Positions 1 through 34,039 of a stretch of 34,039 nt of DNA are shown in pieces. Within the stretch, counting starts at the first letter, position 1, and each line of letters begins with the position of its first letter. The translations under genes and the position numbers were made by a program. Source of the DNA: a virus; the IMG/VR virus record IMGVR_UViG_3300045988_147030, positions 1-34,039 of that record. One strand, written 5' to 3'. The notes beneath the pieces were generated by a model. The model ran no database searches. It was given only the letters and a program-made list of their open reading frames with translations, and was not told where the DNA came from.

Positions 1-45
1 GGCTTCCCAAGCCGAAGGTCACGAGTTCGAGCCTCGCATTCCGCT
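1..45 (+). tRNA. tRNA-Gly: 3' portion of tRNA-Gly(CCC); the 5' part lies upstream of the window
   Basis: Anticodon loop UUCCCAA (CCC at nt 6-8). Variable loop AGGUC. T-arm ACGAG-UUCGAGC-CUCGC. Acceptor 3' strand AUUCCGC. Discriminator U at nt 45, as in bacterial tRNA-Gly. Confidence 0.7.
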
Positions 46-47
46 CA
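1..47 (+). repeat. attL core (47-bp direct repeat)
   Basis: Identical to 33993-34039. Confidence 0.9.
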
Positions 48-173
48 ATAGTTAAGGGCGATGAAAATCAATTAGTTAGATTGAATCATCCGTCCTTATT
101 TCTTTGCTAAAACTAAAATTTTACCCTCAAAATTGGGGCGCAAAGTGTGACATTTTGCGGCAAAATATGGCCG

Positions 174-210
174 ATTCGTGACTAATTCGGGACTAAAAAC
201 AAAATCAACG
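174..210 (+). promoter_or_regulatory. Putative integrase arm-type sites (ATTCGTGACT and AATTCGGGACT in tandem, then AAAAACAAAATCAACG)
   Basis: AATTCGGGACT recurs at 33904-33914 and 33927-33937. An extended imperfect match of about 26 nt links 184-210 to 33927-33952. Confidence 0.45.
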
Positions 211-212
211 TT

Positions 213-1442
213 ATGGCAAAGGTATCGTACTATCTCAAAAACGTCAAGGCGGGCGAAGAGGCGCCGCTCTACCTCAAGATCTCGCACGACTACAAAAGCG
301 CCCTGCTGTTGGCCGGCAAGATCCGGCCGGAGGACTGGGATCCGGTGCACCAGACCTTCATTGGCCGGAACACCGGATTCCGCAACCGCCTGAAGAATCT
401 CGCGACGCAGGCGGTGGACATCATCACCGACCTGCGCTACTCCGGAGAACTCGCGACGATGACCGCAAGGGATGTCATCGACCGAATCAAACAAGAGGCT
501 TTCGGCGAAAGGCCCGAAAAGAAGGGCGGGGATTTTCTTGCCGCCCTGAAGGATTACCGCGATTCCTGCTACAAGCCCGGGACGCGCGAAGTGTATGACC
601 GGACGGTCAAGGCGCTCACGGCCTTCGACCCGTCAATAGATGAAAGGTCGTTCGACGACATCAACCGCGCCTATCTTGAGCGGTTCGAGCGCCACTGCAT
701 GGACACGATGGCCATAAACTCCATCTCCATCCTGATGCGCAACATACGGACCGTGTTCAACAAGGCCATCGACGACGGAAAAACCGACGCCTACCCTTTC
801 CGTACCTTCAAAATCAAACAGGAGGAGACAAGGAAGAGGGCGCTGACCGCCGAGCAGCTCGCGTGGATCCTCAACATGGAGCCAAGCCCTGGATATGAGG
901 AGGCAAGGGACATTTTCATGCTGTTGTTCTACCTGATAGGCATCAACCTCGCGGACCTTCTCGCGGCGAAAAAGACCTCCGTGAAAAACGGTTACCTCAA
1001 CTACAGACGTGCCAAGACCGGTCGGCTGTATTCCGTGAAGATCGAGCCGGAGGCGGCCGAACTGATCAGGAAATATTCAGGAAAGACGAATCTCGTGAAC
1101 GGCCTTGAGCGATATGCCACCGAGAACTCCTACCTGTCGAAAATCAACAAGCGCCTGAAATACTTGGGGTGCCCAAGGGGCAAGCGCGGCAAGATCTTAG
1201 AGAAGGGCCGCTTTGCCGATCTGTCAACATATTGGTCCCGCCACACGTGGGCGACCATCGCCTATGAGATTGGCATCCCGGTGGACATAATCGGCCAGGC
1301 TCTTGGGCATTCGGACAAATCGCACGACGTCACATTCATATACATCAAGCGAGACCAGAGCAAGGTTGACGAAGCCAACAGGCGGGTAATCGACTACGTG
1401 CTGTACGGCAAGGACTACCGAAAAGAGAAGCCCCAGCCTTAG
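213..1442 (+). CDS. int: Tyrosine site-specific integrase
   Basis: 409 aa with an ATG start. The C-terminal catalytic region contains SRHTWAT...GH motifs and a tyrosine-containing tail. It is adjacent to the tRNA att site. Confidence 0.9.
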   Translation: MAKVSYYLKNVKAGEEAPLYLKISHDYKSALLLAGKIRPEDWDPVHQTFIGRNTGFRNRLKNLATQAVDIITDLRYSGELATMTARDVIDRIKQEAFGERPEKKGGDFLAALKDYRDSCYKPGTREVYDRTVKALTAFDPSIDERSFDDINRAYLERFERHCMDTMAINSISILMRNIRTVFNKAIDDGKTDAYPFRTFKIKQEETRKRALTAEQLAWILNMEPSPGYEEARDIFMLLFYLIGINLADLLAAKKTSVKNGYLNYRRAKTGRLYSVKIEPEAAELIRKYSGKTNLVNGLERYATENSYLSKINKRLKYLGCPRGKRGKILEKGRFADLSTYWSRHTWATIAYEIGIPVDIIGQALGHSDKSHDVTFIYIKRDQSKVDEANRRVIDYVLYGKDYRKEKPQP

Positions 1443-1455
1443 CCGGGGCTCATTG

Positions 1456-1623
1456 TCACATCTTCGCCACCATCTCGTCCACGCACCGCCCGAGGGAGAA
1501 CCCATCGGCCTTGAGCTCGTCGATGCGCCTTCTGGTCTCTGGTTTGATCTTTATGGTGTAGGGGACTTTCGGGGAGCTGCCCGAAGGCTTGCGGCCCGCC
1601 CCCGCTCTCTTGCCGCCTCTCAT
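1456..1623 (-). CDS. Small ribbon-helix-helix-like DNA-binding protein (55 aa; below the ORF-track size cutoff)
   Basis: My own translation: MRGGKRAGAGRKPSGSSPKVPYTIKIKPETRRRIDELKADGFSLGRCVDEMVAKM. There is an ATGA start/stop overlap with the upstream gene at 1620-1623. The pattern is a basic tail, then a beta-strand, then two helices. Confidence 0.6.
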   Translation of the reverse strand: MRGGKRAGAGRKPSGSSPKVPYTIKIKPETRRRIDELKADGFSLGRCVDEMVAKM

Positions 1624-1847
1624 AGCAGATCCCCGTGATTTTCGACAAGCCAGTCGGCCATAAGCCTCATCACGTGCGCCAACTGCGCCGGTGTGTCAGC
1701 CTTGACCGCAAGGCCATCAGGCCACGCCACGCTCTGCGTGTCGTTGAACCTGCCCTCTGTCCACGTCACCGACACGCCCGTAAGGCTGTCGACGCAGTGC
1801 CAGGCGTTCTCAACGCCCGGCACACGAGAGATTATATACCTATTCAT
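1620..1847 (-). CDS. Hypothetical protein (75 aa)
   Basis: ATG start. It overlaps the upstream gene by 8 nt. Third codon positions are G/C-rich, like other phage genes here. Confidence 0.6.
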   Translation of the reverse strand: MNRYIISRVPGVENAWHCVDSLTGVSVTWTEGRFNDTQSVAWPDGLAVKADTPAQLAHVMRLMADWLVENHGDLL

Positions 1848-2136
1848 CTATTAGCACTGTTGAATAAGAGTAAACATCGTGGCAAAAAGCCCTGGTGCCG
1901 TCAGAATATGTCTTGCAGGCGTATAGTGCCTGCTCTTCGCTTTCATAAGCGGCAGCGAGGCCCCAATTTGGCAAGCGTGCGCCATCTTTGAGATCGTTAA
2001 ACATCGACAAAAGGGCTTTGTTGGCCTCTTTGAGGCTGGCGAACTCGTCAACCACGTATGTGGTCGAATTGTGCGCGAAATGCGCATTTCGTGATGCCGT
2101 GTAGGCGTCTGTGGTGCAGATGATCTGTGCTCTCAT
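1840..2136 (-). CDS. Hypothetical protein (98 aa), first gene of a 3-gene accessory operon
   Basis: ATG start, preceded by an AT-rich region that carries a TAnnTTTG box. Confidence 0.6.
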   Translation of the reverse strand: MRAQIICTTDAYTASRNAHFAHNSTTYVVDEFASLKEANKALLSMFNDLKDGARLPNWGLAAAYESEEQALYACKTYSDGTRAFCHDVYSYSTVLIDE

Positions 2137-2162
2137 AACTCTTAGTGTTTTTTTTGTTTATG

Positions 2163-2184
2163 CAAATATACGAAAAAATATTTG
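2163..2184 (-). promoter_or_regulatory. Putative Bacteroidota-type -7 box (TATATTTG) overlapped by the inverted repeat CAAATAT-N8-ATATTTG
   Basis: The minus-strand TATATTTG at 2163-2170 lies about 27 nt upstream of the ATG at 2136. Inverted-repeat arms are at 2163-2169 and 2178-2184. Confidence 0.4.
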
Positions 2185-2270
2185 AATTTAGTACACTTTT
2201 TCAAAAAAAAATAACAAAATAATTGCGTCACCAGAAAAGATGCCGCAAAGAAATAAAAGAGCGTAACCCG

Positions 2271-2399
2271 TCAGCCCAACTTGTCCATCAGTGACCTGAC
2301 CAGATCCTTGAGTTCGCCGACTGATCCCTCTATCGCGTCAAAACTCTTCTCGTTCTCCCTCTTCTCCCTGTATGCCGGATTGAAATCTGACTTCATCAT
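2271..2399 (-). CDS. Small acidic hypothetical protein (42 aa)
   Basis: My own translation: MMKSDFNPAYREKRENEKSFDAIEGSVGELKDLVRSLMDKLG. Third codon positions are G/C-biased. Confidence 0.4.
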   Translation of the reverse strand: MMKSDFNPAYREKRENEKSFDAIEGSVGELKDLVRSLMDKLG

Positions 2400-2529
2400 A
2401 TTCTAAAAGGTTTTAATTTTAACGATATGCGTAAATGCGGACGGATGGGTACCCACCCTTGAAAACTTGACGCACGCAAAAGAAAATCGGCGATTCCAAT
2501 ATTTCAAAGAGCGTGCGTGAACACGCCCG

Positions 2530-3042
2530 TTAAAGCCTGAGATAGAATCCGCCCGTCACTCCGAGCCCGGCGTTCACCCTGCCGGAAGGGGTTACCAATA
2601 CAGAAGGGCCGACCGCAACCCCGAATCCCCACCTCTTTGCTTCCACGGTGTAGCCTTTTGTGATGATCTTAGTCTGCGGATAGACCTCGACATACTCCAG
2701 CTTCGTCCTGAAGCCGCTGACCCCGATGTCGTAGTTGTCGCCCGTGTAGCGGCTGAATATGATGGGCACCTCGACCTCCACCGTGTCGTGGACAAAGATA
2801 GTATCGGAAGGCTGGACGGCCGCGAGCCGCACCGTGTCAACCCTGACCGTCCTGATTTCTTTCAGAACCGGCCTGTAATCGACGAATGTGTCGCGGATGA
2901 TTAACGTATCCGTCCGCTCGACAACGTGGGCGCAGCGGCCGCTTCTGCCCCCAAGGAAGCCGAGCCCCAAGGCAAGCAGCACCGCCGCCGCGAACACCGC
3001 GGTCGTTTTCGGTCGTTTTCGGTCGTTTTCGGTCGTTGCCAT
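2530..3042 (-). CDS. Membrane-anchored beta-rich protein (possible lysis or outer-membrane accessory protein)
   Basis: The first ATG is at 3042; the track start at 3051 is TTG. An N-terminal TM segment (AVFAAAVLLALGLGFL) is followed by a beta-strand-like C-terminus ending GGFYLRL. Confidence 0.6.
   Translation of the reverse strand: MATTENDRKRPKTTAVFAAAVLLALGLGFLGGRSGRCAHVVERTDTLIIRDTFVDYRPVLKEIRTVRVDTVRLAAVQPSDTIFVHDTVEVEVPIIFSRYTGDNYDIGVSGFRTKLEYVEVYPQTKIITKGYTVEAKRWGFGVAVGPSVLVTPSGRVNAGLGVTGGFYLRL
3001..3037 (-). repeat. 10-nt tandem repeat GGTCGTTTTC, 3.7 copies, inside the 5' coding region
   Basis: Read directly at 3001-3010, 3011-3020, 3021-3030 and partially at 3031-3037. It encodes TTENDRKRPKTT. 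Confidence 0.9.
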
Positions 3043-3268
3043 AAATCTCAATTAAAAGTCCCCCGCGCCTCCCGGCGGGGAGGACAGAAACAAAAAAAAC
3101 TAATACTAAGAGTAACCGCCCCGATTGAGGCCGGGGCGCGGCCTTGTCTTGATCCCCCAAAGTAGGCTTGCATGCAGAGGCAATGGGGGTTATGTCTCAA
3201 AAAACGGAAATCTTCTTGTACTACAACTTGTAGTATAGGACTTATTCGGCGAAATCCACCCTGTGCAG

Positions 3269-3424
3269 TCAACCGCAGAGCCGGTCGGGCAGTTCCCGCT
3301 CGTCATTATCCTCCGTGTTGTTCGCAAGGTCCGCCACCCTGTCAAGCAGGACGGTTCTGTTTATCTCGTCCTCGGACATCCGCAGCGTGTCCTTGTCCGT
3401 CTCAACGTCAATCATTCTTTTCAT
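3269..3424 (-). CDS. Small acidic hypothetical protein (51 aa)
   Basis: My own translation: MKRMIDVETDKDTLRMSEDEINRTVLLDRVADLANNTEDNDERELPDRLCG. Third codon positions are G/C-biased. Confidence 0.4.
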   Translation of the reverse strand: MKRMIDVETDKDTLRMSEDEINRTVLLDRVADLANNTEDNDERELPDRLCG

Positions 3425-3517
3425 ATAATTCAATATAATAGCGTTAAATTCTATTTCTTTGCGTCCGAATCATTTTCCTGACCTCACGAAAATGGTCGCC
3501 GCGATTAACTTGCTGCG

Positions 3518-3550
3518 ATTCGGCTATAATTCGGCTGTAATTCGGCTGTA
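3518..3550. repeat. 11-nt tandem repeat ATTCGGCT(A/G)TA, 3 copies
   Basis: Read directly. It abuts the stop codon of the 3552-3965 gene and shares the AATTCGG core with the att-proximal repeats. Confidence 0.85.
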
Positions 3551-3551
3551 A

Positions 3552-3965
3552 TCACCGCCTGACCCCTCCAAGCTCATCCGCCCACTTCTCTGTGAAAAAA
3601 GAGTAATAGTCTACCTCCTGCAGTCTTCGGAACGTGGAGTGCGCCCACGCCCAAAGCAGGGACGGAAGCCCTATCACGACAAGATAAAGCCATCCGAGCC
3701 AAGCCGACTGCCTCGTGTGCCCATACTCGTGGCCGATGGTGTCGCGGACGTAGGACGAGCTGTTGTTGCGGTACTTCCGCGGCAGGATGATGAACCTGCC
3801 CAGACTGATGCCGCCCCTCATCCTCTCCGAATAGAGAATGCGCGCGTCACCATAGGGAACTTCCATACAGTCGCAGTCCACGCTGTAAACCTGGAAGAGG
3901 ATGAACCCCAAAAGGTTCTGCGGCAACTCCCACAGAATCCTTAGAAAATCGATGAAACCTTTCAT
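3552..3965 (-). CDS. Small membrane protein with an HExxH motif (zincin-like, DUF3267-like)
   Basis: 137 aa. The motif is GHEYGH. Hydrophobic segments include LLGFILF and WLGWLYLVVIGLPSLLWAW. Confidence 0.55.
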   Translation of the reverse strand: MKGFIDFLRILWELPQNLLGFILFQVYSVDCDCMEVPYGDARILYSERMRGGISLGRFIILPRKYRNNSSSYVRDTIGHEYGHTRQSAWLGWLYLVVIGLPSLLWAWAHSTFRRLQEVDYYSFFTEKWADELGGVRR

Positions 3966-4018
3966 AATCCGTCAATATATCAGCGTTCAACGTAAATAAA
4001 TTGTCAAAATCTGACAAC

Positions 4019-4465
4019 TCAAAGAGCCTTGTACTCGCTGGTCGCGTCGAAGCACGGGCACGCCTTCTTGGCGAAATCCCTATGCCCGCGTATCTCAGCG
4101 TTCGGGTACTTGGCTTTCAGTTCCCTCAGGAGTTTCAGAAGAGCCTCCCTCTGCGCCAGCGTCCTCGTGTCCTTTGCCTTGCCCGATTTGTCAAGGCCTC
4201 CCACGTAGCACACGCCTATGCTGTCCGTGTTGCGCCCGGCGCAGTGCGCCCCGATCTCGCCCTCCGGCCTTCCGACGTGCACCGTGCCGTCAAGGTAGAC
4301 GACATAATGGTAGCCGATGGTGCGGAAGCCTCTTGCCTTGTGCCACCTCGTTATCTCGTCCGTGGTCACCCACCGTCCCTCCGGCGTGGCCGTGCAGTGG
4401 ACTATGATTAAGTTAATCTTCCTTGGCATAGCTTTTATCCTCCTTTTCGCTTTCAGGCGAGCCAT
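4019..4465 (-). CDS. N-acetylmuramoyl-L-alanine amidase endolysin (T7-lysozyme/PGRP type)
   Basis: Motifs IIVHCTATPEG, GYHYVV, AHCAG and a C-terminal GHRD...CPCF. An alternative ATG start lies at 4429. Confidence 0.9.
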   Translation of the reverse strand: MARLKAKRRIKAMPRKINLIIVHCTATPEGRWVTTDEITRWHKARGFRTIGYHYVVYLDGTVHVGRPEGEIGAHCAGRNTDSIGVCYVGGLDKSGKAKDTRTLAQREALLKLLRELKAKYPNAEIRGHRDFAKKACPCFDATSEYKAL

Positions 4466-4961
4466 CCCCGTCCTTGCCTATCACCACCGCGCCCTCGATG
4501 TTCGCGCCTGTCTTGGCTTCGACAACCGCCTCTATGACCTTTGCCGCGTCAACCTTAACGCGCGCCTTGTGGCCGAACTTCCAGAAGTACCAGTTCTGGA
4601 CGATGGAGATCAGCTCCACGCCTATGACTACGAGCATCAGCCCGGTCTCGATGACGGTGTAGCCGGTAGCCACGGCCAAAGACGAAGCAAGCACCACCCA
4701 GCAGAAGTACTCCACCGCCTTCCCGATCGTGCGCCTGATCGCCCTGCTTATCCTGATCCGGTCGCCCTTCCTCTTGGCGGCCCTGATGCCGAACACGAGG
4801 TCGATCAGGATGACCACGGCGGCTATGACAAGATACGGCAGCATCCTCTCGAAAGATTGTTGGAAAAACAATAACAGCGTGGCCGAGATGCCCGTGCCGA
4901 CCACGACACTCCCCGTGGAAGCCTCGTCCGCGAGGATGTGGGCGTTGAAATTTTCCATCAT
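4413..4961 (-). CDS. Holin-family membrane protein
   Basis: 182 aa with several TM segments and a charged C-terminal tail. It lies immediately upstream of the amidase and overlaps it. Confidence 0.7.
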   Translation of the reverse strand: MMENFNAHILADEASTGSVVVGTGISATLLLFFQQSFERMLPYLVIAAVVILIDLVFGIRAAKRKGDRIRISRAIRRTIGKAVEYFCWVVLASSLAVATGYTVIETGLMLVVIGVELISIVQNWYFWKFGHKARVKVDAAKVIEAVVEAKTGANIEGAVVIGKDGDGSPESEKEDKSYAKED

Positions 4962-4969
4962 ACAGAATC

Positions 4970-5557
4970 TTAGATGCTGATGACAAGCGGCAGGTGGTCG
5001 GACATCGCGAAGCCGTCGTCATAGACGGAGCAATCGACTCCGGCCAACCCCTTCGTGACACAGTGGTCTATGTCTCCTTGCGCGCCCGTAGTATAATTCT
5101 TGAACGTATAGCAGCCTCTCTTAGGCATCGGCACCTTGAGATTGTCGGCTACACTTATGTAAGTCTGGTTGAAATCGCCAACCACCAAGCATGGCTCTTT
5201 CATCCGCCCTTTGATTTGCCGCCAAGCCCTGTCCATGCATTTCCGCCATGTTCCGTGAACATTGATTATGCGTATTCCGCCAATCTTTGCGGCGTTGTGG
5301 TGGACCGCGAACCACAGCGGCCTCGACTTGATTCCCTTGCGTACATAGATGTGATGAGAGATCGAGAGGCCGACACGGCGGTAGCCTTTAGGTATCCAGA
5401 GGTTCGCGGGGAACGACAGCTCCTGAAGACACAGCACGTCAGGGTCCTGCTCCAGGATGAAGCTCCTGACGCGCTCCATCCTTTTCACCCAGAACCTTTC
5501 GGAAGCCCGTTTGGTGTCCCTTGTCCAGACGCGGCAGTTCAGTGATATTATCTTCAT
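4970..5557 (-). CDS. Endonuclease/exonuclease/phosphatase (EEP) fold protein, minimal 195-aa form
   Basis: EEP catalytic motifs appear in order: SLNCR (Asn), CLQE (Glu), VVGDFN, and a C-terminal SDHLP (Asp-His). Confidence 0.8.
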   Translation of the reverse strand: MKIISLNCRVWTRDTKRASERFWVKRMERVRSFILEQDPDVLCLQELSFPANLWIPKGYRRVGLSISHHIYVRKGIKSRPLWFAVHHNAAKIGGIRIINVHGTWRKCMDRAWRQIKGRMKEPCLVVGDFNQTYISVADNLKVPMPKRGCYTFKNYTTGAQGDIDHCVTKGLAGVDCSVYDDGFAMSDHLPLVISI

Positions 5558-5575
5558 GGCCGTTCCTCCGCGATG

Positions 5576-5836
5576 TCAGCCGGAACCGTGTCCGCGTCGT
5601 CCCGTGTCCGCGTCGTCCGGAACCTCCGCGTCAAGGGCGGCCAGCCCGGCCTCGGCCTCGTTGATCTCCGCGCGCCACGTCCTCCTCTCCGCAAGGACGG
5701 CGGCGTACTCCTCCGCCGTGGCCGCGCCCTCAGCGATCTTTGCCGCCACGTAGTCCGTCTCCTTCAGTTTCGCCTCCCTGTCCCTGACGAGGGAGTACAG
5801 GACATTCCTTCTGTCCTCGATTTCCTGTCTTGTCAT
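5576..5836 (-). CDS. Hypothetical coiled-coil protein (86 aa); weak resemblance to tail-fibre-assembly chaperone motifs
   Basis: The ATG at 5836 starts MTRQEIEDRR.... Third codon positions are G/C-rich. It overlaps the RT ORF tail by 107 nt. Confidence 0.5.
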   Translation of the reverse strand: MTRQEIEDRRNVLYSLVRDREAKLKETDYVAAKIAEGAATAEEYAAVLAERRTWRAEINEAEAGLAALDAEVPDDADTGRRGHGSG

Positions 5837-7034
5837 CGTGTCTGTCTTTGTTGAGTTTGAAATGATACTTTCTCTTAAGCTGGTCGTTGTGCCTATATCC
5901 GTCGTTTGCCACGAAGCACCGCCTGTCATCGTCATAATGGCAATATCTCAGCCACTCCGGACTCACCTCGTCCACGAGGTCGCGGATGATCCCGTAGGCG
6001 TTACGATGCTTCATCATGCCGAGGTAGCTGTTGACGCTTGAGAGAAAGCGCCCCAGCATGGACGGCCGCGCCATGCTGTTCCACAGGCGTATCTTCCTCC
6101 GGCAGTTCCGCGCGCACCTGTCGCTCGCGTATATCCTGCCGAACTTGATCTTCGCCCCGAGGAACGCCAGCCCCTTGCTGTAGTGCTGGCAGTAGCGCTT
6201 TCCCGGGTGCATCTTGTAGCCATATTCATTGAGTAGCATCCGCTCGCTCGTCGCCACATGAGCGAGTCCCGCCTCCTTGTTCTCCATCACCCACACCATG
6301 TCGTCCACAAACCTGGTGTAGGCCAGCCCACACGTCTCGACCTGGAAGCGGTCGAACTCCGCCAGGGCGTAGTTCTTCTCGACCTGCCAGAACTGGTTGC
6401 CGAGGCACGCGCCGCGGGACGGGTCGTTGTTGAAGACCACGCTCTTCCCGGCGGCCATGATGCCGCCCCATTTGCACTTCGGGGACCTCAGCCTCGCGTG
6501 TTCCTGCGGATACGCGTAGTTAACGCGCATCAGGATGTAAAGGAGGTCGTCCCTCTCGTCCCCGTCGACTATTTCCCTCTCGATCAAGCTCCGGTACGCC
6601 GTGTAGGAGCGGTCAAGGTCCGTTGACGGGAAGAACGACTTGATGTCCCGCTGTATCACGTAGCAGTCCCGGGTGTAGTTCCGCGACATCCTCCTGATGT
6701 CATCGCGCACCTTCCTGATCGCCCTGTCGCATCCGTAGCCCACGCGGTTGTTGAACGTGCTGGCCGTCAGTTCCGCCTCGACGAGCGGGCGCACCCTCAG
6801 GTCGAAGTGGTGCTGCAATATCTTCATCTGCATCAGGCACGCTATGACCTCCCGGGGTCTCGGCTCCGGATTGATGAAAGCATATAGAAAAGAAACAAGG
6901 GTGCGGTCGTTGAAATCCTCAAGCAGCCGCGCCAGGTCTCTCTCCCAGTGTAGCTCGAAATGCACGCTGTCCGGACTCCTGCGCTTGTTGGCGCGGCATC
7001 CCAGATAGTCGTCTATGAGTGTTTCAAAAACCAT
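5730..7034 (-). CDS. rt: DGR reverse transcriptase
   Basis: RT motifs DIKSFFPS, LGNQFWQ (at the DGR (I/L)GxxxSQ position), RFVDDMVWV, and HPGK...GLAFLGAKI. The TR ends 13 nt upstream of the start. Confidence 0.9.
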   Translation of the reverse strand: MVFETLIDDYLGCRANKRRSPDSVHFELHWERDLARLLEDFNDRTLVSFLYAFINPEPRPREVIACLMQMKILQHHFDLRVRPLVEAELTASTFNNRVGYGCDRAIRKVRDDIRRMSRNYTRDCYVIQRDIKSFFPSTDLDRSYTAYRSLIEREIVDGDERDDLLYILMRVNYAYPQEHARLRSPKCKWGGIMAAGKSVVFNNDPSRGACLGNQFWQVEKNYALAEFDRFQVETCGLAYTRFVDDMVWVMENKEAGLAHVATSERMLLNEYGYKMHPGKRYCQHYSKGLAFLGAKIKFGRIYASDRCARNCRRKIRLWNSMARPSMLGRFLSSVNSYLGMMKHRNAYGIIRDLVDEVSPEWLRYCHYDDDRRCFVANDGYRHNDQLKRKYHFKLNKDRHDDKTGNRGQKECPVLPRQGQGGETEGDGLRGGKDR

Positions 7035-7047
7035 ATTCCTTCAATCA

Positions 7048-7188
7048 TAATTCACGAGGGGAACCGCCACGTTCCTGTTGTTCAGGTTGTTGCCGCCAGC
7101 ATAGCCGTTGTTGCCGTTCGCGATCCAACCGTTATTCTGGTTGTAGCGGGAACAACTCCAGACGTTGCTGCTCCGAGTCCCATTCCTT
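7048..7188 (-). repeat. DGR template repeat (TR)
   Basis: The core 7053-7171 aligns to VR 7795-7913 with 20 differences, all at coding-strand adenines. The TR is AAC-codon rich. Confidence 0.9.
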
Positions 7189-7251
7189 GCTCTTACCTGC
7201 CGCATATGCGGAAGGAGGGTCTCCTTTATGATTCCGGAGACTGCCGGATCG

Positions 7252-7695
7252 TCACCCGACGCCGGTCATGCCCTTGTTTCTGTTTTTCATTATCGATTTC
7301 CTCCATCTTGTCACACCTTCGTCCAACTTCGCCAGACTCTCCATGATCCTCACCTTCATCTGGTCCGGAGTCTCGCCGGACCTTGTGTCCCGGACACTGA
7401 TGACGTTCCTGCCTCCGATCAGTCTGACCGTCCACATGAACACAGCCATGTTCGCGCAGAGCCTCTTCAGGTGGATCCATCTGTCCTCCTCGAAGTCATA
7501 GGCGAGCATGAACTCCCTGATGACGTCCTGGATCTGCACGACTGCCCTGTTCCCGTAACGGATGCGATCCACCTTGGTCATCATCATCTCCGCCCTTATC
7601 AGCAGGTCGTAAAGCTCCACCGCGTCTATGATTATCTGCGGCTGTTCCTTCTCTCCGGGCAGCAGGGCCGGCTCGTAATATTCGGATCTCGGCAT
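7252..7695 (-). CDS. avd: Accessory variability determinant (Avd-like helical bundle protein)
   Basis: 147 aa, helix-rich, with a basic C-terminus (RWRKSIMKNRNKG). It sits between VR and TR, as in canonical DGRs. Confidence 0.75.
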   Translation of the reverse strand: MPRSEYYEPALLPGEKEQPQIIIDAVELYDLLIRAEMMMTKVDRIRYGNRAVVQIQDVIREFMLAYDFEEDRWIHLKRLCANMAVFMWTVRLIGGRNVISVRDTRSGETPDQMKVRIMESLAKLDEGVTRWRKSIMKNRNKGMTGVG

Positions 7696-7728
7696 GACTT
7701 GATGTTTTTTTCGTTTTCAAATTTAACA

Positions 7729-7754
7729 GGGCGGCCGCGGGGACGCCGCCGCCC
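7729..7754 (-). promoter_or_regulatory. GC-rich hairpin downstream of the VR and target stop codon (DGR hairpin/cruciform candidate, possibly also a terminator)
   Basis: Minus strand GGGCGGCGGCG-TCCC-CGCGGCCGCCC pairs over 10 bp with one mismatch. It lies 11 nt past the stop codon. Confidence 0.55.
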
Positions 7755-7764
7755 AAGAGTAAGC

Positions 7765-9154
7765 CTAGGCCGCGCCTCCGGCGACGTTCAAAAGCACGAG
7801 GGGAACCGCCACGCCCCTGCTGCCCAGGACGTCGCCGCCAGCACAGCCGTTGCCGCCGCTCGCGATCCAACCGCCAACCTGGACGTAGCGGGAACAACCC
7901 CAGACGTAGCTGCCATTCCCCAGCGACGGGGCGCCGATGGCCTTCAGGGCCGAGTTTACCGGGTCGGCGTCGCGGTCGTTTGTGGTCGGATACCTCAGTT
8001 GTCCGACAACGCTGAACACCCTGCCGATGCCCGGAAGGACCCATTCGCCCTGCTTCAGAAGATCGTGGTCGTGCCCTAGGGTTGCCGCCAGCCTTGCGGC
8101 CGGGCTCGCGTACTTCACTTCGCCGTCCTGTCCGGCGTAGGTGATCCCTGCCAGATAGTACGTGTTCCGCTTTTCCGTGCCGTACTTGCTCTCGTCATAG
8201 ATTCCATACTCCGACGGACGTACAGACAGGAATCCCTCCATGAACTTCAGCCAGCCCTCCTCACCCTCGCCGTAGACGCCGCGCAGGAAGGCGCAGTGAT
8301 CACTCTGGTACTGCGACGTGCCGAGATATCCCGGAAGGCATATAGGATAAGAGACTTTTTTCGAGGTGACGTCCGACGCCGGGTTGTAGGTCGTGCTGGA
8401 GTTGTCGCCGCGGAAAAACGCCAATGCCCTCGGCCAGTTGGTTATCGTGCCCTCGCCGTTCCTCCTGCCGTTCCTTCGCGTCATCTTCGTTGTGTCAGCC
8501 CACTCAGGGGCGGTCGCGGCGGCCATCGCGAACCCATCTTTCGCCGTGTTGTACGAGGCTTGGAGATATCTTGTGTATGTGAAGTTCAGGGTGACGTTCC
8601 CCGTCCCCGTCGACTTCCGCGACCCAGTCCTGCGCCGTGAACGGCTCGTTCGCCTTGAAGTAGGCGTTGAGCTGCGCGACGAAACTCTCGGCGGTGGAGG
8701 CGTTATAACTTATGACGTAGTCGTGGTTCGCTGCCCATTCGTCGGAGGCTATCCTGACGCTAAGCGTGCCGGTTCTGTCCGTCCCGTCAAGAGTAAAGCC
8801 CGTGAGCTTCACGAACCACCTCTCGAGCATCGCCGCGGACGCGAACGTCTTGCTCATGACCGCCACCTCGCCGCGGAAGTCCGGGTGGTCTACGCCTATG
8901 ACGACCACGCCCACGACCTCGCTCCCTTCCTCCATGCCGTCCGATTTGAACGTCCCGGGGGCGATGAAGTGGAGCGCGTGCGAGCCGTCCAGCACGGCCA
9001 CGCTGCCTGTCCTTGCGGACCTGAGCCCCACCACCACGTTCCTGCCGTCGTACTTGCATTCATTGCCCGCCTTTATGAGGGACACCTGACTCTCGGATGC
9101 CCCTTTGGCGGTGTCGGCCTTGTAGGCCGCCTCTGTGTCGTAATATTTTATCAT
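7765..9154 (-). CDS. DGR target protein (receptor-binding candidate with a C-terminal lectin-like VR), interrupted by an apparent 1-nt frameshift near 8599-8602
   Basis: The N-terminal frame (ATG 9154) is protein-like up to ...WVAEVDGDG. The C-terminal frame is protein-like from NVTLNFTYTRYLQ..., which is upstream of its first ATG at 8526. The total length of 1390 nt is 3n+1. Confidence 0.7.
7790..7913 (-). repeat. DGR variable repeat (VR) at the 3' end of the target gene
   Basis: See the TR alignment. The invariant 3' segment GTGGCGGTTCCCCTCGTG is shared with the TR. Confidence 0.9.
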
Positions 9155-9168
9155 GATATATCCTATTT

Positions 9169-10587
9169 TTAAGCCTGTTTCCAATCCGCTACGGAATCAG
9201 CCCCGACGGCGTAGTACAGCCCGCCGGAAGCCGCGTCCAGATTGATGTAGATCTGCCCGACGAACGCCGGGATGCCGTCCCACGGGAGCCCCTCGGGAAG
9301 GTTCCCGGGAGTGTTCGCCTCGGCGGGCACGCCATGCCCGCGCATGACCGCCGGATACCGGCACTTCGTCAGCTCTGACACGTCAAGGGTGCCCACGGTC
9401 GCGTCGCCCAGGCGCCCGCGGCTCCCCTCCAGCGCGTCCAGACGGGCTGCGAGGCTCACTATGGCCTCGGCGACCGTGAGGTTCTTGCCGTCGACGTAGA
9501 GCTTGACCGCCTTGTTCTCCACGGCGTTCTCCGACGCGTCCGAAAGCTCCGCGTCAGGTGCGACGTTCTTCTGCGCGCCCGTCTCCACGCCGCCGAGCTT
9601 GGCCTTGTCTTCCGCCGTGTAATCATTGCTGGACAATCCCTTCCCGTCTACCTTGTCCACCTTGGCGTCGAGGTCGGCGGTCTTGGCGTAACCCTCAAGA
9701 CTCTGGTGCTCCGTGAGGAACCCGCTGTCGTTCTTAAGCTCGGAGACATTCGTGGGTATCTTCGTCGTGTCCGGCAACGCCCCCACCTCCTTCGCCGTAT
9801 ATGACGGCTTGGTGACGGCCTTCGCCCAGTCCGGCACGGTCGGGTCGGTCTCCGTATATCCCTGCAACGCGGAATCAAGTTTATTCTTGTCCTCGTCTGT
9901 GAAGTCGTTCGTGGACAAGCCTTTGCCGTTCTCCTTCGCCACCTTGCCGTCCAGAGCCGTGGTGACGGCCTCCAGATCGGCCGACGCCTTCTCCTTGGTC
10001 TGATAGGTTCCCGATGCGTGCTCCTTGGTCTCGAACTTCGCGTCCGCCTCCTCCCTGGAGTACATCCCGAGGTCCGAGGGTTTCTTGTTGCCCTCGAGCG
10101 TCACGCCGCCTATCGACGGGCGGTTCTCCAGCAGGTTGTAGTCCGTTATGCCGGAGACCTGCCCGACGCGGAGCGTCCTCGACCTCACGTCCACGGAGAT
10201 GTTCATGCCCTCCCCCGTGCCGCCCTCCGCTGTGGTTCCGAGCGACGCGTCGCCGCTGTCAGCGACGATCGCGAAAAGATTTCCTTCGAAAATCCTCCCA
10301 TCCTGACCGTCTCGCTTGAAAAGAATTTCCACGCCATACACCCCTGGCGCAAGTGTGACCCCGGCAAAAGTTGCGGTAACCTCGTCGCCATTGACGGACA
10401 CGCTTCTTGCGTCGATTCTGTTGAAAGACCGAACGAGTCTCATCCTTAGATCAGTACACCCGTCGAGGTTGAACGCGATGTACGTACCGCTATCCGCGTC
10501 ATAGATAGACGCCAGGGCTGTAACCGTAAGATCATTTCCTTTGACCATACGGATGTCCGGTAAATTATTATTATTGCATTGTTCCAT
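9169..10587 (-). CDS. Tail fibre protein
   Basis: 472 aa with repeated GKGLSxND(F/Y)TxEDKxKL fibre-repeat motifs. It lies downstream of the tail genes. Confidence 0.7.
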   Translation of the reverse strand: MEQCNNNNLPDIRMVKGNDLTVTALASIYDADSGTYIAFNLDGCTDLRMRLVRSFNRIDARSVSVNGDEVTATFAGVTLAPGVYGVEILFKRDGQDGRIFEGNLFAIVADSGDASLGTTAEGGTGEGMNISVDVRSRTLRVGQVSGITDYNLLENRPSIGGVTLEGNKKPSDLGMYSREEADAKFETKEHASGTYQTKEKASADLEAVTTALDGKVAKENGKGLSTNDFTDEDKNKLDSALQGYTETDPTVPDWAKAVTKPSYTAKEVGALPDTTKIPTNVSELKNDSGFLTEHQSLEGYAKTADLDAKVDKVDGKGLSSNDYTAEDKAKLGGVETGAQKNVAPDAELSDASENAVENKAVKLYVDGKNLTVAEAIVSLAARLDALEGSRGRLGDATVGTLDVSELTKCRYPAVMRGHGVPAEANTPGNLPEGLPWDGIPAFVGQIYINLDAASGGLYYAVGADSVADWKQA

Positions 10588-10611
10588 AACTTTTAATTAC
10601 TATCTTTGCTC

Positions 10612-10693
10612 CGTTAAGCGTCCACGGGATGCTACACATCGTTAAGCGTCCACAGGATGCTACACATCGTTAAGCGTCCACAGGATGCTACAC
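10612..10693. repeat. 28-nt tandem repeat, 3 copies (CGTTAAGCGTCCAC(G/A)GGATGCTACACAT)
   Basis: Units at 10612-10639, 10640-10667 and 10668-10693, with no spacers. The array is intergenic, upstream of the fibre gene. Confidence 0.9.
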
Positions 10694-10727
10694 CGGAAGC
10701 CCTGCGGCCTATCCGGTTTTTTTATTA

Positions 10728-13301
10728 TCAATAAACCAAACCAATCCATATCTCAGATCTCAAATGGCCGCTGCCTTTGGAAAACAACCTCACGTCTATA
10801 GGTGCCACGTCCGAATAAATATAGCGCGGCACATCGAGTATATTCATCGTCGTGTTCTCGAGCGTCTTGGAATTGTCCAAAAGAGCCGTGAACGCCGGAT
10901 TCACATATCTGATCGCAATTCCGAAGCGCTGCCTTATCGTCCGGATTCTTCCGAATCCTCTATCTGAATTAGATTCGGCCGTCCACTGCCCATATGTCCT
11001 CCCGAACAGCTCCGCCTGCGTGTGGTTACTGTCGGTCATGAACCGTTTGACGATGAATTCCCGGAGTTCCGACACCTCTATGACCGCCTTTCCTTTCGTT
11101 CCTGTCACGGTGAACGCCACGTGATCCGTTATCTTCTTGTCACCGAGTGCCACGAACCAGCCCTTGCGGGCGATGAACAACTTGTCGCCATGATGGTCAG
11201 TCCCACGTTTGGTCCTGTTGTAACGTCTGTACCGCATCAAGACAACCTCATAGGCCGTGGATGTCAGCAGCGGGTGTGACACAATTATTCTGTTGACGGC
11301 CCCCTGCTCGTTAGGTACCCCCCTCTTCATCTTCAACCGCGGTCTGGCCAGCAACCTCGCACTGTCATCAACCACAGCAGCGGCCTTTGGTATGCCGAAA
11401 GAGAACGCGAACTTCTTCGCCGTGTCCGGACCGCTCGCCGTCACCGACGCGGTCGGCGTAATTCCGTCCACAGCCGTCGCCGTTGCCGTCGGCGTGTCGA
11501 AGCCGGCGGCAACGCCCGGAGAGCCTGAACCGCCCGAGCCTGAAGACGAGCCTGAACCGCCCGAACCTCCGGAATTCTGACCGTACACGTCCGATGTTGT
11601 CAGTTCCGTATATGACAACGCCGCAGCCGGAAGGTTGAGCATCGACAAGTCTATCTCTCCGGAAATGAGGTTGAATGAATATTCCTCAACCAGATAATCC
11701 AAGTTATCAGCGGATGAATGGGCCGTCCTGACGAACTCAGGAAGCGTCCATGCGGTGGTTTTGAACATCATGATGCCGGACAACCTCAGCCGTGGAGTGG
11801 CTACTGACAACGCGTTGTCAATCGCCATAAAGGCGTTGAAGTCCTGCGCTGTGGCGATGGCCGCCGATGTGAACTTCTTCTCCTGAATTTTATTCAGACG
11901 CGCCTGCGCCATATCCGAACCGAATAGGAGAGTCACCTCGTCACCCGCCGTCCTCGCTGAATTATCCAGCACCACACGGGTCGACAAGCCGTCAGGGAAA
12001 TCACTTACCGCAAGCCTGACATCGGCCAGCCTTGCGGTGGCCGTCCAAACGGTGGAGCCGTCGCCCTCACGGACACATCTCGCGCTGAAGCTACCATATG
12101 ACGGAACGAACGCCGAGGATCCCACTTTATTAGGGATCGTGAAATTATAGGAATATTCGGCAAATTCAGATGATAATTCCTGCCCAATCGGATAATCATC
12201 GCCCGGATATTTGACCAAATAGCCACCGCTTTCATTATAATATATCGTTTCGCTTCCATCAGTTATGGCCAAACCCCACTTCAGCAACGTCTTTCCGACA
12301 AAAAAGCCTGAGTTCTTAGCCCTGAACGTCAATGTGTACCGCCTTCCAGCCGCCAGCTTGGTGAAAAGCACTCCTGCGATGCTGTCGATACGCTCCGGCT
12401 GCTCCGTCAATGCCCAATACGGTCTTGTCGTCAAATCCACGGTCGCGCCATACTCCGAAGTCCCCCACGTCGGAGTATCCCGAACGGTGATGACATTAGT
12501 GCTGTCGAATGTCTTTGACACATTGGCCGCGTGTATCTCCTCGCTTAGCGTCAACTCCTTCCGCGCCGGCTCGATCTCCACCGACAGGTTTCCAAACGGG
12601 AACATCTGGCCAGATCCTGCCAATGAGCTCAAACTGATATAGCTTATCCCGCTGTAATTGCTGACATCGGTCTCACGCAAAACCACCCAGCTGAGGGTGC
12701 CGGCATCAAGACGTATACAAGCGTGCAGACTTTCCAGAAGGCCGTCAAGGACATCATAATATGTGCTTCCGGCCATATCGTCCAGATTCACCGTCAGATT
12801 GATCAAACTCTCACCATCGCCAGACAACGAGCTTATGGCCGTTATATTCGTTATCCCCTGATTGGTCTTGTCGAGCAACAAAAGAAGCAACTCCCTGACC
12901 GTCTTGTCGCCCTGCTCCTTAAAATCGAAGTTTTTCAGCTCCGACAAATTGTCTGAAGCCGTAAGTGTTATGTCATACGGCACGTTGACCCACGGAGCCG
13001 AGTATAATTCAGGCGTGATAAATCCCCGCCAGACCCGTGCCGCTCCGAACTTGACCTCCACCCTGTACTGAGTTGGGTCGGAAGTGTACAGGTCTGTAAA
13101 CTCATCCTCAACAAGGCACTCCGCCGCCCATTGCAGCGACGAGCCAAGAATGTGGCCGGACTTCTCCCTCTTCAGGACGGCTTGGCCGCCCACTGCACGG
13201 CGGTAAAACGTGCCCGAATAGTCCTTCTTCGCCACGGAGATGGTGACCTCCGGGCCGTTGGCCGCGTCAAAGACAAACCTGTATAATTCGCCGTATGCCA
13301 T
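10728..13301 (-). CDS. Large tail tip/baseplate protein (Dit/Tal-like position)
   Basis: 857 aa, immediately after the tape measure gene, with an internal Gly/Ser linker. Confidence 0.55.
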   Translation of the reverse strand: MAYGELYRFVFDAANGPEVTISVAKKDYSGTFYRRAVGGQAVLKREKSGHILGSSLQWAAECLVEDEFTDLYTSDPTQYRVEVKFGAARVWRGFITPELYSAPWVNVPYDITLTASDNLSELKNFDFKEQGDKTVRELLLLLLDKTNQGITNITAISSLSGDGESLINLTVNLDDMAGSTYYDVLDGLLESLHACIRLDAGTLSWVVLRETDVSNYSGISYISLSSLAGSGQMFPFGNLSVEIEPARKELTLSEEIHAANVSKTFDSTNVITVRDTPTWGTSEYGATVDLTTRPYWALTEQPERIDSIAGVLFTKLAAGRRYTLTFRAKNSGFFVGKTLLKWGLAITDGSETIYYNESGGYLVKYPGDDYPIGQELSSEFAEYSYNFTIPNKVGSSAFVPSYGSFSARCVREGDGSTVWTATARLADVRLAVSDFPDGLSTRVVLDNSARTAGDEVTLLFGSDMAQARLNKIQEKKFTSAAIATAQDFNAFMAIDNALSVATPRLRLSGIMMFKTTAWTLPEFVRTAHSSADNLDYLVEEYSFNLISGEIDLSMLNLPAAALSYTELTTSDVYGQNSGGSGGSGSSSGSGGSGSPGVAAGFDTPTATATAVDGITPTASVTASGPDTAKKFAFSFGIPKAAAVVDDSARLLARPRLKMKRGVPNEQGAVNRIIVSHPLLTSTAYEVVLMRYRRYNRTKRGTDHHGDKLFIARKGWFVALGDKKITDHVAFTVTGTKGKAVIEVSELREFIVKRFMTDSNHTQAELFGRTYGQWTAESNSDRGFGRIRTIRQRFGIAIRYVNPAFTALLDNSKTLENTTMNILDVPRYIYSDVAPIDVRLFSKGSGHLRSEIWIGLVY

Positions 13302-13304
13302 AAT

Positions 13305-15122
13305 CTAAGTTGTATATCTCCTTCGGTTCGCCTCATTATTCAGCACGGCCACCAGCTTAGAACCATCAGCCTGAAGCGTGCCGGTCACGTGAAGGGTCAT
13401 CTCCCTCTCCCAGCTCCGGTCGCTGGAGCTGTTGTTTGAATATCCTGAACTCGCCACGGAGCTCGCCACATAGGAAGTTCCGGTCGCGCTGTTTATCGCC
13501 GCCTGGAGTCCTGCCTTGGCCGCCGCTCCCACCGCAATGAGGGCGGCTCCCGCCGCTATTGCCGTGTAAGGGTTGGTGAGCATAGACTTGAACGCCTCGG
13601 AGGCCAGACCGGCGGACACCATAATCTCACCCATCTTGATGGCGGCCTCCGCCAAAGGCGAAAGAAGCGCGCTCATCATCCCCGCTCCGCTGATCTCGTC
13701 AAGTCCGACCATACAGTTGGCCAGATACTGCAACGAGTCTGATATTCCGCCCACGATGGCATCGTTCAGCGCCTTGTTGGCGTCATCCGTGGCCTTGACC
13801 ATCTCGTCAAGGAAGTTGTAATAGCCCTTGAAGCTCTCAGAGAGCTTTGACGGGTCGATCTTGGAGAGAAGTCCGTCCACGGCGTCCGCATCAAACTGCG
13901 TTAATTCCTTGAGCCCCTTCAAGGCGGACTCGTTCAAGTCCATCCCGCCCATCAGGCCCTTGCCGTTGTCGGCGCGTCCCATGAGGCCGCCGGACATGGA
14001 CTTGAGCGGCGCGGCGATGTTGTCCATGGACATCTTCTCACGCATCTCCATCGCCTTCTCCATCTCACCGTTGAACTTGGCGATCTCGGCCGTTCCGGCC
14101 TCGACGGCCTTGTTGACCTTGTCTTTCCACGCCTTGGCTGTCGCCGCCGCGCTGTTGGCGATCTCGTTCTGCAGACTGGTCATCTCGCGAAGCTTCTGGT
14201 TGAGCTCCCTGGACGTGTCCTTGATCGCCGCGTAGGCATTCCGCTGCCTGTCCATATCCTCGACGGAACTGCTCGCAAGGTCATTCTGCGCCTTGATGTT
14301 GTCGGCAAGTTTCGTCTGCATCGCTATCTGCTCGCCGCTTATCGTCTTCTGCAATGCCATGGCGGCCGCCACGGCATCCAGCCGCTCCTTTGTCGTCTTT
14401 GATTTGTCGGAGGCGGTGAGCATCAGGGCCGCCACTTCAGCCAGCCCATCCTTCCACTCGATGGTCTTGTCCTTCATCGCCTCTGTGGTGTCGAATATCT
14501 CCTTTGCATAGACTTCGGCTTTGTCGGCCACCTTCTCCGCTGCATCCATTGCGGCCAGTACCTGCGATATATTTCGCATAGACTGCCTATCGCCGCCGAA
14601 TATCTGCCCGCTCAAAAACGCTCCACCAGCGGCTTTTGCCTGAGTCCACCACTTAGACCACTTATCTTGCGCAGACGCGGTCCATTTTCCAACCCCAGAC
14701 ATATCACCAGCGGCTTGGGCGAATGTGCTTTTCCACGCATCGGTCTGTAAGGTTTGTGCAGTTCCCTCAACCGTGTTGCGATAGCGTTCTGCTTCTTCAT
14801 TTAAGACCTTGAAAGCAGCGGTCAAACCAGTTAGCGCAATTCCCCCTATCGCTCCGGCGGCCACACCGGCGCCCAGCGCGATCTTCTGGAAGGCGGTCTC
14901 GCCCTGGGCCGAGAACCCCTTCATCAAGCCCGCCACGTTCTTGATCTTGGAGCCGACCTCCGTTATGGCACCAATCGGGATGCCCAACGAGTCCTCCACT
15001 TCGGCGGACATCTGCCCCACCGTCTTAGAAAACTCCTGAGTTGATCTCTTGGCCGCGGCCATCTCCTTCTTGAACCCGGAGGCGTCCGCGTCAACGCTGA
15101 CTTTCAGTTTTTTGCTTGCCAT
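13305..15122 (-). CDS. Tail tape measure protein
   Basis: 605 aa, Ala/Gly/Lys-rich and helical, with hydrophobic Gly-rich segments. It follows the chaperone pair. Confidence 0.8.
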   Translation of the reverse strand: MASKKLKVSVDADASGFKKEMAAAKRSTQEFSKTVGQMSAEVEDSLGIPIGAITEVGSKIKNVAGLMKGFSAQGETAFQKIALGAGVAAGAIGGIALTGLTAAFKVLNEEAERYRNTVEGTAQTLQTDAWKSTFAQAAGDMSGVGKWTASAQDKWSKWWTQAKAAGGAFLSGQIFGGDRQSMRNISQVLAAMDAAEKVADKAEVYAKEIFDTTEAMKDKTIEWKDGLAEVAALMLTASDKSKTTKERLDAVAAAMALQKTISGEQIAMQTKLADNIKAQNDLASSSVEDMDRQRNAYAAIKDTSRELNQKLREMTSLQNEIANSAAATAKAWKDKVNKAVEAGTAEIAKFNGEMEKAMEMREKMSMDNIAAPLKSMSGGLMGRADNGKGLMGGMDLNESALKGLKELTQFDADAVDGLLSKIDPSKLSESFKGYYNFLDEMVKATDDANKALNDAIVGGISDSLQYLANCMVGLDEISGAGMMSALLSPLAEAAIKMGEIMVSAGLASEAFKSMLTNPYTAIAAGAALIAVGAAAKAGLQAAINSATGTSYVASSVASSGYSNNSSSDRSWEREMTLHVTGTLQADGSKLVAVLNNEANRRRYTT

Positions 15123-15123
15123 A

Positions 15124-15417
15124 TCACCAGCCTTGCTTTTTTACTATATCCAACAGGCGACCGATAGACCGCTCCTTCTGCTCCGTAGACAACTTCTGCG
15201 TTTTCGATACCTTCACAACATCCCACGGCATCGGCCAGAAGTCAGCAGGGTCCCTAATCTGATCCTTCCTTCTGAGTTGGACGTTGAACAGCCTCAACGC
15301 CGCGCCCCTCGCCAGCTCCCCCAGATGCCGTGCGTTCGCCTCCTCCTTTCGTCCGTAGGCCCTGACCGCCTCCCAGAACTCACCAACGGGCATGTCATAG
15401 AACTCCGCCCGCGTCAT
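15124..15417 (-). CDS. Tail assembly chaperone (gpT-like position)
   Basis: 97 aa. It lies in the -1 frame relative to the upstream chaperone ORF, with an ATGA overlap. Confidence 0.55.
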   Translation of the reverse strand: MTRAEFYDMPVGEFWEAVRAYGRKEEANARHLGELARGAALRLFNVQLRRKDQIRDPADFWPMPWDVVKVSKTQKLSTEQKERSIGRLLDIVKKQGW

Positions 15418-15716
15418 TCCCAGAAGGCCGAAAGCGACAGCTCCTTGAAGATGGCCGCCACCGCTGCGGGCACCTCGACCAACGACTCCGGAGAGGCTCC
15501 GACATCATCTGGGGTTATCCTCTCATCCTTCCCGGCCTGGCGCAGCCCCTCGTTCACGCACGCGGCCACAAGAGCCGTACAGTCGGATGGGGACAGCCTG
15601 TCGATATTGACCAGGCCGTCTATGGTGTCACGCCCCACATAGCCCAGATAGGCCGCCACGGCGTTGAAGTTCGCCGCCGCCGGATAAATCCGGCCATTCA
15701 CCTTCACATCAACCAT
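15414..15716 (-). CDS. Tail assembly chaperone (gpG-like position)
   Basis: The ATG at 15716 starts MVDVKVNGRIY.... The gene lies between the major tail and tape measure genes. Confidence 0.55.
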   Translation of the reverse strand: MVDVKVNGRIYPAAANFNAVAAYLGYVGRDTIDGLVNIDRLSPSDCTALVAACVNEGLRQAGKDERITPDDVGASPESLVEVPAAVAAIFKELSLSAFWE

Positions 15717-15718
15717 GG

Positions 15719-16126
15719 CTAAGCGCTTTTTGTCATGGCTCCGGACACCTTGAAGTTCATCGTCCAGCTCGCGGTGTCCTCTGAGTTGGAGCTCTCGGTG
15801 TAGCCCGTGCATACGCAGTTTCCCGTGTATGAATTGCCGCCGGCGCAGGAATACACGAACGGGATGACAGCCGCGGAACCGGTCTTCAACGCCATCTCAA
15901 TAAGGTCGTCGCGGCCCAATTTTGACGTTGCCCCCGTCACCGATACCTCAACCATGCCCTGAGCCGCGAAAGTCACCTCCTGACCGATGACCATTGACTG
16001 CTTGTTGCCCTGGTCATCCTTGGTGATGCTCTCCTTCGTTGTCGGGGTGATCGTCAGGTCATCCTGAGTGCGCCCCGCGAGCGTCTTATTGTTCAACTTG
16101 AACGCTATGTTGTAACCTTCTACCAT
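15719..16126 (-). CDS. Major tail protein
   Basis: 135 aa, beta-rich, in the canonical position upstream of the chaperones. Confidence 0.65.
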   Translation of the reverse strand: MVEGYNIAFKLNNKTLAGRTQDDLTITPTTKESITKDDQGNKQSMVIGQEVTFAAQGMVEVSVTGATSKLGRDDLIEMALKTGSAAVIPFVYSCAGGNSYTGNCVCTGYTESSNSEDTASWTMNFKVSGAMTKSA

Positions 16127-16140
16127 AATTTTGAATATTT

Positions 16141-16500
16141 CTAATTATATTGCGTTATCTGAAACCTGACCTCGCTCCGCCACACGCCCTCGACGCAGGT
16201 GTCAGCCCTTGACACGGTGAACGTCCTGAACGTCTCATTATTCATCGCGGCGAGCACGGCGGCCTCTATCTTTTCAGCCAGCGGCCTCGTGTCTCCGAAA
16301 CTCTTGCCGTAGACCGTGACCGGAACATTCGAGACTATCTTATAGACTCCATCCTTCGTGCGGTAATATTCATGCGAATGCTCGTACACCGCGTAAGGGT
16401 AAACGCCGGTCTCGGCCTCGTACAATGAAATCGGGGCAATCCCCTTGACCGCCGCCACAAGCGTCCTGCCTATCTTGTCGTCAAAGTTTGTCGATGTCAT
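16141..16500 (-). CDS. Tail completion/terminator protein
   Basis: 119 aa; called by synteny between the neck and major tail genes. Confidence 0.5.
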   Translation of the reverse strand: MTSTNFDDKIGRTLVAAVKGIAPISLYEAETGVYPYAVYEHSHEYYRTKDGVYKIVSNVPVTVYGKSFGDTRPLAEKIEAAVLAAMNNETFRTFTVSRADTCVEGVWRSEVRFQITQYN

Positions 16501-16987
16501 AGCCCTGCTTTTTCAAGGAATCATTAAATTCGGTCATGAACACATTCTCCCACCCCTCGGCTGCCTCCTCGAAGAATCCGGTCGGATACTGACCCATGTC
16601 GTTGCGCCTCAAACGCCCGTTGGCTGAGTCCTTGCTCTTGACCGGATAGTCGAACTTGTGGTCTGGATCGCGCCTCGCCAAAGTGCCGTAATCCGCCCAA
16701 TATGCCTTGAACCAGTCGCTGACCTTCTTCCCGTTCGGCTGGTGTCCCTGCGCCTCGTGCCCGTTGTACAGACCCATATCGGCATAGAAGTCACCACCCC
16801 TCGACATCTTGGCCTTCGACTTCACCAGCTTCTTCCAGCGTGCCGGAATCTGACGCTTGAACTTGGCCGCCACCTTGCGTCCCGCTGATGCCATCGCCTT
16901 CTTCCCCGCCTTCTGGAGCTCCTTGGGAGCCCCGTCAAACATACGGAGAACATCCTCGACACCGTCTATCCTTATCGCCTTTGCCAT
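16481..16987 (-). CDS. HK97 gp10-like head-tail joining protein
   Basis: 168 aa; called by synteny and its N-terminal MAKAIRIDG...L..F style. Confidence 0.5.
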   Translation of the reverse strand: MAKAIRIDGVEDVLRMFDGAPKELQKAGKKAMASAGRKVAAKFKRQIPARWKKLVKSKAKMSRGGDFYADMGLYNGHEAQGHQPNGKKVSDWFKAYWADYGTLARRDPDHKFDYPVKSKDSANGRLRRNDMGQYPTGFFEEAAEGWENVFMTEFNDSLKKQGYDIDKL

Positions 16988-16988
16988 A

Positions 16989-17312
16989 TCACTCTATCGA
17001 CCTGACAGACAATTTGCATACAGGAGAAAGCCGCGACACTAGGTCTATCCCCTCAATGGCGTAAGGGACACCGCCAATGATGACGCGCCACCTCGTTGTC
17101 AACTCGGACACCTTCCACAGGGTCAGGGTCAAAGCTTGACCCTGCTCCAGGTTGCCGTTGTCTATCACCTCGTCGATGTCGCGCTCAACCTTGGCGAACG
17201 CCTCGCGCACGCACTGCCAGTTGTAGATCTTCTCGCCGGTGTCGCCGGTGGTGATCTCGCAGCGTTGCAGCCGCACCTTCGTGTCAAAGTCGCCTATGCC
17301 CCAATTCTCCAT
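16989..17312 (-). CDS. Head-tail adaptor / head closure protein
   Basis: 107 aa; called by synteny. Confidence 0.55.
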   Translation of the reverse strand: MENWGIGDFDTKVRLQRCEITTGDTGEKIYNWQCVREAFAKVERDIDEVIDNGNLEQGQALTLTLWKVSELTTRWRVIIGGVPYAIEGIDLVSRLSPVCKLSVRSIE

Positions 17313-17314
17313 AA

Positions 17315-17803
17315 CTACAGCTCATAATTGCGGTAAGGCCGCAGAAGCGCGGCGGATGCCTTTGGAAGCGTCTCCACGCTGTCCAGCGGATTACTGAAAA
17401 GCGATGATGCGATCAGGAGGATGGCGTTCATCAGGTCATCCGGCACCTGTTCCATGCCGGAAGTCCAGACGACCTCCGCCTCATCGCCCGTCATAGACGG
17501 GTCAAAGCGCACTGAGGACACCGACCGCAACGCGGTCCAGCCTTCTGAAAGAGGGACCCCGTCCACCGCCACGGACTCCACCGCCAGAAGCGGGGAATCC
17601 AGGCGGATTTCGGGTGAAAAAGGGAATATGTCGGAGAAACGAGACCTGAAGACGACACGCCCTATCTGGTGCTCGGCGGAGCGCACGGCGGCGCAAAGCT
17701 TCTGCCGCAGCTCGTCGTCCAGATCGCAGGAGGTGAGTCTCAGATGGCTTTTCAGCCTTTCGAGCCCCTCCCAAAGCATATCATCGTCAAAATCCCGTCT
17801 CAT
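17315..17803 (-). CDS. Head-tail connector (gp6-like) protein
   Basis: 162 aa, immediately after the capsid gene. Confidence 0.55.
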   Translation of the reverse strand: MRRDFDDDMLWEGLERLKSHLRLTSCDLDDELRQKLCAAVRSAEHQIGRVVFRSRFSDIFPFSPEIRLDSPLLAVESVAVDGVPLSEGWTALRSVSSVRFDPSMTGDEAEVVWTSGMEQVPDDLMNAILLIASSLFSNPLDSVETLPKASAALLRPYRNYEL

Positions 17804-17808
17804 CTATT

Positions 17809-19059
17809 TTAGTCGGTCGTTATGTCCACGATGGCCGCGAAGCTCTTAGGCTCGACAACCTTGATATCATTCCATGCGTTCAGGGTGAGATAGATCTCAC
17901 CGTTGCGCGCTCCGGTGTACGGGTCGACAACGATGTCTATTCCACCCCACTGGCCGATATAGAGATCCTGGAAGTTACCGAAGATGAGCGCTGAGCACTT
18001 GGACGCGGCCGTTCCCTTGGTCAAAGTTGACGGAACGAGATTCGTCCAATCAAAAGGATAGCCGTTCAGGGTCTTAGGCGCCTCATTTGACAGCAGGAAG
18101 CGCGCGGTGCCCGCCGCCATCTCTGTGACCTTCAACGCACCGTTAACCTTCGCGTTGGAAAGATAGGCCATCCTGCCGCGGTTGGCGTTCTTGGAGTTAA
18201 CCTCGGTCTCCAGAGCAACGACATTCTTCCACGTTAGCGCGCCACCGTTCGTGCCAATAGCCACACTTCCGATGCCGGAGGTGTTCAGGATTCCGGTAGG
18301 CTCCCCGTCACTTCCGGAGCCGTTGATGGCCGCCTTCTCCAGAAGGTCGGCGTGCGCGTCGGTGATCTTGTTTAACAAATCGGCCTCTACGTCAAAGGAG
18401 GTCTGCCTGAGCAGGTCCTTTGTCGTGGCCACGGACACGGATGACCTGTGCGGGGTCATGGTCAATTTGGAATAGGTCACCTTCTTGAGCTCGTTCTTGT
18501 CAGCCTCGCCTTCCCATGCGGCCTGAACCGCAGAAGAGCTGATGGCCGTGAACGTCCCCACGAGGTCGGTCAGCACGGTCGCTCCCAGACCGGCCACGAC
18601 CAGTTTGTCCCTGAGGATGTCAAGGTAGCGCCTTTCGCCCTCCTCGGTGAGATTGCCGCCATCCGCGGCAGTCGTGTAGTTCTGGCCGCTGGCGGCGCGA
18701 AGATAAGCGGACGGGATGACGTGCCCCTGACGGACCAGTCCCAGACGCTCATACTCTTTCGCTCCCATCTCGTCAACCTCTTTCTCGATGCCCTCCAGAT
18801 TGCCGGAAACAATCCCGGCTATGTAACGCACCAACGAGAACGGCCTTCCGGCCACCCTCTGCCTTCTGTCAAGCTCCCTGTCGGCAGCCTGCTGCGCGGC
18901 GGCCTCCACGGCCTCCGCCTGTTCCAACTCAAGCATCAGAGCCTTGAGCTCCTCGATCCCTTTCTTGAGGGCCTCGGCGTTCTCAGGGCTGTTCTGAATG
19001 CCCTTGACCTCCGCGGCCTTGGCCGCGAGATCCCTTCTGATTTCCGCTATTTTTCTCAT
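17809..19059 (-). CDS. Major capsid protein (HK97 fold)
   Basis: 416 aa with an N-terminal coiled-coil delta-like domain. It follows the prohead protease. Confidence 0.85.
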   Translation of the reverse strand: MRKIAEIRRDLAAKAAEVKGIQNSPENAEALKKGIEELKALMLELEQAEAVEAAAQQAADRELDRRQRVAGRPFSLVRYIAGIVSGNLEGIEKEVDEMGAKEYERLGLVRQGHVIPSAYLRAASGQNYTTAADGGNLTEEGERRYLDILRDKLVVAGLGATVLTDLVGTFTAISSSAVQAAWEGEADKNELKKVTYSKLTMTPHRSSVSVATTKDLLRQTSFDVEADLLNKITDAHADLLEKAAINGSGSDGEPTGILNTSGIGSVAIGTNGGALTWKNVVALETEVNSKNANRGRMAYLSNAKVNGALKVTEMAAGTARFLLSNEAPKTLNGYPFDWTNLVPSTLTKGTAASKCSALIFGNFQDLYIGQWGGIDIVVDPYTGARNGEIYLTLNAWNDIKVVEPKSFAAIVDITTD

Positions 19060-19074
19060 GATGAAAAGAATATA

Positions 19075-19737
19075 TTAAAGCAGAGCTGCCTCTGCCATTG
19101 TCAACTGTCTTTCAACCTCAACGCCCAGCGACGAAAGTTCCGCGCCTTGTGTCTCGTCTTTTTCTTCCTGCCTTCTAAGCTCGGCCATTTCCTCATCACT
19201 CGCCTCGATTGACTTTTTCAAAGCATTCGGGTTGGCGGGAATATTCACAACCGACACCTCGAGCAACTCCTGACCGGCATAGTAGTAAGTCGGGTTCTTT
19301 CCGTCCAGAGCCTCCTCGCCCTTTCCCCAGCTGCCCTTGCCCTTCGGAAGGAAACCCACCGACACGGCCTTCAGGCTGCCGAACAGAAGCTTGTTGTAGA
19401 TCTTGTCGGCGAGCTCGTTTATCTCCTTAGGCTCAAAGTCCACATCCACGTACAGCTTGCCGTCCTTGGTGTACGCCCGCCCCTTTCCTATGACGTTATC
19501 GGGGTTCTCCGTGTCATCCCATCCGCCATAGACCTTGTGCTGATAGCCTATGATTCCGTTCTTGTTGAACCGGTCAAGCGACCACCCATCCTGATTGAGG
19601 ACAGTCCCGTGCGAGTCCCTCGTGGAGTCCGACGCCACGAATGTGATCCGTCTTGAATCCTGCTTTTTCGCCTCAACCACGGCATCGTCCGCCGTCCTGA
19701 AAAATATCTTATCCATTGTCGTCTGTGTTTTCTTCAT
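19075..19737 (-). CDS. Prohead protease (HK97 family)
   Basis: The ATG at 19737 starts MKKTQTTMDKIFF.... The motif SDSTRDSHGTVL is present, and the gene lies between portal and capsid. Confidence 0.8.
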   Translation of the reverse strand: MKKTQTTMDKIFFRTADDAVVEAKKQDSRRITFVASDSTRDSHGTVLNQDGWSLDRFNKNGIIGYQHKVYGGWDDTENPDNVIGKGRAYTKDGKLYVDVDFEPKEINELADKIYNKLLFGSLKAVSVGFLPKGKGSWGKGEEALDGKNPTYYYAGQELLEVSVVNIPANPNALKKSIEASDEEMAELRRQEEKDETQGAELSSLGVEVERQLTMAEAALL

Positions 19738-20923
19738 TTTCCTTACCCACCACGCCCGAATTGAGCGGATAAAGCATGTCATCAAGGCCGTCCTTGTGCT
19801 GTAAGCCCTCAAGCGCCCTGACCTCATTCCTCGACATATAGCCGTCAAGGATGGCGTTATGGTAGTAACTCGACCGCGCGGCCGTGTCGCCACGCAACAG
19901 GCCGCCAAGACCGAACTCGACGTCATAGAGCCCCACCTCGTCCGTAAAGAACATCTTGGTCCTCAACTCGACCTCCAGCCGCTTGATGATCGGCCGCAGC
20001 GTATATTCCACGAACTGGATCGTCTGATGCTCGATGTTGCTGAACGTGGCGTGCGAAAGTTCCGCTATCATGTGCGGCGGAATGTTAAGTATCCGCGCCA
20101 CGTCTTGAATGGAAAGGGTTTCGCTCTGGATCAGCTGAGCAGCCACCGGATTGACCGAAAGTTGCTTGTATTTTATGCCATATTCCAAAAGCGGGGTGCC
20201 GAAATTACCCTCCGACGCCGCCTTGAAGTGCTCTATGAACTTGTTATATGCGTCATCTCCAAGGTTGCCGTCAGTCTCCAGAACCGCACGGATGTTTCCC
20301 TTGCGCGTGTAGAACTCGCTTCCGAACTTCTCGGTGGCCAGATTCTTTCCCAAAGCGATGGCGTTGTAAATCACCGGATTGACACCCGTAAGCCCGTCAA
20401 GGGTCAGAAGCATGAAGTGCAGCACATCATCTCCGCTGTAAGTGCCGTTAAGCCACGAGAGCCCCGGATCGGGGATGATGACGCGATACCACCTCCTGCC
20501 TTCCGAAAGCGTGGCCGTGACGTAGGACGGGTGTACCTGATGGATCGAAACCGGACGTCCGTCCGCACCCCTTCGGATGACAGCGTAGGCGTTGCCCCAT
20601 CCCTCCAGCCACGTGGTCATGCAGTTCCAGAAGTCGAACGTGTTTGTGTAATCATTCGGCTTGACAGCGACAAGCCTGTAGGCCGGATGGCCATCAGCCG
20701 AAGCCAGCCCTTTGTCCGTCTTCTTGCGGACGGAGCGCGGCAAAGACGCGATATTCTCGGAGATCAGGCGAATACCGGCATAGAACGCCGTTATCTTCAT
20801 CGCCGTGGAGTTGCTGACCGGCTGGCCGTAGTCCACAGGAGGCGGCACAATGACACTGCCGGACGGGGCGACGGTCACAGACCGCCTCCTCGCGCCTCCG
20901 AATATGCTGCTGAATATCGACAT
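19709..20923 (-). CDS. Portal protein
   Basis: The first ATG is at 20923; the track start at 20932 is TTG. About 404 aa, in the portal position of the TerL-portal-protease-capsid order. Confidence 0.85.
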   Translation of the reverse strand: MSIFSSIFGGARRRSVTVAPSGSVIVPPPVDYGQPVSNSTAMKITAFYAGIRLISENIASLPRSVRKKTDKGLASADGHPAYRLVAVKPNDYTNTFDFWNCMTTWLEGWGNAYAVIRRGADGRPVSIHQVHPSYVTATLSEGRRWYRVIIPDPGLSWLNGTYSGDDVLHFMLLTLDGLTGVNPVIYNAIALGKNLATEKFGSEFYTRKGNIRAVLETDGNLGDDAYNKFIEHFKAASEGNFGTPLLEYGIKYKQLSVNPVAAQLIQSETLSIQDVARILNIPPHMIAELSHATFSNIEHQTIQFVEYTLRPIIKRLEVELRTKMFFTDEVGLYDVEFGLGGLLRGDTAARSSYYHNAILDGYMSRNEVRALEGLQHKDGLDDMLYPLNSGVVGKENEENTDDNG

Positions 20924-20983
20924 CGCCCGCAAGATAGCAAGCGGACGCGGTTAAAATGTGGAAAATTCTACCAAAGTGAAAGC

Positions 20984-21199
20984 CTATCTGCGATATTCCC
21001 TGGAATGCCTGAAAGTGTCATACGACACGAAGCGCGGCTCCCCGAACTCGGCCACGAACAGACCGTTCAGGAAATCGAACACCTCGCGCCTCGAAGTCGT
21101 CTGTTTCACAGCCCGGCGGCGGCGCAGCTCCGCCCAGAACTCCTTGGCGAAGCCGTCTCTCGTGACCATCCGCCAGACCCTTTCGTCAATCTCTCTCAT
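20984..21199 (-). CDS. Hypothetical protein (71 aa)
   Basis: The ATG at 21199 forms an ATGA overlap with the TerL stop codon. Confidence 0.5.
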   Translation of the reverse strand: MREIDERVWRMVTRDGFAKEFWAELRRRRAVKQTTSRREVFDFLNGLFVAEFGEPRFVSYDTFRHSREYRR

Positions 21200-22851
21200 A
21201 TCACCCTTAAATCGTGGTTTGAATATATTATTTTGCTTTCCTGCCCCGCCGTTTCGTTCAACCATCCTCCTATCGCGTCCACGGTAGCCACAACCCCGTC
21301 AATCTTGTTCCTCGACCTTGCCTTGTCAAGCTTTATATTTGCGTTCGGATCCCGGTACACCACAACGTTTCGGAACATCCACCGGATGACTGGATTTCCC
21401 AAGAGATCCAGCTCGTGACGCAAGACCGCAGCCTCCAGCCACTTTGTCGGCACGGACATATAGCGGATGTTCTGCTGATACTCCATCAGGCGGTCGCAAT
21501 ACCGCCCGAACTTCGGCAGTATGTTCCAGATAGCCCACGGGTCATAAGCTATCTTTTTGACATCATACAAGTCCATCCAAGAGATCAGCGTCTGAATGTA
21601 CCAGTCCTCGTCCAACGTCTTGCCGGGCGTGACGACAAGCCAGCCCTGGTCCCTCCACTGCCGGTAGTCCACACGGTCGGACATCTCGGCCACCTTGGAC
21701 TCCGGAACGCAGAAAAGATAACGCACGGCCTTGAAGGACGGGAACCAGAAGGCCGCCGCCGTGATGTCATTCTTTGAAGCTAGATCCAATCCCACATAGC
21801 ACTCCTTCCCGAGAAGGACGGACGGGTCAAGCCCCTTGCCGTTGGCGGTCACATCATCATCGCTTATCCAGACCTCCGGAGCGTCCACCCACATATTCAG
21901 GTTCTTCGTACAGAAGGCCGCAAGAGTGCTTCCGCCCTTCTTCTTCGCCTCCTGAAACTCGTTCTCCATATACTCCGGGTAAAGAGACACCCCGTAATTC
22001 GGATTCACCTTGCGCCAGACCTCCGGATCGTCCCATCTGTCACCATCGTCTGGCTCAAAGAGCATTATGAAGTGGTTGTCCTTCTCCTGGACCCCGCTCA
22101 TCACGTCCCTGAGAAACTCCAGATCTCGGAAATACGGATAACTGGTGTCCACGCCAGCCGTGGATATAGAGAACACAAGCGGCTGCCTCCTCGAGCCGAT
22201 ACCCGTCTTGATTACATCATAGATCTCGTTAGTCTTCCATGCGTGCCGCTCATCGCAGATGGCGGCCTGCGGGTTCAAGCCGTCCTTGTTCTTAGTGTCC
22301 TTTGTCAGCGGCTTGAATGATGACGCAGTCGGGATGCTGGTGATGCTCCCGCGGTACACATCGGCGATCTCCGACAATCCGCTGTGACGAAGTAATTCCT
22401 TCGCCGTGTCGAAGCATATCTTGGCCTGTTCCTTGTCGACGGCGGCGGCGTACACCTCGGCGGCCGGCTCTCCGTCAAAAAGAAGCATATAAAGGGCGAT
22501 TATGGCCGCGAATGTGGTCTTGCCGTTCTTTCTTGGCACATATACATCGGCGTACTGATAGCGGCGGCGCTTGGTCGCCGAACGATACCAGCCGAACACA
22601 TTCGCAGCCACAAAGAGCTGCCAGTCCTCCAGCCTTATGCCCTTTCCCGCAAATTCCCCCTTGAAATGCTTCAACGTCTGAGCGAAACGGACGAAACGCA
22701 GGAATTTAGACTCGTCAAAGTACAGATCAGCCCTTTTCTTGTCATTCTCGTACCTCTCACAGGCGAGCCGCACCATCCGGCAGGACGGAACAGCCCCGGA
22801 CACTATGTCCGCGGCATACCGATCCACCCTTTCCAGATACCTACTGCTCAT
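21196..22851 (-). CDS. terL: Terminase large subunit
   Basis: The first ATG is at 22851; the track start at 22860 is GTG. It has a Walker A-like PRKNGKTT motif and a C-terminal nuclease region. Confidence 0.9.
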   Translation of the reverse strand: MSSRYLERVDRYAADIVSGAVPSCRMVRLACERYENDKKRADLYFDESKFLRFVRFAQTLKHFKGEFAGKGIRLEDWQLFVAANVFGWYRSATKRRRYQYADVYVPRKNGKTTFAAIIALYMLLFDGEPAAEVYAAAVDKEQAKICFDTAKELLRHSGLSEIADVYRGSITSIPTASSFKPLTKDTKNKDGLNPQAAICDERHAWKTNEIYDVIKTGIGSRRQPLVFSISTAGVDTSYPYFRDLEFLRDVMSGVQEKDNHFIMLFEPDDGDRWDDPEVWRKVNPNYGVSLYPEYMENEFQEAKKKGGSTLAAFCTKNLNMWVDAPEVWISDDDVTANGKGLDPSVLLGKECYVGLDLASKNDITAAAFWFPSFKAVRYLFCVPESKVAEMSDRVDYRQWRDQGWLVVTPGKTLDEDWYIQTLISWMDLYDVKKIAYDPWAIWNILPKFGRYCDRLMEYQQNIRYMSVPTKWLEAAVLRHELDLLGNPVIRWMFRNVVVYRDPNANIKLDKARSRNKIDGVVATVDAIGGWLNETAGQESKIIYSNHDLRVI

Positions 22852-23374
22852 CAGGCTCACCTCCCCCCATTATCAGGTTGATGATCTTGGCGGACGGGTC
22901 CTCGCCCTCGACCCTCGCCTTTATCCTCTGGCGGTCAACCGGCGAAAGCCCGAAGTTCGACCCGATCTTGGCAACGTGGTTGAAAAATCTGTCCATATGC
23001 CGTACGGACGGGTTCTCGACGGTGCCGCACACATTGCCGGCCTCGTCGCGCTTGACAGTATACATCCCGTTCTTCTCGACATCCGCCGCCGCCGTCATAT
23101 ACATATCGAACTCCTTAGCGAACATCACCAGCTCCGGGAGGTACGCCTGCTCCAGAATCCCCAGCGGTATGAGCTGTCGGCAGACCGACAGATATATCTT
23201 CCTTTGCCGCTCCGTCAGAAGCCTGTAAGACATCGTCCCGCACGCGGCCTGGATGCTGCCGACCTTCCGGCCTTCCAGATCACCGTCATTCTTGCGCCTG
23301 CAAGCCTGATAAGTGCCCTTTAACTTAGCGAGTTGCGCTGGCTGTTTTTTGCGTCCGCTTCCATTACCTCCCAT
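22841..23374 (-). CDS. terS: Terminase small subunit (P27-like)
   Basis: 177 aa with N-terminal GGNGSGRKKQP. It lies directly upstream of terL. Confidence 0.8.
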   Translation of the reverse strand: MGGNGSGRKKQPAQLAKLKGTYQACRRKNDGDLEGRKVGSIQAACGTMSYRLLTERQRKIYLSVCRQLIPLGILEQAYLPELVMFAKEFDMYMTAAADVEKNGMYTVKRDEAGNVCGTVENPSVRHMDRFFNHVAKIGSNFGLSPVDRQRIKARVEGEDPSAKIINLIMGGGEPDEQ

Positions 23375-23376
23375 AA

Positions 23377-23871
23377 CTATTTGAGTTTTTGCGCATTCAA
23401 AACCCCTTGGCGATTTTCAGCACTCGCGTCTTCGAAACTGGAGGTGTGGTCTTGGAAAGGATCGGCTGAGAGATTCGAAGCCCCCTCCCCCTTCCGGCGC
23501 AAGGCGGCTGCCACGCCAGGCGCACCCTTGACGCGCCCGTCATAGGCTCTCCCGTGCGTCCTACGCCACTCTGATATAATCACTTTATCCCGATTACCTT
23601 TAGCGATGTTGCAATCAGCACAGAGGCTCTGAAGGTTGCTCTCATCGAAGAAGTCACGACACACCGGGAACGGCGTGATATGGTCAACGACCTCGGCCTC
23701 CTTCAACCTTCCGTTCCTCGCGCACTCCGCGCAAAGCGGGTGCGACTGCCTGAACGCCCTGCTCAGTCTCGTCCACCTATAGGTGTGATACAAGTCACTT
23801 GACCTCTTACGCTGATAGCCACCGCAATCAGCGTCCTTGCGCTCATTTGACTCCCAAGCCAGCACCATCAT
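23377..23871 (-). CDS. HNH endonuclease (packaging-associated)
   Basis: Contains CAEC...VDHI...CADCN. It lies upstream of terS, as in HK97-like cos phages. Confidence 0.85.
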   Translation of the reverse strand: MMVLAWESNERKDADCGGYQRKRSSDLYHTYRWTRLSRAFRQSHPLCAECARNGRLKEAEVVDHITPFPVCRDFFDESNLQSLCADCNIAKGNRDKVIISEWRRTHGRAYDGRVKGAPGVAAALRRKGEGASNLSADPFQDHTSSFEDASAENRQGVLNAQKLK

Positions 23872-24533
23872 CTGTCCTCCCTGTTGAATGTGACAATCTT
23901 ATCGAAGTAATCCTTATAGAACAGATAAAGGCCGCGGTCTATCGACAAGCTCGCCTGTTCCGTCCTTGGATTGGTGTCGAAGTTCGCGGATGTCTGCAAA
24001 CCGAAAGCGAACTTGTCACCGACACCGGCGATGATCTTGGAGTGGTTCCTGAATATGGCTATACGCCCGCGGTCGGGGTGGGCGGCATACCATTCATGCA
24101 GCTGATTCCACACCGCCGCGTAACTTCCTTTGAATATCTCACCGACATACAGATCCATCCTCCCGATACTCCCATCCTCCAGCCACGTGATGATCTGGAA
24201 AGCGTCACCGGCTGACATACACCAAGTGGAAAGGATGCAATGCGTCAACCTTTGAGACCTCAACAAAGCCTTCAAATAAGACATGCCGTCAATATCACCC
24301 GCGGTCAGGAAGTTGTAACAGTGCCCAACCTTGAAGTCGAAAGTTCCGAACAGATCCAGCAGCTTAACCTCTGAGTATGCGCGGCGATACAGATACTCCG
24401 GCGTAAACTCGTACATCGCCGCACGTTCACGCCGCTTGGGTTGCTCGTCCTCAACATCAACGCGCTCAACCCTGCGTGCGCTCCAGTCGTTGTCGTTAGA
24501 GAACAGACTGATCTCTTTCGTCTTATCATTCAT
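23868..24533 (-). CDS. PLD-superfamily (HKD motif) nuclease-like protein
   Basis: Contains NHSKIIAG...TSANF, a single HxK...SxN motif, in 221 aa. Confidence 0.55.
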   Translation of the reverse strand: MNDKTKEISLFSNDNDWSARRVERVDVEDEQPKRRERAAMYEFTPEYLYRRAYSEVKLLDLFGTFDFKVGHCYNFLTAGDIDGMSYLKALLRSQRLTHCILSTWCMSAGDAFQIITWLEDGSIGRMDLYVGEIFKGSYAAVWNQLHEWYAAHPDRGRIAIFRNHSKIIAGVGDKFAFGLQTSANFDTNPRTEQASLSIDRGLYLFYKDYFDKIVTFNREDR

Positions 24534-24545
24534 AGCCTGAAGAAT

Positions 24546-24974
24546 CTAATTAAACCGACCGAACACCAGCATCGCCGCATCCCTCGAATGCTCGGTAGTC
24601 CTTCCGTTGTAGCCGGTCACGGCGGCGAAACTGTCACGCGTCCACTTTGTCGCCCCCTTCAACGGGGCCACCAACTGGAACGGAATATTCATTCTTGAAA
24701 GGAAGTCCTCCCAGATCTTGGCGTCCCTCTTTACAGAACCGGCGCCAAGCCGCCGCGCCATCTCCTTGCGTACATCGTGCGTGTCCGGCACCCATTTTCT
24801 CAACCTCGCATCCTCAACGACGACGCAGATGTCCTGATATTCCGCCACAAGACCAAGCACACGGAATATAGCCTCATCTATCGTCACAGTGTCCAGCGAA
24901 AGCAGCTCCCTCTTCTTTGAGTCCCACACGGCCATCCCTGTGTTGACCCCCGTGTCTATACCAACCCAAATCAT
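24546..24974 (-). CDS. RuvC-like Holliday junction resolvase
   Basis: Starts MIWVGIDTG and contains EHSRDAAML, in 142 aa. Confidence 0.75.
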   Translation of the reverse strand: MIWVGIDTGVNTGMAVWDSKKRELLSLDTVTIDEAIFRVLGLVAEYQDICVVVEDARLRKWVPDTHDVRKEMARRLGAGSVKRDAKIWEDFLSRMNIPFQLVAPLKGATKWTRDSFAAVTGYNGRTTEHSRDAAMLVFGRFN

Positions 24975-24977
24975 AGC

Positions 24978-25367
24978 CTACCAGTTGTCCTCATCGTTTT
25001 TCCTCTCCTCTTTCTTCTGGTTGACCTGCCACGGCTGTAGTGAGCCGATGAACGGAAGGTTGCGGACCTGCGTCTCGCTCATCCGCTCGAAGTACTCCCT
25101 GGAGACCTGCGGCTTGATATAATGACTTGAATTGAAGCTCTGGTTCGCGCTCTCGTAGGCGGTAGCCAGAAGCTGGACGTGCGCCAGCGGCTTCGACGTC
25201 ATCGCACCGAGGCCGTGGTCAAATTTCTTATACTCATCAATCACAGTCCCGCGCTCGTTGTCGATAGGGATGACGATACAGCGGCGTGTCGCAGTCTCTC
25301 CCTTGATGTCCATGATTTTCGCGCCTGGAATCTTGTCCAGCTCGATCTTGATGTTAAAATTTCCCAT
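24978..25367 (-). CDS. Hypothetical protein; possible ssDNA-binding protein
   Basis: 129 aa. The acidic C-terminal tail ends in an aromatic residue (NDEDNW), and the gene lies in the recombination module. Confidence 0.35.
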   Translation of the reverse strand: MGNFNIKIELDKIPGAKIMDIKGETATRRCIVIPIDNERGTVIDEYKKFDHGLGAMTSKPLAHVQLLATAYESANQSFNSSHYIKPQVSREYFERMSETQVRNLPFIGSLQPWQVNQKKEERKNDEDNW

Positions 25368-25441
25368 ATTCTACCTTTTGACAATAATTTCAAATAAAAA
25401 TCGGTCTCCGCCCTTAGGGTTGATTCGGTCTTTTGATATTT

Positions 25442-25603
25442 TTACCTCTCTCTTTGCGTGTCAACCGTATCGAAGTCGCATACGACATAAACCTCCTCGC
25501 CATAGAGCCTAAGCCCTTTGTTGCGCCCGCATCCGAGGCAGTTGCCTGAGCATTCACAAGGCGAACAATACGGGGATATCTCCGCTATTTGTCTTTCCAC
25601 CAT
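25442..25603 (-). CDS. Small Cys-rich protein (53 aa; below the ORF-track cutoff)
   Basis: My own translation: MVERQIAEISPYCSPCECSGNCLGCGRNKGLRLYGEEVYVVCDFDTVDTQRER. Confidence 0.4.
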   Translation of the reverse strand: MVERQIAEISPYCSPCECSGNCLGCGRNKGLRLYGEEVYVVCDFDTVDTQRER

Positions 25604-25607
25604 AACT

Positions 25608-25976
25608 CTAAACTTTAAGATTTTTCGCCTGTTCGCTCAACCCCACAAGGCGCAGTGCGTGCTGCAACTCGTGGACGTATTTGATATATATGCGAAAGCA
25701 GTCAGGCACTTCGGTAATCTCGAAATGCCAAATACCGGTTTTATCCTCACTGAAGTACCACTCGACATACTTTCTATCATCTTGCTCGCAAGCATTGTCA
25801 AATATTGCTTCTGTCAATGGCACAGGCTTGACATCCTCCTCCTTAAACGTCTCTATCGTCTTCAAGGGTGACATTATGCCGATAGGCTCATCATCTTTGA
25901 GACTCAACGACACAACCCTCACAGGGTCTCCGAGGCAAATCACCCAGTCGCCAATCTGTAATTCCGAAACTTTCAT
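25608..25976 (-). CDS. Hypothetical protein
   Basis: The ATG at 25976 starts MKVSELQIGDW...; an alternative ATG lies at 25991. The gene looks lower in GC by eye. Confidence 0.55.
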   Translation of the reverse strand: MKVSELQIGDWVICLGDPVRVVSLSLKDDEPIGIMSPLKTIETFKEEDVKPVPLTEAIFDNACEQDDRKYVEWYFSEDKTGIWHFEITEVPDCFRIYIKYVHELQHALRLVGLSEQAKNLKV

Positions 25977-25978
25977 GA

Positions 25979-26260
25979 TTATTCCTCCCATTCAATCTTG
26001 CAAACGGACACAAAATAATTATTTGTGTTCTCCAAGGCCTCTTCTTTTGAATTGTATACTTCTCCATCTGAAGCAATACCGTGGTTGTATCTACAAATGT
26101 TCACCCAGCCCTCTTGCTTTTCCGGAGCGAAGAAAAGGTCAAGATTAGTCAGCATCGACGAATGTTTCCCGTTTTCCAAGTAAGTGTTTATATCGCAATT
26201 GTTACCAATTAGCGCAACAATTGGATATATGCTATTTCTGTCAGTGCAGAGTATTCGCAC
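25979..26260 (-). CDS. Hypothetical protein, start uncertain (GTG at 26260, or a fusion to the upstream ORF)
   Basis: The protein-like part starts near ...KEYLKNPNRKVVTRNG. The frame stays open up to 26581, but that N-terminal part is Arg/Gly-rich and unconvincing. Confidence 0.45.
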   Translation of the reverse strand: MRILCTDRNSIYPIVALIGNNCDINTYLENGKHSSMLTNLDLFFAPEKQEGWVNICRYNHGIASDGEVYNSKEEALENTNNYFVSVCKIEWEE

Positions 26261-26262
26261 AT

Positions 26263-26490
26263 TCAGACCATTTCTTGTAACAACCTTTCTGTTAGGATTT
26301 TTGAGGTATTCCTTAACTCCGGCTCGAACACCTTGCGGAGCCACTGAACCGAGCCGTCTTTCAGCGACCTCCTGAACTCGATGTCGGTCTCCCGGTGTGT
26401 GCCTATGACGTGCCAGTGCTTGTACTTGGCGCGTTGGCACTCCACCGTGTAGCCGATTCTCGCATAATACCTGACCCTCGCCTTGACCAT
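26263..26490 (-). CDS. Hypothetical protein (75 aa as read; the C-terminus may be frame-disrupted)
   Basis: ATG start. G/C third-position bias holds until about 26330, then the sequence becomes AT-rich. Confidence 0.5.
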   Translation of the reverse strand: MVKARVRYYARIGYTVECQRAKYKHWHVIGTHRETDIEFRRSLKDGSVQWLRKVFEPELRNTSKILTERLLQEMV

Positions 26491-26573
26491 ACTTCAGTCC
26501 TTGTCTTCGGATGTCCATAGTCGGAAGCAGCACCACCAGAACAGGGAGACGGCGGCGAACTCCAAAAAAGTTC

Positions 26574-26885
26574 TCAATCATCGCCCCCGTCCTCCTTCTC
26601 CTTGAAAGCGTCGCTCGGCTCGATGTAGAGCCTCTTCTCCGCGTAGCGCAGCCTCCGCCAAAGGTGGCTTATCTGCTTGGTCTTCTGCTGGAACTCCAGG
26701 CGGTCAACGGACAGGCGGTCGTCCGTGTCACGGCACAGCCATTCTATGCGATCCCACATCTTGTCAAGTTCCTCCTTGGTCTTCGACTTCCTCTCCTTAT
26801 AGTCAATGAGCATCTTTATTACAGCCACCGACGCAAGAAGTACGAATATTGTCACAATTATCCCTGCCAAATCTACAATGTCCAT
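26574..26885 (-). CDS. Membrane-anchored coiled-coil protein
   Basis: 103 aa with an N-terminal TM segment (LAGIIVTIFVLLASVAVI). Confidence 0.6.
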   Translation of the reverse strand: MDIVDLAGIIVTIFVLLASVAVIKMLIDYKERKSKTKEELDKMWDRIEWLCRDTDDRLSVDRLEFQQKTKQISHLWRRLRYAEKRLYIEPSDAFKEKEDGGDD

Positions 26886-26911
26886 AGCCTAATCATTTTC
26901 ATTGTTCTCGC

Positions 26912-27250
26912 TCAATCTCCTGACGGCCTCCATGTCACGAACAGCCCCACGGCCCCCTTTGCTCCGAACATCCAGTCGTCTGCCGACCTCACCGGCTCGG
27001 ACGGGGCGGACGAAAGCCGCGCCGCCTTGGAGCCGGCCCCCCTCCAGTGCGACTTGGACGCGCAGCTACAGCTGGTGGACTTCCCTATCCTCAGCGATCT
27101 GGCGAACACCACGCGTTCCGTTCCGCAGTCACACCTGCAATGGCAAGCCGTGAGGGCGCGGGTGGTTGTCTTCTTTCTCGTCATTCCCAAAACTGTCCAC
27201 AGACCGAACCTCTGCCCGGTCATGTCACCGAATTCCTTACGCTTCTCCAT
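26912..27250 (-). CDS. Hypothetical protein with a Cys-cluster (CHCRCDCG...SCSC)
   Basis: 112 aa with the N-terminal motif GQRFGLWTVLG. Confidence 0.55.
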   Translation of the reverse strand: MEKRKEFGDMTGQRFGLWTVLGMTRKKTTTRALTACHCRCDCGTERVVFARSLRIGKSTSCSCASKSHWRGAGSKAARLSSAPSEPVRSADDWMFGAKGAVGLFVTWRPSGD

Positions 27251-27253
27251 ATC

Positions 27254-27696
27254 CTACTGCATTTTGAAGAATCTTATCAAAGCCTCCGCGTCGAACCCCG
27301 GCACGGCCTTGAAGTTGGCGATGGCCTTGTGAACCCTCGCGCCAACTTGTCGATCTCGCTCTTCTGCGCCGTTATCTCCAACGCGGCGAGAAGGGTCGGC
27401 AGACTGAAATTGCCGAACCGCTCAGAAGAGAAGCCGGTCGCGAACAACGCCGCCGGACTCCCCGCCTTGGCCAGCCCGGCCGTGGCCGCCACATTGTCTT
27501 TCAATTTCAAAGCCTCGATCTCGGTGACGGTATCCGCCTTCCATTTTCGTCTGCTCTCGTCTTCCAGCAACGCCTTGTTGTCGTACTTCGGGTAAATGAG
27601 GGCCTTCTGGCCGTTCAGAAGACTGATCTCTATTCCCTCGATACATTCGAGCCTGTTCTGGCCCTCGCATCCCTCCTTGTAAATGATCTTTGCCAT
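27254..27696 (-). CDS. Hypothetical protein with an apparent 1-nt frame disruption near 27325-27340
   Basis: The as-read ORF ends at 27277 with an Arg/Pro/Ser-rich tail. The alternate frame reads VGARVHKAIANFKAVPGFDAEALIRFFKMQ and stops 3 nt before the next ATG. The length of 443 nt is 3n+2. Confidence 0.5.
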
Positions 27697-27705
27697 TTTT
27701 TTTTG

Positions 27706-28350
27706 TTATAATTTCATACCGTAAACATTGGCGACCTTCTTGATGACATCACGACCATAATCGTCCTTGGTCTGCTCAAAGAATGTACGCAATGTGATGC
27801 TGTCGGTCGGCTTGTAGCCGTGCTCCTCGCACCAGTTGCGTCTTCCAAATTCGCAGGAGCCAGTGAGGATGTGATGCCACCGGTACAGATCGGAATATTC
27901 GTCATCCAAGGACGGGTGCATATTCACAAACTCAGCTATCCTCTCGCCAAGCGGACGGTTCTCTTTCCACTTGGCATACACAGCCTTGACGGCATCGCGC
28001 AGCGTGTCACCGTGGGCGAAGAAGTTGCCGCGCTTGGCGATCCAGCAGTCTTTCAGCGTCAAGTCCTTTTGAAGCACCGCGCCTTTCGCCACGTTGCAGC
28101 GGACGGCATAGATGAGAGTTGGAACATTATCAACATCATAGACCTTGCGGCCGTTGAACTCATTGATGCCGTAACCGTCACCGGAACCGTCACCGGAACC
28201 GTCACCGTAACCGGAACCGGAACCGTCACCGTAACCGGAACCGTCACCGTCACCGTCACCGTCACCGTAACCGGAACCGGAACCGTCACCGTAACCGGAA
28301 CCGGAACTTACGGCCAGAAACCGCTCAATATCTTTCCCTATCGCTTCCAT
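27706..28350 (-). CDS. Hypothetical protein with an N-terminal (GSGYGD)n low-complexity repeat
   Basis: The ATG is at 28350; the track start at 28392 is TTG. A 47-aa G/S/Y/D repeat is followed by a globular C-terminal domain. Confidence 0.6.
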   Translation of the reverse strand: MEAIGKDIERFLAVSSGSGYGDGSGSGYGDGDGDGDGSGYGDGSGSGYGDGSGDGSGDGYGINEFNGRKVYDVDNVPTLIYAVRCNVAKGAVLQKDLTLKDCWIAKRGNFFAHGDTLRDAVKAVYAKWKENRPLGERIAEFVNMHPSLDDEYSDLYRWHHILTGSCEFGRRNWCEEHGYKPTDSITLRTFFEQTKDDYGRDVIKKVANVYGMKL

Positions 28351-28643
28351 TCCTTCTTCGCTTCGATGTTCTCTATCGCCTTGCTGGTGCAAGGAATAAT
28401 CTGAATGGCGTTCGCAGCCACCAACTCAGGCACGGCCACGGTTATCTTGCTGTCGTCGTTGCAACCGTCCTGTGAAAGCTGCTCAACAGCAGCGGCACCA
28501 TCCCAGTACCACACCTTACGGGCATTAGCCAGACGCACGTTCAGCCCGTTGGCATAGCTGCTTACTTCCTTGACCTCACCGAAGAACACCCCGGCACCAT
28601 AGCATCTTACGATGCACTTCTTTCCGATGTAACTTTTCATCAT
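28338..28643 (-). CDS. Hypothetical protein (101 aa)
   Basis: ATGATG start; it is the first gene after the ORF-free island. Confidence 0.6.
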   Translation of the reverse strand: MMKSYIGKKCIVRCYGAGVFFGEVKEVSSYANGLNVRLANARKVWYWDGAAAVEQLSQDGCNDDSKITVAVPELVAANAIQIIPCTSKAIENIEAKKEWKR

Positions 28644-28677
28644 TTTAGAATCATTAAAAATTAAACAATAAACTTGA

Positions 28678-28781
28678 TGCTGAGCGCGGACTCGAACCGA
28701 CCTTTGTCAAAATCATCGAAACACTGTGTTTTTGGTATAGCTACGTATTCCCTTCGTCCCCGTGGACGCTTTTTCTCAGCA
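28678..28781 (-). ncRNA. tRNA-like module C (104 nt): closing helix plus a degenerate T-arm, no anticodon arm
   Basis: 7-bp closing helix UGCUGAG/CUCAGCA. T-loop UUCGAGU with only a 3-bp stem. Internal hairpin CGUCC-ACGG-GGACG. Confidence 0.35.
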
Positions 28782-28850
28782 TTGTTCGCGACTCACGCCG
28801 CTACTGGTTGGAAGGTAACTCCTGGGCCACCTTGGTTGCTTGCGAGCTTT

Positions 28851-28906
28851 GGGGGATGGGAAGGAATCGAACCTTCTGGCCGCAGCCAACCCGATGCTCC
28901 ATCCCC
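28851..28906 (-). ncRNA. tRNA-like module B (56 nt): acceptor/T-arm minihelix
   Basis: 8-bp helix GGGGAUGG/CCAUCCCC. Perfect T-arm GAAGG-UUCGAUU-CCUUC directly abuts the 3' strand. Only 22 nt lie in between. Confidence 0.45.
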
Positions 28907-28959
28907 TTTTCCGTCGGTTTTCTCAGGACCTCAAGAAAGTCTGCCAAGACTTTGAGCGG

Positions 28960-29041
28960 CTCCCCGGAACGGACTCGAACCGCACTGCCGTCCTACGTTT
29001 ATGATCCTGCCGGAAGCGTCCCAATTCCGGCCTTCGGGGAG
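28960..29041 (-). ncRNA. tRNA-like module A (82 nt): closing helix, 7-bp hairpin and T-loop-like element
   Basis: 7-bp closing helix CUCCCCG/CGGGGAG. Hairpin GCCGGAA-N9-UUCCGGC. T-like element GCGG-UUCGAGU-CCGU. Confidence 0.4.
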
Positions 29042-29266
29042 TTTACCTCTGACGGACTTCACAGCCGGCCTTCGGAGAAAAACCACATAATTAATAACAC
29101 TAAAACTAATAACCTATGAGCCGCGATAAGACCCGCGCGGCACGGGGTTGCTTCATACTTGCTTCGTTATTTCTCTTTCTTTGGCCGTTTCCTCGCCCTC
29201 TCACGAATTTTAATCCGCAAAACAAGGGTTTTCCAATCCCGGTCCACAAAACACCGCCAAAACGCC

Positions 29267-29494
29267 TTATTTCGCCTTGCCGTCCTCAACCGGCCTTATC
29301 CACCAGTCATTGAGCGTCCTCCCGACCTCTATCCGCCCCGCTCTCCTCAGCTCCGCGATGGACTCCAGAAGAGCCTTCTCCGTCATCCCTTTGCCTTTCG
29401 CCCACCTTTTCAGGTTCAGAAGGGTCTCGTGGCATGGCAGCGCGTTCCTCGACCTCAACACGGCCACACGCCGCCTTATCTCCTCAAGAACCAT
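29267..29494 (-). CDS. Hypothetical small protein (possible winged-helix)
   Basis: 75 aa with an ATG start; it overlaps the loader gene by 11 nt. Confidence 0.55.
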   Translation of the reverse strand: MVLEEIRRRVAVLRSRNALPCHETLLNLKRWAKGKGMTEKALLESIAELRRAGRIEVGRTLNDWWIRPVEDGKAK

Positions 29495-30200
29495 TTCCGC
29501 TCACCCTCATATCGTCACCCACAAGCTCCACGTAGTTGCACATACTGTGCAGCCTCGACCACACCCTGTCGCCGTAGATCTTCCTGATGGAGGCAAGGCT
29601 GTAGTTGCTCGTGATGATGGTGAACCGCCCCGGCGTGTCGCCCCTCAGCTCAAGAAACTCCCGCATCACCTCATGGCGATTGCCCATATACAGCGTCTCC
29701 CTAGGCTCGGAGCCCAAGTCCTGTATGCTCACCACCTTCATCGACTGGAAGAACGACAAAGAGCCCTGCTGGGCGTAATGGTCGCAGATCATAGCCGCCG
29801 TGGAGTCCGTCCACCTCATAAGGTTCGATTCGTTGCCCCAAGCGAACCTCGCGGCCATCTGGGAGGCCATCGTCTGGACTATCCTCACAGCCGTCGTCTT
29901 GCCGCTCCCCGGGTTGCCCGCCACGAACAGTCCTTTGCACGGATCGCCTTCAACCTCAACGCCCGTATCCGGGTCATTGCACCTGAACGGAAGGTTCGCC
30001 GCCCACGCCGCCAGAGCCGCGTAAGCCTTGGCGCGCCCTTCCGTCACCCTGAACCCCGGAACCATAGCCCGCGCCACCCCATCGAAGAGCCACCACGCGG
30101 CCTCGAACGAGAAGCCCGAGTCGCTCCGCCTTATCTCCGGGAACTGCCCAGCCGCCTTGAGGTCGGCCACAATCTTGTCGATGTACTGCTTCGTTATCAT
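29484..30200 (-). CDS. DnaC/IstB-like AAA+ ATPase (helicase loader)
   Basis: Walker A motif GNPGSGKT. It lies downstream of the replication initiator. Confidence 0.75.
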   Translation of the reverse strand: MITKQYIDKIVADLKAAGQFPEIRRSDSGFSFEAAWWLFDGVARAMVPGFRVTEGRAKAYAALAAWAANLPFRCNDPDTGVEVEGDPCKGLFVAGNPGSGKTTAVRIVQTMASQMAARFAWGNESNLMRWTDSTAAMICDHYAQQGSLSFFQSMKVVSIQDLGSEPRETLYMGNRHEVMREFLELRGDTPGRFTIITSNYSLASIRKIYGDRVWSRLHSMCNYVELVGDDMRVSGNGS

Positions 30201-30263
30201 AACTCTTGACTTGAAATCCTTGAATATCTCTGAATATGTCCTTGCCGCTTCTTGAATACGCCG

Positions 30264-30995
30264 CTAAAAGTCACCCCGGTTCTTCCAGTCCGAAGTCGCG
30301 TCCTTGAATTGGCTCTCGCTGTTCCCCGCCGTCTTGGCCGCGGCCCTCGAAGCGTCGATGTCGATCCAGAGCTTCGCCTTTGCGTACAGTGAGAAGTACG
30401 GGTCGCCCTCCGCCCTTATCGCCTCGCTCCCCGCTATCCTGTCCCTGCTGAAGCCCACCGCCTCCCTCTCCATGCTCGACACATAGAACAGGCCGACCTC
30501 ATCTTTGGAGGGTACCGGGGGGCTGGGGGGCTGGGGGGTGGCCTGAGGCGGTCTCTCAGAGCCGCCCTCGTGCGTGCACACGTGCGCGTCACACGCGCTT
30601 GTGATGTTTTTTTTATTATCTTTTCTTATAGGGATAGGGGGTGTGGGGGAAAGGGGTGTCATTTTGACACCACTTTGCGCTATTTTGACACTGGTGTCGT
30701 TTTGACACTGGTGTCGTTTTGACACCACCTCCAAGTTAAGGGAATATTCATTCTGCTCGCCAGCCTTGCGCCCTACGGTCAAAAGCCCCATTTTCTCGAG
30801 TTTTGAAAGTACACGAATAGCATTGCGCTTATTTACGCAGCACCTTCTCTGGAAATACGGCAGCGACGCGTGGCATGTGTGCATCCCGTCCTGCGTGAAC
30901 CCGTAGATGACCGCCACCGCGATCACCTCGGACAGGTTCAGCCCCAGGTCGAACATCCAGTCCTGAATCAGGACAAAAGGTCTGATCTCAGCCAT
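30264..30995 (-). CDS. Replication initiator / replisome organiser with an N-terminal winged-helix domain
   Basis: 243 aa. Iterons are embedded in the linker-coding part, and a Pro-rich linker is present. Confidence 0.6.
   Translation of the reverse strand: MAEIRPFVLIQDWMFDLGLNLSEVIAVAVIYGFTQDGMHTCHASLPYFQRRCCVNKRNAIRVLSKLEKMGLLTVGRKAGEQNEYSLNLEVVSKRHQCQNDTSVKIAQSGVKMTPLSPTPPIPIRKDNKKNITSACDAHVCTHEGGSERPPQATPQPPSPPVPSKDEVGLFYVSSMEREAVGFSRDRIAGSEAIRAEGDPYFSLYAKAKLWIDIDASRAAAKTAGNSESQFKDATSDWKNRGDF
30656..30725. promoter_or_regulatory. Candidate replication origin iterons GTGTC(A/G)TTTTGACAC
   Basis: Full copies at 30656-30670, 30694-30708 and 30711-30725, plus a half-site at 30682-30691. They are flanked by an AT-rich tract (30606-30630) and a G-rich tract (30631-30655). 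Confidence 0.55.
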
Positions 30996-30999
30996 AGCC

Positions 31000-31227
31000 C
31001 TACCTCCTCAACCTCAACGGCAATTCATAGCCTAATTCCTCAACCTTCTCCCTCACAGGCGGCAGAAGCCAAGAGCACACGAAGAGCACCGCAAGGGCGG
31101 CCCCCTTGATGAGGAGAGTAAGCCACACCTTGCACGTATCCGTCACGTCCGTCACCAGGACGCAGAGGCTCGCAAGAGCCAGAAGGGCGGCCACGACATA
31201 GGCCGCGTTGATGATTCCCTTTTTCAT
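31000..31227 (-). CDS. Small membrane protein (2 TM segments)
   Basis: 75 aa with two hydrophobic helices. Confidence 0.6.
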   Translation of the reverse strand: MKKGIINAAYVVAALLALASLCVLVTDVTDTCKVWLTLLIKGAALAVLFVCSWLLPPVREKVEELGYELPLRLRR

Positions 31228-31240
31228 GTCCGTTGTTTTT

Positions 31241-31780
31241 TTATTCCTCGTTGACGCTTGTCCCCGTTGTCTTTCCAGCCGCCAGTGCCGCGCCTATCTC
31301 ATCGAGAACCACGGTCAGATCCTCCCCGTCCGCGCAATCACGGAGGCTCTCCATCATCAGCCGGGCGATAATAAGCGCCTTCCTGTACCTGAGGAACTCG
31401 TCCGTGAATCCCGCATAGCGTTCCTTCAACCTCTCCTCCTTCACCTCGCGGGCGGTGAGCCGCGCCTCCAGAATCTTGATCCGGTCGTGCAGCAGCCCTA
31501 TCTCCGTGTCCTTGCGGTCAACCATCTCGCTCAGGTCCGCCACGCGGTTGCCCAGCTCCCTGTCGTCCTCCTTTTTGGCGGCAAGCTCATCCCGCGCGGC
31601 CTCGTACCTGCTGGTCATCCAGTCATAGACGGTCTGCTTCCCGTTCTCATTAATCCACCTGTCGCAGAAGGTGTCCTTGTCCACATTGTCACCCGCGGCC
31701 ATGTATTCATCGTGAATCGCCTGAAAGTGCTCATCGGTCGGGATGAATCCCGTTCTGTCTGTAAATTCCTGTTTAGTCAT
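31241..31780 (-). CDS. Hypothetical coiled-coil protein
   Basis: The ATG at 31780 starts MTKQEFTDRTGF...; the upstream extension is not protein-like. Confidence 0.55.
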   Translation of the reverse strand: MTKQEFTDRTGFIPTDEHFQAIHDEYMAAGDNVDKDTFCDRWINENGKQTVYDWMTSRYEAARDELAAKKEDDRELGNRVADLSEMVDRKDTEIGLLHDRIKILEARLTAREVKEERLKERYAGFTDEFLRYRKALIIARLMMESLRDCADGEDLTVVLDEIGAALAAGKTTGTSVNEE

Positions 31781-31807
31781 AACTTTATCATTTTTTTGTT
31801 GTTGTCT

Positions 31808-31837
31808 TGAAAAGCGGCCCGGACGGGCAGGAGGCCG
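31808..31837 (-). terminator. Rho-independent terminator/attenuator candidate inside the early operon
   Basis: Minus strand GCGGCC-N13-GGCCGC is followed by TTTTC. Confidence 0.4.
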
Positions 31838-31949
31838 CGTTGATTTAATAGTCATGAAACAAACTCTTATAATCTCATTTGAAACACCCGCCCCGTAAGG
31901 CGCCAACCCCAGGGCGTCCCGTCCAGCCGCATCACTGCGGTATTCGTCT

Positions 31950-32150
31950 TTAGTGCGTCACCCACACCCTCACTATCTCCGTTCCCTTGTAGTAGATCCT
32001 TCCGGACTTCACCCCCATACCCAGCATGGGCCTTATATGCCCGCTCTCCCTCCACCGAGCTATCGTCCTCCTGTTCACGCCCAGAAGGCGGGCGGCCTCG
32101 CTCTCGCAGTACCTTGACGCGGGCGAGACGTTGGGTCTCTCGTTTGTCAT
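31950..32150 (-). CDS. AlpA/excisionase-type HTH DNA-binding protein
   Basis: The ATG at 32150 forms an ATGA overlap with the upstream gene. The HTH reads EAARLLGVNRRTIARWRESG. Confidence 0.55.
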   Translation of the reverse strand: MTNERPNVSPASRYCESEAARLLGVNRRTIARWRESGHIRPMLGMGVKSGRIYYKGTEIVRVWVTH

Positions 32151-32392
32151 ACCTTGGGGAATAAAAGTTCTGGTTTGCACCTTGTCTTCGTCACAATGGA
32201 GGTCAGGCGGGCTATCTCCTTCCTGTTCGCCTTGCACGGGTGCCTCTTACCCGTCCTCCAGAACCGGATGGCCTGGTCGGAGACCTCAAGGTTCATCTGT
32301 ATGGCCCACTTGAGGTTGGTCCTCTGGTAATCCGTCAGGGTCTCCCAGATTTCCTGGAAAGTCCTTGCATCTATGGATTTATTTTCGTTCAT
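32147..32392 (-). CDS. Cro-like early regulator (HTH)
   Basis: 81 aa, divergent from the repressor gene, containing EVSDQAIRFWRTGKRHP. Confidence 0.5.
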   Translation of the reverse strand: MNENKSIDARTFQEIWETLTDYQRTNLKWAIQMNLEVSDQAIRFWRTGKRHPCKANRKEIARLTSIVTKTRCKPELLFPKV

Positions 32393-32455
32393 TTGCAGTT
32401 GCCTTTAATACGTAACATTGTTTATAACTTAGTTCGTAACTTTGTTGATGCAAAA

Positions 32456-32518
32456 TTAGATAATTTTTAGATAATATCAAAGGATTATTAGATAATTTTT
32501 AGATAAAAATTAGATAAT
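32456..32518. promoter_or_regulatory. Operator-like array: five direct TTAGATAA(T/A) repeats
   Basis: Copies start at 32456, 32467, 32488, 32499 and 32510, giving spacings of 11, 21, 11 and 11 nt. TAnnTTTG boxes lie at 32437-32444 (+) and 32451-32458 (-). Confidence 0.6.
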
Positions 32519-32932
32519 ATGATAAAAGAACGCGTTCAAGAGTACTGCAAGTATAAGAATATGGGCATATCACGCTTTGAGAAACTTGCTGGCCTATCCA
32601 ATGGCTATTTCAACCAAGTCGCTAAGAGACCATCAGATGCAAGCTTGGTCAAAATTAGCAAAGCGCACCCTGATCTCAATCTCGCTTGGCTGCTGACAGG
32701 TAGAGGGAATATGATAGATGATGAAACTTTGTCAACCGACAATTCCATCCACGGCAACGTGACGAAGATAGGCAACCTTAGCGGGGTGACCAACTCTCCG
32801 ACGACCGTGAACAACAACGGCGGCTCCGCGGAGCTTATGAAGGTGATAGAAGAGCTGAAAGAGCAGAACAAGTCACAGCGCGAGCAGATCCAAAGCTTGA
32901 CAGATATAATAAAGAACCTGACGGCAAGGTAG
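32519..32932 (+). CDS. CI-like repressor (XRE-family HTH with a coiled-coil C-terminus; no S24 peptidase domain seen)
   Basis: N-terminal HTH ISRFEKLAGLSNGYFNQV and LAWLLTGRG. It is divergent from the early operon. Confidence 0.75.
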   Translation: MIKERVQEYCKYKNMGISRFEKLAGLSNGYFNQVAKRPSDASLVKISKAHPDLNLAWLLTGRGNMIDDETLSTDNSIHGNVTKIGNLSGVTNSPTTVNNNGGSAELMKVIEELKEQNKSQREQIQSLTDIIKNLTAR

Positions 32933-32968
32933 CCGCCGAGAAACCTCAACACTAAAACAAACAACACT

Positions 32969-33430
32969 ATGCCAGCAAACGAAGAAGAGGGCGAAGGTCC
33001 TACGGGAACAACCAGCGAGAAACAGATAACGGAGATGTTCAGCACATTCTTCGCCCAGTGGGGCGACACTTCAAGGAAATTACAGGAGACCAGCGAGGAC
33101 AGGCTCGACCGGGTGAACGGGATGGCCGCGGCATTGTGCGGTGCGGTGGAGAACACCGCCAAGACGGCCACGGTGCAGGGCGACCTGTGCAGGCTGAGTC
33201 TGGAGGCCATGGCGGAGCGCGTGGTGTCGCTGAAGGCTGACCGCGACCGTTGGCGCGGCCTTCTGGAGGAGTGCCAGCACCTTCTGGAGTCCAGCCAGGA
33301 CGAGGTGCGCCGCCTCACCGCCCTGACGGAGAGTCAGCAGAAGACCATAGAGTCGATGATGCTTGAATTGATCCGCCACCAGGGCAGCAACATAACGACA
33401 ATAGGCAATTTATCTGGAAAAACAATCTAA
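32969..33430 (+). CDS. Hypothetical coiled-coil protein in the lysogeny module
   Basis: 153 aa. Its C-terminal motif NITTIGNLSGKT resembles NVTKIGNLSGVT in the repressor. Confidence 0.55.
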   Translation: MPANEEEGEGPTGTTSEKQITEMFSTFFAQWGDTSRKLQETSEDRLDRVNGMAAALCGAVENTAKTATVQGDLCRLSLEAMAERVVSLKADRDRWRGLLEECQHLLESSQDEVRRLTALTESQQKTIESMMLELIRHQGSNITTIGNLSGKTI

Positions 33431-33438
33431 CAGTACTT

Positions 33439-33855
33439 ATGAAGTTTCTTAGAATATTTTTATTCACGGCCATCGCATTGCTTGCCGTGAATTGTGCAAC
33501 GCCCGGAAGGCTGGTTGAATATCATGTGATAGATTTCCGGCCTTACATCAATGACGGATTCCGTATCTACTCCAGTGAGTGCCCGGTAGTTCACGAGCAG
33601 CTCGGTGATATACAAGTCGTGATAACCCCCGCGGTTGCCAAAGTCGTTGATGACAAAAAGCGGAGAGGAACTTTTGATGATGCTGTATATTCCAAAGGCT
33701 TATCCGGTCAGTTCGAGAACTTGAAAAACAAAGATCTGTTAGATCCGATCGTAAATATAGCTAAGGAAATGGGCGGTAACGGGATTGCGATGCTGAGTGT
33801 AAGTTTCGACGGATTTAAGTGGCACGTCAAAGGGACAGTGGTATTGACGGAATGA
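33439..33855 (+). CDS. Lipoprotein (candidate superinfection-exclusion or lysogenic-conversion factor)
   Basis: Signal peptide with lipobox LLAVNC (Cys19). It is the last gene before attR and lies on the repressor strand. Confidence 0.7.
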   Translation: MKFLRIFLFTAIALLAVNCATPGRLVEYHVIDFRPYINDGFRIYSSECPVVHEQLGDIQVVITPAVAKVVDDKKRRGTFDDAVYSKGLSGQFENLKNKDLLDPIVNIAKEMGGNGIAMLSVSFDGFKWHVKGTVVLTE

Positions 33856-33903
33856 TAGCCGAAGAATGTGAAAGCCCTAAAAAGTTTATTAATGCCCGTC
33901 GAT

Positions 33904-33952
33904 AATTCGGGACTGACGGGGACCAAAATTCGGGACTAAATAAAATTGAACG
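33904..33952 (+). promoter_or_regulatory. Putative integrase arm-type sites (AATTCGGGACT, 2 copies)
   Basis: Copies at 33904-33914 and 33927-33937. The first lies in the loop of the inverted repeat CCCGTC/GACGGG (33895-33900 and 33915-33920). Confidence 0.45.
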
Positions 33953-33992
33953 CATAAACAATTAAAAATCAACAAATTCCAAGTCCTAATTA

Positions 33993-34039
33993 GGCTTCCC
34001 AAGCCGAAGGTCACGAGTTCGAGCCTCGCATTCCGCTCA
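33993..34039 (+). repeat. attR core: displaced 3' fragment of tRNA-Gly(CCC)
   Basis: Identical to 1-47. Phage sequence precedes it, so no complete tRNA can form here. Confidence 0.9.

Follow-up and report, generated by a model that had tools for sequence, protein, structure and literature searches.

The locus at positions 5730-9154 of the window (the whole 34,039-nt stretch of viral DNA that was analysed, IMG/VR record IMGVR_UViG_3300045988_147030) is, with high confidence, a genuine and ordinary diversity-generating retroelement (DGR) with the BPP-1 layout, carried by a temperate gut Bacteroidales phage. Read along the minus strand, the target gene with its VR leads into a GC-rich IMH-like end, a GC hairpin, an Avd-like gene, the TR and the reverse transcriptase (RT) gene. 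The initial annotation had listed these components, the IMH-like end excepted, in this order, and the open reading frames (ORFs), repeats, profile matches and fold matches bear it out; its limits for the RT and Avd genes are exact by the ORF list, and the GC hairpin that it had placed between target and Avd was located (Table 1). Its description of the DGR as complete holds for the lineage and is uncertain for this copy, in which the target gene is frameshifted. Every DGR part is conserved in at least 25 related loci. DGRs of gut Bacteroidales phages are already well documented, and this locus is a well-resolved further example.

The host of the element is a temperate HK97-type, siphovirus-like phage of gut Bacteroidales. 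Genes for an HK97-type capsid, portal, TerL and a tyrosine integrase lie in the window, and a 47-nt repeat at both window ends matches the 3′ part of a tRNA; ARAGORN found no whole tRNA in the window. The capsid, the integrase and the tRNA-like end repeats agree with the earlier description of a tRNA-integrating HK97-like temperate phage.

Table 1. Features of the DGR locus, in window coordinates.
Feature	Position	Strand	Remarks
Target gene, N-terminal part	8603-9154	-	ATG at 9154, frame A; ORF 8504-9184; aligns to residues 1-185 of 461-462 aa homologues
G4 run with one extra G	8599-8602	-	Splits target ORF; GACGGGGAAC here, GACGGGAAC in L001, L004, L005 and L006
Target gene, C-terminal part	7765-8598	-	Frame B, starts NVTLNF...; TAG stop 7765-7767; carries variable domain
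VR	7795-7913	-	Repeat match to TR; polymorphism among near-identical genomes
IMH-like VR 3′ end	7768-7813	-	19 nt GC-rich, TR-identical (7795-7813), then VR-specific CTTTTGAACGTC... flank
GC-rich inverted repeat (hairpin/cruciform)	7729-7754	-	41 nt past end of homology; no T run after
Avd-like accessory protein	7252-7695	-	147 aa, pI 9.1, predicted four-helix bundle; from fold and position
TR	7053-7171	-	Repeat match to VR; identical in window, L004, L005 and L006
IMH*-like TR 3′ flank	7035-7052	-	AATTATGATTGAAGGAAT; 18 nt before RT start codon
RT	5730-7034	-	434 aa; LGNQFWQ and RFVDDM motifs; RVT_1, phrog_1423 and 8ub7_A matches

Recent diversification of the VR

Recent adenine-directed diversification of the VR is directly evidenced by a comparison between samples, as distinct from one within a single population. 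The window and three genomes from other metagenomes (L004, L005 and L006) share 99.5-99.8% identity across 10.1 kb. Of the 15 substitution sites in this set, nine fall within the VR (binomial probability 2e-14), and all nine are at TR adenines (2e-6); the TR, the Avd-like gene and the RT gene carry no substitutions. A monomorphic VR together with an inactive RT had been named in the initial annotation as evidence against a DGR; among these near-identical genomes the VR is polymorphic, at TR-adenine positions only, and the RT is intact. Over 120 homologues of the target, the TR codons that contain adenine have an entropy of 2.36 bits, compared with 0.51 for the remaining VR codons and 0.42 for the protein outside the VR. 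The DGR is seen working in a roughly 35-kb temperate phage lineage from several human gut metagenomes, with the VR nearly the sole difference, and the near-identical genomes form a natural set for studying diversification rate. Searched as DNA with the complete 3.8-kb region, deposited phage genomes gave no match.

The target gene and its frameshift

The target ORF that starts at 9154 is discontinuous, as one extra G in a G run shifts the frame. The initial annotation had taken it for a continuous gene, which this extra base contradicts; its placement of the VR in the C-terminus of the target stands. The 120 listed homologues have one uninterrupted ORF of 461-470 aa, and the ORF is likewise uninterrupted in the three near-identical genomes. 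Most likely the extra G arose as an error of sequencing or assembly in a homopolymer, or else as a private mutation of very recent date; if it is real, this copy cannot yield the full-length variable protein. A programmed ribosomal frameshift at 8599-8602 was rejected, since the extra base occurs in no relative. The frameshift calls for caution in annotation: automated gene calling in the source database split the target into two hypothetical proteins, P0180 and P0181.

It is possible, but not likely, that this copy of the DGR is decaying. The extra G would then be real, and the element would diversify a pseudogene or at best a C-terminal fragment of 253 aa, made from an internal ATG at 8526. 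Such decay is in keeping with a frameshift that stands in the sequence as given and in the source's own divided gene calls, and with two further window-private differences from the three near-identical genomes, a 16-nt tandem duplication (5603-5618) and three substitutions (9412-9415). Broken copies also exist among the relatives, some of which have truncated RT ORFs (167 aa in L007, 235 aa in L011). However, the lesion is one base within a run of G, as errors of sequencing or assembly typically are, in an ORF that is uninterrupted in all of the homologues and near-identical genomes above. The frame downstream of the extra G shows no further damage, and apart from this base the VR, the RT, the Avd-like gene, the TR and the hairpin are undamaged and identical to their counterparts in intact relatives.

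Target domain and likely role

The window target has no Pfam, NCBIfam or PHROG match, PDB sequence and profile searches with it gave nothing meaningful, and tblastn against deposited phage genomes found no match. Five C-terminal domains, including those of close relatives and a version with the TR-encoded sequence, were also without a Pfam match at E 10. Among 111 distant family members, nine match Lcl_C (PF07603), the only Pfam family that recurs, all below the Pfam gathering score (best 25.7 bits versus 34.9). A model of the target fold, a check proposed in the initial annotation with a C-type-lectin or DUF1566-like fold in mind, proved unusable: AlphaFold2 on the full-length target P0001 with 119 close homologues, an alignment that was deep but not diverse, gave pLDDT 47.5, with the C-terminal domain below 50. 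What stands of that suggestion is the remote family likeness, by which the C-terminal domain may be distantly Lcl_C/DUF1566-like. The target-protein family comprises 226 clusters at 50% identity, without annotation.

The initial annotation had placed the target directly downstream of a tail fibre, and the adjoining upstream gene does have tail-fibre PHROG hits. Because the target is encoded right after this gene, its variation likely alters receptor binding, a role that gene position suggests. The end of the tail module is the usual site of receptor-binding proteins and of phage DGR targets (PMC6199706, PMC10743442).

That an active DGR here diversifies something other than a receptor-binding protein, such as a virion decoration or a prophage-expressed protein acting at the host cell surface, seems improbable. 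The target does lack PHROG, Pfam, PDB and GenBank-phage matches, a 222 aa gene separates it from the tail-fibre-like gene in the relative L001, and Bacteroides DGRs also diversify non-phage surface proteins (bioRxiv 10.1101/2024.11.15.621889). Against this, it lies at the end of the tail module, after the gene with tail-fibre hits and before the lysis genes, and the weak Lcl_C/DUF1566 relationship recurs in its family.

The TR and VR

An independent repeat search of the window paired the TR with the VR over 119 nt (offset 742, 83%). With the minus strand as the coding strand, all 20 mismatches fall on TR adenines, affecting 20 of the 31 adenines and none of the 88 other bases; 16 are A>G and four A>T. 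Random placement would put 20 of 20 mismatches on adenines with a probability of 3.4e-15. The 20 adenine-site differences counted in the initial annotation are confirmed, and every one of them lies in the first or second codon position of the target frame. In all 28 related loci examined, TR and VR are arranged in the same way and adenines dominate among the mismatches. That the two repeats arose by ordinary duplication and divergence, or as an artefact of recombination or assembly, with an accidental adenine bias, is next to impossible: beyond the existence of a repeat nothing favours it, and it is refuted by the mismatch statistics (P about 3e-15) and by the recurrence of the pattern in those 28 loci from independent samples, while an RT and an Avd-like gene adjoin the repeats.

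The reading frame of the TR is SNVWSCSRYNQNNGWIANGNNGYAGGNNLNNRNVAVPLV, the AAC-rich translation written out in the initial annotation. It contains 11 AAC codons and one AAT, never has adenine in the third position and has no codon that is mutable to a stop. The VR codes for the last 39 codons ahead of the short constant tail of the target.

Both ends of the TR had originally been drawn too far. It had been extended to 7188, whereas homology stops at 7171 and mismatches upstream of that point are no longer adenine-specific. Three additional A-site differences had been counted at 7048-7052, where the TR reads AATTA and the VR CTTTT, followed by a T>G difference. These are fixed differences of the IMH/IMH* type and not mutagenesis, because both sequences are fixed in relatives with RT identity of 61-67% and the VR side codes for a conserved PLVLL.

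Reverse transcriptase and Avd-like protein

The RT matches the Pfam profile RVT_1 and phrog_1423 (1e-34), and its sole PDB sequence match is 8ub7_A, the RT of the BPP-1 DGR ribonucleoprotein (weak, E 5.5e-06). The motifs LGNQFWQ and the catalytic FVDD are invariant in 23 relatives. Compared with the DGR RT signature [I/V/L]GxxxSQ (PMC7826257), LGNQFWQ keeps L, G and Q and replaces S by W; the counterpart of the catalytic YxDD is FVDD. The closest RTs among deposited phage genomes, those of Bacteroides uniformis F1/F2/F4 and of MT836212/MT835523, are 30-34% identical over 79-93% of the RT. A second frameshift, in the RT, was considered since the 3′ end of the gene overlaps ORF 5576-5935. It was ruled out, as the close relative L001 reads through in the window RT frame, and the window RT has the same length as those of L004 and L006 with no differences from them. 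RT tails end at different stops, at 434 aa in the window and 467 aa in L001.

The accessory protein of 147 aa has no Pfam hit (E 0.01), no NCBIfam hit (E 0.1) and no PHROG hit; a profile search of PDB sequences with it retrieved no Avd, and it does not match the Avd profile 23S_rRNA_IVP. Its AlphaFold2 model has four helices (pLDDT 88). The best Foldseek matches of this model are the four-helix bundle 2gsc and the Avd chains B-E of 8ub7, with PDB E-values of 0.01-0.1, and a BFVD fold match is labelled ‘Avd-like protein’ (E 1.8e-4). The four-helix bundle is a common fold. The pI of 9.1 compares with 9.5 +/- 0.7 for Avd (PMC5758913). The gene lies between VR and TR in all 22 viral loci found via the Avd-like protein, and in six of six found via the target or RT. 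By fold and context, the protein is probably Avd-like; the original label ‘Avd’ agrees with fold and position, and none of the sequence profiles match. Profile-based DGR finders would miss this family.

Hairpin and IMH-like ends

A GC-rich inverted repeat downstream of the IMH is present in a minority of DGRs, and efficient homing in BPP-1 needs it. Here, the hairpin has a predicted stability of -22.9 kcal/mol, and no other single hairpin on the minus strand is as stable anywhere in the window. A hairpin lies 38-46 nt past the homology in 22 of 25 related loci scanned, and is recognisable by eye in the other three. Its stems have at least eight different sequences among related loci, with the offset conserved and without a T tract after them. 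This comparison among relatives was made by per-sequence folding; RNAalifold, run on the MAFFT-aligned hairpin region, gave no consensus structure, as the alignment had misplaced stems of unequal length. An Rfam search of the whole window and of the DGR region returned no relevant RNA family. On the sense strand the loop is TCCC here and TCCN across relatives, not GRNA, the hairpin loop consensus reported for phage DGRs (PMC3240598).

After the 19 identical GC-rich nucleotides, the VR continues with CTTTTG and the TR with AATTAT, and both flanks are conserved in distant relatives. By analogy with BPP-1 (PMC5758913, PMC3240598), the VR and TR ends may act as IMH and IMH*, respectively.

Proposed mechanism

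The avd-TR-RT region would be transcribed, and the RT, in complex with the basic Avd-like four-helix-bundle protein, would copy the TR RNA to cDNA while misincorporating opposite template adenines. In the next step the cDNA would take the place of the VR in the 3′ end of the target gene, with the GC-rich IMH-like VR end and the GC hairpin/cruciform about 40 nt downstream as guides. Nineteen codons would be re-randomised in this way, allowing about 1.6e18 possible peptides, none with a stop. The biochemistry of BPP-1 is the model for an Avd-RT complex and self-primed cDNA synthesis, which might operate here too, and likewise for the presumed role of the hairpin and the putative receptor-binding function of the target.

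Comparison with known DGRs

The BPP-1 DGR (mtd-avd-TR-brt; architecture B1, Wu et al. 2018, PMC5758913) has the same gene order and orientation. In both elements the VR lies at the C-terminal end of a gene associated with the tail, TR and VR differ at adenines only, and the TR is AAC-rich. The two repeats end in identical, GC-rich 3′ sequence, beyond which the IMH and IMH* flanks diverge, and a GC-rich inverted repeat follows the VR but not the TR. BPP-1 also supplies the single PDB entry matched by the RT, and the accessory protein fits the Avd chains of that entry by fold. In contrast, the RT is only weakly matched to bRT, no sequence similarity between the accessory protein and Avd could be detected, the RT motif reads LGxxxWQ and not [I/V/L]GxxxSQ, the sense-strand hairpin loop is TCCN as against the GRNA consensus (PMC3240598), and the target is not Mtd-like. 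Furthermore, in nearly all relatives a gap of 6-19 nt separates the TR from the RT start codon, whereas BPP-1 has a spacer that stretches to Sp 140 or beyond, with the priming site Sp A56 inside it (PMC6182149). Any BPP-1-like spacer and priming site would therefore lie inside the RT coding sequence.

Whether these differences define a distinct DGR sub-type of the phage clade, with an unrecognised Avd-like family, an LGxxxWQ RT, a short TR-RT gap and an opposite-strand TCCN loop, is doubtful. If they are of consequence, the geometry of priming and of target recognition could depart from that of the BPP-1 model.

CLec2/DUF1566 (Lcl_C, PF07603) targets, as in the Legionella DGR (category ‘d’, PMC5758913), share the C-terminal VR pattern W-S-x-S-R-x(5-6)-[GA]-W-x(20-25)-hydrophobic end; the window protein differs, as do its close relatives, in having no Lcl_C match even at E 10. 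The Bacteroides uniformis siphophages F1/F2/F4 (PMC8143477) and the uncultured human faecal phages MT836212/MT835523 are likewise gut Bacteroidales phages with DGRs, but their RTs are only distantly related, they have no DNA similarity to this locus and the target protein has no match in them.

The Hankyphage of Bacteroides/Phocaeicola, absent among the RT matches listed from deposited phage genomes, is likened here by description. It is a transposable phage (PMC12135933), whereas the present phage has a tyrosine integrase and tRNA-like att repeats. Both are temperate gut Bacteroidales phages in which a DGR targets a tail-associated protein, and both show natural VR variation in metagenomes (PMC6199706).

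Adenine-restricted repeats and their boundaries

The minus strand of the window carries a 119-nt direct repeat, 7053–7171 and 7795–7913, with an offset of 742 nt, on which a repeat search and a separate hand alignment agree. The first copy is the template repeat (TR) of a diversity-generating retroelement (DGR), and the second is the variable repeat (VR) in the 3′ end of its target gene. The copies differ by 20 mismatches, 16 A>G and four A>T, with the adenine always in the TR. Mismatches affect 20 of the 31 TR adenines and none of the 88 other TR bases (P = 3.4e-15 for 20 of 20 on adenines under random placement), exactly the counts of the initial annotation. In the reading frame closed by the target stop codon, all 20 sit at first or second codon positions. 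Translated in the VR frame, the TR reads SNVWSCSRYNQNNGWIANGNNGYAGGNNLNNRNVAVPLV. Adenine occurs in 19 of its 39 codons (11 AAC, one AAT and seven with a single A) and in no third codon position; no adenine substitution can produce a stop codon, and approximately 1.6e18 peptides are reachable by adenine substitution.

The repeat boundaries require revision. The TR had been placed at 7048–7188, but the mismatches upstream of 7171 lose their adenine specificity (ranges checked up to 7188), and the TR is confined to 7053–7171. Three more adenine-site differences had been counted at 7048–7052. Here, past the repeat end, the flanks read AATTAT on the TR side and CTTTTG on the VR side, and differ at a T as well. 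Because each flank is kept in relatives whose reverse transcriptases (RTs) are only 61–67% identical, and because the VR-side flank codes for a conserved PLVLL, the 7048–7052 differences are fixed. They are of the IMH/IMH* kind, fixed TR/VR differences already described for DGRs (PMC5758913), rather than products of mutagenesis.

Features of the retroelement and its surroundings
Feature	Coordinates	Strand	Remarks
Tyrosine integrase	213–1442		Near window start
Exo_endo_phos family protein, 195 aa	4970–5557	minus	Between DGR and holin/amidase lysis genes
RT ORF, 434 aa	5730–7034	minus	Passes Pfam RVT_1; PHROG 1423 "reverse transcriptase" at 1e-34
Avd-like protein ORF, 147 aa	7252–7695	minus	Between VR and TR, same place as avd in BPP-1
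Hairpin	7729–7754	minus	GGGCGGCGGCGTCCCCGCGGCCGCCC; just beyond target stop codon, 41 nt past end of homology
Target stop codon TAG	7765–7767	minus	Closes VR reading frame
Tail-fibre gene, 472 aa	9169–10587	minus	PHROG tail-fibre matches; upstream of target

Evidence of activity

The cluster of the closest target homologue includes proteins that equal the window's joined target protein except in the VR. Three contigs (L004–L006), each from its own ENA metagenome assembly and one of these from a Hadza gut sample, are 99.5–99.8% identical to the window over 10.1 kb. In a four-way alignment of these genomes, which are consensus assemblies from different samples and not variants within one population, the 119-nt VR holds 9 of 15 substitution sites (binomial P = 2e-14), each of them at a TR adenine (P = 2e-6). 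No substitution separates the four genomes in the TR, the Avd-like gene or the RT; the sole change in that stretch is an extra T that L005 carries at 7031, shortly after the RT ORF begins. Across 120 homologues, the 19 adenine-containing TR codons have a column entropy of 2.36 bits, against 0.51 bits at the other 20 VR codons and 0.42 bits in the rest of the protein.

This pattern of polymorphism and entropy is what adenine-directed mutagenic homing predicts. A monomorphic VR together with an inactive RT had been named beforehand as evidence against the initial reading; the opposite was found, with the VR polymorphic at TR adenines between samples, as read from consensus assemblies. The locus is a real DGR, correctly recognised at the outset and active in its lineage.

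The reverse transcriptase

Searched by sequence against all PDB chains, the RT gives a single match, 8ub7_A, the RT of the BPP-1 DGR. Its motifs are LGNQFWQ and RFVDDM. The DGR RT signature is [I/V/L]GxxxSQ, against QGxxxSP in other RTs (PMC7826257), and the window RT keeps the L, G and Q while replacing S with W. Among 23 relatives, LGNQ[FYH]WQ and FVDD are invariant. Genome matches are confined to a goat-omasum Bacteroidales MAG and one other bacterium, and the nearest RTs among deposited phage genomes are just 30–34% identical.

The final ~35 RT residues (last ~200 nt) overlap, in another frame, a minus-strand ORF at 5576–5935 (119 aa, MTRQEIEDRRNVLYSLVRDREAKLKETDYVAAKIAEG... from an internal ATG), which gene callers leave uncalled on related contigs. 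In L001, a close relative, the RT tail continues in the same frame as the window RT to a different stop (467 aa vs 434 aa), so the RT stop is not conserved; the tail is probably unconstrained read-through, not a frameshift. Two further related loci hold truncated RT ORFs (L007, 3661–4164, 167 aa; L011, 3654–4361, 235 aa) and retain an adenine-specific TR/VR pair; these are either decayed copies or assembly errors.

An Avd-like accessory protein

The protein encoded between VR and TR has no match in Pfam, NCBIfam or PHROGs, and neither sequence nor profile searches of the PDB gave one; a set of 5.8 billion clustered proteins yielded just 58 relatives. An AlphaFold2 model, built from an alignment of 35 of these relatives, is a confident four-helix bundle (pLDDT 88). 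Its PDB fold matches are led by 2gsc (five chains), followed by chains B–E of 8ub7 and 8ub8 (E 0.01–0.07; target-normalised TM 0.7–0.78). In the fold-search entries, 2gsc is a conserved hypothetical four-helix protein and 8ub7/8ub8 a DGR ribonucleoprotein. The best match in a viral structure library is "Avd-like protein [Siphoviridae sp.]" (E 1.8e-4), with five further Avd-like entries in the top 15. The predicted pI of 9.1 compares with a mean of 9.5 ± 0.7 for published Avds (PMC5758913). An adenine-dominated TR/VR pair flanks the gene in all 22 viral contigs found via the Avd-like protein, and in all six loci found via the target or RT. The product is called Avd-like on the strength of its modelled fold, its charge and its obligatory context; sequence profiles do not recognise it as an Avd.

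The hairpin and neighbouring target-site elements

Of the 11 single hairpins below −18 kcal/mol on the window's minus strand (34 kb), the one beyond the target stop codon is the most stable; no T run follows it. Of 25 related loci scanned, 22 gave a GC-rich hairpin 38–46 nt past the end of homology. For L008 and L010 a longer alternative fold was chosen, with the same hairpin sequence visible downstream; in L024 the scan set the VR end differently, and a GC hairpin still precedes the Avd-like gene. At least eight different stem sequences occur across the related loci. In the Bordetella phage BPP-1, the structure of the hairpin/cruciform stem matters and its sequence does not (PMC3240598), and the varied stems seen here match that behaviour. 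The sense-strand loop is TCCC, TCCT or TCCG, with GGGA on the other strand only; the published loop consensus is GRNA (PMC3240598).

A motif, CTTA(A/C)TCTT, lies between the target stop and the hairpin (window 7755–7767; equivalents in loci L001–L028). It is conserved though the Avd-like proteins of those loci are only 45–65% identical, which suggests that it may be another cis-acting piece of the target site.

A frameshift in the target gene

The ORF that starts at ATG 9154 loses its frame at 8599–8602 and stops at 8504, and the ORF that holds the VR opens only at about 8709 and has its first ATG at 8526. Joined at a G run, the two frames give a 462-aa protein that all of the best 120 homologues cover by at least 97%, 119 of them being 460–464 aa long. 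The run reads GACGGGGAAC in the window and GACGGGAAC in L001, L004, L005 and L006. The protein database lists the window itself, a JGI/IMG contig of 34,039 nt, with the halves called as two hypothetical proteins, P0180 and P0181. The extra G is likeliest a sequencing or assembly error, since it is one homopolymer base seen on this contig alone, and the frame beyond it shows no other damage; a recent real mutation is the less likely account.

Two other private changes were seen. A 16-nt tandem duplication at 5586–5617 (CCGTGTCCGCGTCGTC twice; single copy in L001, L004, L005 and L006) lies near the 3′ end of ORF 5576–5935 and would shift its frame, and three substitutions cluster at 9412–9415. 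Together with the extra G, they suggest that private errors or mutations may be more numerous in the window than in its relatives.

Target identity and the tail module

The tail-fibre gene is preceded by that of an 857-aa tail-module protein, and this in turn by that of a 605-aa protein, probably the tape measure. Downstream of the DGR lie the Exo_endo_phos protein, a holin and an amidase. This position, at the end of the tail module and before the lysis genes, is consistent with a receptor-binding protein or another protein of the distal tail. The place of the Exo_endo_phos gene is conserved in L001 and L004–L006.

The target protein has no match in Pfam, PHROGs, the PDB or deposited phage genomes, and among 1.84 billion cluster representatives profile searching turned up only 226 relatives, mostly of 400–470 aa. 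The full-length AlphaFold2 model is unusable (pLDDT 47.5). DUF1566-like targets form the class that Wu et al. call CLec2 (PMC5758913). In 9 of 111 more distant relatives the C-terminal ~90 residues match Lcl_C (PF07603, the former DUF1566), the only recurrent Pfam family in that set, all nine under the gathering score; the window's own C-terminal domain has no Pfam match even at E 10. From this transitive weak homology and a W-S-x-S-R...[GA]-W motif pattern, "DUF1566-like" is a reasonable lead, not an established membership.

Between the 857-aa protein gene and the tail-fibre gene, a 28-nt unit is repeated three times in tandem (10612–10695); L005 lacks one unit (28-nt deletion, 10666–10693), and copy number is polymorphic among near-identical genomes. 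In L001, the closest divergent relative, an extra 222-aa gene (9321–9989) lies between the tail-fibre-like gene and the DGR target. The last ~20 nt of the extra gene (the aligned part) are similar to the 3′ end of the 472-aa tail-fibre gene in the window, which gives the tail-fibre region a mosaic appearance.

Phage context

The window also encodes an HK97-family capsid protein, S78 protease, portal and TerL. A SAM_5 integrase domain and DUF6808 are present, both typical of Bacteroidota. The first and last 47 nt (1–47 and 33993–34039) form a perfect direct repeat adjoining the tyrosine integrase. Its match to the Rfam tRNA model is weak and covers the 3′ part (positions 28–71, 20.8 bits, E 0.61), truncated by the contig end; the anticodon-loop-like TTCCCAA in the repeat would read CCC (Gly). 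Integration at a tRNA, as first proposed, is plausible from this match beside the integrase, but ARAGORN finds no complete tRNA in the window. The repeat fits an att core within the tRNA gene of an integrating prophage; it could also be overlap from a circular assembly that was cut at attP.

At 28145–28324, a 12-nt period (CCGTCACCGGAA / CCGTAACCGGAA) recurs in at least 11 overlapping copies and probably encodes, on the minus strand, a Gly/Asp/Ser/Tyr-rich repeat within ORF 27706–28392.

Comparison with known DGRs

What the analysis adds to the initial reading is a frameshift in the target, revised limits for TR and IMH, evidence of activity at population level, and an accessory protein and target that both escape all current sequence profiles. 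Gut Bacteroidales phages have well-documented DGRs, as in Hankyphage (PMC6199706) and in B. uniformis phages (PMC8143477); over 1,100 are reported from Bacteroides (10.1101/2024.11.15.621889). The layout here is architecture B1 of Wu et al., the commonest DGR layout and that of BPP-1 (PMC5758913). Unlike in BPP-1, the Avd sequence is unrecognisable, the RT signature contains W and the hairpin loop is TCCN. The TR, in nearly all relatives alike, ends 6–19 nt before the RT start, whereas in BPP-1 a spacer follows the TR and contains both the adenosine used for priming, Sp 56, and further RNA that is required downstream (PMC6182149); any equivalent RNA must therefore overlap the RT coding sequence. 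If the mechanism is that of BPP-1, priming would be expected within the first ~150 nt of the RT ORF. These differences from BPP-1 are clade-level variations.

What the first reader, a model, noticed from the sequence alone, without database searches (positions are those of the whole stretch)
28644..29266. 623-nt ORF-free island with three tRNA-like acceptor/T-arm modules that lack anticodon arms
In an otherwise gap-free operon this interval has no convincing ORF on the transcribed (minus) strand. It does contain three modules. Each is closed by a perfect 7-8 bp helix whose 3' strand follows, directly in module B and with one spacer nucleotide in A, a T-arm-like hairpin with loop UUCGAGU or UUCGAUU.
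- Module A (28960-29041, 82 nt): closing helix CUCCCCG/CGGGGAG plus a 7-bp hairpin.
- Module B (28851-28906, 56 nt): closing helix GGGGAUGG/CCAUCCCC with a perfect T-arm GAAGG-UUCGAUU-CCUUC and only 22 nt in between.
- Module C (28678-28781, 104 nt): closing helix UGCUGAG/CUCAGCA.

None can fold into a cloverleaf with an anticodon stem. A CCGAAGGCCGG motif is duplicated at 29030-29040 and 29066-29076. The architecture recalls the tRNA-like domains of tmRNA and YrlA/Y RNAs, and tRNA-like processing elements recognised by RNase P, RNase Z or the CCA-adding enzyme. The modules could be parts of one large structured phage RNA, processing signals between early and late transcripts, decoys for tRNA-targeting defences, or decayed remnants of a phage tRNA cluster.
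Basis: partly seen in the sequence, partly recalled or inferred. Interest (0 to 1): 0.75.

Follow-up and report, generated by a model that had tools for sequence, protein, structure and literature searches.

The report
Phage array of anticodon-less tRNA mimics
A gene-free stretch of this gut-bacterial prophage encodes three small RNAs that keep the upper half of a tRNA but cannot read codons; related phages preserve their folds, so they are working parts of unknown function, not dead tRNA genes.

Summary
Window 28644-29266 has no credible ORF. On the minus strand it carries three tRNA-like modules at the stated coordinates. The T-loop motif GGTTCGANTCC occurs three times in the 34 kb window, all in this island (0.11 expected). 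ARAGORN and Rfam call no tRNA, tmRNA, YrlA, ROOL or GOLLD, here or in relatives; only module B gives a sub-threshold tRNA-Sec match.

About 25 related phage and metagenome loci show compensatory base changes in every helix:
- A: 14 of 30 pairs.
- B: 5 of 17 pairs.
- C: 8 of 17 pairs.

No shuffle of 500 reached the observed paired fraction. These are therefore selected RNA structures, not decayed tRNA genes.

The modules are independent cassettes. C occurs alone, A+C occurs without B, and A occurs alone upstream of a Mu-like transposase. A C-like copy starts directly after the CCA of tRNA-Asp inside a jumbo-phage tRNA array. In relatives, A has a fourth, non-anticodon arm that the window copy has lost.

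Best reading: these are non-decoding tRNA mimics, with the anticodon arm replaced by other sequence. They are probably excised by host tRNA-processing enzymes; that step is inferred, not shown. Function is unknown. The closest precedent is T4 RNAC/RNAD. I rate it a new variant of a known kind.

The parts
29121..29148 (-). GC-rich hairpin region (ACCCCGUGCCGCGCGGGU / GCCGCG...CGCGGC) at the 5' edge of the conserved cassette. It may be the end of the upstream transcript.
   Evidence: Sequence. The cassette starts here in loci whose upstream gene differs (L025, L129). It is 96% identical to L011. Its function is inferred.
29081..29120 (-). AT-rich, promoter-like segment (UUAUUAGUUUUAGUGUUAUUAAUUAUGUGG).
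   Evidence: It is conserved with the cassette in L011, L025 and L129. No sigma-70 match lies at this position. A Bacteroidetes-type promoter is only an inference.
29042..29080 (-). Leader. It contains a partial duplicate (CUCCGAAGGCCGG) of the 5' end of module A.
   Evidence: Repeat D3; conserved in relatives. Its structure is unresolved.
28960..29041 (-). Module A. Acceptor stem of 7 bp, then AA, a D-like arm (7 bp in the window), a degenerate centre, conserved AGGACGGCAG, and a 6-bp T stem with loop UUCGAGU. The discriminator is C28959.
   Evidence: 95% of cells paired and 14 of 30 pairs with compensatory change. All 6 D-stem pairs and 3 of 6 T-stem pairs covary. The window copy lacks the central arm and has a U-U mismatch in the T stem.
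28930..28956 (-). Hairpin h1 (CUCAA-AGUCU-UGGC-AGACU-UUC-UUGAG), following module A.
   Evidence: Seen by eye; conserved in L001, L002, L005, L011, L025 and L028. Not formally tested.
28851..28906 (-). Module B. Acceptor stem of 8 bp, a 10-nt GG-containing linker, a 4-bp hairpin UGGC-UGCG-GCCA, a 5-bp T stem with loop UUCGAUU, and discriminator C28851.
   Evidence: 100% of cells paired in 5 variants, with 5 compensatory pairs. Weak tRNA-Sec match at 26 bits.
28812..28833 (-). Hairpin h3 (AAGGU-GGCCCAGGAGU-UACCUU) with a conserved loop.
   Evidence: 91% of cells paired but little variation. L011 and L086 keep a hairpin in a shifted register.
28788..28801 (-). Hairpin h4 (GCGGC-GUGA-GUCGC), capped by a GNRA-type loop, immediately 5' of module C.
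   Evidence: 100% of cells paired, with 2 pairs showing several compensatory types.
28676..28782 (-). Module C. Acceptor stem of 8 bp, a 5-nt linker, and a D-like hairpin (6-bp stem in the family, 5 bp scored; 4-nt loop ACGG). About 50 nt of A/C-rich unpaired centre follow (GGGAAUACGU...AAAAACACA...AAAGG). The T arm has loop UUCGAGU; its stem is 4 bp in the family and 3 bp here. One unpaired G precedes the acceptor 3' strand, and the discriminator is C28676.
   Evidence: 97.8% of cells paired and 8 of 17 pairs compensatory. Covariance model R1 scores it at 97.8 bits.
28644..28675 (-). AT-rich 5' leader of the downstream DUF6948 gene (AAGUUUAUUGUUUAAUUUUUAAUGAUUCUAAA).
   Evidence: 96-97% identical in L011, L005 and L001. 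The AAGUUUAU motif follows module C in almost every context, but not in L006, where an insertion follows directly.
29149..29266 (-). Conserved non-coding block downstream of the 75-aa ORF, with GUUUUG(C/U)GG repeats. It is probably not part of the tRNA-like cassette.
   Evidence: (repeat D8). It travels with the upstream gene, and is absent where the cassette has other neighbours.

Best explanation
The island is a small operon-like array of tRNA-derived, non-decoding tRNA mimics, read from the minus strand.

Anatomy. Each module keeps the upper half of a tRNA: an acceptor stem stacked on a T arm with the canonical GGUUCGAnUCC loop. It also keeps a D-like hairpin or loop, usually with GG, that can build the tRNA elbow. 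The anticodon arm is replaced by a non-anticodon 'cargo':
- A: a variable hairpin in relatives, lost in the window copy.
- B: a 4-bp hairpin.
- C: about 50 nt of A/C-rich unpaired RNA.

Inferred mechanism. The array is transcribed either with the early-to-late transcript or from its own AT-rich promoter-like segment. Host tRNA-maturation enzymes recognise the acceptor/T/elbow shape: RNase P cuts at the 5' end, and RNase Z or exonucleases trim the 3' end before CCA addition. This would release discrete, stable 56-110 nt RNAs. The same cuts would sever the polycistronic RNA just upstream of the next ORF. The arrangement resembles a natural version of the 'tRNA scaffold' used to express recombinant RNAs.

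Status of each step.
- Shown: the structures, their covariation, their strand, their modularity and their exact boundaries.
- Inferred: transcription, processing and stability.
- Unknown: what the released RNAs do.
For: - T-loop motif: 3 hits, all in the island on one strand, against 0.11 expected.
- Compensatory changes in every helix. C has 8 of 17 pairs, with 97.8% of cells paired against 35-50% when partners are slid. A has 14 of 30 pairs. B has 5 of 17. Hairpin h4 has 2 of 5.
- G-U pairs are frequent. They would be A-C mismatches on the other strand, so the structure is RNA from the minus strand.
- D-like loop residues C21, G22 and G23 of module C are invariant.
- Modules behave as independent units whose homology begins and ends at the acceptor-stem ends. 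Breakpoints between relatives fall at module ends. C occurs alone in L007, L010, L012 and L015. A+C occurs without B in L002, L025 and L028. A occurs alone, 12 nt upstream of a MuA-like transposase, in L127, L128, L130 and L134.
- A C-like element in a 436-kb phage contig starts immediately after the encoded CCA of tRNA-Asp, inside an array of 10 tRNAs. A covariance model built without that element recovers it at 27.7 bits, E about 8e-4. That is the context expected of an RNase P substrate.
- No terminator-like site follows the modules on the minus strand, and ORFs start 12-45 nt after A or C in several contexts.
- The non-coding cassette is about as conserved as the flanking genes. It is 100% identical in 5 metagenome contigs from different samples.
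- Precedent: T4 RNAC and RNAD are small stable RNAs from the T4 tRNA cluster with unknown roles (PMC3014915, PMC9697503). T4 rnaC ends with a perfect CCGGG-UUCGAAU-CCCGG T arm.
Against: - There are no expression or end-mapping data, so transcription, RNase P/Z cleavage, CCA addition and stability are all inferred.
- CCA is not encoded. The residues after the discriminator are CGC, AAA and AAG.
- The acceptor/T stack has 13 layers rather than the canonical 12 (7+6 in A, 8+5 in B, 8+1+4 in C). This could shift or weaken RNase P cleavage.
- The +1 residue is C in A and A in the window's C, neither typical of tRNA.
- The window's own copies are the weakest of the family. A has lost its central arm and has a U-U mismatch. 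C's T stem is 3 bp. Hairpin h2 is degenerate.
- Folding energies of A and C do not differ from shuffles.
- The sequence set is small and closely related: 5-16 distinct sequences per module, with an effective number of 1.34 for the model. Shuffle statistics therefore overstate independence.
Confidence: 0.55

Rival explanations
1. Purely cis-acting 'punctuation' or 5'-UTR elements. As with t-elements in plant mitochondria, the tRNA-like folds would exist only so that RNase P/Z cut the polycistronic RNA and set the 5' end or stability of the downstream mRNA. The released pieces would have no function of their own.
For: A or C lies 12-45 nt upstream of an ORF in every context seen: DUF6948, other ORFs in L025 and L028, the MuA-like transposase in L127, and an ORF in the jumbo phage. 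The 33-nt leader after C is 96-97% conserved. t-elements define mRNA ends in Arabidopsis mitochondria (PMC1920247).
Against: Up to three modules sit in tandem with no ORF between them, where a single cut would suffice. Each module type keeps its own specific non-stem sequences across unrelated phages: A's AGGACGGCAG and its arm loop ACGC..AAAACACA, and C's GGGAAUACGU...AAAAACACA. The C-like copy sits inside a tRNA array, abutting tRNA-Asp.
Confidence: 0.2
2. Decoys or sponges. The mimics would soak up host factors that act on the acceptor/T half of tRNA, such as defence toxins that modify or cleave the acceptor end, or enzymes such as RNase P or the CCA-adding enzyme.
For: Only the acceptor/T/elbow half is preserved while decoding is abolished. 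The modules move between unrelated temperate phages like accessory 'moron' genes. The idea that phages carry tRNAs to counter tRNA-targeting defences rests on my general knowledge and was not checked here.
Against: There is no linked defence or anti-defence gene. Most known tRNA-targeting defences cut anticodon loops, which these RNAs lack. The literature search found no precedent. A decoy would not need conserved cargo.
Confidence: 0.12
3. Decaying pseudogenes of a former phage tRNA cluster, drifting neutrally.
For: The sequences are clearly tRNA-derived. The window copy carries lesions: a deleted arm in A, a U-U mismatch, and a 3-bp T stem in C. Folding z-scores are weak.
Against: Compensatory double changes keep 95-100% of cells paired in every helix. 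No relative has a callable tRNA at these positions: ARAGORN calls none in the 16 close relatives or in the other cassette-bearing loci scanned. The same anticodon-less architecture recurs in Mu-like and jumbo phages. Conservation equals that of the flanking genes.
Confidence: 0.05
4. One large multi-domain structured RNA of about 480 nt, in the manner of ROOL or GOLLD, in which the three T loops and the GNRA hairpin make long-range tertiary contacts.
For: Several conserved hairpins lie between the modules. These include a GNRA-capped hairpin next to C and the conserved h3 loop. T loops and GNRA loops are common tertiary-contact motifs (general knowledge).
Against: Modules are present or absent independently. 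Rfam finds no ROOL or GOLLD match even at E<=10. No long-range covarying helix was seen.
Confidence: 0.05
5. Aminoacylatable minihelix or tmRNA-like RNAs. The modules would be charged, for example by HisRS because of the 8-bp acceptor stem with discriminator C. They would then feed ribosome rescue or a non-ribosomal aminoacyl-transfer reaction.
For: B and C have 8-bp acceptor stems followed by C, as in tRNA-His and tRNA-Sec. The same T-arm motif hit five tRNA-His genes in a genome-collection scan. The jumbo-phage C-like copy lies near a HisRS-like ORF. C has a tmRNA-like topology: a tRNA-like domain around an unpaired centre.
Against: There is no G3-U70 pair. No reading frame or stop codon is conserved in C's centre (my reading). 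ARAGORN's tmRNA search is negative. The first pair of C is A-U in the window, L002/L011/L025/L028 and the jumbo-phage copy rather than G-C. CCA is not encoded.
Confidence: 0.03

Closest known systems
Phage T4 RNAC (species 1) and RNAD (species 2), small stable RNAs of the T4 tRNA gene cluster
   Same: They are phage-encoded small non-decoding RNAs associated with tRNA genes. T4 rnaC ends in a perfect tRNA T arm. Their roles are still unknown (PMC3014915, PMC9697503). The jumbo-phage C-like copy likewise sits in a tRNA array.
   Different: There is no detectable sequence or model similarity: model R1 gives no hit on the T4 region. In the window no real tRNA genes are present. The three modules here have clean acceptor closures and D-like arms. 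The hosts are Bacteroidales, and the phages are temperate.
t-elements and the tRNA punctuation model (plant and animal mitochondria)
   Same: They are tRNA-like acceptor/T-arm structures without a decoding function, embedded in polycistronic transcripts next to ORFs. They are thought to be cut by RNase P and RNase Z (PMC1920247).
   Different: They are organellar, not phage. Here the elements stand in tandem without intervening ORFs, carry conserved cargo, and are exchanged between phages. Processing is untested.
tRNA-Sec / tRNA-His architecture
   Same: B has an 8-bp acceptor stem and a 5-bp T stem. C has an 8-bp acceptor stem and a D-like arm with a 6-bp stem and 4-nt loop. B is the only module with any Rfam match, to tRNA-Sec at 26 bits.
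   Different: There is no anticodon arm and no UCA or GUG anticodon. The score is far below the 47-bit gathering cutoff.
tmRNA tRNA-like domain; bacterial Y RNA (YrlA)
   Same: They have a T arm plus acceptor-like helix and no anticodon. Like tmRNA, C encloses an unpaired internal segment.
   Different: There is no G3-U70 pair, tag ORF or pseudoknots. No ARAGORN or Rfam hit was found. In YrlA the termini form the Ro-binding stem rather than the acceptor stem, and none of the 20 window ORFs scanned matched an Rsr/Ro60 family.
Viral and cellular tRNA-like processing modules (MHV68 TMER vtRNAs, MALAT1 mascRNA) and the engineered 'tRNA scaffold'
   Same: A tRNA-shaped unit recruits RNase P/Z to release or stabilise an attached RNA, and it is not used for decoding. 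This comparison rests on my general knowledge.
   Different: These are eukaryotic or engineered systems. No homology is implied, and the comparison is one of mechanism only.

Membership tests
canonical tRNA | Cloverleaf with a 5-bp anticodon stem and a 7-nt anticodon loop | tested here: not met
   ARAGORN genes in the window, the 16 close relatives and the other cassette-bearing loci scanned. The Rfam tRNA model gives no hit at E<=10. RNAalifold finds no such arm in C. A's central arm has 3-18 nt loops of variable length.
canonical tRNA | Acceptor stem stacked on a T arm with a UUCRANY T loop | tested here: met
   The stack has 13 layers (7+6, 8+5, 8+1+4) instead of 12.
canonical tRNA | 3' CCA end and aminoacylation | not testable with these tools
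   CCA is not encoded. Addition and charging need experiments.
tRNA-Sec (RF01852) | Score at or above the Rfam gathering threshold, with a UCA anticodon arm | tested here: not met
   B scores 25-26 bits against 47. The D and anticodon arms are deleted in the alignment.
tmRNA | tRNA-like domain with the G3-U70 alanine identity pair | tested here: not met
   Acceptor pairs are listed. None has G3-U70; A has U3-G70 or C3-G70.
tmRNA | Internal tag-peptide reading frame with a resume codon and stop, plus pseudoknots | tested here: not met
   No frame or stop is conserved across C variants (my reading). The ARAGORN tmRNA search is negative.
YrlA / bacterial Y RNA | Termini form the Ro (Rsr)-binding stem; the tRNA-like domain is internal; an rsr gene is linked | tested here: not met
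   The termini form the acceptor stem. No Rfam hit at E<=10. None of the 20 window ORFs scanned, which include the flanking genes, matched an Rsr/Ro60 family; the remaining ORFs were not scanned.
ROOL / GOLLD large phage-associated RNAs | Match to the Rfam covariance models; a single large obligate fold | tested here: not met
   No hit. The modules occur independently.
t-element-like processing signal | tRNA-like acceptor/T structure within a polycistronic transcript, adjacent to an ORF | tested here: met
   ORFs start 12-45 nt after A or C, and no terminator-like site follows.
t-element-like processing signal | Cleavage by RNase P and RNase Z at the structure's ends | not testable with these tools
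   This needs end mapping or in vitro cleavage.
T4 RNAC/RNAD-type stable RNAs | Non-tRNA small RNA gene located within a phage tRNA array | tested here: inconclusive
   Met for the jumbo-phage C-like copy. Not met in the window, which has no tRNA genes. No sequence similarity to T4 rnaC or rnaD.

The most novel reading that the evidence does not exclude
Modules A, B and C would be founding members of an undescribed class of phage 'tRNA-scaffolded' small RNAs. A tRNA upper half, with an unusual 13-layer acceptor/T stack that may keep it off EF-Tu and the ribosome, would serve as a processing and stability chassis. The segment replacing the anticodon arm would be a trans-acting effector, either a regulator or a decoy. 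A's arm loop and C's centre share an ACGY...AAAACACA motif that could be that effector. These units would be traded as cassettes among lambdoid-like, Mu-like and jumbo phages.
Probability: 0.3. Interest if true: 0.8.

Novelty: new variant of a known kind. Interest (0 to 1): 0.6.

Why it matters
Phage tRNA genes are usually explained by codon usage or by escape from tRNA-cleaving defences. Here selection maintains tRNA shape while decoding is impossible, so some other property of the tRNA fold is being used: processing, stability, or binding to tRNA-handling proteins.

- The T4 RNAC/RNAD problem has been open for decades. These modules offer a second, comparative system with clear covariation, several module types and natural presence/absence variants.
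- If the RNAs are processed and stable, they are a natural counterpart of the engineered tRNA scaffold. They would also be a possible route to small-RNA biology in Bacteroidales phages, whose RNA regulators are poorly known.
- Annotation pipelines leave this region blank, or extend ORFs through it.

Tried and rejected
1. Linkage to the downstream DUF6948 protein. C sits just upstream of it in all 16 close relatives, and a distant homologue has a tRNA-Arg 75 nt away. However, 73 diverse DUF6948 loci contain 0 tRNAs and only one T-loop motif. C also occurs with other downstream genes. Rejected.
2. tmRNA. There is no conserved tag frame, no G3-U70 pair and no ARAGORN hit. Rejected.
3. A base-pairing target for the shared AAAACACA motif. 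The only UGUGUUUU on the transcribed strand would have to be elsewhere, since the window has none apart from the motif's own complement. A 6-7 nt match to the upstream non-coding block (repeat I2) does not travel with the modules. Unresolved.
4. Alternative pairing of the h3 loop (GCCCAGGAG) with C's 3' acceptor strand. It does not covary in the window or in L011. Dropped.
5. Similarity to cultured phages. blastn of 28300-29600 against 50,697 phage records found no match.
6. Replication origin or att site at the DNA level for the modules. G-U pairs and strand-specific covariation argue for RNA. The upstream block 29149-29266 was not resolved.
7. A DnaC-like protein search to find relatives gave nothing.
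8. Literature searches found no description of this family. The csRNA catalogue of PMC10690425 could not be checked because no supplements are held.
9. Many of the 90 hits of the genome-collection scan for C's T arm are compatible with chance, given about 17 expected for uniform base composition and more in GC-rich genomes; seven overlap ARAGORN-called tRNAs, five of them tRNA-His. Only L069 (Bacteroidales) and L086 are family members.
Full report
**Context.** The window is a temperate siphovirus-like prophage read mostly on the minus strand. It has an integrase at 213-1442 (+), large and small terminase subunits at 21196-23374, and a major head protein at 17809-19059. A RusA-like resolvase lies at 24546-24974 and an HNH endonuclease at 26912-27250. 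Upstream of the island are a replication-initiator-like gene (30264-30995), a DnaC-like loader (29484-30200) and a 75-aa ORF (29267-29494). Downstream is a 101-aa DUF6948 protein (28338-28643). The island therefore sits at the boundary between the replication module and a nin-like region. GC content of about 55% and a related Bacteroidales MAG contig (L069) suggest a Bacteroidales host.

**Checking the observation.**
- The T-loop motif GGTTCGANTCC occurs exactly three times in 34 kb. All three are on the minus strand inside the island, against 0.11 expected; none of 100 shuffles reached three.
- The duplicated CCGGCCTTCGG motif is real.
- Only 33-51 aa ORFs lie on the transcribed strand. Independent gene calls on metagenome contigs carrying an identical copy leave the same 623-nt gap.
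- ARAGORN finds no tRNA or tmRNA, and Rfam finds nothing at gathering thresholds. At E<=10, only module B matches tRNA-Sec, at 26 bits against a 47-bit cutoff, with the D and anticodon arms deleted in the alignment.
- Single-sequence folding is unremarkable for A and C (z -0.64 and -1.18) and modest for B (z -2.0). The case must rest on comparison.

**Relatives.** The DUF6948 protein and DNA patterns from the modules retrieved about 25 distinct related loci from IMG/VR, two genome-collection contigs and several metagenome contigs. ARAGORN calls no tRNA in the 16 close relatives or in the other cassette-bearing loci I scanned, and Rfam at gathering thresholds finds nothing in those 16. A full cassette with the long form of A again gives only the weak tRNA-Sec hit for B, and nothing for tRNA, tmRNA, YrlA, ROOL or GOLLD.

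**Structure and covariation of module C** (16 sequences).
- It has an 8-bp acceptor stem, a 5-nt linker, and a 6-bp stem with the 4-nt loop ACGG, whose C, G, G residues are invariant.
- About 50 nt follow with no conserved pairing but with conserved GGGAAUACGU, AAAAACACA and AAAGG.
- The T stem GCGG/CCGC has a UUCGAnU loop. One unpaired G precedes the acceptor 3' strand, which is followed by C.
- 97.8% of cells pair, against 35-50% when partners are slid. 8 of 17 pairs show compensatory double changes. No shuffle of 500 reaches the observed values. RNAalifold independently returns essentially the same structure and finds no anticodon-like arm.

**Structure and covariation of module A** (15 sequences).
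- It has a 7-bp acceptor stem, then AA, and a D-like arm in which all six pairs covary.
- A central arm varies from absent (the window), through a 3-6 bp hairpin, to a 3+8 bp stem with a 14-18 nt loop (ACGCCC..AAAACACA).
- Conserved AGGACGGCAG follows, then a 6-bp T stem that abuts the acceptor strand.
- 95.1% of cells pair and 14 of 30 pairs are compensatory.

**Structure and covariation of module B** (5 variants). It has an 8-bp acceptor stem, a GG-containing linker, a 4-bp hairpin and a 5-bp T stem. 100% of cells pair and 5 pairs are compensatory.

**Other structural points.**
- A GNRA-capped hairpin (h4) just 5' of C also covaries. Hairpins h1 and h3 are conserved but vary too little to test.
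- Frequent G-U pairs place the structure in RNA of the minus strand.
- All three modules have 13 stacked layers in the acceptor/T helix, against 12 in ordinary tRNA and 13 in tRNA-Sec and tRNA-His. I record this as an observation only.

**Modularity.**
- Alignment breakpoints between relatives fall at module ends.
- B is present only in the window, L001, L005, L011 and L069.
- L002, L025 and L028 have A+C. L007, L010, L012 and L015 have only h2-h4 plus C, after a different upstream gene.
- L006 has an insertion of about 870 nt exactly after C.
- In L127, L128, L130 and L134, module A stands alone, 12 nt upstream of a 692-aa rve-domain (MuA-like) protein followed by an AAA_22 (MuB-like) protein. 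That is a Mu-like phage. Homology to the window family starts and stops at the acceptor-stem ends.
- In a 436-kb phage contig (L019/L032), a C-like element begins immediately after the encoded CCA of tRNA-Asp inside an array of ten tRNAs. An ORF starts 20 nt after it.
- A covariance model built without that sequence finds it full-length at 27.7 bits (E about 8e-4, rough). It also weakly matches module A of the Mu-like phages (about 20 bits), which suggests A and C share ancestry.
- The unit of inheritance and selection is thus the tRNA-like module itself. This argues against one obligate large RNA.

**Conservation.** Against L011, L005 and L001, the non-coding cassette is 66-98% identical. That is comparable with the flanking coding regions at 61-86%. 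The window's exact 623 nt occur in five metagenome contigs from different samples. The window's copies are nonetheless the most eroded of the family. A has lost its central arm and has a U-U mismatch. C's T stem is reduced to 3 bp, and h2 is degenerate.

**Interpretation.**
- Shown: three tRNA-derived RNA structures under purifying selection that cannot decode.
- Inferred: because they keep precisely the parts of tRNA recognised by RNase P, RNase Z and the CCA-adding enzyme, they are excised like tRNAs. Those parts are the acceptor/T minihelix and the elbow. One family member lies in a tRNA array directly abutting a tRNA 3' end, and family boundaries coincide with acceptor ends. Excision would release stable small RNAs and cut the polycistronic RNA upstream of the next ORF.
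- Unknown: whether the released RNAs act in trans. The conserved cargo, with an ACGY...AAAACACA motif shared by A's arm loop and C's centre, hints that they do. I found no target for it.

**Rivals.** These are pure punctuation (0.2), decoy or sponge (0.12), pseudogenes (0.05), one large RNA (0.05) and a chargeable minihelix or tmRNA-like RNA (0.03).

**Comparison with known systems.**
- The nearest precedent is T4 RNAC/RNAD, small RNAs from the T4 tRNA region with unknown roles (PMC3014915, PMC9697503). The T4 record shows rnaC ending in a perfect T arm. There is no sequence or model similarity to the modules here.
- Plant-mitochondrial t-elements (PMC1920247) are the nearest mechanistic analogue.
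- A 2023 survey predicted thousands of structured RNAs in IMG/VR, including 'tRNA-like' ones (PMC10690425). I could not check whether these modules are among them.
- Nothing in Rfam 15 matches.

**Leads that failed.** The apparent link between DUF6948 and tRNA-like genes does not generalise: 0 of 73 diverse loci have a tRNA. The tmRNA, YrlA, ROOL and GOLLD readings fail their defining tests. The cassette has no match among cultured phages.

**Verdict.** This is a conserved, modular array of anticodon-less tRNA mimics, a new variant of a known kind, with an inferred processing mechanism and an open function.

Noticed in passing
window 29149-29266 (minus strand); also L086 6640-6740: A conserved non-coding block lies between the 75-aa ORF and the cassette. 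It has GUUUUG(C/U)GG repeats (TCCGCAAAACA / TCCACAAAACA, 29 nt apart) and is kept even in the divergent, GC-rich relative L086. It could be a protein-binding site, an origin element or a 3' UTR.
   Followed up: partly
L019 27-117 and L032 821-911 (minus strand), IMG/VR contigs of 436 kb (3300034073_003340) and 40 kb (3300034072_000973): A module-C-like RNA directly abuts the CCA end of tRNA-Asp within a 10-tRNA array. It lies downstream of a truncated HisRS-like ORF, and an ORF of about 135 aa starts 20 nt after it.
   Followed up: partly
L127 1405-1515 (also L128, L130, L134): Module A occurs alone, 12 nt upstream of a MuA-like rve transposase followed by a MuB-like AAA_22 ATPase. The same tRNA mimic therefore lives in Mu-like phages.
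   Followed up: partly
L006 3110-3976: An insertion of about 870 nt, carrying a PAPS-reductase-like ORF, lies exactly between the 3' end of module C and the DUF6948 gene.
   Followed up: no
L132 about 530-620, 1470-1560 and 2000-2060 (96-kb IMG/VR contig 3300017963_000220): An unrelated phage has three small T-arm-bearing elements, two of them near-duplicates with a CGGCAG motif before the T stem. Each sits just upstream of an ORF with a Shine-Dalgarno site. ARAGORN does not call them tRNAs.
   Followed up: no
L135 about 3060-3135 and L136 about 2940-3015: A near-canonical tRNA-like gene starts directly after a stop codon. It has a CCCAUAA loop (CAU anticodon with C33) and an A1-A72 mismatch. 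ARAGORN does not call it.
   Followed up: no
Proteins P0002, P0003, P0007 and others: Some public gene calls extend the DUF6948 ORF from 101 aa to about 170 aa, probably upstream toward the non-coding region (not checked). These are likely annotation artefacts.
   Followed up: no
IMG/VR: DUF6948 is very common in gut phages, with at least 576 confirmed matches, and it has invariant R, W, Q and PC residues. It shows no general link to tRNA genes. Its function is unknown.
   Followed up: partly
L223 1909-2047 (T4 rnaC): The annotated T4 species 1 RNA ends with a perfect CCGGG-UUCGAAU-CCCGG T arm 9 nt from its 3' end, but its termini pair only imperfectly.
   Followed up: partly
L216 about 3650-3690: An isolated T-arm-like hairpin (GUUGG-UUCGAGU-CCAAC) lies in a DUF6948-bearing phage locus with no tRNA call.
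   Followed up: no
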